From positions 620,001 to 684,000 of the forward strand of contig JAYWIR010000001.1 in NCBI GenBank assembly GCA_036172245.1: DNA of 64,000 nt. The letters are read 5' to 3'. Each line of letters begins with the position of its first letter. Position 1 is the first letter of the stretch. The position numbers were made by a program, and so were the translations under genes. The notes beneath the pieces were generated by a model, which worked only from the letters and a program-made list of their open reading frames with translations, was not told the DNA's origin and did no database searches. Source of the DNA: Raillietiella orientalis (taxonomy: Eukaryota). Shown here piece after piece: positions 1-64,000 of this stretch.

Positions 1-370
1 AGGAGATACGTTTAACAATTCACAATTGTTCTCCATTTACTTTGTTTTGTGTATTCATTCATGTTTCAGATTATGGAATAGTCTTTCCAGTCAGTAAATA
101 GAATGTAGAACTGCTAATGTGGATCTTGAGTGGCAGCAAAAAATAATTAAATGAGTTACTTTTCACTAGGGACTTTCGTTGATACTAGCATGTTTTTTTT
201 TCTTGGATTTGGTATCTTGTTTTTGAATTTTGCTGATTTGAAGGAAAATTGGTATTCAATTGATTCTTAAAATGCATATTTACTTCTGCTTTAGTTAGCT
301 TATTCATTGAAAATTAAGCTTGATTAAAAAAGAATTCATTTGTTTGTCCTTTTTTTTATTTACATATTAG

Positions 371-5966
<5,596 letters not shown>

Positions 5967-6405
5967 AGTACATGTGGCCTATCCATGAAAAAGTATCTGA
6001 ATCAGCATTTGGAATGCTTCTAGCAGGTCTTGGTTCCTGCAAGATGCACTTCGAGATAGATGCCTAAGACGAAGCAGGACCACTCCAGTTAAAATTCTTG
6101 GTCGCATCAAGTACCTTTGCCTGGGAATGGCTACTAAAAGCAGCAGATAGATAACTTGTGCTGTATATACGTAATTATGTGATTCTTCATATTCACAAGT
6201 ATTTCCATTTACAACTGGAAAGAAACCAAAGTACTGAAGACTCACATAAGATACCGGAACAGCTCACAACCATAACATTGAATCTGTGAATTGACAAGTA
6301 CTGACAAAAATAGAGTGTATGGAACTGTTCATTTATTTGCAAAGAGGTTAGATTGGTGGAAGGTGTTCATAAATGCCAAACATTGTAAACCACCAGATAT
6401 TGAAG

Positions 6406-6406
<1 letters not shown>

Positions 6407-6434
<28 letters not shown>
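6407..6434. repeat. (TG)n microsatellite downstream of SMG1
   Basis: Run of TG dinucleotides followed by poly-T, read directly. Confidence 0.9.
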
Positions 6435-6438
<4 letters not shown>

Positions 6439-7782
6439 TTTTTTTTCCCCTTTCCCTTTTCAAATTGTGTATACTCGTATGCATAATACATTTGTGAAAA
6501 TATCATGTTATTTTATTACAAGAAATTAAGGTAATTTTCGTTTGTTAACTTTATAATGGTTCTGTGGTTTTTGCGCCGAGGTGCAACTCAGATGCTTCAC
6601 TTAGCAGCCTGGGAAACTGACACTTCAGTAATGTTAGAGCCCTGAGCCGACTTTCAAATCGATTCCGTTCTGAAGACATCGATTCACTGTGGGTGTTTCA
6701 TTTGGTGCCAAGCTGGCCTGGCAGACCTTGCCGTAGGGCTCGGGCTTTGGAGGAACGCTTCGAAAGTGTGACACTGTCGAAAGTTAGGGATTGAATGCCA
6801 TGGGACGCAACCACAGTGCCGCTGCTCAACGGTGTGGAGGATCCCCGCAAGCATCTCCCAGGCGGAACTGGCAGCATGAAAGTCTACCAGCGAAAGCCCT
6901 TCATCTGTTATGTCGTGGCTTGGCCGTCGATCCGATGGTGATCGCCCCCTTGCCGTAGTCTGCCCAAGGACTGCTGAATTCACCTCTCTGCAGAGTGCAG
7001 TCTGTTTCGAATGCTGATGGTCGCTCTTCTCGGTCCCCTCAAACCGTTCTCGGTTGCTCGGTGATCGGAAGAGCGTTCTTGTTGGGACCGCGAAGCTTTC
7101 CCCTCGTTTTCTGAAGGACGTTGGAAAAGTGCATCCGGGCTAGGAAGCTGAGGGTCATGGTAGAAGCAGACATCCTTTAGGGGAGCACTGCGTTCAAGAA
7201 TCGAAGTTTGCATCAGCGTAGTATTCTTTTCATGACGACGAATGGGATGGATGATGATTAGTGAATCAGGTAAGGATGACGGTCCGTTCCGCGAGCGTCA
7301 GAAGGACGATGGCTGGTAAGCTGTCGCTCTCGAATAACGAGACTGATCCATGGGTTGTACAACACCTTCCTGGTTTGGCTTTTTGCCGGGATCGGAAAGT
7401 TTCTGTACGGGAAGGTCACCATGGTTTGATGACCTTGGAAGCAAAGAAGAATAACGTAGTGTTCGACCAGTTTCGTCCGTATGCACGCAGTAATTCCGCT
7501 TTGCATTCATCAGGATGCGCAAACCGAGAACATTCCTCTTTCCGAGAACGGTCACCGTTTGTAATATCGATAATTTGGTATCAACGAGGCTGATGGCTTA
7601 GCTGCATTTCTATCCAAACAAGATTGTCGTGTTCTCCCTCCCCCAGCTGCAAGTGCATCTTTTTTTTTTTTTTTTCGTTTTTGTTGTCGCCGTAAACTTT
7701 TTGGTGTGTCATATACCCGATCTTTTACTCGTAGACCTCAACCAGGTTCAGAGTTCGGAAAGGTCAGGTTGTTTGCGATACA

Positions 7783-10700
7783 ATGCTGTGCAAGAGATTG
7801 TTTGCTTGCCTTAAGTGGAAACGATCTTACAGCAACGGCAGTTCGAAGTTTCTCGAAATCACCACACAGAACAGTAAGGATTATTTGCATGCATTTTCCA
7901 TAGCGTGAAGACCCGATCTTCTCTAGACGTCGGCACAATTAGTCTGAAAAACTTCCCTCTGAATATTCTGCAGCTGGAGTTGCTGGACGCATTCAACGAA
8001 AACCTGCGTAGCCTGGAAGCAGATGGTTGCAAAGCCGTGATAATCAAGTCGGTCAGTAGTATGTGGTCAGCAATACAGAGACAGTGACCTCCGAAATAAG
8101 AACGACAAAAAAATACGCTGAAATCCACCACCTTCCAATGAAGACCTAAAGATCGTTTGTTTTTGAGCATCGGCCTGCGTCTTCTGCTGTGAATATTTGT
8201 AGTTTTCGGGAAACTTCCTTGGTAGTTGCGCGTTGCTTTGTTCTCTTGAAGGGCGATTCGTTCAGTCGGACGAACAGTCCGCCGAGGATTTCGCTTCGGT
8301 GTTTTCCGCTTTGCTTTTCCACGGCAGGCGAAACGCACTTTGGTCGTCTCTCTGCCATTCCCATCGCATTGCCTGCGTTTCGTCAGCTCTGCCATTCTGA
8401 TTTATCAGAATGACTTGTTTCAAAAGAAAAAAAAAAAAAAAAAAAGCAAGAGAGGGGGGGGGGGCTGTTTCAATAAAAGGAGTCGTAATCATTCATGCAA
8501 CTTGATTGTAAAGATGTGATTTCACGTGATGAAGTGTCGTTCCCCCCTCCCCTTCTTGAACGCAACCGAATGGGCGTTGCCAACGTGGGAAATGTCCGAA
8601 GTTTCCGTGATTTTGGGCGGTTCTTCTGTTTTTCCCTTTGACGGAAGCATTCGTCGAAAGCAACGTCGACCTTTTGTCAGTTCTGCAGGAACTCTCGACC
8701 GGATCATCGGGAGTCCTGGCGAATTTCACTTCTCGATCCTTGGTAACGTGACAGCTTTTGGATGCAGTCCACGCAATCCACGTTTCGAGTTTCACGACGA
8801 CGAGAGACGTTTCTTAAATTAGCAGCTGTGAGCGAGACGGCTTTGTCCTCCCCCCCCCCCCGGTCGTGTCGTGCCCATCCTCCGTGCTCATGATGCGATG
8901 CTTCGATTTCCACGGTCTCCCGTTTTCCCCGTTTCGAGCTGACCACGCAGGTCCTCTGGCACTTCTTGCTGCGCCATTCGCAACCCTTGCGGCACGCCCT
9001 CTCCCGTCCACACGGAATGCGCCGACGGTTTCCGTTTCCGTTTTCTTCACTTTGCTGGCCGCGCACGTGAGTCCGTACGCGAGTGCAGGGCGCCTTCCGA
9101 AATTATGTATATGCATGAGGAAATAGCGAAGATCCTTCAACCAACGGATGCGCAGTGGAAGATCATTACCCACCTCATGTCGGGACCGTTTTCCCTTCTG
9201 GTCCTCGACTGAGAAAACCGGATTTTGAACGCACCAATGCTGCTGCTCTTCCTCTTTTCGGAGCTAAAATGAAATGCAACAGGAAACGTGTACATTCCTT
9301 GAAATTTGTATGCGTACGTACTGTGTTTTGTTTGTTGAAATATTAGCGTGCGTACAGCTGAATCTGACTGAAATAAGTGGAAATGGCCGCAAAGCTGATC
9401 ATCAGACCGAAACAGAAAGTAAAGTGACCCCGCAGATTCGGAAGATTTCCAACGCAGAGGTGTTTTTTTTTTCTTCTTCCGACTTGCATTCCAGTAAGAA
9501 AAAGTAACAGAATTCGGAGTTTCCAAAGACAAACAACCAGAAAGAAAGAATAAACTTCCTGTTCGCCTGGCAAGCGTGTGCACGCATATACCTGAGAATG
9601 TGAGGATACATTTAAATTCAGGTGCACCCCAATCATCGGTCTGGGGTTAAACTGCGGCTTTCGTGCGAAAGGTCGCACCAGTTGCTCGCCCCCGGTCTTC
9701 GACTTCTTCCTCTGCTTGCTGAGACCTTCCACCGTCGTCCTGTTTGTTATGCATTGCAAAATTTCAGGGTTGCCCCGGCGTGTTCTGTGCCGGCCTCAAC
9801 ATCCACGAGCTGTATCAACCCAATGAGGATCGGTTGAGGAAATACTGGACGGCCGTGCAAGACGTTTACTTCACCCTCTACGGAAATCAGATGATCACCT
9901 GTTCACTGATAAACGTAAACAGTTTGGGAGGGGTGGGGTGGGGACGGGGCAGCTCAGCTGACCGATCCATTTTTCAAGGGCGCTGCTCCTGCCGGAGGTT
10001 GCTTCCTTTCACTGATGTGTGATTACAGAGTCATGCTCAAAACTTCCCAGGGCATCGGTCTGAACGAAACGAAGCTCGGAGTCGTTGCTCCCTTCTGGTT
10101 CGTTTCCCGGTGATGATTTCGTTTCATGGAAAGGGTCGACGTTGATCAGGGTCCGCGACTTGTTCATCGACACTTTGGGTCAGAGGAAAGCCGAGTACGC
10201 TCTGCAGCTCGGACTGCTGTTCCCACCCCAAGAGGCTCTCGACGTTGGCCTGGTGGACAAATTAGCGGAAGATGAAGCACAAGGCATGGAAACTATAGCG
10301 GAGGAGACGAAAAAGTTCCTAGAAGTTTCATGTAGGCATACTGCTTGTACTACCTGACCATATGGGAAGCGCATTGCTATAATGGAGGGGGGGGGGGGGA
10401 TTACGGCCTTTCTAAGGTAGCTCTTGTCGCACGCGCACATCCAAACTTCATCCTCCCTTGCGAGCTGGAGATTGGCAGAGCCGTTCCCAACCCGCTTTCC
10501 TCCCCCTTCCCCCCCATGTTTATTCGTTAAACACTTTGGTACCACTTTGCAACGATACCCTTATTTATCCTTCCGAACAGTATGCTTAACGACCCCATTC
10601 CCCCGTTGCTTAGACACCGAAAGGCATATAGGCGCATAGCAGACCTAATTGTGTCGTCGGCGATGTGCGGGTTGATTTTCGTTTTTTCGTTTTTTTTTCT

Positions 10701-10917
10701 GTGAGAAATTTGGATCATGATGACTTGGGAAAGTAACGTTTCTGTCACCGTAGGGGCTGCACGGTGCCTGACCAAAGTGCAGATGAGACAAAAAAACATG
10801 GACAGGTTGAGAGAAAAGCGTGACGAGGATACTGATGCATTTGTGAAGTTCTGCACCCAAGATTCAGTTCAGAAGTCACTCGGTGCTTACCTGGAGAAAC
10901 TCAAGCGGAAGCCATAG
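7783..10917 (+). CDS. ECI1: Mitochondrial enoyl-CoA delta isomerase 1 (crotonase fold), ~275 aa
   Basis: Exons 7783-7873, 7927-8051, 9768-9914, 9979-10097, 10150-10331, 10754-10917 join in frame. Basic N-terminal presequence (MLCKRLFACLKWKRSYS), GVFCAGLNI, LINGAAPAGGC, CDYRVM, and the catalytic-Glu motif IGLNETKLGVVAPFW. C-terminus VQKSLGAYLEKLKRKP*. Confidence 0.93.
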
Positions 10918-12963
10918 TGAAGCCTCCTCCCGTTTTGTTCCCTTCCGCTCCCGCAGAAGGGATGCTTTTCCGACTTTCAGGCACTTTCTGTATCAGCAGA
11001 CTTGCCCATCTCTCGTTGGTGTTGCATTGCTTGAAATAGATTCTTGACTTGTCAGGTGCTGCGGAACCGGTTTGCCTTCATGAGGCCCATCCACACGCAC
11101 ACGAATCACCCTCGGGCTACCCGCTAGGTCGCGGTGCATCCGATGCACACCAACGTCTTCCTTGCCTGTTGCGGGGTCGGTCTGTTGAATTTTGTCTCGC
11201 TCGTGCCTGCAACACTTAAGCAGTTTGAAGCTCGTCAGGATCCGGTCAGAATCTTTTGCGGATGATTGCCCATTTACTCAGCTTCGGTTGGCAGTACGAG
11301 TTCATCCGGATGAGTTCCACGAATGGTCTCACATGTTCCGTGGGGATTTCCACTGGAGGAGGTTGCCCCGATTTGCTGGGAAAGGTTTCGCCCTGCCCTC
11401 AGGAGTCTTTCTGCGAAAGTTTACTCCTCGTTGAACCATGTTCCACTCCGTATTCGGACGTCACGACACGAAGGGTCAGCGAGAGGAGGACTTGCGAAAA
11501 TCCTTGGCCAGAGTGTTGCCGTAGCAAACCTCGTTGCTATTGCGGCACGCGCTGTTTTTTCAGGGGGAGATCAGTTGCCGGCCGAATAGAAGAGAGGGGA
11601 ATTTCCGGTGGCTCCTCGCCTCCATTGCCTGTGACCACCGTGTTCACAGTAATTGTGCAGGATGTCATTGAAGGCTCTCTACTGCCCCCTTCCTCATCCT
11701 CCTCTATCTGCTTTTGGTTTGCATCTTTTGGGAGTACCGAAGCGCGGATTTATTTTTACGTAATCATTAGAAAGTTTTTGTCGTGCGGCACAGGCCCTTT
11801 TCTTGCTGGACAACGATATCGTTACTTTGAAGGAATTTTTTTTTTTTTTTTTTTTTAAAAAAAAAAGAAAATCTGCACTTCACTGTTTAAAGGCGGTTCC
11901 TCCTTTTTCATCCAGTTCCTGGACGACCCTCGTACAAAGGGAACCCGGATTCCCGATAGGTGCGAAGTTATCCACCCTTTCCAGGGCACCTAATCCGTGC
12001 GATAAAAATATCCAAATTGGCCGCAGAGAAAAGAAGAAGAAAAAAAAAATCAAGCGTGAAGACAAAAAGATGACTTTGGAAACATCTAAATTAAGAGCGT
12101 GAAACGCGGAAGCTAGACTCGCATGCACGCGCGTCTCCGGCGGGGTTCGTACCTGGCAGCAGGCGGAAGAGATCCCTGTCGGGTGGGAGGGCCGGTCCCG
12201 AGGGGGGCGCAAGTGCGCGCCGCCCGGCTGTGCCCTCCGGCGGGCGCCACTGCGAGGGGGGGGGGGATCGCAGAGGCTCCGAAGTTCGCGGATCTCCCCC
12301 GCCCTCGCGAACAGAGCAAAAAAAGGAAGAAGACAGCATCATCGCCCGCTGCACCGGTTGTCGGATCAGCCACGACGGGAAGGCTTCCCGAAGCCTTGGA
12401 TGCAAAGTGGCCGGAGCCCAACAGCAGCGGTGATGCAGCATCCGCTCACAACCAGCTGCGCAATTCCAAGTCACGCAGGGGGGGGGGGGGTCGAAGCGGC
12501 GCCGACCGTGGAGCTGGGAGAGAGTTCCTTGGAAAATTCGGACGTTTTTTTTTTTTTCCCCTTCCCCCCTCCCCCCTCCTCTTTGTGTGGCTGAAACGTA
12601 GGAGAAGAGCGAAGGAGGCTGCACAAGGGGGCGCGCCGTGAAGCGCGAGACCGCGTGAAGTGGGAGAGGGATTTCAGGGAACCTTTCTGGTAGCCATGTG
12701 CCAGTTGGGGGAAAACAGGATAAATGGGAGGCTTCGAAGTATGGGGGTGTTTTCCTTATCGAAGGGAACAGGCGGTTGCGAGCAACATGCGAAAGGTTCT
12801 CATGACGCATATTTTTATTCTTTTTACCGTATTTGCACAATTCCGTCCCCCCCCCCCCCTTGTTGTTGGAAACCGTGTCTGCAAAATTTACCATTAGCTC
12901 CATGTGACATGAGGCGGGGCGTGTTGGGGTGTTGTTGACTAACAACTTTTATTGCACTTAGGA

Positions 12964-13001
12964 GTAGGTGACTGAGAGTATCCCAATACTCAGTCACCTA
13001 C
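12964..13001. repeat. Inverted repeat / hairpin upstream of CIAPIN1
   Basis: GTAGGTGACTGAG-agtatcccaata-CTCAGTCACCTAC: perfect 13-bp arms. Confidence 0.85.
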
Positions 13002-13218
13002 ACCCACCCAACCCCAACAGCACAGTCACGCTGCATGAAATAAGAATGCAGCATGATTGAGTGGGAGCTTGCCGGAAAACCCCAGTGTGTAGCGTTTTGT
13101 AATTAGAATATCAATTCCCCATATTATTCAGCTTTGGTCTTTGCTAACTGCTTAGTTGACAATGGCCCCTTAATCTATGTTGCATGTTGCAGATCATTAA
13201 ATTCTGATTGCAATTCAC

Positions 13219-14164
13219 ATGCAGAAAGATATGGATAACCCTAGAATATTAGTTTTGAATGCGAAGAATCTGGACATTGTAAATGAACAGCTTAGTATCA
13301 TGGAGGAAAAGAAATTCGAAAAAGATAATTGTCTCTTCCGAACCGATTCAGAATTCCAAGTTTGTAAGTTTTGTTTTCTCATTTTCTGGCCAATACTGCA
13401 CTGTTGAAGAAATTATTCAGGTACATTTCCAGAGAAGTGCTTTGATAAAATATACGTAAACTCAACATTGCCGAATGATCTTCCCCATAGTGAAGCTTTG
13501 TTCACAGATCTATTTAGAGCACTTAAATTGGAGGGTCAGTTGTTGGTAGTTGCAGATTCCAATTCACTGTCAGCTCCCCAACTACGTACATATGGATTTG
13601 TTCAGATAAATAAAAAAGTGAAATCTGATGATGATGAAAATGCTAAATTCGAATATTTTATTTGTACTAAACCTCTTTATGAGGTAAGGTAATAAGGTCT
13701 CTGCCTTCTGTGTATGTTTTTCTTTTGGGTTACAGGTGGGTTCAAGTGTTTCACTATCATCTCACAAGACTAATGAAGTATGGTCCTTGATAGATGATGA
13801 TTTAATTGACCCAGATAGTTTATTAGATGATGACGACAAGAAAAAACCAGATCCAGAATCATTAAGAGGTAAACCAAGTTGAGAATTATTTGGCATGTCT
13901 GTTCTAGTATGTGGAACTACTGGAAAAAGAAAAGCATGTAAAAATTGTACTTGTGGATTGTATGAGGAATTGGCTGCTGAAGAGCAGCAGCAACAGCAAC
14001 AAGTCAGATCCAACTGTGGAAGCGTATGTATTAGCAGTTTTGTTTTCAGTGGTGTAACATCCAGTGTGTAGTGTTATTTAGGAGATGCTTTTCGTTGTGC
14101 AAGTTGTCCATATCTTGGACTCCCTCCATTCAGACCTGGTGAACAAGTGTTGCTGAAGCCTTGA
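13219..14164 (+). CDS. CIAPIN1: Anamorsin / Dre2 (cytosolic Fe-S cluster assembly), ~249 aa
   Basis: Exons 13219-13363, 13421-13683, 13736-13868, 13908-14023, 14072-14164. KPLYEVGSS, acidic linker [22 protein letters not shown]8CX2CXC ([15 protein letters not shown]), CX2CX7CX2C ([15 protein letters not shown]) and [12 protein letters not shown]. The start codon is less certain than the rest; a splice acceptor at 13192 suggests a 5' UTR intron. Confidence 0.95.
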
Positions 14165-14924
14165 AGAATGTAAAAAAAATATATATGTATTCGATTAAAT
14201 CATAATTTAACTTGGCATCATAAATGATCTGTAGAATAAGCAATCTAGACGTGGTTATTTTTTTGCATGCATTTGCACTTTACAATCAGGAAAGTGGGGT
14301 TTTCTGTGCATTTTTTTTCCTTACATATTGCCTTTTGCAATTTCTGCTCACATAAGTGACTTATGAGAATTAGGCAGTGTATTGTGTAGTGCAGTATATT
14401 GGAAACTGTAGTAAGAGATTGAACTGTATAAAGTTAATTTCCAAGTATTTTGCTATGTTCTCTTTTTGTTTTCGAAATTTCACATTCTTTTAACATTCAG
14501 TTTTTCTTGTTTTTCACAAGCATTTGGTTCATAAATCAAGAAAGTGAAAATGCATTGCACAAAATGACAATACATTGCACAGCTTTATTTGTTGATAGTA
14601 GGTCACACAGTTGCATTTTAAATCAATAGATTACTCAAAGTTTTTCATGGGAATGCATGAATGTGTTTGAAGATAGAGAATACTTTTCATTTACTTAGTC
14701 AAAGAACTGTCACTCCATGCAGTTTAATCCAATGAAAAGTTTGTGTATGGAAAATCAAAATAAATAAGAAAACAAGTGTTGGTTAGTGTGCATACGCTGA
14801 CATATTTGATCAATAACACCTTGAATGAGAGGAATGATACCCTGGATTCATGCACTGATTTTAAGAGATGACTTGCAGTGTATTTGTGATTTGTTTATGG
14901 CCCAAGTGCAACATCTTGTGCATT

Positions 14925-14960
14925 GTGCTTTCCGGCCATTTGGCTAAGATCAAAGTGTAG
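14925..14960 (+). pseudogene. U2 snRNA 5' fragment (about the first 37 nt), 3'-truncated
   Basis: GCTTTCCGGCCATTTGGCTAAGATCAAAGTGTAG matches the U2 5' end as I recall it (ATCGCTTCTCGGCC..TGGCTAAGATCAAAGTGTAG), with the last 20 nt exact. The expected continuation TATCTGTTC, the Sm site and the 3' stem-loops are absent. Confidence 0.85.
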
Positions 14961-15769
14961 CCCTAGAAATGCATGTGAACTACCTTACCTGTGACCTGTT
15001 GGAGCAAAAGGAGCAATCATTGCCTGCACATTAATAATTGAGCACTTCTGTGCCCCGATTCACTCTTCTTCACATTGCATTCATTTAGCTGTTTCAATTT
15101 CTTTTTGCCCTTGATCTAGTATTATGCATTTGCAGTTTATTAATGAACTTTATAAGCACTTTGGACTTGAAACATTGGAAAGTAAAGTTTGTGTTAAGTG
15201 GTTTATGTGAGATTGAATGAAAGGAACTGAATGTGATTCCTTTATAAGTACTGCATTTCATCGTGGGACATTCTCCACCATGTGGGAATACACAAAGTCC
15301 CCATGCTTGGTTTCACCAGAGGTACAGCCAAGCATGGAAGTGAATTTTTAAAACATGATGCAATCCAAATATTTGGTTGCCTCGATGGGGTGGTTTGTTG
15401 TGCATGAAACATGTCAGCCATCAATTTGTGAAGTGATGTCAAGTTCGATTTTCAGGCAGCTTCATTTCATGCTTTTGAAAGGCACATCTTGCATTGCCAA
15501 GCTTGCATTGCAACAACATACCATACCAAACAGCTATGGTGTTCCATAAAGTTTGCAAAACTTTGAAATGGCAGTGAGATGAGCTGATTTCTTTTTCTTC
15601 TGATCAAGTGGGTAACTTATGGAGTATGTAGCTTTAAAACGGAACGCATGTGTTCCCAAATCTTGCACCAAACTTGCAAACAGGCATAAGGATGTTCGTC
15701 GGTTTAAAGAATCTGATGCCGTGGGAGCAGATATTTCACTCAAGTCACACGAAGGAAAGTTCACAACCT

Positions 15770-18050
15770 AACCATTCGCGGGCCGGCAGGAGATCCAGGT
15801 GTTCATCCTGGTCAGCTTGACCACTCGCCGAAGTACCAGTCCGCAGTGGCACAGGTACCGACGTTTGCAGCGCACTAGTAAGGTACACAGTCCCGCGCCG
15901 CTGCTGGCTCGCCGAACCAGGTATCGTACTGGTTGGCACCAGCTGGTGCTCCACAACTTCGCCACTAGGGCTAAAGTCCTGAACTGGAGCGGCAGCTCCT
16001 GCCGCTCCAGCGTCAGGAGGCCGAGACCTCCGTTGCGACGCGGAGCGCACAAGTCCTTCAGGCGGACTCGTGGCTTCCCTCTGCCCCAAAGGACGATTCT
16101 CAGGAGGTCCATCGTCCGCTTCTTTACACCTCTCGATGGGGGACAAACAAAAAGCAAGTGGAAAAAGAGGGGAGCCACGAACGTGTTCCACACCACGGCC
16201 CGTTCCGGCAAGAAAAAATCGCCATCCAGGGATGGGCCGATCGCCTTCTCGGCCTTTTGGATGCAATTGGACCATGCTTCCGCTGGAGAGTATTCCACCA
16301 ACGGCACACTGAGGTACTTAAAGTACCGCACCATGTGGATCCCCAACCGGAGCCAGTCCTGCTAACCTGCCCACGACGAACCGACTGCAACCACGGACGA
16401 CTTCGCTCTTCAGTCCTGTCCCGCGGCGCAGCAGCTCGAAAAATTTTCGACCGCTGACGCTGGCGTGGACATGGAGAGCAGCAGAAGAAGATCGTCCGCA
16501 TACAACGCCACGGCCGGTGTACCTGGGCACGTCCCGCAAATCGGGGTGCCGACCGTGTTCCCTTTGATTATTCTACACCGCTGGAACTCGAACCAGGTGT
16601 TCGCGAAGAGCAGGTTGGTGTGCATGCTCCGCCTGGGAACGGCGTATGTCTGTTCCGGGCTGATGAAGCTTTCCGCCAACCACTGCAATCGCTCCGACCA
16701 TAATTTTGCCAGCAACTTGGCGTCCGCATTCAGAACGGTGATCGGACGCCACTTGCTGAGGTTCCGTAAGACCCCTCCCTTCGGAAGGAACGCATCCGTG
16801 CCGATCGGAAGGAGGCGGGAACGTCGCCTGTCTCCCGGATCATCAGCTTTAAGCGCTGCACCAGGGGGGTCAGCTCCGCCGCGAAGCCTTGAAAGAACTC
16901 CGCGGGCAGGCCGTCCTCCCCCGGTGCCTTCCGCCTTTTGAGTTTCCCGATGGGAGAATTCCCGGTGCTGAGGCACCCTGGTGTACAAGGAGGAATGATA
17001 ACTACGCACAAGGCTACTCACCCCTGCCGGGGCCGAGTGCTCCTGGTCCTCGTCGTCCAACAGGCTGGGCGACCCAGATTGCCAGGCTTGCCGCTCGGCC
17101 CCAGCTTTTAACTCTGCCAAACGACGAGCGTCGGGTGCTCGGGTGTAACGACGGGCCTGCAAATAGGCAAACTCGTTCTGAACACCCTTACCAAATCCTC
17201 TTGGGAGACGGTCCATGAGGAACTGTTGGCAGAACTCTCGGATCGAGACTTTCATATCGTTCCAGTCGTCGAGCGTCTGCAGGCTGAAACCTCGCAAGAA
17301 CGCGCGGTGTGCCGCTGCGTCTGGCTTGGTCAGCCAGTCCCCCGGTAAACGCCACGCCTGCGAAGGGGCCCCCTGTCGCGCGGGCGAATGACGAGTTCCA
17401 CACGGGAGTGGTCGGAAGCATCGGACGGCATCTTACCTCGCCTACCTACGCGAGAGCGCAGGTGCTCGTCGAGGAAGACGCGGTCCACGCTCCGTTCCAT
17501 CCCGGTGTCCCCGACTAACAAGTTGGACGCGTGCACCGCAGCGCATATCTCGTTAACCGGGGTGGCCTCTGTCCTCGCCGCACCTGACAGCAGGCGAATG
17601 TTGAAATCGCCGGCTATCAGGTGCGCCGTACGCGCGCCTGCCTCCGGCAGCCAGTCGCGCTGCAAGGCAAGGAAGAATGCCGTCCGTGCCACGCGCGCGT
17701 GACCGCCGCTCGGCGCGTACACGTTCGTGACGACGAGATCGATCTAGCCGGACCACCTGAAGGTGATTTGCCCGACCCGACCTGTCTCATCGAAACGAAC
17801 TTTCCGCACCGCGCGTTGTAAGGCAGGCTTCAGAAGAAAAGCGACCCCGCGCGTACGGCGGTGGCCGCATCGCCACATAAGCTGACCAGCTGCTATCCTC
17901 TCGATCTCCCGCGCATGTTCTGCGGAGATCTGATGGATCTCCTGCAGCAGCACGAGGTCGAAGGCTTGCAAAGTGGCAGCTATGTCTCGTCTCCTGCCGT
18001 CATCGCAAAGCCCGTTGACGTTCCAACTGGCGACGCGTATTTGACGGCAG
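15770..18050 (-). mobile_element. Tx1/L1-like non-LTR retrotransposon ORF2, APE endonuclease + RT part, degenerate and inverted relative to its own 3' end
   Basis: Minus-strand motifs in the canonical order: IRVASWNVNGL, LLQEIH, RGVAFLL, VYAP, LIAGDFN, VDRVF, SDH (APE); then KAPGEDGLPAEFF, WRPITVLNADAKLLAK, EQTYAVPRRS, YADD, KYLSVPL, LCAPRRNGGLGL (RT and thumb). In-frame stop at 17744-17746 and several frameshifts. Confidence 0.92.
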
Positions 18051-18054
18051 GTGG

Positions 18055-18724
18055 CAAGCGCCTGTTGCTGCTGCACTGGAGTCTCCCGTGCAACGTCCGC
18101 CGCCACCACTGGACGCGGGTGTGTGTGGATCCCAACTGTGTCAGGTACGGGGAGCGTGAATCCTACCCCCACCTGCTAGTGGACTGTGGCCTCTCTGGGA
18201 ATGCTTTGCTGCGGCCCTGGGAACCACGGAGGAAACTCGAGGGACGCCATCAAACCCCTCTTCGTTCGCGGCGTCCTTCGGCCAGCAGCCACCCTGGCAG
18301 CTTCATGCTGCCTACGCGGGCTAGTCGCTACTTGGAGCAAAGCAACAGGAGCATCCAGCGATAGGGACGCCATCCACTCCGCCATCCTTTCCATCAGGAT
18401 AGCAACACGATGGCCCCACCTGGAAAATAACACGCAGCATGATCTTGCCGACATCCTACAGAGGATGGACATCAGCAGACAGTGATCCCTCTCCGCACCC
18501 ATCCCACCCCCAAAGTGTATTTATTTTTATTTTTTGCTTCTTTTTTTTTTTCCTTTTTGTTTGTCCCCTTCCCTCTGCTGCCGTGGTAGACCGTGCCGGT
18601 CTGCGAACCGGTGGCCCGTCAGGTCTCCATGAAATTGTGCGTGGTTGGACCAGTGGTCGGACAGTTCGACCACAGTTCTTGTTATATGTTTATTTTTGAA
18701 TAAACGCCCCGGCGCGCCCGGGTG
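18055..18724 (+). mobile_element. 3' end of the Tx1/L1-like LINE: C-terminal CCHC (zf-RVT) region, stop codon and structured 3' UTR
   Basis: Plus-strand LHWSLPCNVRR..CVRYGERESYPHLLVDC, with the second Cys replaced by Tyr. After a frameshift the frame reads ..TRWPHLE..ISRQ* (TGA 18483-18485), followed by a T-rich tract, two hairpins, AATAAA (18699-18704) and a terminal hairpin (18708-18722). Confidence 0.8.
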
Positions 18725-19539
18725 AGACTCTCTTCCAAGCATCGAAAGGTTCTTCGTTCTCCGAAAGCCCCCAAAGCAGGAACGGGCTCCGATCTCAAGG
18801 GAGCTGCATTTCTGTATCCTGTTGCAGATAAACTTGATACACTATTCTACACTTACAAGCAATCCCCATCAAAGAACACGGAGAAATCCAGAACGTAACA
18901 ACGAGGAATGAGGGAAGGGGAGTAGGGATTCCGTTAACTCCGTCAGTACCGACCTTCAAGGCACAGCGCGCGATGGACGACGAATGGAGACCCTCGTGCA
19001 GCAGCACATCACCGAGCACAGAAAAAAAAAAAATGCTGTTCCCCCTCACACAACATTGGATCGTCAATCATCGCCGTTAATGTTGTTTTGCAAAAGGAGC
19101 AAAGTCGTCTGTTTTCCTCTTTGCCGCCGCTGTGCAACGCTCTCCATTTTTCTGCCCCGGACAGCCAGCGGGATCTTGAAGCTGGCAGGGACCTTGAAGG
19201 AAAACAAGCACGTGCACAGAATAGTCAACTAGGATTCTCCCAAATCGGGAAAGCGCGTAGATCGCTGATGCCGGCAAAGGCACAGGCTAATGCCTTCATC
19301 CAGAAAAAAATGATGTGTTTTTTTCTTCGCGTTCAGTCCTTCTGGATTATCCTTTCAAGTCCTGCGAGCAGACTACCTAGCCTACCCCCACAGGTTTTCT
19401 TTACTTTGCTCGATAACCAAAATTCGAAACCGACCACCACGCTGACTTGTCCTGTTGGTGTCCTGCGATGGTCATTCTTCAGGGAGGGATTTGTTCCAAT
19501 GCTTTTGTATCAGTGACTTGAAGCTTTTTCCCACAGAAG

Positions 19540-19755
19540 CTGACCCTCCGGGAAGGACACCGGAGAGTCAGCTTCCCATCCAGGCCAGTCGATCTAGGCT
19601 GGATCCCACCAGCGCCTCACCCGAAGCCCGTGGGCTAACCAGCGCCATCCTACGGGGAGGACCCGAAAGCCATGACGGCCATTCTTCCCCGGGGAGGGAT
19701 TCGAACCCGCGACGCTTGGAGTTGCGCGCGGAGGCCACAACCACACGCGGTCTTT
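19540..19755 (-). mobile_element. tRNA-derived SINE, 5' part (copy A)
   Basis: B box GGTTCGAATCC on the minus strand (19707-19717). Head and body align by eye with the copies at 20870, 48120 and 51515. Confidence 0.7.
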
Positions 19756-20869
19756 AACGCGGGCTGGACTTCGTCCCCTTTGGCCACTGTCGATACTCCT
19801 TGAGAGCAGGTAGTTGAAGAGTGTTTTTATACACATTTGTCGCTGTTGTTGTTATTTTCAAAGAAAAACTACCACGGAAGGAAAAATTCTCATCCGATAG
19901 TATAGTCAATCATTCGCATCCAAAGATCGATAAAATATGTCAAAAAGCATGCAAGAATGTTGCGTGGAGGGACGGGGAGAGGTGGAGGGGAGGGGAGAGA
20001 AAAGGAAACGCCAAAAAAATGCAAAAAAAAAAAAGGACTTTTCTTCATCAGTACTTTCGAAAATTCCGAGTGCTCGCATAAGCACGTGCAGTGTTACCAA
20101 AAAAAGAACAGAGGAAAACAATCTTTCTCTTTTAATTGCCTGTTCTTGTCGTAAGCGTATAATCCGAGATTCTTTCCGACTCAGATGGCGAGGAATTATC
20201 TTGGGGGCTTTCCGCGGTGCCTCCGAAAGCAAAAAGAAGGAAAGAAGAAGAAAAATGAAAAAAGAATGGCAATCGAAAGCTCGCGCGTCAGCAAAAGGCT
20301 GCGAGGGCGCGCGGGATGCAGACCGCAAGCAACGCGGATGTTTACCGCACCACTGCGCGCTGCATAGGATAAGAGGGGAGCTGCTGGCTTTCACCGATCG
20401 CGAGTGGGTGTGGAATTCCCCCGGGACTGGGAAACTTGGCGATTTTAGCAGCGGATGCGCGCATCCCTGAATTTTCTTGTGTTTGCACGCGCTTTTTTAT
20501 TTCTTTTTAAAGAAAAAATAACGGGAAGTAAGGGCGGTGTACGTTCCACATCGATTTCCGTTCCGACCTGTACAGTGCACGATGTTTCGAGGTATTTGAA
20601 ACCGTGGGGATCGAGTTGCTACGCGAACACTTCGTGATCTCCACAACCGAGCTCTCGAGCGGAACCCGTCCCTAACTGCGTAAGGACGTTGTTGGTCCGT
20701 GCGTCTTCGAAGGAGAACGACAATTCCTCTTCCTTGTTCACTAAAAAGAAAAAAAAAAACAAAAAAATGCCACCCCTGGTTTCGGTGCAGCCAAGTCCCA
20801 CAGATTCCACAAACCGGTTCTCCGAAGGTAACTCAGAAGTTCCGTGATGAAGGCAGTCCAAAAGTTCGG

Positions 20870-21376
20870 AAGTTCCGCGCGGCTCCAAGCGTCGCGGGTT
20901 TGAATCCCTCAAAGGTCTATCCCAAGAAATGGGGGTGCGTTGTGGGTTTGGAGGCCCTCCGCAGGACGGCGGTGGCCTCGGTTGGCTTCGGGAGCGGCAC
21001 TGGTGGGAACCGGATGCCCCCGTTGACAGGGCGGGATTGGAAGTCGACTCTCCAGAGTCCTCATCAAGGAGCGCAGGTTCCCTCCGGGCTTCCTCCCTGG
21101 TTGTGAGGGTGGAGCTGGTTGATGCCCCCCTCGGGGAGTCACCTCTCCGGAGTGCCGGAAGAGTGCTGCTCCCTTCGGGGTTCTCTTCGGAGGAGGAAAC
21201 CAGGAGTGGTTCCCTTGTGGGTTCCCTCCGGAGAAGAAAGGAGGAGTGGATTCCTCCGGAGAGAACGAGGAAGAGGTTCCCTCCGGGATTCTCTCCCAAG
21301 TGCAAGAGAGAGACTCCTCACTCCGGATCCCTTCCTGGATTCCTAGGGCGGTCCCTCCGGGGTTGCTCCCCCTAAC
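20870..21376 (+). mobile_element. tRNA-derived SINE, near full length (copy B)
   Basis: CTCCAAGCGTCGCGGGTTTGAATCCCTC head is shared with copy A. Body GGAGCTGGTTGATGCCCCCCTCGG..CTCCCTTCGGGGTTCTCTTCGGA..GGTTCCCTTGTGGGTTCCCTCCGGA and end TGCTCCCCCTAAC are shared with 48120-48704. Confidence 0.75.
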
Positions 21377-21439
21377 ATCCTTCCCAACCACCACGATCCA
21401 CCGAAGTATCCTCCAGTCTCTACAACTCTTCTTTCCCTC

Positions 21440-21870
21440 CCCATCCTTCCAAGAGGAAATCGAACGGACACGCGTCGGAGTTTGCATCCGCGTGCTCTGC
21501 GAGGAACTGAAGTCATTCGCTCCCGGAATATCGAAGACCTTTTCCTGGACTCGTGGCTCGCTTCTGCTCCTGCGGGTGGAGGCGTCGGCAAAGTCGAAAA
21601 ACCTCCGATCCCGTTCCTTTTTCCCCCGAGCATCCAAAGCCTCGTTTACTCCGCAGGATCGGAGGCGCTCCATTACAGGCCACGTCCTTCGGAAGGACGC
21701 ACCGATCCAGGATCCGCCAGCCCGCCTGCACGTCTCCGTGTGCGGAGTCTCCGTCCGCGCCTTCGTCTCGAAGCAATGCGGCGGTCGGGAATCAACCACA
21801 GCTGTTTGCCTCACGGGCTCAGTGCGACCGCACTGGGAAGAACCGAAGCGGTGTCGCTGCATTGAGCGCG
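21440..21870 (+). mobile_element. Possible decayed ORF1 (gag-like) relic of an I/Jockey-group LINE
   Basis: TRGSLLLLRV..STTAVCLT..VRPHWEEPKRC resembles the ORF1 pattern that precedes the CCHC knuckle. Weak, by-eye similarity only. Confidence 0.3.
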
Positions 21871-24306
21871 CCCCCGTGCGTCTCCTGCTGCCTGGATTCC
21901 GTTCGCCACAGTCCCAAATGTCCAGTCGGCGGGATCCTCCTTGTAGGGCGTCCCAAGTGCAGCAAGGGTCGGCGAAGTGGAACTTGCGCGCTAGCAACCA
22001 AGGAGCCACAAGAAGGCGGTTCCTCTCCGCATCGCAGGCGTGTAGCTGCCGGTCCGCCCTTCGTGGAGGGTCACCTGGAATCCAAGAGTCGTGCCTGGTG
22101 GTTGGTGTTTCGCCCAGATGAGCTCAAGAAGATTCCACAAAGGAAGAAGAAGAGGAGGAGGAAGGTAGAGACGAGAACACGCAGGGTTCCTAGGAAGCTG
22201 AAACCCGGACCGGTTTGGATGGAGACGTTCTCCCGAAGGCTACGGAGGCGACACGGCAGGCGTTTTCGATCTGGAGCACGTGAAAGACCGCCTCACCTGG
22301 GGATGCGTGCGGTCCGCTGCCCGTGAAAGTGCCTTAGGGATGACTTCTGGTCTCCTGGCTCCAGAAGAGGACTCGATCTTCACCTCCCCCTGACTGCGTT
22401 CATCTGGAGAGATCATCTAGACCCTGTCCGCATGCGGTGCCACGTTCGTTTCGTTCGCTCGCGGATGACTACCAGGGACGCTGGCCACTGCTTCCCTTCT
22501 CGCGCCTTCCCCGGGTCGAGTTGGGAAATGGAGATGGGCGAACGAGAGGCTCCATGCACACGATAGGGCGTCTGGACCTCTCCCCTGTCCCGCAGTTCCC
22601 ACTCTCCCCTCCAGAATGAGATGATGCGCGTGGAAGAGACGTCCTCGGACTGCTGCCATCGCGACTGGGCACGCCGTGCTACGGCCGGATCCGGTAGCGA
22701 AGAATCGAGCCAGTGGTGCTCCGGGAACGGTCTGAGTAAAGGCGGAACTTCGGCCATCGCCCCCAAACGCGGCGATTGGAGATTCCGACTAGCTGGGGTG
22801 CCGATCCAGAGGCGATGCGGGGTTTCTGGGAACGTCCGAAAGGCAGATCTCCACCTACCGAAGGCAAACTCGACCTTTAATGACAGAGGGAGGGCCCAAG
22901 GTATTCTCTGGTCACCTGACATTTGGAAGGCACGTGGGTAGAAAACTTACTGTTGACCCGCGTGGTGTCTAACACCAGAATGCACGGATTTCCCAGGAAA
23001 GAAGCATTCTGGGCAGGACAGAGTCAATGGAAGGCGGGGGATGGAGACGGTCAGCTAGCTGGTCCACTGTCCTCTTTCCGAGGAATTCGGCCACACCTAC
23101 GATGGAATCACACGAGGAGGAGGAAGCTGCGCCGCCCAACTGGGAGAGGTGTGGCGCTTCTCCCGACGGGGGAACATTCCGGTCCAGGGCTCGCCCAGCA
23201 TTGGTCAGAGCCGCGCTTCCAGCCACCCCCTTTCCAGCGGAGAGTGCATACGGGTTCGTGGACCGCCGCTCTCCTCATGCGGCGGCTACACCCACGCGAG
23301 CCACTCCCTCTGGAAGGAATGTGGTAGACGTCCACGTGCGGGAGTCCCTTCGACACGCCGTCAATCATTCCGCGTTTAGCGATCTAGCCACCGCGCGCCA
23401 CGCGTCAGCTCGAAGAGGATGTCGAGAAGGAGGCACCCGATGTCGGCTGTCCCATCGGGAGCGATTTCTCCGCCTCAGAAGACTCCAGGAAGAGAGTGGA
23501 GAGTGGATGCTGGATGCTGGCTCAGCGCTCCTCCAGTAGAGGAACTCAAAAGAGCCTTTGCTGCAGGAGCTACGGGTACCTGGGATCTAAGAAACGGCGA
23601 GTTGGAAGAACTTCAGAATAGCGAAATCATCGAGGAGGAATTGACTTGCAGCCGAGCCCGAAGTTCCCGTGGGACGAGCTGAAGAAGAGGAGGAGGAGGA
23701 AGAAGAGGATGAAGGAAGGAAGAGGAAGTAAAGAGGACGAGGAGGAATGGGGATAGAAATGGAAGAGGAAAACAGAAGGAGAAAGGGAGGAGTTGGTTCC
23801 TTTTCTACTTCCTTTCCCCCTACTCATCCCTCTCTTTACGCTCCTTCCGGGAGTGGCGGGAGAGCATTTGGAGGAGTGCGGTTCAGCACCCCCCCCCCTT
23901 CCCTCCTTCCCGAGCTCGTCTCCAAGAAGACGGGAGGGATCAATCGTGTTGGAATGAGGAGCAGGACTGGCGAAAGCAGAGGAAAGACCGGAACGTGAGG
24001 AAGGGGAGCAGCGTCCGGGAGGCGAGCAAAGAGGAGGAGGAAACGAGCAAAAACGAACGAGAATTCTGGCCGGGAAAGCAGACAACTCCCCCCCTGCAGG
24101 AGGAGGTCGTCGTCTCGACGCTGTTGCCAGGGAGGCGGCTGCGGCTCCGAGAGAGCCGATGGAGGTCGGGGTCGGTGTGTCTGCCTCCTTCTCGCTGGAA
24201 AGGGGCGAGGGAAGGTGGTCGAGGAGGCGGGGTCGCACCCCCGTCGTGGGCCGCTGCCGCCGCCGTCGCACTTGGCAGCGAGCGAAGCGCGGGAGCTGCA
24301 CCCAGG

Positions 24307-24393
24307 CGTGCGCGCGCGCGCGCACGTTCCATAAATACGCGCGCGTCCCGCGCCAGGAAAGGTCGTTGCCGGGGAGAGTCCCGCCTTAAATAG
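24307..24393 (+). promoter_or_regulatory. Candidate core promoter of the ankyrin/SOCS gene
   Basis: Two TATA-like words, CATAAATA (24330) and TTAAATAG (24386), lie in otherwise very GC-rich DNA 200-250 bp upstream of the ATG. They are preceded by a 20-bp alternating-CG palindrome. Confidence 0.4.
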
Positions 24394-24584
24394 CGGCGCG
24401 CGGGGAAGACGGGAGCCAAGTCGCCCGGAGCGGCGCGGTTTCCACGGCAGCAGCGTCCGGAGTGTCCGCTCGCTCTACCTGCCCCTCTGGACTTCGCTCC
24501 CAGCGCTCGGTCGCGAAGGTTCTGCCTCGGAGAGTGCGCTTCCCGCTGCGTCCCGGAAAGGGAAGTCCCGGAAGAATCGCCGCG

Positions 24585-26581
24585 ATGAGAGAGGAAGGCG
24601 CCGCCGGTAGGAGGTCGCTGCAGCGGCAGCTGGCGGACGAGGTGTGCCGGCTGGCGGCGCTGGACGATCTGCGCATCACGCTGGCTGGGGGCGCCAAGGT
24701 GAACGAGCCGGTGACCCTGGGGCTAAGACCCCTGCATTACGCCTGCTGGCAGAACTACGTGGACGCGGTGCGCTTCCTGCTGGTGCGGGGAAGCGACGTG
24801 GACGCCACGGACGACGTGGGCTACTCGGCACTCCACCTGTCCGCAGAACACGGGCACCTGGAGGTGGTCCGCGTGCTCTTGGAGCATGGGGCCCGGGTGA
24901 ACTTCCGCGGGAAGGTGACGGGAGGCAGTCTGCCACCCCCTCCCGAGGGAGTGGAGGATCCCCTGCACCTAGCCGTCAAGAACGGCCACTACGAAGTGGC
25001 GCGCCTGCTGCTAGAGCACGGGGCCGACCCGAACGCCCGCTACTTCCTGGGGTCGCAAATCAACCTGGTCGGCGCTGCCGACCTGCCCTTCCTGGAGCTT
25101 CTGCTGGCCTTCGGGGCCCACCCGGATGCGCGCGACCGCAACGGGCTGACCCCCCTCATGCGGGCTGCGAGGCTGCCCGACGGTCTCCAGAGCGTCCTGC
25201 TGCTGACGTCCTTCGGCGCCGACGTCAACGCCGTTGCCGGGGAGAGGAGCGACCGGCGCTCGGTGCTGCACTACGCCGTGCTGGGGGGCAACCGAGAGAT
25301 CATGCGCTTCCTGTTGAAGCAGGGAGCCCGGGTGCGCTTCGACGGCTCCTACGAAAGGCCCACCCCGCTGGACCTGGCCGTCCTCAAGGGCGACGCCCCT
25401 CTCATCGCGATGCTCATCGACAGAGGTAGGTAAGCCCCGCGCGGGGGACCCGTCCGTCTCCGGGGGCAACAGGAAGAATTCCCTCAGGGGCCGACGTCAA
25501 CAGGAGCTCACCCGCCATCGGGGCGCCACTGCAGATCGCTTGCACGGACAGCATCCCGAACAGGCTGGAGATCCTGAGACTGCTGCTGGGGGCCGGCGCC
25601 GACCCCAACTTGACCGCTCGCGGGGAGGACGGGTCCGCCCTGCGGCCTGCGCTCGCCGAGTACCTCGCCTCCAACGAGGTCATCGACCCAGAGGTCGTGG
25701 ACCTGCTGCTCCGCCACGGGGCCAAGGTAGGAAGGGTGGCCAAGGTGGCCAAGAGGGAGGGACAGGGAAAAGAGAGGCTCAAGACTTCCCGAGCCGCTCC
25801 ACATCCCTCTCTTGGAGGGAAGGGGTGGAAATACCCTCCGAGAGGGTCATCTAGTCAGGGGTAAGTGTCAAAGCAGGTCGTTCAAGGCTCTTCCCTGTCC
25901 GCTGCTCCGTCCTTGGTTCCTGGGAACCGTCAATGGGACCCGGGGGACGAGAGAGGGCCTGAGAAGGAGGAGGGGGAAGGACTGTCGCCCTTCACCCCTC
26001 CTCTGGGAGAAAGGGTCGCGTCCTGGGATGGCCCCCCACGTCGAAGAGGGGTGCCTTCGTCCATGAACCCCCCGAGGACGGTCATCCGGGAAGGGTGAGT
26101 GTCAGATCAAGTCTCCCGAGACCCTTCCCCGCCCACCGCTTTCTCCCTGGCGTCGGCGTGTCCCCTGGCGGCCGGAACCGCCGGGAAACCCGGCTCGACG
26201 GATTCCGGGGTAGGCGGGGGCGTCTCCAGCCCGCGGTTCGCCTGTCTCACGGCGGTCCCGTTGCAGGTAGTGATGACTTCGTCCTACCGGGACCACCGCG
26301 GAATCTTCCACGCCCTGGGAAAGCTGAAGGACAGTCCCGGGGTCTTCTTATCACTGCTCAACGCTGCAGAGAAGTTCGACGCGGCCCTCATCCGCAGGAA
26401 CAGCGCCATCAGCGAATTCCAGAGGGCAGCGCTGCTGCGGAGGGCCTGTCTGCCCCTCCCGCTGATGCACCAACTGCGCCTCTTCTTCCGCCGCCTGTGG
26501 GCGGCTGAAGCAACCACTCACCTGGAGCACCTCCCGCTGCCGCGCTTCCTCAAGAAGTATCTCGCCTACGAGGTCAGCTGA
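24585..26581 (+). CDS. Ankyrin repeat and SOCS box (ASB-like) protein, ~464 aa
   Basis: Exons 24585-25425, 25488-25726, 26267-26581 join in frame. Many ankyrin repeats (GLRPLHYAC, GYSALHLSAEHGH, DPLHLAVKNGH, GLTPLMRAA, SVLHYAVLGGN, TPLDLAV, GADVN). C-terminal SOCS box PLPLMHQLRLFFRR..LPLPRFLKKYL. Confidence 0.92.
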
Positions 26582-26654
26582 CCTGGTCCTTCCCCCGACC
26601 TCCGGTCCTTTCACCTCAGCCCCCTCCGGCCGCCCCTGCACGGCCCGCGCTGGC

Positions 26655-26660
26655 AATAAA
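26655..26660 (+). terminator. Polyadenylation signal of the ASB-like gene
   Basis: AATAAA 74 nt after the stop codon, in GC-rich context. Confidence 0.7.
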
Positions 26661-29597
26661 AGCACCGACTGGAGGGCAGCCTGCGGGGGAGGAAGGGAGG
26701 GAGAGGAAGGCCTTCCTGCCCTTGCCCCCTGAGACCCTACTGCTGCCACAGGTGGCCTCGCGCCTCCACCGGGGACTCCTGAGGCGGAGAAGTCACTTCG
26801 CTCCGAGTCCTCTGGGAGTCTGGGGTCGAATGTCTTCACCCTACCCCCCAAACTGTGAGCAGCTCTGCTCCTCACCGGGTGGCCGAGCGCAGAGGTCAGA
26901 CGCGCTGGGGGGAGGGGGGAGGGAAGAAGTGGGGTCTACGCCTCATCCCCTTCCATCTGGTCCACACCTTCCCCCGAGGGGTGTGCGTCTTCCTGCCAGG
27001 ACGGAGAGGGGATGGCGGTGCAGTCCTACACTCCCTTCATCCCTGTCCCGGTCCGTAGGGGTCCGCCTTCAACCGCTGCCATTGCGCACGCGCGTGCCTT
27101 GGGGCTCCATGCTCTCCCCCTAGTGGGAGGAGTTGCCCATCGGAGAAAAGGGGGGGAAGATGCCCGAGACTCCCTGGCAACCTTGGCCAGGGCCGAGAGC
27201 GAAGGCCACGTTGGACACCCCGTAGAAAACAATCGCACCCTTGAGCCCTTCCTGGGAACCTTGCCCAGACCCACGTCCCATGTCGGGACCGCACGAGCCT
27301 CACTCCCTTCCCTCCTTCGCTCGAGGATTGGAGGCGTCATTGCCGGATGGGGTCCTGCAGAGAAGAGCCACAGGATGCGAGGGGCGCCATCCCCCGTGGC
27401 GCGCAGGGAAACCGGGCGGTTCTGGGCTCCACCACCTCCTAATGATGCGCGTCCACGAGAGGTGCACTTTCGGGAACGGGCGGTGGGGATTACTCTTGAC
27501 TAACTCCCTCCCCTCAGCTCTTTTTCCCCAGCCGAGAGAGATGCAACAGCTGCTAGGTCCGCCTCTCTCCGCGCTGCGACAGGGCACACTTAAGGAGAGG
27601 AGGAGGAGGAGGAAGGGAGGGGGAAGACGAGAAGGAGGTGAAGGGACGTGATTGAACCACGAAAAGCGGGTGAGTACGCCCGAAGCGCACTGACGGCCCG
27701 GATGGAGAAACCCTTGAGAGGTCACAATCCCGAGTGGACAGGACAGCAAGGACGGCGAAGTCATGCTGGCCGGTGGCTAGCGCCTTCCGTCAGCAAAACA
27801 GAGACGCGAGTGAGGTCTTCCCTTCCATGCCTCAGAGCGCCTCTGACGGACTTCCGGCCGTGTTGGGACTCGGACGGCGCCGTCCTCGCAGGATGCTGTA
27901 AGCGTTTTCGCTCGCCGACGCGACTCACGGGAATCCTGGAAGCTCCCATGGTGGGGACCCTTTCGGACGGAAAAGAAAAATCGGCCCACCAACATCACAC
28001 CCGCGAATCAGCAAGCTGAACCACGAGGCGCCTGCTAAGCGTGTGGTTCCACGGTCTCCGTGGCAGCAGATGGGTGTTTCTCACGCGCACTGGATTTTAG
28101 AAGCCCCTAGATCTCACCAGATGTCTTTCTCCTTCTTGCTAACAAAAAACAGCAATGTCTGCAAAAAGAAGAAAGAAATTCTGTGGAGGATGCTCCTGAT
28201 GTCCCACAGCTTTCAAGGTGTAGCAGACTCTAGTCTGGCTGTCATTGCCAGAGGAGTAGCCAGGTGCGAGTGGCACTTTTCGGCTTGCAAGCAGCCTCTC
28301 TCCAGGTCATGGTACCAGACTGAGGGCCGACCTGCTTCCCGTAACTCGCAGCTCGTGCCCTCGGGCGGTCTTCGTCCCAGCTCTCCTCGGTTTGTTCATT
28401 GGCTTAGCCTTCCCATTCTCCCTGTTCTCCCTCCCAAGGATAACCGATCGATCACCCCTTCTCAGACTGCGTCTCGGGAGTTTCCTTGGCGGACGTGGCA
28501 CTCCTCGCGATCAAGGCGGCTGCTCGCCGAGCCGATGTCCGTCTCTCTGCATTTCCAGTGGCTCAGCCCCGCTGCCGATCTCGTCCGGCAGCTGCTTCGC
28601 TACCCGTGTGCGTGGGAAGGGACCGAGAGGCTGCGTATCTCTATCGGGAGATCCTCTCCATCGTCAGAAGGAGCTTGGTTCGGGGCAGCTGATCTTTCGG
28701 AGAGCTGCGATGGATGGGGGAAGCAGCAGCCCCCTCCCCTTCAGATGAGAGCGCAGATAGATCGCATGATCTGATCCACGCCCTCGACGGGCGCCGCTGC
28801 TTCTGCCGAGGCAATCCGCAGAGAAGGGAAATGATTCCTTCTCGGAAGGAAGAGGAAGGGAAGAGAAGTAGGAGGAAGAGGAAGAGAGAAGGGGAAGAAG
28901 TAGATTCCGAAGAAAGGCGGGCAATGGAAGACCCAGGTGAAGGAAATCGAGTGCGTGCATGAGGAGACGGGGGAGGGGACAATGTCTCTCGCTGAAGGAA
29001 GAGCCAGGAAAAAAAAAACTCCAATTCATTCCATTGCGAGTCCTTGGAACCCGCGCCGTTCCATTCGCTCGAGTTGGAACCGCCAGAGGATGCGGACCAG
29101 AGAGAGCGCGTGATCCGAAGAACGGCGGCCTTCGCCGGAAGAGCATGCAGCCACGGCGGGGTGGATGGAAACTTCGGGCTGCGCGGAGAAGAACGCGGAA
29201 GAGACGTCCAGACGACCTGAAGAGATCGATGGGGGTGGCACCCCACTTGAGCAGAGGCGCCCAGGCGGCTTCCAGCTCGGAAGACGCTGAGTTTGAGCGG
29301 TTCCCGTTCAGGAGGTCCGATCACTTCCACTTGGACTCGCCCATCTTGAGGACAGCCTCCTGAAAACAGCTCCATAGGAACGCCGATGCTTCTCGCGGAG
29401 AAGTCATTGGAACGCCCCCGCAGCGAGCCGACTCGAAGGGGCTCTCGCGTGGCAGGGAGGAACAATTGGGGACGAAAGTATGCGAGACATCCCCTGTATT
29501 GGGTGCGCCCTCTCCGCGAAACACCAAGATACGCCACCAAGCAGTGCTTCCTGCTACTTGGAGAAGATAAATTTCAGGAATAGGAGGAGGAAGGGAA

Positions 29598-29957
29598 GAA
29601 AGGAAGGAGGAAGAAAGGAGTAAACGAGGAAGAAAAGGAGGAGGAAAGAGGAAGAGGAAGAAGGAAAGGAAAAAGTAGGAGGAAAGGAGAAAGGAAGATG
29701 CAGGAACAGCGTCCGGAATAAGGAGATGCCAATCCTTGAACAACTTGCATCCACTAGGCAACTTGAACTTGAAACTCGTAGCGGAGGAATTGTGGGGCGG
29801 CATGTACACCCGTCCACCTCTGCTGCCGTCAGAGGTGACCCCCTAGTGGTGCCCCAAGTGGGAGGTGGAATGAAGCCATCCATTCCATCCCCCGAGCTGT
29901 GAGCAGAGCTGCTCCTCACCGGGTGGCCGAGCGCAGGGGTCAGATGCACCTGGTCGT
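29598..29957. repeat. Direct repeat X, copy 1 (GA-rich tract plus structured unique segment)
   Basis: Near-identical to 33456-33832. A shorter diverged piece lies at ~26853-26905. Confidence 0.92.
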
Positions 29958-30867
29958 CTCAGTCCTTGCTCTTGACTTGGTCGTCTAGGCGAATTTTAGG
30001 AGCAGTCAAAAGCACAAGCTTTCACGGAGTTCCTGGTCACCGCTCCAGCGATGCTGACCGGCGCAAGGACTCCTTAGCTGCGAGCAGATACGCCAGCCTG
30101 GGGCTCTTCGGAAGAGGGACACTGGTTTGCATCCAGTGGGGTCAGGAAGAAACGAATAAGAGTCTCAGTGTTCTCTCGCATCTCTGGCCACTTATTGTGC
30201 TCATGGTCAGATTGGCCACGGTCCCCATGGTAGGCGGTTTCTCAGGGCTGCACGGAAATACCGGGGCGCATCTCCTCCTCCTCCTTCCTTCCTTCTATTT
30301 CTCTTCTCTTCCCTTCCTCCTCCTCTTCCCCCTGCTCGATGGCCGTGAACATTCAGGACCCTCTTGCAAGACTGGGGCCTGCTAGGTCGTTCAGCAGGAG
30401 AGCATTCCATCCCCAAGTCTCCGCCAGGTGGCGAGCCGGTGCAGCTCACGCTGTGACCTCGTGTGTCCTAGGGAGGGTCGTTGCCTAGAAGTGGGTGAGG
30501 TGACTTGGCGCATCCCTTCCCGAGAGGACCGGGAGACGGGAGGAAGCAGGCGCCCAGGAAGGGAAGGGCTGAAGGATAGCAGGCTCGAGGCGCTCGCATC
30601 TAAGGGCACTCCCTACTGCCCCTGCTTGTCTGCGTCCGCCTTCCCGCTCGCAGCGCCATTCTCGGGCCGGGATGGCCCTTCCGCGTGTACCGGATTAAGA
30701 GGCCTGGATTGGGAATGGGAGGCAAGAGTCCCGCGGACGTCACCGACTGATCCCCCTGTGAGTCGTGACATCACGGCGGTTATCCGCCGTGCCGAGCCGA
30801 AAGGCGAGCGCCCGGTGCGACGCGTGCATTGAATTTGTCTCCCGGAGCCTGCGCGCCTCCAGCAGCA

Positions 30868-31017
30868 CTCGCCTTTCAATGGGGAGAGGACGGACCCTTG
30901 TGCGACGCCCAGGGAAGTGCAGAAAGACGTACTGAAGCCGCCGGTCTTTGAAACATAAGCAGAGGACCCTGGTGGAGGGGACTTTTTGGGTATGGTACCC
31001 ATTTCCTTGGCTATCAC
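30868..31017 (-). mobile_element. Decayed non-LTR reverse transcriptase fragment
   Basis: Minus-strand ..GGFSTSFCTSLGVAQGSVLSPL matches the non-LTR RT motif GVxQGSVLSPL. Confidence 0.6.
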
Positions 31018-31432
31018 CGGGCGTGTCCACGATCCATGCCGCGTTCCGGAGATCAGCGAGGCCCCTTGCGAGCCTTTCGTGCCTGTGCAGGATTCACTCC
31101 GTTTCCAAGGCGACTCGCCCCAGACAGGATGTGCTCATTCCAAAGTTCCAGACGTGTCCTCCCTCGCCCCTATTTGCGTCCGTCGCAACGGACGGGCGCT
31201 CCTGCCGAGAGAGAAGATCGCTACGCAGAATCCCGTTTCTTCGAGTCTCCTTGCAACGGGCTGCCCAGGCAACGCTCACCCCGAAGAGACCGCCTGCCGA
31301 TGAGAAACAAACGAGGAGGAACAGGAATGGGGGGGAGGGAGAAAGAAGAATCCCAAGGCACCCCTGTGAGCAGGGAACCCCTCCTACGCGGTTGGCGAAG
31401 GAGCTGCAGATGAGAGGGAGGAAGGGAGGATC

Positions 31433-31645
31433 TTCCTGGCGAGAGCTCTCCCGGTCCCTTTCACACGGCGCTCCCGCGGGGCGTTCCTCTTCAGTGCCGG
31501 CGTCCCTTTTGCTGCCCGGCTCTGCGGTCGCCTCGAGCTGCTTCTCCACCCGAGGGAAGGTGAGAAAAATGCCCAAAGCCCCCCGTCTCCCTCTCCATTC
31601 CCCGGGAACGCGAGTGAGTCCCGATGTTCTCTTCTGATACGGGAG
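31433..31645. repeat. Direct repeat Y, copy 1
   Basis: TTCCTGGCGAGAGCTCTCCCGGTCCCTT..TTCTGATACGGGAG recurs at 32963-33173 with scattered substitutions. Confidence 0.9.
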
Positions 31646-32962
31646 AAGATGAGAGAGAGAGGGAGGTGGGGACCGATCGGCTCGCCTTGCCCCTTCTCCT
31701 ATCGGGAGGGAAGGGAAGGGAAAGGGAGGGAGAGTTGACACCAAGATCCACGGGAATTCCCGCTAGGAGTGATTCCCGGTGGAGGATGAAGGACGCGGAG
31801 GGACTCCCAGACCCGCTGCGGGAAACCCGGAAGACAAGAATGGGACTCTTCCTGGGAGAGATCACGAGCGTTCCATCCCCACGAGCGGGAAGGGACGGGA
31901 CCTTTCGAATGGACCATCGCAGCCCCAGGAAGCGGGGTCGAGGTGGCAGCGGTCGGATGCCGCCGCCGGAGACTCAGGAAAGGCGGAGTGGTGATGATGA
32001 GGGGCATGGTGGTCCCTGGGGTCGCAGGGAGATCGGGCCCGTCTCATACGCGTTGGCGGCTCCTTCTCTGCGCCGAACGGAGGGGCAGGGAGCCTTCTAG
32101 CCTCCTGAGTCACTGGAGGTGGCTTTGGTGCGAACACTCCGCCCGGAAGGCCCGCGGCGAAGGGCCAGGGACGCGGTAGCTGTGTGATCCCGCTGACAGA
32201 TGTGGGCGTCGCTGTCCGGCTGCCCTTCGGACTGCATAGCCGTCGCTGCGGACTCCGCTCCTTTGGGTCATCTCCTGTCCTCCGCGATGAGGTGGTCTCC
32301 GTGATTTCGGCTGCAGAGCGAGTGGGAAGCGCAGCGGGGCGCAGCGTGTCCGGGATGCCGCTCGCAGCGCCTCCTCCCTTCGAGGCGCGCGTTGATTGGT
32401 CGGTGGCCTTTCGCTGGGTGTAAAGTTCGAACTGTTTCCGAGGAGGGGCTGCGCTCCCGCCGGTCCTCTCTCCCCTCCTTCGCCTCTCCTCCCCCTATCC
32501 TGCTTCCTCATGGACCGCTGCTGCCGGGCACCCGGTCGGCGCAGATCCATTCCTGTTTTCCTCCATCAAGAGAGTCCAGAGGTCTTTTGCTGAGACGCTG
32601 ATCAACGGGACGGAACGCTCCTTCCCTCAGCATCACATTTCACCGGAACCTGCCTTCGGGAATCTGCACCCGTGGACCACTCGAGTCTCTGAGTCCGCTG
32701 AGCTTCCTGTTTTGCGGCCTTTGCCATCTCCTAACGAGGTAGTCTCCCTTGACCTGCCCCGGAAAGACATCCCTGGTCCCGACAGTCCCGCTCCCCGTTC
32801 CCGGAAGCGTTGGGGAATGTCCCCCCTCCAGCGGTCCACGGACCTCCCAGCTTCCGGCCGCTCTCTCCTTGCTCAATGTCACCGCGACCTTCACGAGGCC
32901 TCAAGGTCGTGCATCTGCGCTGCGGCGGGCTGAGATCTTCCGGAAGATCCAGGCTGCGTTTA

Positions 32963-33173
32963 TTCCTGGCGAGAGCTCTCCCGGTCCCTTACACACGGCG
33001 CTCCTGCGGGGCGTTCCGCTTCAGTGCCGGCGTCCCTTCTGCTGCCCGGCTCTGCGGTCGCCTCGAGCTGCTTCTCCACCTGAGGGAAGGTGAGAAAAAC
33101 GCCCAAAGCACCGTCTCCCTCCCCCCTCCCCGGGAACGCGAGTGAGTCCCGATGCTCTCTTCTGATACGGGAG
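32963..33173. repeat. Direct repeat Y, copy 2
   Basis: Aligns with 31433-31645. Confidence 0.9.
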
Positions 33174-33455
33174 CTCTCGGTTTTCCGGGAGCGAAGACGC
33201 ACCCCGCAGGTCTCTGGGGCCAAGGGAAGGATTCAAGAGCGTCCTGTCCCCGGGATAGGAGGAGGAGGAGAAAGAGGTGGAGGAAGAGAAGAAAGTAAAG
33301 AGGAGGAGGAGGAGGAAGATAAAGAAGGAGAGATGAAACCGTCGGCCTGCCCTTGCCTTGAGACGCCTCCTGCTGGCTGGACCTTCTTGCGTCTGTTTGA
33401 GTCCAGGGTGATCTGGTCCTGAAGAGGAATGGGAGGAGAATGGCGCCGGAGGCAG

Positions 33456-33832
33456 GAAAGGAAGGAGGAAGAAAGGAGTAAATGAGGAAGAAAAGGAGGA
33501 GGAAAAAAAAGGAAGGAGGAAAGAGGAAGAGGAAGAAGGAAAGGAAAAAGTAGGAGGAAAGGAGAAAGGAAGATGCAGGAACAGCGTCCGGAATAAGGAG
33601 ATGCCAATCCTTGAACAACTTGCATCCACTAGGCAACTTGAACTTGAAACTCGTAGCGGAGGAATTGTGGGGCGGCATGTACACCCGTCCACCTCTGCTG
33701 CCGTCAGAGGTGACCCCCTAGTGGTGCCCCAAGTGGGAGGTGGAATGAAGCCATCCATTCCATCCCCCGAGCTGTGAGCAGAGCTGCTCCTCACCGGGTG
33801 GCCGAGCGCAGGGGTCAGATGCGCCTGGTCGT
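33456..33832. repeat. Direct repeat X, copy 2
   Basis: Aligns with 29598-29957; I see one substitution in the non-simple portion. Confidence 0.92.
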
Positions 33833-36800
33833 GCTGAGACACGTCCAGCTGGAGCCATCATTGCCGTGCAACCGCATCTGACATCTTCGAAGTTTCCAGA
33901 ACTTGTCCCTCCATCTCAGAAGAGTTGATGTGACCGTCCGGAGGCCTTCCTCGGTTCTCGCTGGCTTTAAGCTGCAAAGTGGTGATTTCAACCACACGGA
34001 AACGCTCAGTCTTCTTCGCCTCCCGCGGCATCCCAGAGACCCTGGCCGTCGCCGAGGGCACCCACCCCTCCCCACGAGTCCAGAGGCTTGCCAGATGGAG
34101 AGAGCTGGGCAGATGCTGCATTTCCGCCGGAGTTCACTGGCTCGGGCGCGTTTCGGGCCAAGGGAGGATCCCGGAAGGCGGAAAGGGAAAGCCTTCCCCT
34201 TTCCGCCTTCCGGGAGGAACGGAGGAGGAAGACTTTCCGTTTCCGTCCCGTCGCTCAGCTCGGCGAGTAATCCCGTCCGCGGGAGAGGGGCGAGAAGTTG
34301 CCGGAGGGCGTTCCTCAGTTCTCCGCTCTGCTTGGGTGGGCAGCAGCGTTGTCGTTTTCGAGGACATGGTGGGAACCCGGGCAGGCACCGAAAGGCACAG
34401 AAGGACGAGCCTTCCCCCGGCCCGATGAATCCAGGCTGCGCCACGAGTCTGCTGGCATCACTGACGTGGCCCATCTCCGCTCTCATCCTGGACGGACCAG
34501 CTGGCACCCCTGCTTTTCCTGCTCGTGCGGGCCCCACCCTTTGCTGTCGGTTCCGATGGAGACGGGAAGAAGGGCCGCGTTTTCCGCTGCGCCTACACAC
34601 AACCCACGATCAACAACCAGGAAACTGTCCGGGAACGTGGTCCTCGAAGGACTTCCCGACCTCACAGGAGCGGCTCATCGTGCCCAAGCGACGGTACTCT
34701 TCTGGGACTCCCGCTGGAGGGCTCCCTCGTTCGGTCTATCTGCGCCCTAATCCCCCTCCTCCTCCTTCCAGAGCGCGCCTCAGATCCTGGACCCTGGACG
34801 GACGGACTCCTGCAGGACCTGGAGCCCTTCCGCGGCTATAAATGATCTTCTGGGCAAGAGGACAGGCTGTGGGCGCTCCCGGAGCACTTCCGTGCGCAAT
34901 TGAGGCGGCGCCGAAGAGACACGACGGACACGGGGGGGAAGAGCAGCCTTGCTCCGGGAACAGCACCCTCTGGAGCTTCCGTTCAGGGGTACTGGATGGC
35001 AAGAAAAATCGAGGGAAAATCTGGGCGAAGGGAGCCCAGGGTTCGCCCTATCGCGAGCGGCAGCGAGCAGCATGCGTTACCCTGCGCTCCTTCCGCTCCT
35101 TCCTCCTCTTCCCGTCCACCCCTCAATAGAAAGAAAAAAGGAAGAAAGTCGCCTTCGCGAGATTCCATGCCTCCTCGGCTCGTCTTGCATCAACCTCGCG
35201 GCGCCATGGCAACAGGAGGACCCCGAAGAGCATCGAGGACCCCCGAGGAGTGTCTTGTTCAAGGATGAGGAGGAGGGACCACCTGCGAGTCCGAGAGGGG
35301 AAGAGAGGAAAGCGGCTTCCGACATTGCCAGCGTTTGCGCGGGGTGGTCCAGGGAACGCGGCGGTACCGACCGGGCAGGAGCGCTCTTGCCAGTTGGCTG
35401 GGCGCAGGTGAGAACGGAAGCGAAGAGTCCGCGCGCGCGACCACCTGCGCGAGCAGCCGCGCAGATGTCCGCGACGGAATTCTTTCTTCCGCTATCCCCT
35501 TCCCCACAACCCGCGATCCAAAATCGCTGCTCTTCCTGGAATGGGTTTTCCGCGAAGCTCTTGCCCGACCGGTGACCAATCGATCCGGATGCGCTTCCCT
35601 GACACTTCCACTCCTGACGATAGCACCGATAGGCGAGGAAAATGAAGAAGAAAGGGAAGAGAGGTGGAGGGAGGGAGGGAGGGAGGAGGAGGAAGAGGAA
35701 AAAGGTGCTGAGGAGGGGGAAAGTAGTGCTCTTCCTTCCCCATCTCTCCCTCTCCTTGGACAGGTGGGCAGGAGTGGACAGAGGGACTTCCGGAACGGTG
35801 GCATTGCGAATCGCAGTCGTGGAATTCCCCGTTAGATGGGTCTGCCGCTTTGTCCGCTAGCCACCTTACCCGACCTGCTCTTTCCGTTTCGTTCCTCCTC
35901 CTCCCTTCTCGCTTCGTAAGGAAGAAAAGAAAAGAAAAAAGGGAGAGGGGGCAAGACGCGCAAGTTCAGGAGGATCACCCTGGAGACTCGTTCGGGACCC
36001 AAACACTTACGAAGGAGGGACCGAGTGCGCATCCGGAAAGATCAGGCATCTCCCGGGAAACGAACGAAAAGGATAGTTCCAGCCTCTCCCTCCTCCCTCG
36101 TTCTCTTCTTTCTCTTCCCCCCTGCATCGAATCCGGGATGAAATTAGATCAGGAAGAGGCATCCAAAACTCGAGTTCCCTGGGAGAGTGGCGGCCTCCCT
36201 GAATCCAATTCTGGGCGTCGGGTATCGCGAGGTGGCGGTATCAGACAAGCCGCTCCCTTTTGACAGCTCCTGGGAGGGAAAGCAGCAACCCTTCTCCCCC
36301 GATTCCCGATGAATCGGACTCCGATTTCTTCTTCTTTCCTCCCTCTTCCCGCATCCGCTCTCTGCCCTTTTGTTCCCCGGGGAAGGGCTGGGGAGATTCC
36401 GGCTCTCGGCATCCCACAGGACGGGTCTGCCAAGAGAGCAGGCGGCGGCGCTGGGTGCGTCGCGTCCCCGGGGGTTTCCTTCCTCCACCATCTTTGCTGA
36501 CTTCAGGAGCACGCTCGGGACTGGCAGAGGAGAGCAGGAGGACCTCTTTTTCCTAGGGGAGGAGCATCGAAATCGCGCCGGGTGGCCTCTGACGCCAGCA
36601 TTCCAATCCCCTAGCTCTGGAAGGGAACTACAGAAACGCTCCCGGCATCCGGCGGGTCGAGCCATCCACCTCCGGACCATCCACCCCTCGCTGGAGGGCA
36701 TTGGAGGAAGGGAAGATCGCCCATCCCTCCCCTTCCGGATACCGCTCCGAACGCGAGAGCTGTGCAGCAGACTAGGTGACATTTTGGACCAGGGGTCCTC

Positions 36801-37831
36801 CCTCCGCTGTTGTCTCCAGAGCGCAGCGGGAAAGGGCGGCCGAGACCTGGGAGGATGAAAGAGCGGCACGGGAATCAGCTGCGAGGAGAAAGGGGGGGAT
36901 TCGAGGGAGGGCAGGGAGAAACCGCCCTTCTCCCTCGCGTCACGGTTGGGATGAATCTTTTTGGATCCCCCCCTCCTCCTTCCCCGCCAGTCTCGGCCGC
37001 TCTCCCGCCCACGTCGAGCGCCCCTCCTGGGACGCCGGATACAGGCAGCGGGGCGGCATCCATGGAATGGCTTGAAGCGGACCTCGTCCCCTCCACTTCC
37101 TCGCCTGTCGGCGCTGACGTCAGAGGAGGAGTGGGAGGAAGCTTCGGGAAAGCGAGTTCGAGTCCAGCGGAAGCGGAAGTGGGGTTCGTCCCCTCCTCCT
37201 TCCCGCTTTCCCTTTTAGGAAGTGGATCGCATGCTGGCTCTGGCCGGCTGCGGCGCTCCGGAAACAGGCAGCGGGGAAGGCCTGGCCTCGCAGGAAGAAG
37301 CTCTTCCTCGCGTGGGAAGGCAGGGAAGAGGAGAGAATCTTCGCAGCCTCCCAGTGCAGTGGTGGGGCAGTAGCAGCAAACCTGGCCACATGGGGAGGCG
37401 AGCCATGTGGGCTCCCGTAGTACACGCAGTGGCTCCTTGGACGTGCCTTCCACCATCGCCTCCCCCTCCTCCTCCTTCACGAAGGAAACGCACTGCTCCG
37501 AACGCCAATCCCGGGAGAAGTCCTGTGCAACGAGTTCGTCCCGCAGAAGCCGCGCTCCCCCGAGAGGTGACGGCACGAAGATGACCTCCAACCTCCGGTG
37601 AAGAGAACCGCATTAGCCGTGGGGCCGCAGCAGTGAAAGGAACACTCCTTGTCATCGTTTCCCGCTCCTCAGAACAGGAAGGAGGGGGGGAGAGCTGAGA
37701 AGATGAAGCACTGACTTTGCACTGCGCGCATTCGCCGAAGAAAAGGAGGCCGCGGAAATCGAGTGCATCCTGGACTTCCCCTCTCGTCGACTGTCTCTCC
37801 GTTGCGACAAGGCAACACGCGCCACAAAGGG

Positions 37832-37981
37832 GAAGGTCACGTGCCAGAAGGGAACACTTGCAAAGTGGATGAAGGACACGTCTTAGAAGGAAGCGAGAGA
37901 AAGGAGGAGGAAGGGCGCATGCCAAAAGGGAACACGTACAAGGAAGAGGAAGAAGGACACGTGCCAGAAGGGAACACGTAA
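37832..37981 (+). repeat. 39/39/42-bp minisatellite, about 4 units
   Basis: Units start at 37832, 37871, 37910 and 37952; consensus GAAGGNCACGTGCCAGAAGGGAACAC.. Confidence 0.85.
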
Positions 37982-39842
37982 AAAATTAGCGCTCACGCAG
38001 GGGTGCTTAGTCCATCTCCCCAGCGCCTAACTGCCTCAAAATGGATGCCTGGAAAAAGGGCAGACTGTTCGGGCATGACGAGGAATCCGGCAGTTCTTCT
38101 CATTAGTTCTGGATGAAGAATCCCCTTCTGTTGAAGGGGTCTCCATTGGACGCAGCTCTCTCTGCACCACCAGCTTCTGCTGTCGACGTGACAAGGCTGG
38201 AGAAGGGGACCCCGTCCAAGAATCGGTTCTCTCTCTTCAACGCTCCCTTCTGCTTCCCTTATCCTGGAATACTCACTTCCTGCCGGAGGGAACTGGGACG
38301 AAAAAATAGGAAGGGATCTTTCGTGTCCCGCCCCGAGGTCCTCGGTTGGCTAATGATGCTGTCTCTCATCATCCCAAGTCCAAGGAGGAGGAAGAGCCAA
38401 GGAGAGCCAAGAGTCCAAGGAGCCTACGGTCACCTCCCCTCCCTGCTGCCGAAGGGATACATGGAGCTGCCGTTCCCGCCCCAAACGTGGAGTGCGCGAC
38501 TCACGAGCTCCTGGTGGACGTCCCTCGGATCTGTCCAGGAATCGGGAAGGGATGGACGGACGGACCTTGCGCTTCCCGGCTGCCTAGAGGAGTCTCAGCA
38601 GCGGAGGCGGGGGGAATAAAGTTCTGCAGACCCTGGTCAGCACAGAACAGTCTGGCACAAATCGCTCAAGGACAGGAAAGACATCCAAGGGCGTTCCCGT
38701 AGGGCTGCTGGAGACGCCCCGCATGGGTGAAGAGCGAAGGATTGTCGGTCGGCCGAGATCCTCCTGGCGCCTACGAGTGGCGAACCGCGTGGCTCCGGAA
38801 TAGAACAACAGTCCGCGCACGGGGGACTGGATTGCCGCTCTTTTGGAAGCTTCCCGCCTTTCTTCCCTCCTCGAGTCCCTCTGGGAAGCCTTTGCGAGGT
38901 CACAGGGAGTCCACTCAAACGGCGCCAAGAGCAGGCGCATCCTAGTTCGAGGAGTCCAAGAAGGGGGGACCTCGACCTCAAGCAGTATGGGGGCGGCGGA
39001 AGACCTGCAACCCACTTCTCTTAGGGGGCTGGCCCCCCAAAGCATCCACTCAGGTCACGCCTCAAGTCTCGCCCGAGGTCTCTCTCTCGTGAGATATGAC
39101 GGCCGCAGGCATCGCCTCAAGCGGTGCGCCAGCTCCAGGCGTCCTCCTTGCTCTTCCTGGCGGACGAGCCGGTCGTTCCTCAGAGGTGGCTCCCGGCTCC
39201 CCTGTTCCTGACAGAAGGAAAGGGGGTGAGGTAGGGAGGAAAGGCACCTCGCCCGCCGCCACCGCGGCACCTGCAGAGAACTCTGCGAGGGGCGGTCGGT
39301 GAGGGTTGGGCGTGGTGGCCACTCCCGTGCAGCCGAAGAAGGTTCCTTCACAGCATCGTCGTCTCCCTGGAGGTGGTCGCTCCCACCAATCGCTGGTGGA
39401 TCCTCTGCGGGCCCTGCGCTTCCTCTGTGACCCTTCCCCCACCCCCACCCCCACCTTTCCTCCGCAGGTCATCAGCGCGGTCCAACTCCCTCCCGCTCGG
39501 GAAAGGAGAGGATGCGAACGAAGGGGCCGTTCGCTACATCCCTTCCGGTCCCGGGGCCTGCATGCGTTCCGGAACGCCTCCGGAAGCTAGCCGACGTGCG
39601 GGCAGCTCGGGCGACGGGAGGCCCCTCCTGGCCCTGTGAAGGCATCGCAGGTTTCCCATCGGACGAGAGCCTCCTGATCCTTCCCGCCGTTCGCGGACGG
39701 CTTCCAGAATGCACAACGTGGATGCAGCCTCCCGGGCAGATCCGGACGAGCCCTCTCCCTTCCTCCATCCCTTTTTCGCCCTCCCGGAAGGAGAGACTTT
39801 CCAGGAAGAAGCCTCCCCACGTTCGGGAGGAAGCGGCAGGTG

Positions 39843-39848
39843 TTTATT
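39843..39848 (-). terminator. Polyadenylation signal of the KCTD gene
   Basis: TTTATT on + (AATAAA on -), ~150 nt past the stop codon. Confidence 0.65.
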
Positions 39849-39995
39849 AGTCCAGCCCGCCCACCCACCGCCAACCGGCTCGCCGTTTTTTTTTTTTTCT
39901 TTCCTTTTTACTCCCCCTCTTCGCCCTCCTCCTCCTCCTCCTCCTATGTCTCCACCGCCGCCTCCCCGGTCCAGGTCACTCCCGAAGGGGCGAGG

Positions 39996-42900
39996 TCACT
40001 TCCTGACGAAGAGGTACTCGTTGTAGTGGTTCCAGCGTGTCTCCTCGGACTCGACTCCCGGCTTGCACTCCCCGGTGAGCCCCGCAGTCCCGCTTCCACA
40101 GGCGCCCATGCAGGAGAAGCCTGCCCGCAGCAGCATGTCGAAGGCCTGCTCCAGGAAGACATGCTTCAGGAAGAAGCGGCTGGAGTACCTGGAAACCAGG
40201 GATAGATGCAGAGAAACCCCCCGGTCTTCTCCGGACACGCCGGAGTGAAGCCCCTGGAGCCAGCGAAGAGTGCCCCGGGTGCCGGCAGGAGTTGGGTCGG
40301 AGAGCCCGCTATCGACTCGGAGACGCCGCTCCCCCCGGGATGAACCCCCGGGAGAGGAGAGACGGCGACCGGGAGGAGGGGAGGCGGTTGCCAGGCTTTG
40401 CGTTTTGGTTGTTTTACGTTGTCGCACCGACAGACCGTCCCCCGGGATCGAGTGGGACCGACGCCACTGAGATGGGAGGAGGACAAGGAATGAAGGAGGC
40501 GAAAGACGGAGAAAGGGAGGGAGACGAGGAGGATAGGAGGTGGAGGATGAGAAAGAAACTGGAAGATACGAAGAGAAGGAATGGAGAAGGAAGGGAGGAG
40601 GAGGAGAAAGAGGAAGCGAAGGGGAGGAGGAAAAGGAGAAGAGGAAGAGGAAGGAGGTTTCTCTCTTCCAGGAAGGAGATGGAAGCCGGGAGCCTCTCGA
40701 AGCGCCGCCACCGCCCTTTGTTTTCTTCTTCTCCTTCGTTCCCCGCCCCCTTCCACCTCCCTTCCGAGTTGTTTCTCGTGGCAACGGGATGTCGCAGATC
40801 GGAGAAGGGGAGGAGCAAAAGGAAGTTACCGCGCGTTCTCGTGGTAACTTTCTCAGGTCTGCGAACCCGGGATCCGGGAACTCTGCCAGCTGGAGTTGTC
40901 CAAGGATGACCGGCGGAGCGGCGGCTTTGCCTGGGAAACCTCTCCTCGCCAGCGCAGCGGTCGGACACAACTCCTCTTCCCTTGCCTCACTGGAGCGAGA
41001 GCGATTTCCAGGACTCCGCCGTCGACCGGGGGTGCCCTGCGTAAGTCACGTGCCCCCCAAGCATCGCTGCTCTTGGACCATCGGCGTCAGCCCGGACTCT
41101 CCCCTTCCCCGAGAGAAAGGAGGCGAGGGGTCCTGAAGGAGTGAGGGGGAGGAACATTGCCGTCGCCTGAGCGCGCGAGGCTGAGCCCGACGTTCACCCG
41201 GTCTTCCCGCTCCCAGTCTCCCGCGCGCGCCCGCCGGCGAGCCGCAGGGACCGGAGGAAGAATTCCGCTCCGCTCTCCATCCTTTCCCCTTCTGTCTTCC
41301 TCCTCCTCCTCCTCCTCTTACTCCTCCTGAAAGCTGCGGGAAGATCTCGGGAGGAGCTCCTGTTTCTTCCAACAAGAGGGACGCGAGCTCGGGGGAGAAA
41401 AACGGGAAGGCACTCATCTAGGGGCCGCTCCCTTTCCGCCACGTCGTCACGCAGCATCCTTATCGGCAGCTTCCCTCCCACCTCACAGCGAGATTAGAAT
41501 TTCTCTATCGTCAGCCCCCGAGGCGCGATAACGGGAAGCGCCCGGATTCGCCCGCTCCGGCGGCAGGGAAGGAGGGAACGCCACGCCGGGAGCGACGCAG
41601 GAACCTGCGTCGCTCCGCACCCGTGGATAGCCCTCCACTGACTTCCTGCCCCCACCAGATGTCCACGTTCCCTTGCTCCCCTTCCCTTCCTCACCGACCC
41701 AGATGGGGGCCGCTTGCTGCCCGCACAGGACCATCTCTTTTCCTCTTCCCTCCCTCCTCCCCCTGTCCCTCTTGTTTTTTTTCATCCCCCTCCTCCCTTC
41801 CTCTTTCTCTTCCCTTCTTTGTCTTCCTCCTTTCCTTCCTCCTCCTCCACCTCCTCTTTCCTTCCTCCCTGTTTCTACTTCTCCCTTTTTCTTCTCCCCT
41901 TCCTCTTCTTCTCCTTCCTCTTCCTCCTCTTTCTCTTCTTCGTCTTCCTCCTTTCCTTCTATGTCCTCTTCCTCTTCTTTTTTTCATCCTCCTCCTCCCT
42001 TCTTTCCCCCACTTCTTCCTCTTCCTCCTCTTTTGCTTCCCTTTTTCGTCATTCTCCGTTCCTTCTCCTCGCCCACTCCCTCTCTTCCTCCCATTTTCCT
42101 CTTCATTTCCTCCCCCTCCTGAAAACGCAGTTTGAACTCTTGATGTACACCCGTGTATGGTACAAAGCGAGGAATGCCTGTGAATGATGACGTTCCCGCC
42201 GGCGCGGGGGCGTGGCTTTCGGCATACACAGCCACCCGCCGGACCGTTTGTTGCAGGGGGCGTTTGGGTGGGTCCCCCGCCTCTCCCAGGTGGGGAAAGC
42301 GCGGATCGCAAGCACCTGGAAGGCTCTTCCTTCCGCATGACCCACGGCGCCGGCTGGATCGGCGACTCAGCAAGAAAGAAGCTGTCCGTCCGGGAGATGG
42401 TGGCGGCGCCCCGCGGTGCTCGCGGGACCCCGGGGGTATGGCGCACCTTCCACGGCTCCCTCCCCCTTTGCAGGCTGCGGCGCTTCGGCTCGTTCAGGGA
42501 GGGCACATGCATGAGGGGTGCGCCCGAGGGAAGTCCAGCGGACCTCCCTCTGGCTGGATCCCCCCCCCCCGTACCTCCTCTCAAAGGGCGGGAGGTTCCG
42601 GGATTGCCGCCCTCCCTGCCCTCCGCGCCGTCGCCGAGCCAGGATGGAAGACGGGAGCTCCCTCCGGAGGTGGAGAGCGGGGGTCGTGGGGTGACCACGA
42701 GCGACCGGGGAAGGAGGTCAGTGGTCGTCGCCGGTGCCGGGCGGGGACATCGCCGGAAGGGGCGCGCGAGGGTCGCTGCTGTCCCCTAGCCGTGGAGGAT
42801 CGGACTGCGCGGCGCCTTCAGGAGCAGGTCAGGAACTCGGGAGAGCGGGTGACCCCGAGGGAGCGAGCCGGTCGCGGAGGCGGTCGGGCGCAGCTTTCCT

Positions 42901-43462
42901 ACCTGTCTTCGTCGTGCAGGTCGGGGTTGCGGGAGTCGTTGAGGGTCTCCCCGAAGATCTCTCGGCAGAGCGCCACGCGTCCGCAGACGAGGATGCGCGC
43001 CAACTTGCGGAACTTCACGTCCGACATGCCAGCCGAGCCGAAGGCGAAGGATCCGCGGTAGCCAACGGTGATGGAGCCGGGCAGCCTCTCCGCCTCCGGG
43101 CAGGCGACCTCACGGGCCAGGAGCGCTGCCATCTCTGTCAGCCGGAAGAACTCCGCCTCCGATCGCAGCCTCCGCAGCTCTGGGAAGCGGTCAGGGAGCA
43201 GCACCCGGTCGTTCCGCATGAAGTCCAGCAAGAAACGGAAAAGCGGGCCGTCCCGGTCGATGAGATGGCGCCCCTCGCGGTCGCGCAGGGCGGGCAGACG
43301 GTCCTCTCCCGCCACTGGGGGTGCGCCGCCCTCTCCGCCCCCGGGGGAGAACAGCTTCGCCAGCAAGGAATCCGGGTACTTCATCAACGTCGCCAGGGAG
43401 GTGGCGTAGGGCACGCCGCCTACGTTCAGCTCAATCACCTCGTCCGCCCGCGCCGCCGCCAT
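39996..43462 (-). CDS. KCTD8/12/16-family BTB(T1)+H1 domain protein, ~250 aa
   Basis: Exons 43462-42903 and 40188-39996, joined across a phase-2 GT-AG intron as DR/YSSRFFLKH. T1 domain: VIELNVGG, YPDSLL, IDRDGPLFRFLLDFMR, LRSEAEFFRL. H1 domain: ITVGYRGSF, KFRKLARILVCG, EIFGETLNDSR, LEQAFDML, WNHYNEYLF. Confidence 0.93.
41735..42120. repeat. Long polypyrimidine (CT-rich) low-complexity tract in the KCTD intron
   Basis: ~380 nt almost exclusively C/T on +. A GA-rich counterpart lies at ~40470-40660. Confidence 0.85.
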
Positions 43463-45444
43463 CCTCGGCAGCGCGCCCACCGCCGACTCAAGCGGTCTCC
43501 TCCCGCCCGGCAAATGCAGGGACGCCGCCGTCCCCGTCTGGAAGGTACCGGGAGCGAGTGAGGAGGAGGGGGAATACTGCAGGACCTGTACCGGGTTCCG
43601 ATAGGCTGCGCGCCTTCGCGCATCGATTGGCTCCCTGGCGACCGCAGCCCGCTCCCCAGGAGAGCCTCCGAACCCGGGGCTGGCGCCACGGAGCGCGTCC
43701 GACTTCACCCCATCCTCTCCTTTCTCTGACTCCGCCTGCCGTCGCTGCCCTTTCTTCCCTTCCCGTTCCCTGGCTCCGGGACCTTCCCAGGAGGAAGGGA
43801 GGCAGCGAACTGGAGTTTAGGAGAAGGCTCCAGAGCTAGGAAAGCGGGACTCTCAGCCTGGGTGGCGCCTGCCTCCCCAGGGCGATCCTCCACAAGTGAA
43901 ACGGGAGGAACGAGCGCGGGACTCCATACCAGGACTGGTCAGCAGCGGAAGGTCACACGCCCGCAACGGTCGCAGCAGCATCTCTCCCACATCTTCCCCC
44001 TCCTCTTCCTTCTTTCCTTCTTACTCCCTTCCATCTGTTCCTTCTCGCCTTCCTTCCTCCTTCCCTCAGTAGGGACAAACCCAACGCTCAACACTTGGGC
44101 GCGCGCCAGGGACTTGCCCCGGCTTCCCGGACGGCGTAAGCGAGCAGCCGGGAGCTCCTTCCCTTCCCCTGGGAGTAGAGGGTGGAGGAGGATGCGGAAA
44201 TTAACGGTTCGCCTTTCTCCTCCCCCCTTCTTCCGTCTGCGGCAATCTGCCGGTGGTGATGCTGACCGCGCAGATGGACGGGGAGCGTCCGCAGCCTCGT
44301 CGCATGCTGCTCTGTTTCCCTCTGGCGCTCGAGGCAGGGGAGGTGCCGGGGCGCGAGCTTCCTGGTTCCTGCCGCAGCGGAGTGCCACCCTTTGATCTTC
44401 CCTCCTCCCTTTCAGCACCTACAGTGCCGGCATTACCACCACCACCACTACGCCGCCATGAGAGAGTCACCGGCGTCCGGGAGGGGTCTTCGGCCTTTTC
44501 CATCTCGCCGAAAGGCCTGCAGATCTCGAACTTGGGAGTGGCGTCGACCTCTACCTCCCGCTGCTGCGCCATCCAGTTGGACTCCTCGCCTCGCGTGTCT
44601 GCGGACAGACGGCGCCACTACCCTCACCCACGCGTGCGACTGACTGTGGCCTCGAGGGACGGGAAGTGGGGTGGGAGAGTGCGGCACCGGGAACGACCGG
44701 CTCTCCGGAAGGCGCGGCCGACCGAAACCCGACGAGGGTCGATTTCTTCCAGACGGACGGGCGGGAGGGGAGGGCTGGAACAACGCCAGAGGGAGGATCC
44801 GGGAGCGTCCTGAAACGACGGGGAAGGAAGAGGGGCCGGCCAGTCTCCCCCCCCCCCCATTCCTCCACGCCCTGTCCCCTTCCTGCGCAAAGAAGAGGAA
44901 CGGCGCATCGTCCGCCCCAGGAGACAGACGCGCCCGTGTCGAGCTCGATGCGCCTGGCTCTTCCGTCCCCACGCCCCCACGCCGATCTTTCGATGGAAGG
45001 GGAGGGGAGTTGCATCGCGGGCCCTCCGTCGCTTTTCCTCCCATGCCTTGCGGCCTCCCCTCCTTTCCCTGCCTTCGTCGAGCGCCTTGGGGACCAACCC
45101 TTCGCGACACCCCTGAAACTCCCCCGGAAGGACTCCGGCACACCGCCAGGGGTTCCGGGTTTGCGTTGCGCCGGGATGGAGGGCGACCGGGACCCTCCTC
45201 ACCTCTCTTCTTCCTCCTTCTCCCTCCTCACCCCGCCCTGTCCCCCCATCCCTTTTGCCCTTCCTCCGCCACCCCCACTTTCTCCTCACTTTCTCCTCAT
45301 GGCCAAAAGTCAACGGAAGCAGCCGGAAACCGTCCACCCCCCTCAACTGGCCGGGGTTGGGAAGTCGATCCTCCAGGATGCTCCCAGGAACCAAGGAGTC
45401 GGTTCCCTTCAGGATTCCCCTCTCCCGTTGCGAAAATGGAGCCG

Positions 45445-45590
45445 TCCCGCGGAGCTGGTTGATATCTCCTTTGGGGGTTGCCTCCCTAGAGTGTGAGCAG
45501 TTCGCGCTGCCCCCTTCAGGGATCCCTTGTGGGTGCCGTGGAGAATGAGGAAGAGGTGGTTCCCTTCGGGGTTCCCCCCGGAGATCACCT
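45445..45590 (+). mobile_element. Partial, diverged SINE body (copy E)
   Basis: GGAGCTGGTTGAT..CCCTTGTGGG..GGTTCCCTTCGGGGTTCCCCCCGGAGA is shared with copies B and C. Confidence 0.55.
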
Positions 45591-48119
45591 CTTCACTCTT
45601 CCTCCCCTCGTCCCTCTCTTCCCTTACCCCCACCCTTTCCTCGTCTCCCCCTTTGCCGGCGGCGATCGCAGGAGGAGGAGGAAGCCCTACAGTGGCTGAA
45701 CTCTCGGGGAGACTCCGCCCCATTTCACCTCCGCCGAAATCTCCCCTTGGGCATCCCGCGGATGAGACGCGGACGTGGTCCAACGGCCCAACGGGGGGGG
45801 GGGGGAAGGAACCTCGGGGTCGCCCTCCACATTCCAGGGGCGCTTCTTCTTTCTCTCCGACGAAGGACCTGGGAAGAACAGAACGGATGTCCTGCGTCCC
45901 CCTCCACCGACCGGGTCGGTCCCACCCGACGCGGTGTCCCTCTGATCGCAGGGCAAGGGTCACTGCCACCGGTGACAGCAGCCAGGCGAGGGAGGAGGAA
46001 GTGGGGAGGAGAAGCTGACCACCCCGTGTCAAATTCTTGCCAGAAGCCGTCGTCACGAGGCGTGGGGATCAGAGGAGTCGAGAGAGTGCACGAAATGCGC
46101 GAGCGTTCCCATGGCAATGGGAAGCTCCTCCCGCCAAGTCGCGTGGGGACCTCGCTGCGGTGTGAAGACGGCGGGACCCCGAGGGCGTCCCTGGGAGAAA
46201 AGAGTGATCTCGGCAGACGGCGACGTCCCCCCCCGCATGACGTAGGCGTCTTCCGGAGACCCGAGGGTGGCGCGGCCGAGCGAGGTGACCTCCCGCTCCC
46301 GTTCCAGGCAGGGAGGGCGACCTTGGCGATGCTCCCTGGGAGCGGCTGCTGCTGGAAGGCACGCCCTTGGAGATAGCCCTCGATCGATGACCTCCTCTTC
46401 TCTCCCTGTTGCAGTCCCTTAGACGACCAACCTCACCCCTGGGTTGCGGTCTGGACGGACCAGGAGAGGGGGAAGAACCGTGCCTCGCTCCGAACTGCCT
46501 GCGAGTGAGGGTGCGGTTGGTCGTCCGAGGGGCCTCGGCCCGTCCTTCGGCGGAAGCGTGCTTCTTCTCTCTCGAGCACTTGTCCCCTCCTCCCGTGTTG
46601 TCTGGAGCAATGAGGGAAGGAAAGAGGGAGAGGCGGAAGCCGGGGAAGGTGTACATGGGGCCTCCGGGTCCTTCTCGAGTCTAGGCAACACTGCCCGCGA
46701 AGCCCGCGGTGAAACGCGGCCGCGCACGAACGCGGACTGCCGCCTGCAGATGGCAGCACGCTCTTGGCCGGGTACGCAGCCTGGGGAGTTCAGAAACCAC
46801 GCGGCACCAGAACGGCGGGGGCGAGGGGGATGGTGCTGGTGAAACGCACCGCTCCCGGGGAACGCCTGGCCCCAGGGAGGTCTCGCATCGCGCCGCGTGA
46901 GCCTCTGCGAAGTCTCCGCCCAGTGCTGCTTGCGTCCGTGAGACGGTGGAGCTCGCGAGACACCTCAGTGCCGCCGATGCGCAGCCGACGCGCCGGACAG
47001 CGACCTCCGTTCGTGGCAAGCTTTATGAATGCACACTCAACGGATCCCGAGGTTGGCGGGCTGAGCAGCAGCCCGCGCCCGGGACCCAATAAAGCTCTCT
47101 GGTTTGGTCCACTTCCTCTGCTGCAACCGCTCTTCCGCGCCTTCCCGCCGGGAAGCGCTTCCACGCCCTCTTCCCTTTCCACCCTCAGCTCGGAGGGAGG
47201 TTCCTCCCGAGCCAGAAGGGCAGGGACCGGGCTCGGTCCAGCACGCAAAAACCTTCCACGAGACGGTTTCCGGCGGCCCCGCGGCGTCCGAGAGGATCCA
47301 ATTGTCCTTCGGATGCTCAGCCTGCTATCTGCTGTGAGGGCGGCACACCAAAGGCGCGCGTGCTCGGAAGGAGGAAGGAAAGGCGCAGACGGAAGCAAAG
47401 ATCCCGTCCGCCTGAGCCTCCGAGACTCCGTAGGAAGACCTCCGCACGCGCCATTGCAGCATCTGGTCGGTTGATCTGACGTGGGAGAGGTACGGGAGGG
47501 AGAGGAAGAGGGGGGAACCCAAACTGGCAAAGCGGCCCGATGGCTGGGAAGGTCGCACGAGGCAGGAGCACAGAAGGAGGAGGAGGAGGATTCGCCCTTC
47601 CTGAGCGGAGGCTGCGGCCAGCTGCACTTCGTGTTCGGCCGTCCGTCCAAGGTACGCCGCTGCCAACCCGCCCCACGCACTTGCGCGCAGAGGTCGTCCC
47701 GTGCGGTGACTCCTCATTGCAAACATAAAACTTTGCATTCCACGCGCCAGCGGCCCCACGCGCACGGCTCGCGGAGTCTAACGCGCCGCTCGATGAAGTC
47801 GAAGCGCCCGCTGCCCGACGTTTCTTCTTCTTTCGTCTTCTGGAGATGCACCCGACACGAGACCTCGATTTACGCGAGGCTGGTCCGGAAAGGGAGGAGG
47901 AGGAACGGACCTCTTACGGGGCGAGGTCGTCGTGGCATGAAAGATGGTGAAGGCACTCGGTCCAACCGAATTGCGACGAGTCGGCCAGTTCTCACTCCCA
48001 TCCCAGTTCACCTTCGGTGTCATCCCCGAAAGAGCGCAAGAAAGTGCGTGACAGAGGGGGGGACCCTCTCAAGCCCACAGCCGCGAGTTTGCAGCCGATA
48101 CCCTCGTCTTCCTAAACGC

Positions 48120-48704
48120 GGCCCATGCTGGCGACCCCGCTGTGACTGCGGCCTCCGCAAGCACGACACCGAGCGGTTGTGGGTTCGAATACCGTCCGGG
48201 GTAAGAGTCGACCCCGAGAAAGGGGGGCACTCGTCGGGGGTTTCGAGTTCTCCCGCAGGCTGGCGCTGCTGGTTCGGGTGCGGTGCTCGCAGAAAGCGGA
48301 TGTCCTCGTTGAGTGGCCTCCGGGATTGGAATTGGGGACCCTCCGGGGCCCCCTCCTGTTGTGAGGGTGGAGCTGCACCATGGAGCTGGTTGATGCCCCC
48401 CTCGGACGGTCGTCTCTCCAGAGTGTCAAGGAGCGCTCTGCTCCCTTCGGGGTTCTCTTCGGAAGAGGAAACCAAGGAGCGGTTCCCTTGTGGGTTCCCT
48501 CCGGAAAAGATATTACAGGAGCGGATACTTTCCAGGGTTCCCTTTGGAGGATAAGCGAGGAGCAGCCCCTACAAACCGGGGGGCTTCCTCCGGTTTGTGG
48601 GTTCAGGGCGAGAGTTCCCTTGCCAAGCGTTAGAAGAATGAACTCCTGCCTCCGGAACCTTCCTGGATTCATAGGGTGGTCCCTATGAGGCTGCTCCCCC
48701 TAAC
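48120..48704 (+). mobile_element. tRNA-derived SINE, most complete copy (copy C)
   Basis: A-box-like TGGCGACCCCGC, B box GGTTCGAATAC (48182-48192), and body and 3' end colinear with copy B. Confidence 0.8.
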
Positions 48705-50804
48705 CTGAAGGGTTGGCACGCTCCTCGGGTGACGCAGACGGTGCTCTTCATGAGTTTCGTGAGCTCACCCCCCACGAGGTGGGAACGGTTCTTCAGCATT
48801 CCTGGGGAATCGAGGGAAAGGGGGGAAGCACGAAACATGGCAGTTCTGAAAGGCGCTGGGAGGAGGCGGGAGAGAGGCAGAGGTGCGCAGGGTAGGGGGT
48901 CGCGTCCGCTCGACGGGGGTTCCCCCGGAAGAACGCGCCACCTCGCGGCGGGACCACCCCGCCGCATCCTCACGTCTCTTCCTCCACGCCTTCCCGTCCG
49001 CCCTTGCCCGAGGCGCTCCAGCGTTCCTCTCCCGAGTGTTTCGGAATCTTCGGAACGGTTGGCGAACGGCTCAGCCGTGCGGCGGCAGCGCGCCCACGCA
49101 GAATGAGGGATCCCCCGTGCAGCCGCTGGACGGCGAGGGGAGACGAGGCGCACGGCAGGACGGAAAGAAAGTCGCCGCTGCGCGCGATGCTGGAAACCTC
49201 CGAGAGCGCCTGCGGCGCAGCTCTTCGAGTGTGGACGGGACGCCCCCGCAAGATGCACACGCACGTCCTTCCCACCCCCATGGGCTGCACTTCCCTTGGG
49301 CACACACGGAAGCAACAACAGGAATTCCCTCTCGGCAACACGACTTGACGACCCCGAGAGCGCGCACGCACTCTTTTTCGGTCATACGGAGACCCCCCGC
49401 TCCCCAGCAACCCTGGATCCGGGCAGGGTGCTACGAATTGCCCATGGAAAAGCACGCGCAGCTGTGCACTCTGGGATTAGCTCGGGGTTAGCATCCGCCC
49501 CCTCAGAGAGCAACAACACATCGGTTGCTGGGACACAACGGAAGGGAGGGAAAGATGCTATGGGGAGACGGACGCTTGTGGGCCGAAACGACGGAGGACT
49601 CCGCCCACGTCCCCTCCTCCGCATGGCGCTGAAGAAGAATGGACGGGAGAAGAAACACCTTCGAAGGAGGCGAGATGGCGCGTCCTCCACCCCCATCCCC
49701 CCGACGAAGGAATTCTCCCTTCACGACTGCCTGGTGGGAGGAAAAGAACTTTCGCATGCGCAGTAGGCAGCGCAAGAGTCCTGCCGCGGTATCGATCCGC
49801 GGGAGGGGTGAGGAGAGATGCCAAGGCAAAGAGGTCACGTCCTTCCGGGGAAGATGGACCTCCCTCACGGCGCTTCTGCGGGAGTGCCCCTCGGCACGAA
49901 GCCTCTTCGACAGGCGGAATAGCCGGCGCACTCTTGCGCCGAGTTCGGGACTTCCGGCTGCAGCGATGCGCGCGCGTCTCCGGGAAAAGGAAGGGGGGAG
50001 ACGCCATCGTCCCGTCCTCCTCACGAGGAAGTCGCCTACCCCCTGGCGAAGACACCCGAGCGACTTCTCCTCAAAGTCCTTCGAGGGGTGCCTCCCCCTC
50101 CTCCCTTGGAGAAGGGAGCGGAAGACCCCACACTGTATCCATCCCGTGACGGCGAAGAGTCCAGGACGTGGATAACCTGAAGGCAGAGAGAACTCGCGAG
50201 TCTCCACCTCCTGGCCTGATCACCCCTCGGAACGCCAGCGACGACCAAGACGACGAAGGGAGGCGTACGAAAAGGGCGCGGGGAGCCAGCTGCCTTTCCA
50301 GGCTTCCCTGCGGGATGAAGGGGCCACTCGCAGCCCGCCGAGCACGCAGGGAGGGAGGGGAGGGGGGATAAGGCGACGCCACCGATCCGCCCGGCTGTGC
50401 CGATGGAGGAGACTCCCACAAGGCCGTGCAGGGGAACAGCTGACGTTCTCATCGCCGCCGCCTCCACCCCTGGCCACGTAGGTTCTTGCCTCCGGTGGTT
50501 TCCACACATGCAGAGTGCGCTGGGTGGGCACGGCGCCGAAGCCGCCGGCAAGGACGGACGCGGGGGGAGGGAGTAACGGCCCCGGTCCGGGGTGGGGTCC
50601 GTTCCCCTCCTTTTGCCGCCGCTATCAGCACGAGGAGCACGAACTGCCTCGCTCCCGCGGGAATGCCGGTTGCCGCGGTGTCCCCAATGAGGTGCCCGCG
50701 GCGTCCACCTGTTTCCATGGGAGGTTGAAGAGGCTCCGGTGCACACCGGGACGGCGGCGCGGATGCTTCTTTTGGCCGCCGCCACGCGCGGCTCGGCGTT
50801 TGCG

Positions 50805-51695
50805 GATCCGCTCCTGAAATTTCTTTCCCAGAAGGAACCCGCAAGGGAACCGCTCCTTGGTTTCCTCCTCCAAAGAGAACCCCGAAGGGAGCGGCGCGCT
50901 TCTGGCACTCTGGAGAGGCGACTCCCGAGGAAGGCATCAACCAGCTCCATGGTACGGCTCCACCCCCACTAACCGGAGGGAACCACGAAGGGCTCCTTGA
51001 TCGCTGGAAGGACCCATAGGGTCCTCACTTCTAATCCCGGAGGCCACTCAACGAGGGCATCCGCTTTCCACCAGTGCTGCGCCTTAGCAGCACTTTGCTG
51101 CCCACGGAGCGGGACCGTGGCTGCATGGAGCAGCAACGCCAGTGGAGGCCAGGACCATAGGACGCCATATATTCTGCCGTCCTTTTCACGAGGACAGAGT
51201 CAAGATGGCCCCATCTGGGAGTCTTGAAACAGGAAATGACCGGCATCTTTACAAGGATGCGGAGGACACCCTTCAGCACACAGTGATCCCCCCCCTCCAA
51301 TTTTTTTACTGTATGTTTTTTTGTTTTATATATTTTTTTCTTTTTTTGTTATCTCCTCTTCCCCTGTGCTGCTGAGACGAACCCTGCTGGCCTGCGTGCC
51401 AGATCCCGGCAGGTTTTTTTCGTATCCATCAGTAATGTGGCAGGATCAAACGTCCTGCCACAGACATCTATGTTTATTTTTTATAGATAAACACCCCGGC
51501 GTATCCGGGTGTTAACCAGCGCCGCACCTGAACCAGCAGCTCCCGCCTGAGGGGAGGACTCGAAACCCACGACACCCTTCCTCCTCCCCATTTGTCGGCG
51601 TCGATAGGCGGGATTTTCCCCGTGGGCGATTCGAACCCACGACCGCTCGGTGTCGCACCGGCGGAAGGCATAGCCGCACGGCCGCCAACACGCGG
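50805..51695 (-). mobile_element. tRNA-derived SINE (copy D), interrupted by a LINE 3' fragment
   Basis: 50805-51069 and 51515-51695 are reverse complements of adjacent parts of copy C. Head has TGGCGGCCGTGCGG and GGTTCGAATC. Confidence 0.8.
51085..51514 (+). mobile_element. 5'-truncated copy of the Tx1/L1-like LINE 3' end, with target-site duplication
   Basis: LAALCC..VAAWS..DAIYSAVL..SRWPHL..Q* is homologous to LAASCC..VATWS..DAIHSAIL..TRWPHL..Q* at 18290-18485, and the UTR layout is the same. Flanked by ACCAGTGCTGCGCCT (51070-51084) and ACCAGCGCCGCACCT (51515-51529). Confidence 0.85.
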
Positions 51696-51959
51696 TCACG
51701 CACCGTTTATCAGGTCGCTGCCGCAGGCAGATGGCAGTGGGGAACAGCTTCTAAAAATTGCTAGCTCACTATAGAGAGTTCCATGAGGGGTCAAATGACT
51801 TCGCACCGGAGCACTAACCGCTGGTCCATGAAATCAGCGGAGGACAGATCGCAGGTTTCGTTCGACTCCCGTCGTGCTGCCTCGATCTTCCACGTCAAAA
51901 TGCAACGAAATTTCGAGAATCCGCCGCCGAGCGGAAGGTGGTCAGCTCTGCAAGGCGTT

Positions 51960-52254
51960 GCCGCTGCCGCCACTGTCGTTCAGGAACACGGTGGCAATTC
52001 CCCAAGTCTTCCAAGGAGCCATCCTTTCCCGACCCTCCAAGGTGCTCGTATTTATTATTTTTCTATTCTTTTAATTTATTTTTCTTTTTTGCTCCCCTTC
52101 GCTTCCGGCGGCGGCCGAGGCGAACGACGCCGGTCTGCGTGCTGGCTGCCCGGCAGGTCCGGTGCAGAATTGGCTGTTGGTGGAGTCACGTGCACCACCA
52201 CAAAAGTTGCAGGTTCGTGAAGCTGTCAATAAACGCCCCGGTCGTCACCGAGTA
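51960..52254 (+). mobile_element. Third, more diverged 3' end of the same LINE family
   Basis: TRW remnant, T-rich tract, GCCGGTCTGCGTGCTGGC..CCCGGCAGGTC and AATAAACGCCCCGG. The left boundary is uncertain. Confidence 0.7.
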
Positions 52255-55200
52255 GCAGCCCCAAGGAGACCCCCCTTCGGAGCTTCGCACGCGCGCGCGC
52301 GCAGCATCGTTGCCTTCACACGTGCGGGAGCGGACGGGAAGCTGCGGCCCGCGACCTACTCCCGGAGGAACGTTCGTCGAAACGTTCGACGCACGCGACG
52401 CGCTCCCGCTTCGGGCGAACGGCCGCTACAGCTCGTCTGCCTCAGGAATTCACCCCCGCGACATTCCAGGTGCCCCTCACTTCCCCTTTTCCCCCTCGCC
52501 CCCCCCCCCCGCCCGCGTATTTGGAGTGTGGCAGCTCACGCAGCATTCTTCGAGAAAGTGGAGAGGGACGCAGGAGGCACGTTCGTTCCCCCGAAGGATT
52601 CCTCGGACGTCCGCTTTCAGCATACCCTAACGCCCCCTTCTAGGAAGCTGCCGGCAAAAGTGGGGGAGGAAATTTTTTTCAAAAAAAAACGCATTTTCGG
52701 TGAGAACCCTTCAAAAAAGGGACGGTCAGCAGTCACGACGAGACATTCCCTTTCGGCTGACTCCTGGAAATCCTGCAGGATCGGTGCACGCGACAACGAG
52801 AGCGAGGGCGGGCTGAAAACGAACGAACGAACACGGAGCGAGGCGAGTCGGGAGGAGGAAGCGGATGCAGGAAGACGGGGAGCCCATCTTACAGAAGAAC
52901 GCCACTCCTCCGAATGGATCCGCTAATGCGCGGACTGCGTCGTCTTGCGTGCTTCCAAGATGGCGGCGGCACGCGAGCACGCAACGGCGTTCATCCTGAA
53001 AAGCCACGCTTTGAAAAGGCCAAGTGCGCAGTGCACGGCGTCCGACACGTGTCCACTGCTTTTCCCCCGCCTGACCTCGGCGTACCTCCCGCTCCTCTGG
53101 TGCTCTCGGGTGCCGCTCGAACGTTCGCCCCCAGCACTCGCGAGAGAAGAGGAACCCTGAAACAAACATCGTGCGAGAGGAGGGGGAAAAAAATCTTTTT
53201 TTTTTTTTTTTTTTATTTATTTATTTATTCCGTCGTCCCTTGCTGCTGTCCTGCTGGGACAGCCTCCTTTCGCTTGCAGCGAGCGTGGTCGACCATCGCG
53301 GCCAAAGTTGCTCCGCGCCTCGCGTTTGCTGCCGCCTCCGACTCTTCCTCGGCCGGTTCTACGAGCTGGCTGGCTCGGTGCAGCATCAGCAACAGCCGGC
53401 GCCACGGTTTCCGAGAATTCGGATCTCTGGTGGTCTCCGAGCGCTTCGAATGGTTAGCTGATGGTGACCTTTCCCCCGCGTTCCACACGGGCTTCGCTGG
53501 CGTGTGCGACCTCTCTTGGGCGAAAAAAATTGGACGTCAGAACGCGAGACACTTTTTGGTGAAAACACTTTGATAGTTACTGCATGCGACACGCAGTCGA
53601 AAACACCTCGACACCACAACGTTACGCTCCTCGAGCATGTAGTACTGCAACGTAACGGTGGTAAAGAAGAGGAAGAAAGGAAAAAAAAGCCTGCATGATG
53701 CGGCTACAAGAAGCACAGAAAATCCTTACACTCTGCACCGCCGTTACTTCCTTTCGCTGCCGCTGAAGCCAATCGTGCGGGTGACCGCCGTCCATTAGCC
53801 GAATACGCAAGCCGAAGGGAATGTGCGGTGGAGTCCTCCCCGTCTCGTTCATCAGGCAAGCGCGAATCCGATGTGTCCCTTGGGCCGACGAAGAAGGCGT
53901 AACGAAGAGGGATTAGCACTTCGGAAGAACCCATCAAAACCTGCGAGTACTCTGACTCTCTGGACCTTCTTCAAAGACTCGCGCCAAAGTTTTTTTCTTT
54001 TCTTTTCTTTTCGACGAAGAGGAGGCGAGCATTCGTTGAAGGAACGAATCAACCCTTTTCATTTCCTGTAAACGAGCTGCTTCCTTTTTCCTTCGCAAAT
54101 CCCTTGTTGGCACAGCGCACGAGGTTCGGACCGGAAGAAAATTTTGCATAATGAGTTACCCGAGCTGCAACTTGATGGCAAAGAAATGGATGGGAGAGAG
54201 ATAAACAGAAAAGTAATCAAGGAGAGTAGACGAGGGAGGGAAAAAAGGAAAAAAAAAAAAAAAACAGAAAGAAGGGGGGGGGGGGGACGAAGCTTTCCGT
54301 ATCATCAGGCGAGCAACAAAATTTTGCAGCAGGTGATGGCACCGAGTTGGTTAGACAGACGCGTCTGCGTTGTTTTTGAGTCAATGTCCTTCGGCAGCAC
54401 GTTTCCTGGAGACCACGGCGTTAGACAAACAGAACCGACTCCCGAAGACGAAGCACACGCACGCCCCCTGTCCTGAACGATCCTGTGCTCGTGCAAGAGG
54501 GGACCACCGACTTGCAGAGCAGCAGACGTCCAGCGGAGCTGCAGCGGAACGGCTCCAAATCGACTGAAGATCGGTTTGACCACAATTTGCGGGGCAAACC
54601 CATCGTCACGTCCACCGGAGTGGGATTCGCAGGATGCGTGAACCTCGCATCGCTCTCGGGTCCCCACGCACGCCCCCCGGAGCCAGCCGTGACACAGGCG
54701 GGAACAAGTCAACTCTTCCGAAATCGAACCGAAGCGCCCGGTCGGGAGTTGGGGCGCTTGGCGCTTTTGCAAAGTGCAGCAGCTCAAAACCCCGTGGACC
54801 GCCGAGCGAAGCTTCCAGAAGAACTGCGACTCGCCTACACGCCCGGATGCCCCACTCCCCGCGTCCCACCACAGCATAGGTTCCGCTTCATCCGCGCTGA
54901 AAGGAAGAACCTTCGGACTCGCAGCGAAGCCATCCAATGAGCGAAAGGATGCTGGATGTCATAGCCTGGGTGAAAAGCATCCGTTTGGGCGAGGCGGAAG
55001 CGGGAAATTCCGCTGCGTAGGCCAACGAAGCGCCATGCGAGGCGGCGCGAATGGAACGCGGCTAAAAGAGTACCTATTCTACTTGGGCCTCTGTGCTATT
55101 CGTTCCGAAGTTGGGAAAGAACACAGAAAGGCAAAATGCGGATGGATCGGTGGAGCGACCTGTGCAGACACATACGCAACCTTTGACCCGGCCGATTACC

Positions 55201-58200
55201 ATCTACCTACCCAGGGCTGTTTCTTTGAACGAGGAAAGGTTGAAGCAGCTCCGCAGGTTTCGAACCGCCGAAACGCTGCCGCGCCCCACCGCGACTTCCA
55301 TGGGGGAGGCGGAGGGGAACAAGCCACGTATCCTGAACACAAAAAGAGTACGTGCAGAAGAAGAGCCACGACACGCGCGCACACATACACACTGTCTGCA
55401 TTAATGAACCTGGCAAGCGTGTAAGTGGAATACGAATGCGAGCGCAAAAAAAAAATAATAATAATAATAATCTGGAGGGGGAAGGAGGAACCGACTGAAC
55501 GAAGCGGAAGGATGCGCACCAGCGGGCTGCCAAACTCGTTCGTTCCGCAGCCTGCGACGAAGACGACACACCCTGCGAGCATTCCACGACAACCGCACCA
55601 AACAGCAGAGGGATAACAGCCGAGCAGTGATCCGGAAACAACGGATACGTGGAAAACAACAACACTGGAAAAGAGTCCCCACGGCCGAACGTCCGGCCCG
55701 AGTGAACGTGTCCCTGCTGAACCGTAAGGGAGGGCAAGAGAGCTAAAGAAGAACTCTTCGGTCTTTCCGGATCTGCCCAACTTCCTGCAGCGCGTCCGAC
55801 ACGCTGTTCCCTCACGGTAGCGTTTGGGCGTGGCTCCTTTCCCCTTGCAAAGCCATCAAACGTTCCCGAATTCCCTGCGACCACCTTCAACCAAAAACAC
55901 ACTGGCGCGCGCGCGCGCGACCCTCGGTCCGAGCGCAAGGAACGCATCTTCGTTGCCGGACCTCCCCAAGCACCGCCAGCAATCCGTCTTGGCGGGGCGG
56001 CGGCCAGATCGCACTGCTGCCGCCGCCGCCATCACGGTTAAGATGTACATCGCGGTACGTACATCCGAGTGTTCCGTCTCCGTTCGTGCGGCGTCCGCTG
56101 TCACGAGTTAATCCGACGGCATGCGTGCAAAGATGGTTTCGAAACAACACGCAATGCGCGATGCACCGCTCTGCTGTGCCCGAAGATGGATCACGCCCAT
56201 CGCATGCGTCGCAAAACAGGGCCCAAGACGCAACCTCCTCTCTGTCTGCCTTCCTTCAGACGGTCCCCAAAACACGAACCGCATTGACCTTGCTTTCCTG
56301 TCGATTTTCCCCCTCCCCTTCCCTTCATCCTCGAAATCCTGCCCTTCGTTCCGTTTCCGTGTCAGTTTCGTGTCATTAGTGTGTGTGTGTTCCGGCCAAC
56401 CACAGCGGTTTACTTTTTGCTCACCCAATTACTGCGGCAGACACGATTTACACCATCCCTTTTATCACCACCGACTGCTGTGGAAAGCGTTCCCACCGCA
56501 TCCACGATTGCATTTGACGTTTAGGCAAATGACGCTTCTCTTTTTCCTTCTCCTTTCTTCCTTCCCCGAGACACTGGTCCTTAAACTTTACTATGAAGAC
56601 GCTGCCGGACTGCGATGGCTTGCTTCACACTTACCGGCTCTACGTGCCCACTTTTCTCGCTATCATTTTTCCGTGTTTCCTTGAATAATCAATAACGCCA
56701 GACACTGGCAGCTGACTTTTTCGATAATTTATTCAAGACGCGGGGCTTCCGCAATTCTCCTCCTGCCAGCGGCTTCAGAGGGTGTTTGGCGCGATCATCC
56801 TCTGGAAAAACTTCACAATACCGATGGTTGTTCGCACGATTCGAATCGTTGCTACGGCAGCCTCTCATCACAGGGCTGCTGACAACGCTTTTCAGATACA
56901 TCTCAAGGCCCTCCGAAAACTCCAATGACCGTCTTCGGATCCTTTGTCGCAGGCAAACTTTTAGGAAACCGGTGTACAGCCCCCAGGTAGAGACCACGGC
57001 TTCTGTGATGAAAATTCACGGGAAAGTTCGCCATTTAAGCGATCGGTGAGTGGCACTCCTTCACTTCAGATTGAATTCTCCTGCGCCCTCTCCTCCTTCC
57101 GGAATTCCGTTCACCCGGAGACTGATTCCGCCCATCGCTGCGAGCGAAAACGATAGCCCTCCCTGGATTCGACTTCATCTGCCCAGCGTCTCTCATGATG
57201 GCTGTGGCGATCCCTGGCATCGAAGCAAACGCGGCTCTCGCTCGATGGACTGTCACGTGCAATCCTGACAAACCGGCTAATCTTTCGCGTATCTTCCAGT
57301 CTCCGGAACAGCACACGTTTTCCGCGAACGCTGGGCCCGGCGTGGTCATGCGGAAGAAGGGAGGGCAGGGAAGCTTGCAGGTGCGCCACAAAGGCAGTGA
57401 AAAAAATGTGCAGATAACGCCTTTGTGGTCCGTGCAGACTGCAGCTGACCTCGCGCATTTCTCTGGTCAGACGTAATCTACGCAATGAAAACATTTCCTC
57501 GGCAACTCCGATCAATCTGCACGAAGAGCGAACCGAACGTCAACGGCGACGATTACTTTAAGCACTTGTTTCCGATGCTGATGTGTTTTTCAGATGCCAC
57601 TGGCAACCACCAGGCACCTGCACAGTTTTCTTGTTTTTGTTTGTGCACTTGCCTTCCCACAAAGAGTGAAGAGAGGATGATGGCTTTTCGTTTCAGCAGG
57701 GGCAGGCAGGCACACGTTAACCAAGTCGCCCCACCCAAGACACGAAAGGTTTAACGCAATCTGCATCATACGCGCGCAGCGAAGGAAACCCAAAGTTACA
57801 CTCCTTCGAACCAACCAACCTTCCTTGCAACGTTACTTGGAATTTTCCTTTTCCTTTTTCAAGGAGAAGATTCTGCAGACACACAAAGACAGTACGTCGA
57901 CAACTGAAAATGAGAAGCTGTGCTCTCGAGATTCGAGAACTTTGAAAAGTGCACGGCAAGCACCCGAAATGACGAAACATTAAGTCAGGACCTCAACTGA
58001 TGAGCATGCTCAAGAGCACCCCGTCATGAGTCTTGAATCCGTCTCGAATGAGAATCAGTCTTGAGATTTACACGCAAAATAACGAGGATTAGCGGGCTCT
58101 TGTCCCATCAGATATGCGGAGGCTGAAGAGCACTGCTGACGTCGCTGGAAAGCGGGGAAAATCTCTAACGATTACCGACCGTGTACTTTAGCCAGCTTCG

Positions 58201-61200
58201 CAAATCTGTGCAGAAGAGCCGGGAATCAGGGCCGCGCCTATTGGGGCCGGCCACGTCGTGCTGTCGACAGCGCAGGCGGTTCTCCCATAAGCGGTTCTTT
58301 CGCAAGGCTAATCTGTACACATAATGACGACACGGATCGATGACACGAATTCGATGCAAACGCCATCCATCATTCCCACCGAACGTTACTCTTCCCCTCA
58401 CAAGGATATCACTTGGAAATGCTGAGGCGGCAGGGATAGATAGGTACACGAGCGAGTGAGCGTCGGCAGAACCTGAGTAGGGATTCCGACCAGCTGACGA
58501 CATTATCGAAGAGAAGAACATACGAGTTCCAGGAGCACGCACACAAATGGTGAGAGACGGAGGATACACTACAAAGCAGGGAAGGGGGGGAGGATAGATT
58601 CCCAACAAGAGCGTACGGCTCTGCTGGCCTGATGACAGACCAAACGGTGGGAAAGCATTGCTGACACATGGGCAGTTCCCACTTGGGAGCTGTTACCAGA
58701 AAACAGATGGGGAGTGGCCGCGTGAACTGCAATCCTTACTGGAACGTCCCCGCCACGTCTTCGCCGTACGCAACGCCTTAAACAAGAGGCGAACCTATCT
58801 TGCACACGGGAAGACAGTGACAGAAACCATAAGAGAGCCAGAGGCAGAGCGATGTGTCCCGCAAGAAACGTACCTGCAAAGGGGTTCCTACCAAAAAAAA
58901 AAAAAAAACATTAAAGCAAAACCTGAAGTCCTAACGCATTCGCTTTCTTCATCGAGAGTCGACCACGAAGAGCAAAGCCTCCAAGAGCGCCTCCTATCAA
59001 CTGTACAGCTGTACGGATCGGAAGTCTTGGTCACCTTCGTACCTCGACTCGGGATGAGGCTCGACTGCCAAGCTCCAGTTCCCGCGTTGCCTTCCGTGCA
59101 AGAATTCGGGGGAAAAAAAGTTGCCGACAGCCTTTCAGTTTTTTGGAACCCTGCTCGAGACGCAAGCTTTGGCTACAGCTTGAGCTTCTCTGGTAATCGA
59201 TTCTCTCATGATAAGATTAAGGTCACCAATTTACTCTCGATCTCCGCATGACACATCATCGACAAACAATGCATCATGCACATTCCGCTGAGCTGCAAGA
59301 TCGTAGTGACAGATCATTACTGGTGCGATTAACAAATGCGGAAGTCCGTTCCCCAACACGCCCAGAGGCCACATGCTCGCTCGCCGCTGTCAACGGAAAC
59401 CGCAAACGAAACGCATTCGGCGCCCTTCCGGTGCGCCCACTCATCCCCCATCCCCCGAGCTTTCGCTACGACAGAACCAATGGTTCCCGTACGACCGGCC
59501 CAGCCTCAGGGCGCGCGAGAGACGCCGGCATCTCAAGCCTGGGAAACGCGAGGGATGCAAAAATCACGGTCGGCGCAGAGCGCACACTGCGAAACGCCTT
59601 GTGAGGAGGACCCAGCATCCGAATCGAGGGAAGTGTTCTCAACGTCGCTTGCTGGTTACGAGCATCCGTACGGAAAGTAATATTTTTTGATCGTTAGAAG
59701 CAGCCACTTTTACCTGATCGTCTGTGCATGCAGGCTCAAATACCGAATGCTCCCCCTCTCCCCCCCCCACAGCTTCATTTTACACGAAAACCTCGACTTG
59801 AGACTGTGATAACATTTTTCTTCTTTTTGGCAAAACGAGCACTCTGATATCCGAAAAGCACGGTTCACAGTTCAGAGAGCAACATCTTTCCGCAATACCA
59901 GCATCCTTAAGGGTAAAATATATCTTTAGTTTCGAGATTGTTCCCCCCCTCCCCCTTCTTCTTCTTCTTCCTCCCTTTCTTCGCAAAAACCGATCTTTCC
60001 CCAGGATGTGAACCAGACTATAAATAGCTCTTTCGTCACGCACCTCCAAAGACAAACTTATAAGTGCGGCTGCCAGAAATTATTATTGCACGTCTTTCGA
60101 TTCCATACAGCAAAACCCCAAGTTACTAATAAACAGCTGGGCCGCTGAAGCCTTTCGACGCTATTTGGATTCTTCCTCAATCCGAAAGAAGTCCACCGTG
60201 GGGAACCCTTGACGGCAAGGAACGCACTTATTTTTCAAGAGTGCACGTCCTGCTGATACTCGACCGTGAGGCCTCCCAACTTATCCGGGAGCACTCTCGG
60301 TGGATTCGGGAAGCTGGATCGCCTATCGGACAGTTCACCCGAAACGCGGTCGATGCCGCGTAGTATCGACCGCATTTTCGTGGTATTGCTCCTCGGAAAC
60401 ATCTCGAAAACAGCAGCATTCCAAACAAACTGGGTCATCGGGCGCTCCGGCCGCCGCCGTTTCCATGAGAGCCGCATCACTTCTTATTCAACATTTCGCT
60501 GCACAGCTCGGCAAGGTCGCTGCCGTTATTTTCAGACGGAGCAAAGCATTTCCGTTTCCTTTCCTTCTCCTCCTCCCGGACGAAACGACTACGAATGTTG
60601 TTGTTTCTTTCCTTTCCCATGCTTGTCCACGGCGGACGTTTTCCTTTCCCGGCTCGAAAACGTTTTGGCGGCACGGCGCCGTGGGCTGCTTTCAGCAACC
60701 TCCTGCTCCATAAACTCGCGAGGACCTCTCAAAACAGACGCCTCGGGTCTTCGAAGATTTACTGCTGCCCGGTGCACACAGATAATTAAACCTGGATTTG
60801 GATCAAGAGCAGTTTCCGCCGCAAATTCCGCCTTTCTGTCGTTGTTTTCCATCCCTTGAATACGAAAACTTTTGTCTTTGTTATTTTATTTCATTTCGTA
60901 GTAGTACGGTTACTTAAATAATACCCAGGACCATCGTATTTTACGGAATGTTTTCGTTTCGTGAATGCTCACGTGATGCACGCAGGGCTCAAGAGACCAG
61001 ATCTTTCCTTTCCTGATCATCCTCAGCGCAACTGCCGACGGGTGAACTTTTTCACCTATGCTGTGTTTCATGAAATGAGGAATTTTCTCAATGGTTGTTT
61101 CAGGCTGCACGAGGATTGCAGTGGGCAACGAACGCTCCCCTCGGATCTCTTCGTCACCCCTCACTTTGCATACTCCCAACATTTTCTCATCAACTCCGAC

Positions 61201-64000
61201 TCTGCACAAACTTTCCAGTCAATTTGATGATAAAAGTGGTGAAGAATTGTAAGTGGGGTTCAAACAGTCAATACCTTGTTGGGAAGAGTTTTCCAGAGAA
61301 GAGCGTGCCAGTCCTCAACTCCTGTCCATGCGCTACTGATTAGCTCTGGCTGCTTGAAATTTTAATTCAGTTTGGAAGTCGCTTTCATGTAAAATTGCTT
61401 CTACGGGAACCCAATCAGCTCTTAAGGTTTTCAACTTTAAGCCCCAAAAAGGTGCGTGAATCGGCAAAAACCAGCGACCATGCTGAATAGTACTTGAAAT
61501 GTAGTGTACACGAAATTTGATTTTTAAAAAGCTCCTTCATTGTACGAAAAAAATGAAATTGTGCTATTTGGCTTGACTGGTTGAAAACGTGAATACAAGT
61601 TTAATTACTGCCGTTTCCAGATTCCGCACTACTTAACTGTGTCGTTTTCTTTCCGGAATCACAGGCAACACTTACATCACACCGAAACCTCGAATAATGA
61701 ATTCGAGGTTTCGGTGTGATGCAAATGTACACAAAAAAACGTAATTCATTTAATGGGTTTATATATATATATATATATCTTGACTGGGTCAAAAAATGGT
61801 TCAACTCCAAAGCACCAGACTCCCTTCGGCTTTCTGTGGTGTTTAATGCTCCATCTGTGTGAAAGCATACAATCAGTCAAACACCTCAAAGACTGCTAAA
61901 TTCGATTGTATAAGCACACGGTCATGGTGATTCCAGTTAAGAAAAAATACTACTACTTACACTACAATGAGTTGAAAGCACAAGAAAACATAAACCCTCC
62001 GATGCACTGGTAATCTTCAGTGCCAACAGAAGAGTACATGAATAAGATCCATGAAAGCATTCCACTGACACTTAACGGATCATTAAGTAGTTAAATCCAA
62101 GATAATAGCTGGAAGAGATGACACACGCACCTGTCAGCATAGTGGGCGAGATAATGCATCATACAAACTGAATACATAATGATGTAGTTACTTTAAATGG
62201 GTGTATGACAGATAACAGCAATCATGCATTTTGTGGAAACCCACATTAGTACTCTTGGCGAAAATTATCGTATTGCCATTCAAACCACAATTCAAAAACA
62301 GACTGTGAGTAAACCAATCCGAGATCAAAGTAGCAATGAAATTATGCAGGACTATTGATCTTTTTTTTTTTCTATTTATTTATAAAATCAACTTTGAAAT
62401 CAAACTTGGATAGTTTTTGGAGCAAACAAAATCACTTTGGTTGACTGCTTTAAAAAAAAAAAAAAAAGAGAAAATCTATGTAAAAATTCTGATACCAAAT
62501 GTGCTCTCACACTCTAGTATGTTTTGCAGGCTAGACACTGCAACCCAAAATTCTCAATCAAAAACACACGAGCACCAGCAATCATTGGCAATTTACATCA
62601 GACTTTCACTAACAAAAGGTTTTCTTTTCAACAGTCCAAACTGTCACGACTGACGCAAATGTTATTTTATTATCAATCACAGAGGATTCATATCTTGTCC
62701 TTTGTTCTCCCAAATCTCCAGCCACAAGCATCAAATGCAAACTTCACAGATCCGTTTCCCAATGGTTGAAACAACTGCAATTAGCCAAGAACTAAGAAAT
62801 GAAAATGTTTTGCCAGTTCTTGTCCAGTGCGATTTTTTCGAACAACAACCATCCTTGTGTGCTGCATGGCATACAACACAGCTTACAGGCTATACAAAAT
62901 CTCCAACCAGCATATGTTGAAAAAAACTCCAAGGTGGCATGGCAGGCAATTTTTTTTTTTTTTTTTTTTTTAATTTTTGTGTGATGTGTCCATTGTAATC
63001 AAGTTCCATGACGATTGAATGCGCATAAAAGCAAAGCTTCTCATAGTGACCAAGTAAAATTTTGGTCACCAAAAAGCGCATGATGCAGTGGGATAATCAA
63101 TGAATGCAGAGATAACAAAACGAAACTAGTAACAATCAAGAACCATTCACCAAAAAAACGAGATGATAAAATTTAGTAATAAGGAATCACGTGCAGATAA
63201 TTTGTATTTTTCAAAGTCTAAGTAAAGAAGATTATTTTGTATTCGTGGCTCTAAAACGCATATGATAATGGTTAAAACTGGCACAAGTGAGTAACACACA
63301 TCCAAAGTTATTAGAACATCAAATGTCTAGGTGAAACTTTAAAAAGAGTCGAACTTTATCAAGGAAAAATATGACTTGGATCAAAATTGAAGGACATACT
63401 TCATGAATTAAGGGACTAGATTTATTTTTCAAAAGCATCTTTCAAAGGATAGTTTCTACAACTATGGAAAACTAGACATTGTATCTTAAAACTGAAATAG
63501 AATCATCAGAGGCTCTTGTTTCAAAATGCTCCTTTAATTTATTGTTACTGAAAGACTCCTAAAGTGCATTCTCAAAATGCTTCTCAAAGAATGCAAAAGT
63601 TGATAAAGAGTTTCGTTTGATTTTTCGGCAGCGGTTTTCTATCATTTTTTTTTTTTTCCTCCCAATATGCAAAACACTTTCAAATTCTGAAGGTTACCTT
63701 CACTTCACATACAAGCCATGTATTGTCGCTTGTAGGGAAAATACTGACACATGCTGATTTAGTGGGATGACACATTTCAACAATTCACAATCTGCAGCAT
63801 AAAAAACGATCATAAATTCAACAGTCAACTTCAGGAAAGTATCATGACACCAACCTGTGATTGTCCAAACAAACAAGAAAAGCATTTGGGATGCTTCCCT
63901 ATTACAAAATTTTCAGAAGATCCATATCAAATTTAATAGGCTCACATATCTACAGTGCTAACAACAATCTGAAAAAACATGTAAGTGCCATAAATTGTGA

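Follow-up and report, generated by a model that had tools for sequence, protein, structure and literature searches.

A multi-hairpin module with paired stems at the tail-less 3' ends of a probably L1-like retrotransposon family

In the 64-kb window (the whole stretch of eukaryotic DNA that was analysed), one retrotransposon-like family is represented by three 3' ends that have diverged from each other and share a tail-less boundary, a conclusion that comparison of the copies supports. These ends carry a compact module of about 140 nt with clear invariant unpaired bases, and our data also support that its stems have been kept paired beyond neutral expectation. Selection for pairing of the sense-strand RNA is likely. 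As to what the pairing is for, recognition and priming by the element's own reverse transcriptase is the role that we favour, with a probability of roughly 55%.

Under this reading, the copies would be 5'-truncated insertions from diverged lineages of one family, and their 3' UTR would be a folded module read on the sense strand. From 5' to 3' it would comprise a pyrimidine-rich leader, an outer helix P1 together with hairpin A, its CUGCG loop and a CCCG(G/U)CAGG bulge, then hairpin B, an AU hairpin with AUAAAC, and hairpin C. In 'stringent' target-primed reverse transcription of this kind, the ORF2 protein is predicted to bind its own RNA at the stems and at those unpaired bases that are invariant, and would place the RNA 3' end on the nicked target. 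Synthesis of cDNA would presumably start at the foot of hairpin C without annealing of poly(A), and a start at that point would leave copies that end at one fixed position without an A-run.

Three copies with one 3' boundary

The three copies, referred to as c18, c51 and c52, all lie on the + strand and are 62–67% identical to each other in pairwise comparison. The first, c18, is a 5'-truncated retrotransposon copy at about 18062–18724. Copy c51, equally 5'-truncated, is homologous from 51056 to about 51511 and possibly starts at 50949, while c52, truncated near the stop codon, occupies about 52019–52252 (homology from about 52027) and has its end between 52252 and 52260. A decayed C-terminal coding part opens c18 (18062–18485), with a Cys/His motif at 18122–18187 and a frameshift near 18250–18300; the decayed coding part of c51 is drawn at 50949–51286, its start being taken solely from a candidate target-site duplication. 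These two copies have in common the reading frame, conserved residues and a TGA stop (18483–85 in c18, 51284–86 in c51). Both are dead, since each contains a frameshift or a stop.

Behind the stop codon one order of parts is kept in all three copies: a C-rich stretch, a tract of 46–57 nt with 72–76% T, a paired region round an invariant CTGCG, a CCCG(G/T)CAGGT block, hairpin B, the motif ATAAAC(R)CCCCGG and the GC hairpin C. The C-rich stretch and T-rich tract of c18 fill 18486–18565 (T tract 18516–18565, 76% T). The 3' UTR of c51 is at 51287–51513 with its T tract at 51298–51354, and the tract of c52 is at 52049–52094. A preliminary description of this DNA had claimed three diverged 3' UTRs with a common order of parts, and we find every sequence element that it named in its place. 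Blocks that are invariant across the copies are CTGCG, CCCGKCAGGT and ATAAACRCCCCGG, and hairpin B terminates in an invariant CCACA. Both the CTGCG loop and the CCCG(G/T)CAGG block, earlier proposed as partners in a pseudoknot, are thus unchanged in the three copies. A pattern made of the joined blocks has exactly three sites in the window and none in 100 shuffles.

While the 5' starts of the copies differ, their 3' boundary is common. Downstream flanks are unrelated (of 300 shuffles, 115 to 300 reach or exceed the score of the real flanks), so that the three copies share one 3' boundary without an A-run. Homology past hairpin C between c18 and c52 was considered and rejected as being at noise level. 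Mapping of the 3' junctions agrees with the earlier claim that poly(A) is absent: the bases after the element end are AGACTC in c18, TTAACC in c51 and AGCAGC in c52, and no A-run follows any of the three. The foot of hairpin C is 2–4 nt short of the element end, and a short tandem repeat is present at none of the three extreme 3' ends. No target-site duplication was found for c18. Candidates for c51 (10 of 12 bases, at 50937 and 51512) and for c52 (an 8-mer at 52011 and 52261) are near chance and not significant. Two other interpretations of the pyrimidine tract were rejected. It is not the A-tail of a minus-strand element, as the homology between c18 and c51 continues beyond it in both directions and the truncation pattern fits the + strand; nor does an ENE-like triple helix suit the U tract, since no flanking complementary stems are visible by eye and there is no Rfam match.

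Neither BLASTN nor nhmmer, the searches suggested in the preliminary description, gave a fourth copy in the 64-kb window; an extra nhmmer match at 39802–39910 (E 0.007) was rejected because it is no more than a pyrimidine tract. A strict pattern of all blocks had no matches in metagenome and genome contigs. A looser one hit two metagenome loci and one Cystobacter locus, which we attribute to chance, the loci being bacterial coding DNA, rich in GC, in which both the T tract and ATAAAC are missing, and it had no matches in viral contigs. No partner SINE sharing the tail was seen in the 64-kb window. That the motif had not been recognised is in line with a search of Rfam 15, where no match in the window reached the gathering score; at E up to 10 there were unrelated matches only, which differed between copies. 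The motif is new relative to Rfam, and for L1-clade LINEs, folded 3' ends that show compensatory changes have been published before.

A common boundary at a fixed distance from a hexamer could also come from processing of the message. If the module served mainly for formation and stability of the mRNA 3' end, which is compatible with recognition by the reverse transcriptase, the U-rich tract would be an upstream enhancer and AAUAAA the signal, with cleavage at the foot of hairpin C, about 20 nt further downstream, and the hairpins would modulate how accessible the signal is or shield the end. The homology does stop 20–21 nt past the hexamer in all three copies, and the available part of PMC5381506 presents the L1 3' UTRs of frog, lizard and fish as having AATAAA behind a pyrimidine tract. 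In addition, an AU hairpin D (GTTTAT/ATAAAC), at 18688–18705 in c18, pairs with ATAAAC and contains most of the AATAAA hexamer of that copy (18699–18704), its pair probability being 0.81 in c18 and a weaker 0.12 in c51. However, copies of polyadenylated RNA made by the relaxed route should have A-runs and none of the three does. AATAAA is found in c52 (52228–33), but c51 has GATAAA (51486–91), and the invariant part is ATAAAC(R)CCCCGG and not the hexamer. Moreover, the CUGCG loop and hairpin B, 40–100 nt upstream, are left unexplained, and we consider 3'-end formation unlikely as the main role.

Pairing of the stems and folding energy

The sample for covariation is three sequences, the helices were chosen after these had been seen, and the alignment of c18 with c51 is anchored on the arms of hairpin B. 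Hairpins A (5 bp), B (9 bp) and C (5 bp) together have 38 stem bases, of which 9 are not the same in these two copies. Not a single pair is broken by these differences, which include four double-sided changes and one conversion of G-U to G-C.

Hairpin A is surrounded by the outer helix P1, and the two form a bulged stem-loop (18588–18626 in c18) of 10 bp, its loop being 6 nt long and its bulge 5 bp away from the loop. In c18, P1 (AGACC/GGTCT) joins 18588–92 with 18622–26, and hairpin A joins 18596–18600 with 18607–11 under the loop CTGCGA (18601–06), with the conserved block CCCGTCAGGT at 18615–24. The corresponding positions in c51 are 51379–83 with 51412–16 for P1, 51387–91 with 51398–402 for hairpin A and 51405–14 for the block. 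In c52 they are 52122–26 with 52156–60 for P1 (3 of 5 pairs), 52130–34 with 52141–45 for hairpin A (two G-U pairs) and 52149–58 for the block. The covariation claimed earlier for hairpin A under the loop CTGCG(A/T) is borne out, as 15 of 15 cells pair and two pairs are double-sided, with a U-G intermediate in c52. A further double-sided pair is added by P1, whose changes are A-U, G-U, G-C and, separately, G-C, A-U.

Hairpin B of c18 (18653–18673) has 9 bp with one G-U, a CAG loop and a mean pair probability of 0.95; that of c51 (51436–45 with 51453–62) has 10 bp and that of c52 (52178–83 with 52195–200) has 6 bp. It had been described as changing in sequence while remaining paired. Pairing does hold in all three copies, with two double-sided changes, one of them a C-G to A-U double transversion, but the register of c52 is shifted and there it provides no positional covariation. 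Hairpin C, a GC hairpin, is as described in c18 (18708–12 with 18718–22, within 18708–18724, where the homology ends) and in c51 (51495–99 with 51505–09, extendable to 51490–51513). For c52, in contrast, the 4-bp stem proposed earlier is better drawn at 52237–52252 (52237–42 with 52247–52, 5 of 6 pairs). Hairpin C is conserved in sequence and is therefore neutral on structure, neither for it nor against it. Hairpin D is present in c18 and c51 without covariation.

Random placement of the same number of changes left hairpin A unbroken in 336 of 20000 trials when unweighted and in 814 of 20000 when transitions were weighted 3:1. For hairpin B the counts were 70 and 246 of 20000, and for A, B and C together 1 and 20 of 60000. 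When the 3' partners were slid, pairing fell from 93% to 20–53% and the double-sided pairs from four to none or one. A shuffle control of pairing (45 of 500) has no power with three rows.

Tests that do not depend on the chosen helices, namely column shuffling and neutral decay, lead in the same direction. The RNAalifold consensus of c18 and c51 has an energy of –45.25 kcal/mol versus –18.5 ± 3.9 for column shuffles (z –6.8, 0 of 300), and an unedited three-way MAFFT alignment gives z –4.4 against column shuffles (0 of 300). Simulated neutral decay of c18 or c51, at 30–40% change per site, yields mean energies of –15 to –25 and attains –45.25 in none of 250 runs under each of four settings. 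Among single sequences, the + strand of c18 folds with z –2.31 (3 of 200 shuffles as good) and that of c51 with z –5.99 (0 of 200), while c52 alone is not significantly structured (z –0.40, 68 of 200 shuffles fold as well). On the minus strand the z values of c18, c51 and c52 are weaker each time (–1.92, –3.54 and +0.74), and the consensus energy gives z –5.4 for c18 with c51 and –2.4 for the three-way alignment (6 of 300). It should be noted that the G-U pairs would read as C-A mismatches on the opposite strand. Stems of at least 9 bp are rare within the GC-rich island where the copies lie, with 18 loci in 45,230 nt, and two of these are formed by hairpin B, in c18 and in c51.

Could the module nevertheless have no present function? 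Its palindromes would then be inherited, and the apparent compensation would stem from post-hoc choice of stems, transition and CpG bias and repeated CCGG words. There is material for such a view: the copies are three, both arms of hairpin A contain CCGG, and one of its double-sided pairs consists of two CpG transitions and could arise without selection. Pairs hit by a C-to-T or A-to-G change always survive as wobble pairs, hairpin A is disfavoured by the energy model, and c52 is decayed, breaking 2 of 5 pairs of P1 and 1 of 6 of hairpin C. On the other side, the double transversion in hairpin B has no wobble or CpG route, pairs stay unbroken in only 20 of 60000 trials even with transitions at 3:1, and neutrality is also rejected by the helix-independent tests. 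In addition, CpG is not depleted in the island (observed/expected 0.8–1.0). Absence of function thus appears improbable, less credible than a main role in 3'-end formation.

The energy model raises a separate question for hairpin A. Its 5' arm can pair with the invariant block in a competing helix, YGCYGG/CCGKCA (18594–99 with 18616–21 in c18), which both RNAalifold and the energy model prefer, and in ensembles of the full UTR the pair probability of hairpin A is 0.01, 0.00 and 0.00 for c18, c51 and c52. The competing helix has two mismatches and no double-sided pair of its own, so covariation favours hairpin A while thermodynamics favours its competitor. Both may form. A bolder proposal, which we regard as very doubtful, is that the module acts as an RNA switch with two states, in an L1-like element that has no tail and belongs to an animal-type genome; the GCYGG arm would alternate between partners and the fold would decide the fate of the RNA. 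In one state the arm would be paired with the 3' arm of hairpin A and in the other with the CCCG(G/U)CAGG block, which is invariant, and the choice of fold would either offer the RNA end to the reverse transcriptase or leave the RNA to be handled as an ordinary polyadenylated message. Should this be true, L1-type elements outside plants would also have kept stringent structure-guided priming, regulated by alternative folding.

Identity of the element

The sole endonuclease and reverse transcriptase body near the copies is an L1-like LINE body with APE endonuclease at 15772–18040. It is encoded on the minus strand and faces c18 head to head. The preliminary description had c18 ending a Tx1/L1-like LINE; with the neighbouring body on the opposite strand, c18 is not simply its 3' end, and upstream of the copies their own strand carries no reverse transcriptase. 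The Tx1/L1 label itself is supported in part only: the adjacent body is L1-like, but the coding part of the tail has no Pfam match or homologue, and its Cys/His motif, as read in a decayed copy, is spaced differently from that given for L1.

The only relative of the minus-strand body on record, P0002, matches human L1 ORF2p with E 7.2e-40 over 395 aa and R2 proteins with 7e-17. The body appears to be L1-like as far as solved structures tell, the other clades being without a solved structure. Further relatives of P0002 are not on record, the tail shows no likeness to P0002, and PDB searches with the window's own reverse transcriptase and endonuclease fragments were uninformative.

The body is 3'-truncated exactly at a boundary between GC-rich and AT-rich DNA, and its 5' end and that of c18 adjoin each other. 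Read along 15772–18724, the order is flank, inverted upstream part and direct 3' part, with about 160 residue-equivalents missing between the two parts; a search for target-site duplications was negative here. L1 insertions that are 5'-inverted, of the twin-priming type, have this order of parts. Whether the body and c18 make up one 5'-inverted insertion is, judging from this arrangement, a matter of near even odds.

The coding part of the tail has about 140 aa and bears, in a decayed copy, the Cys/His motif C-X4-C-X10-H-X4-C. For the C-terminal motif of L1, the available part of PMC5381506 gives CX3CX7HX4C or CX2CX8HX4C, from which the spacing in the decayed tail differs. Pfam yields no match to the tail at E up to 10, and a word-indexed search with its last 101 aa gave no homologue. 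The sole phmmer match among 1.84 billion representatives, a bacterial repeat protein, was judged spurious. A language-model lead points to the reverse-transcriptase zinc-binding cluster zf-RVT with a score of 0.93.

In our view the copies' family is probably a non-LTR retrotransposon of L1-like type, presumably a member of the L1 clade. That the copies are not LINE tails and belong instead to another repeat class, or to a retrocopied gene family with regulatory hairpins in its 3' UTR, would suit a coding part without Pfam match or homologue, the lack of a same-strand upstream reverse transcriptase and the lack of clear target-site duplications, but it is the least credible of the alternatives in view of variable 5' truncation with a fixed 3' end, which is a LINE signature, the Cys/His motif with its zf-RVT lead, an L1-like body placed as in a 5'-inverted insertion, and a UTR layout that matches non-mammalian L1 (PMC5381506, in the part available).

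Known structured 3' ends and the surrounding DNA

Recognition of a folded 3' end by the reverse transcriptase, the role that we favour for the module, has precedents in several groups of elements. The preliminary description had set L1, dependent on poly(A), against other LINEs that read structure. This contrast is too sharp, as the literature already has L1-clade LINEs of the stringent type, whose 3' hairpins are conserved and show compensatory mutations (PMC3472496, of which a part was available to us). In the monocot LINE1-1_ZM group and in Chlamydomonas L1-1_CR, the stems vary in a compensatory manner while loop and flank bases are fixed, and these elements are inferred there to need their own 3' end for reverse transcription (Ohshima 2012, PMC3472496); in the same source, 5 of 15 green-algal L1 families are without a 3' repeat. 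Compared by description, the present module is like them in its conserved 3' hairpins, compensated stems and fixed unpaired bases. The published elements have one hairpin in the last 45–50 nt, mostly end in poly(A) and share their tail with SINE partners, according to the same part of PMC3472496. Here, in contrast, three to five helices extend over about 140 nt, and neither poly(A) nor a SINE partner is seen.

Elements of other clades offer a second comparison. The folded 3' UTR of R2 is bound by the element's protein for target-primed reverse transcription, and R2 copies lack poly(A). The family described here is like R2 in its folded 3' UTR and in copies without a poly(A) tail. R2 is, on the other hand, site-specific and has a restriction-like endonuclease, and the L1-like body in the window is far nearer to L1 ORF2p (E 7e-40 versus 7e-17). 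The L2 tails of zebrafish and eel end in short tandem repeats, unlike the three copies, which have no such terminal repeats. The mechanism that we propose is that of these tails, although L2 is a different clade (PMC4176376, in part). Most LINEs are 'stringent', their ORF2 binding a 3' stem-loop, and binding by the cognate ORF2 protein is reported for zebrafish ZfL2-1 and ZfL2-2 and eel UnaL2, with the stem recognised generally and the loop specifically (Hayashi 2014, PMC4176376, the part at hand).

As regards vertebrate L1, the 3' UTRs of frog, lizard and zebrafish elements have C-rich and T-rich tracts after the stop and a hexamer near the end, and frog, lizard and fish L1s end in AATAAA followed by a poly(A) tail (PMC5381506, in part). 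The copies share the pyrimidine tracts and the hexamer near the end, but have no tail and do have conserved stems, whereas the available part of PMC5381506 describes no conserved stem-loops. A consensus for LINE 3' stem-loops, with a loop of 5–7 nt, a stem of 8–10 bp and a bulge 4–6 bp from the loop, is given in the part of PMC5135761 available to us. P1 with hairpin A fits this human L1/Alu consensus in shape, which is the one property compared, and the human stem-loop is itself a computational proposal for a poly(A)-dependent element (PMC5135761, in part).

Confirmed on many copies, the module would mark a further L1-like element, apparently outside plants and algae, that reads a folded 3' end and not poly(A). 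It would then be relevant to a proposal in the literature, by which L1 was 'stringent' in its ancestral form and poly(A) dependence evolved afterwards, on more than one occasion. It would not be a new principle.

All three copies lie in a GC-rich island at 15800–61000 (45 kb, 57–68% GC) that has no long ORFs. It is flanked by AT-rich gene DNA with 35–43% GC and a CpG observed/expected ratio of 0.41–0.73. The island looks like a repeat graveyard, within a genome that would have lost CpG from its gene bodies but not from here. Genes in the flanking DNA include exons of an SMG1-like PI3K-related kinase at 1305–5686 (+), assigned by eye from a catalytic-loop motif, and an anamorsin-like gene at 13408–14071 (+), for which the match to Pfam Anamorsin_N is weak (E 7e-4).

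There are no tRNA genes in the window. Two tRNA T-arm-like words, for example GATTCGAACCCACGACC, lie at 51565–51650 between c51 and c52, where ARAGORN reports no tRNA, and a minus-strand SINE of tRNA origin may have left them behind. About 40 nt past the end of c52 is a (CG)n run (52290–52302). An identical 26-nt hairpin is found at 29864–29889 and at 33739–33764, about 3.9 kb apart, which points to another repeat family in the island. Degenerate purine-rich arrays of GGAAGA type occur among 29582–29697, 33262–33572 and 40586–40655, with a pyrimidine-rich array complementary to this type at 41785–42032. Finally, two perfect GC-rich hairpins of 12 bp are located at 15984–16010, inside the minus-strand LINE body, and at 41589–41616.
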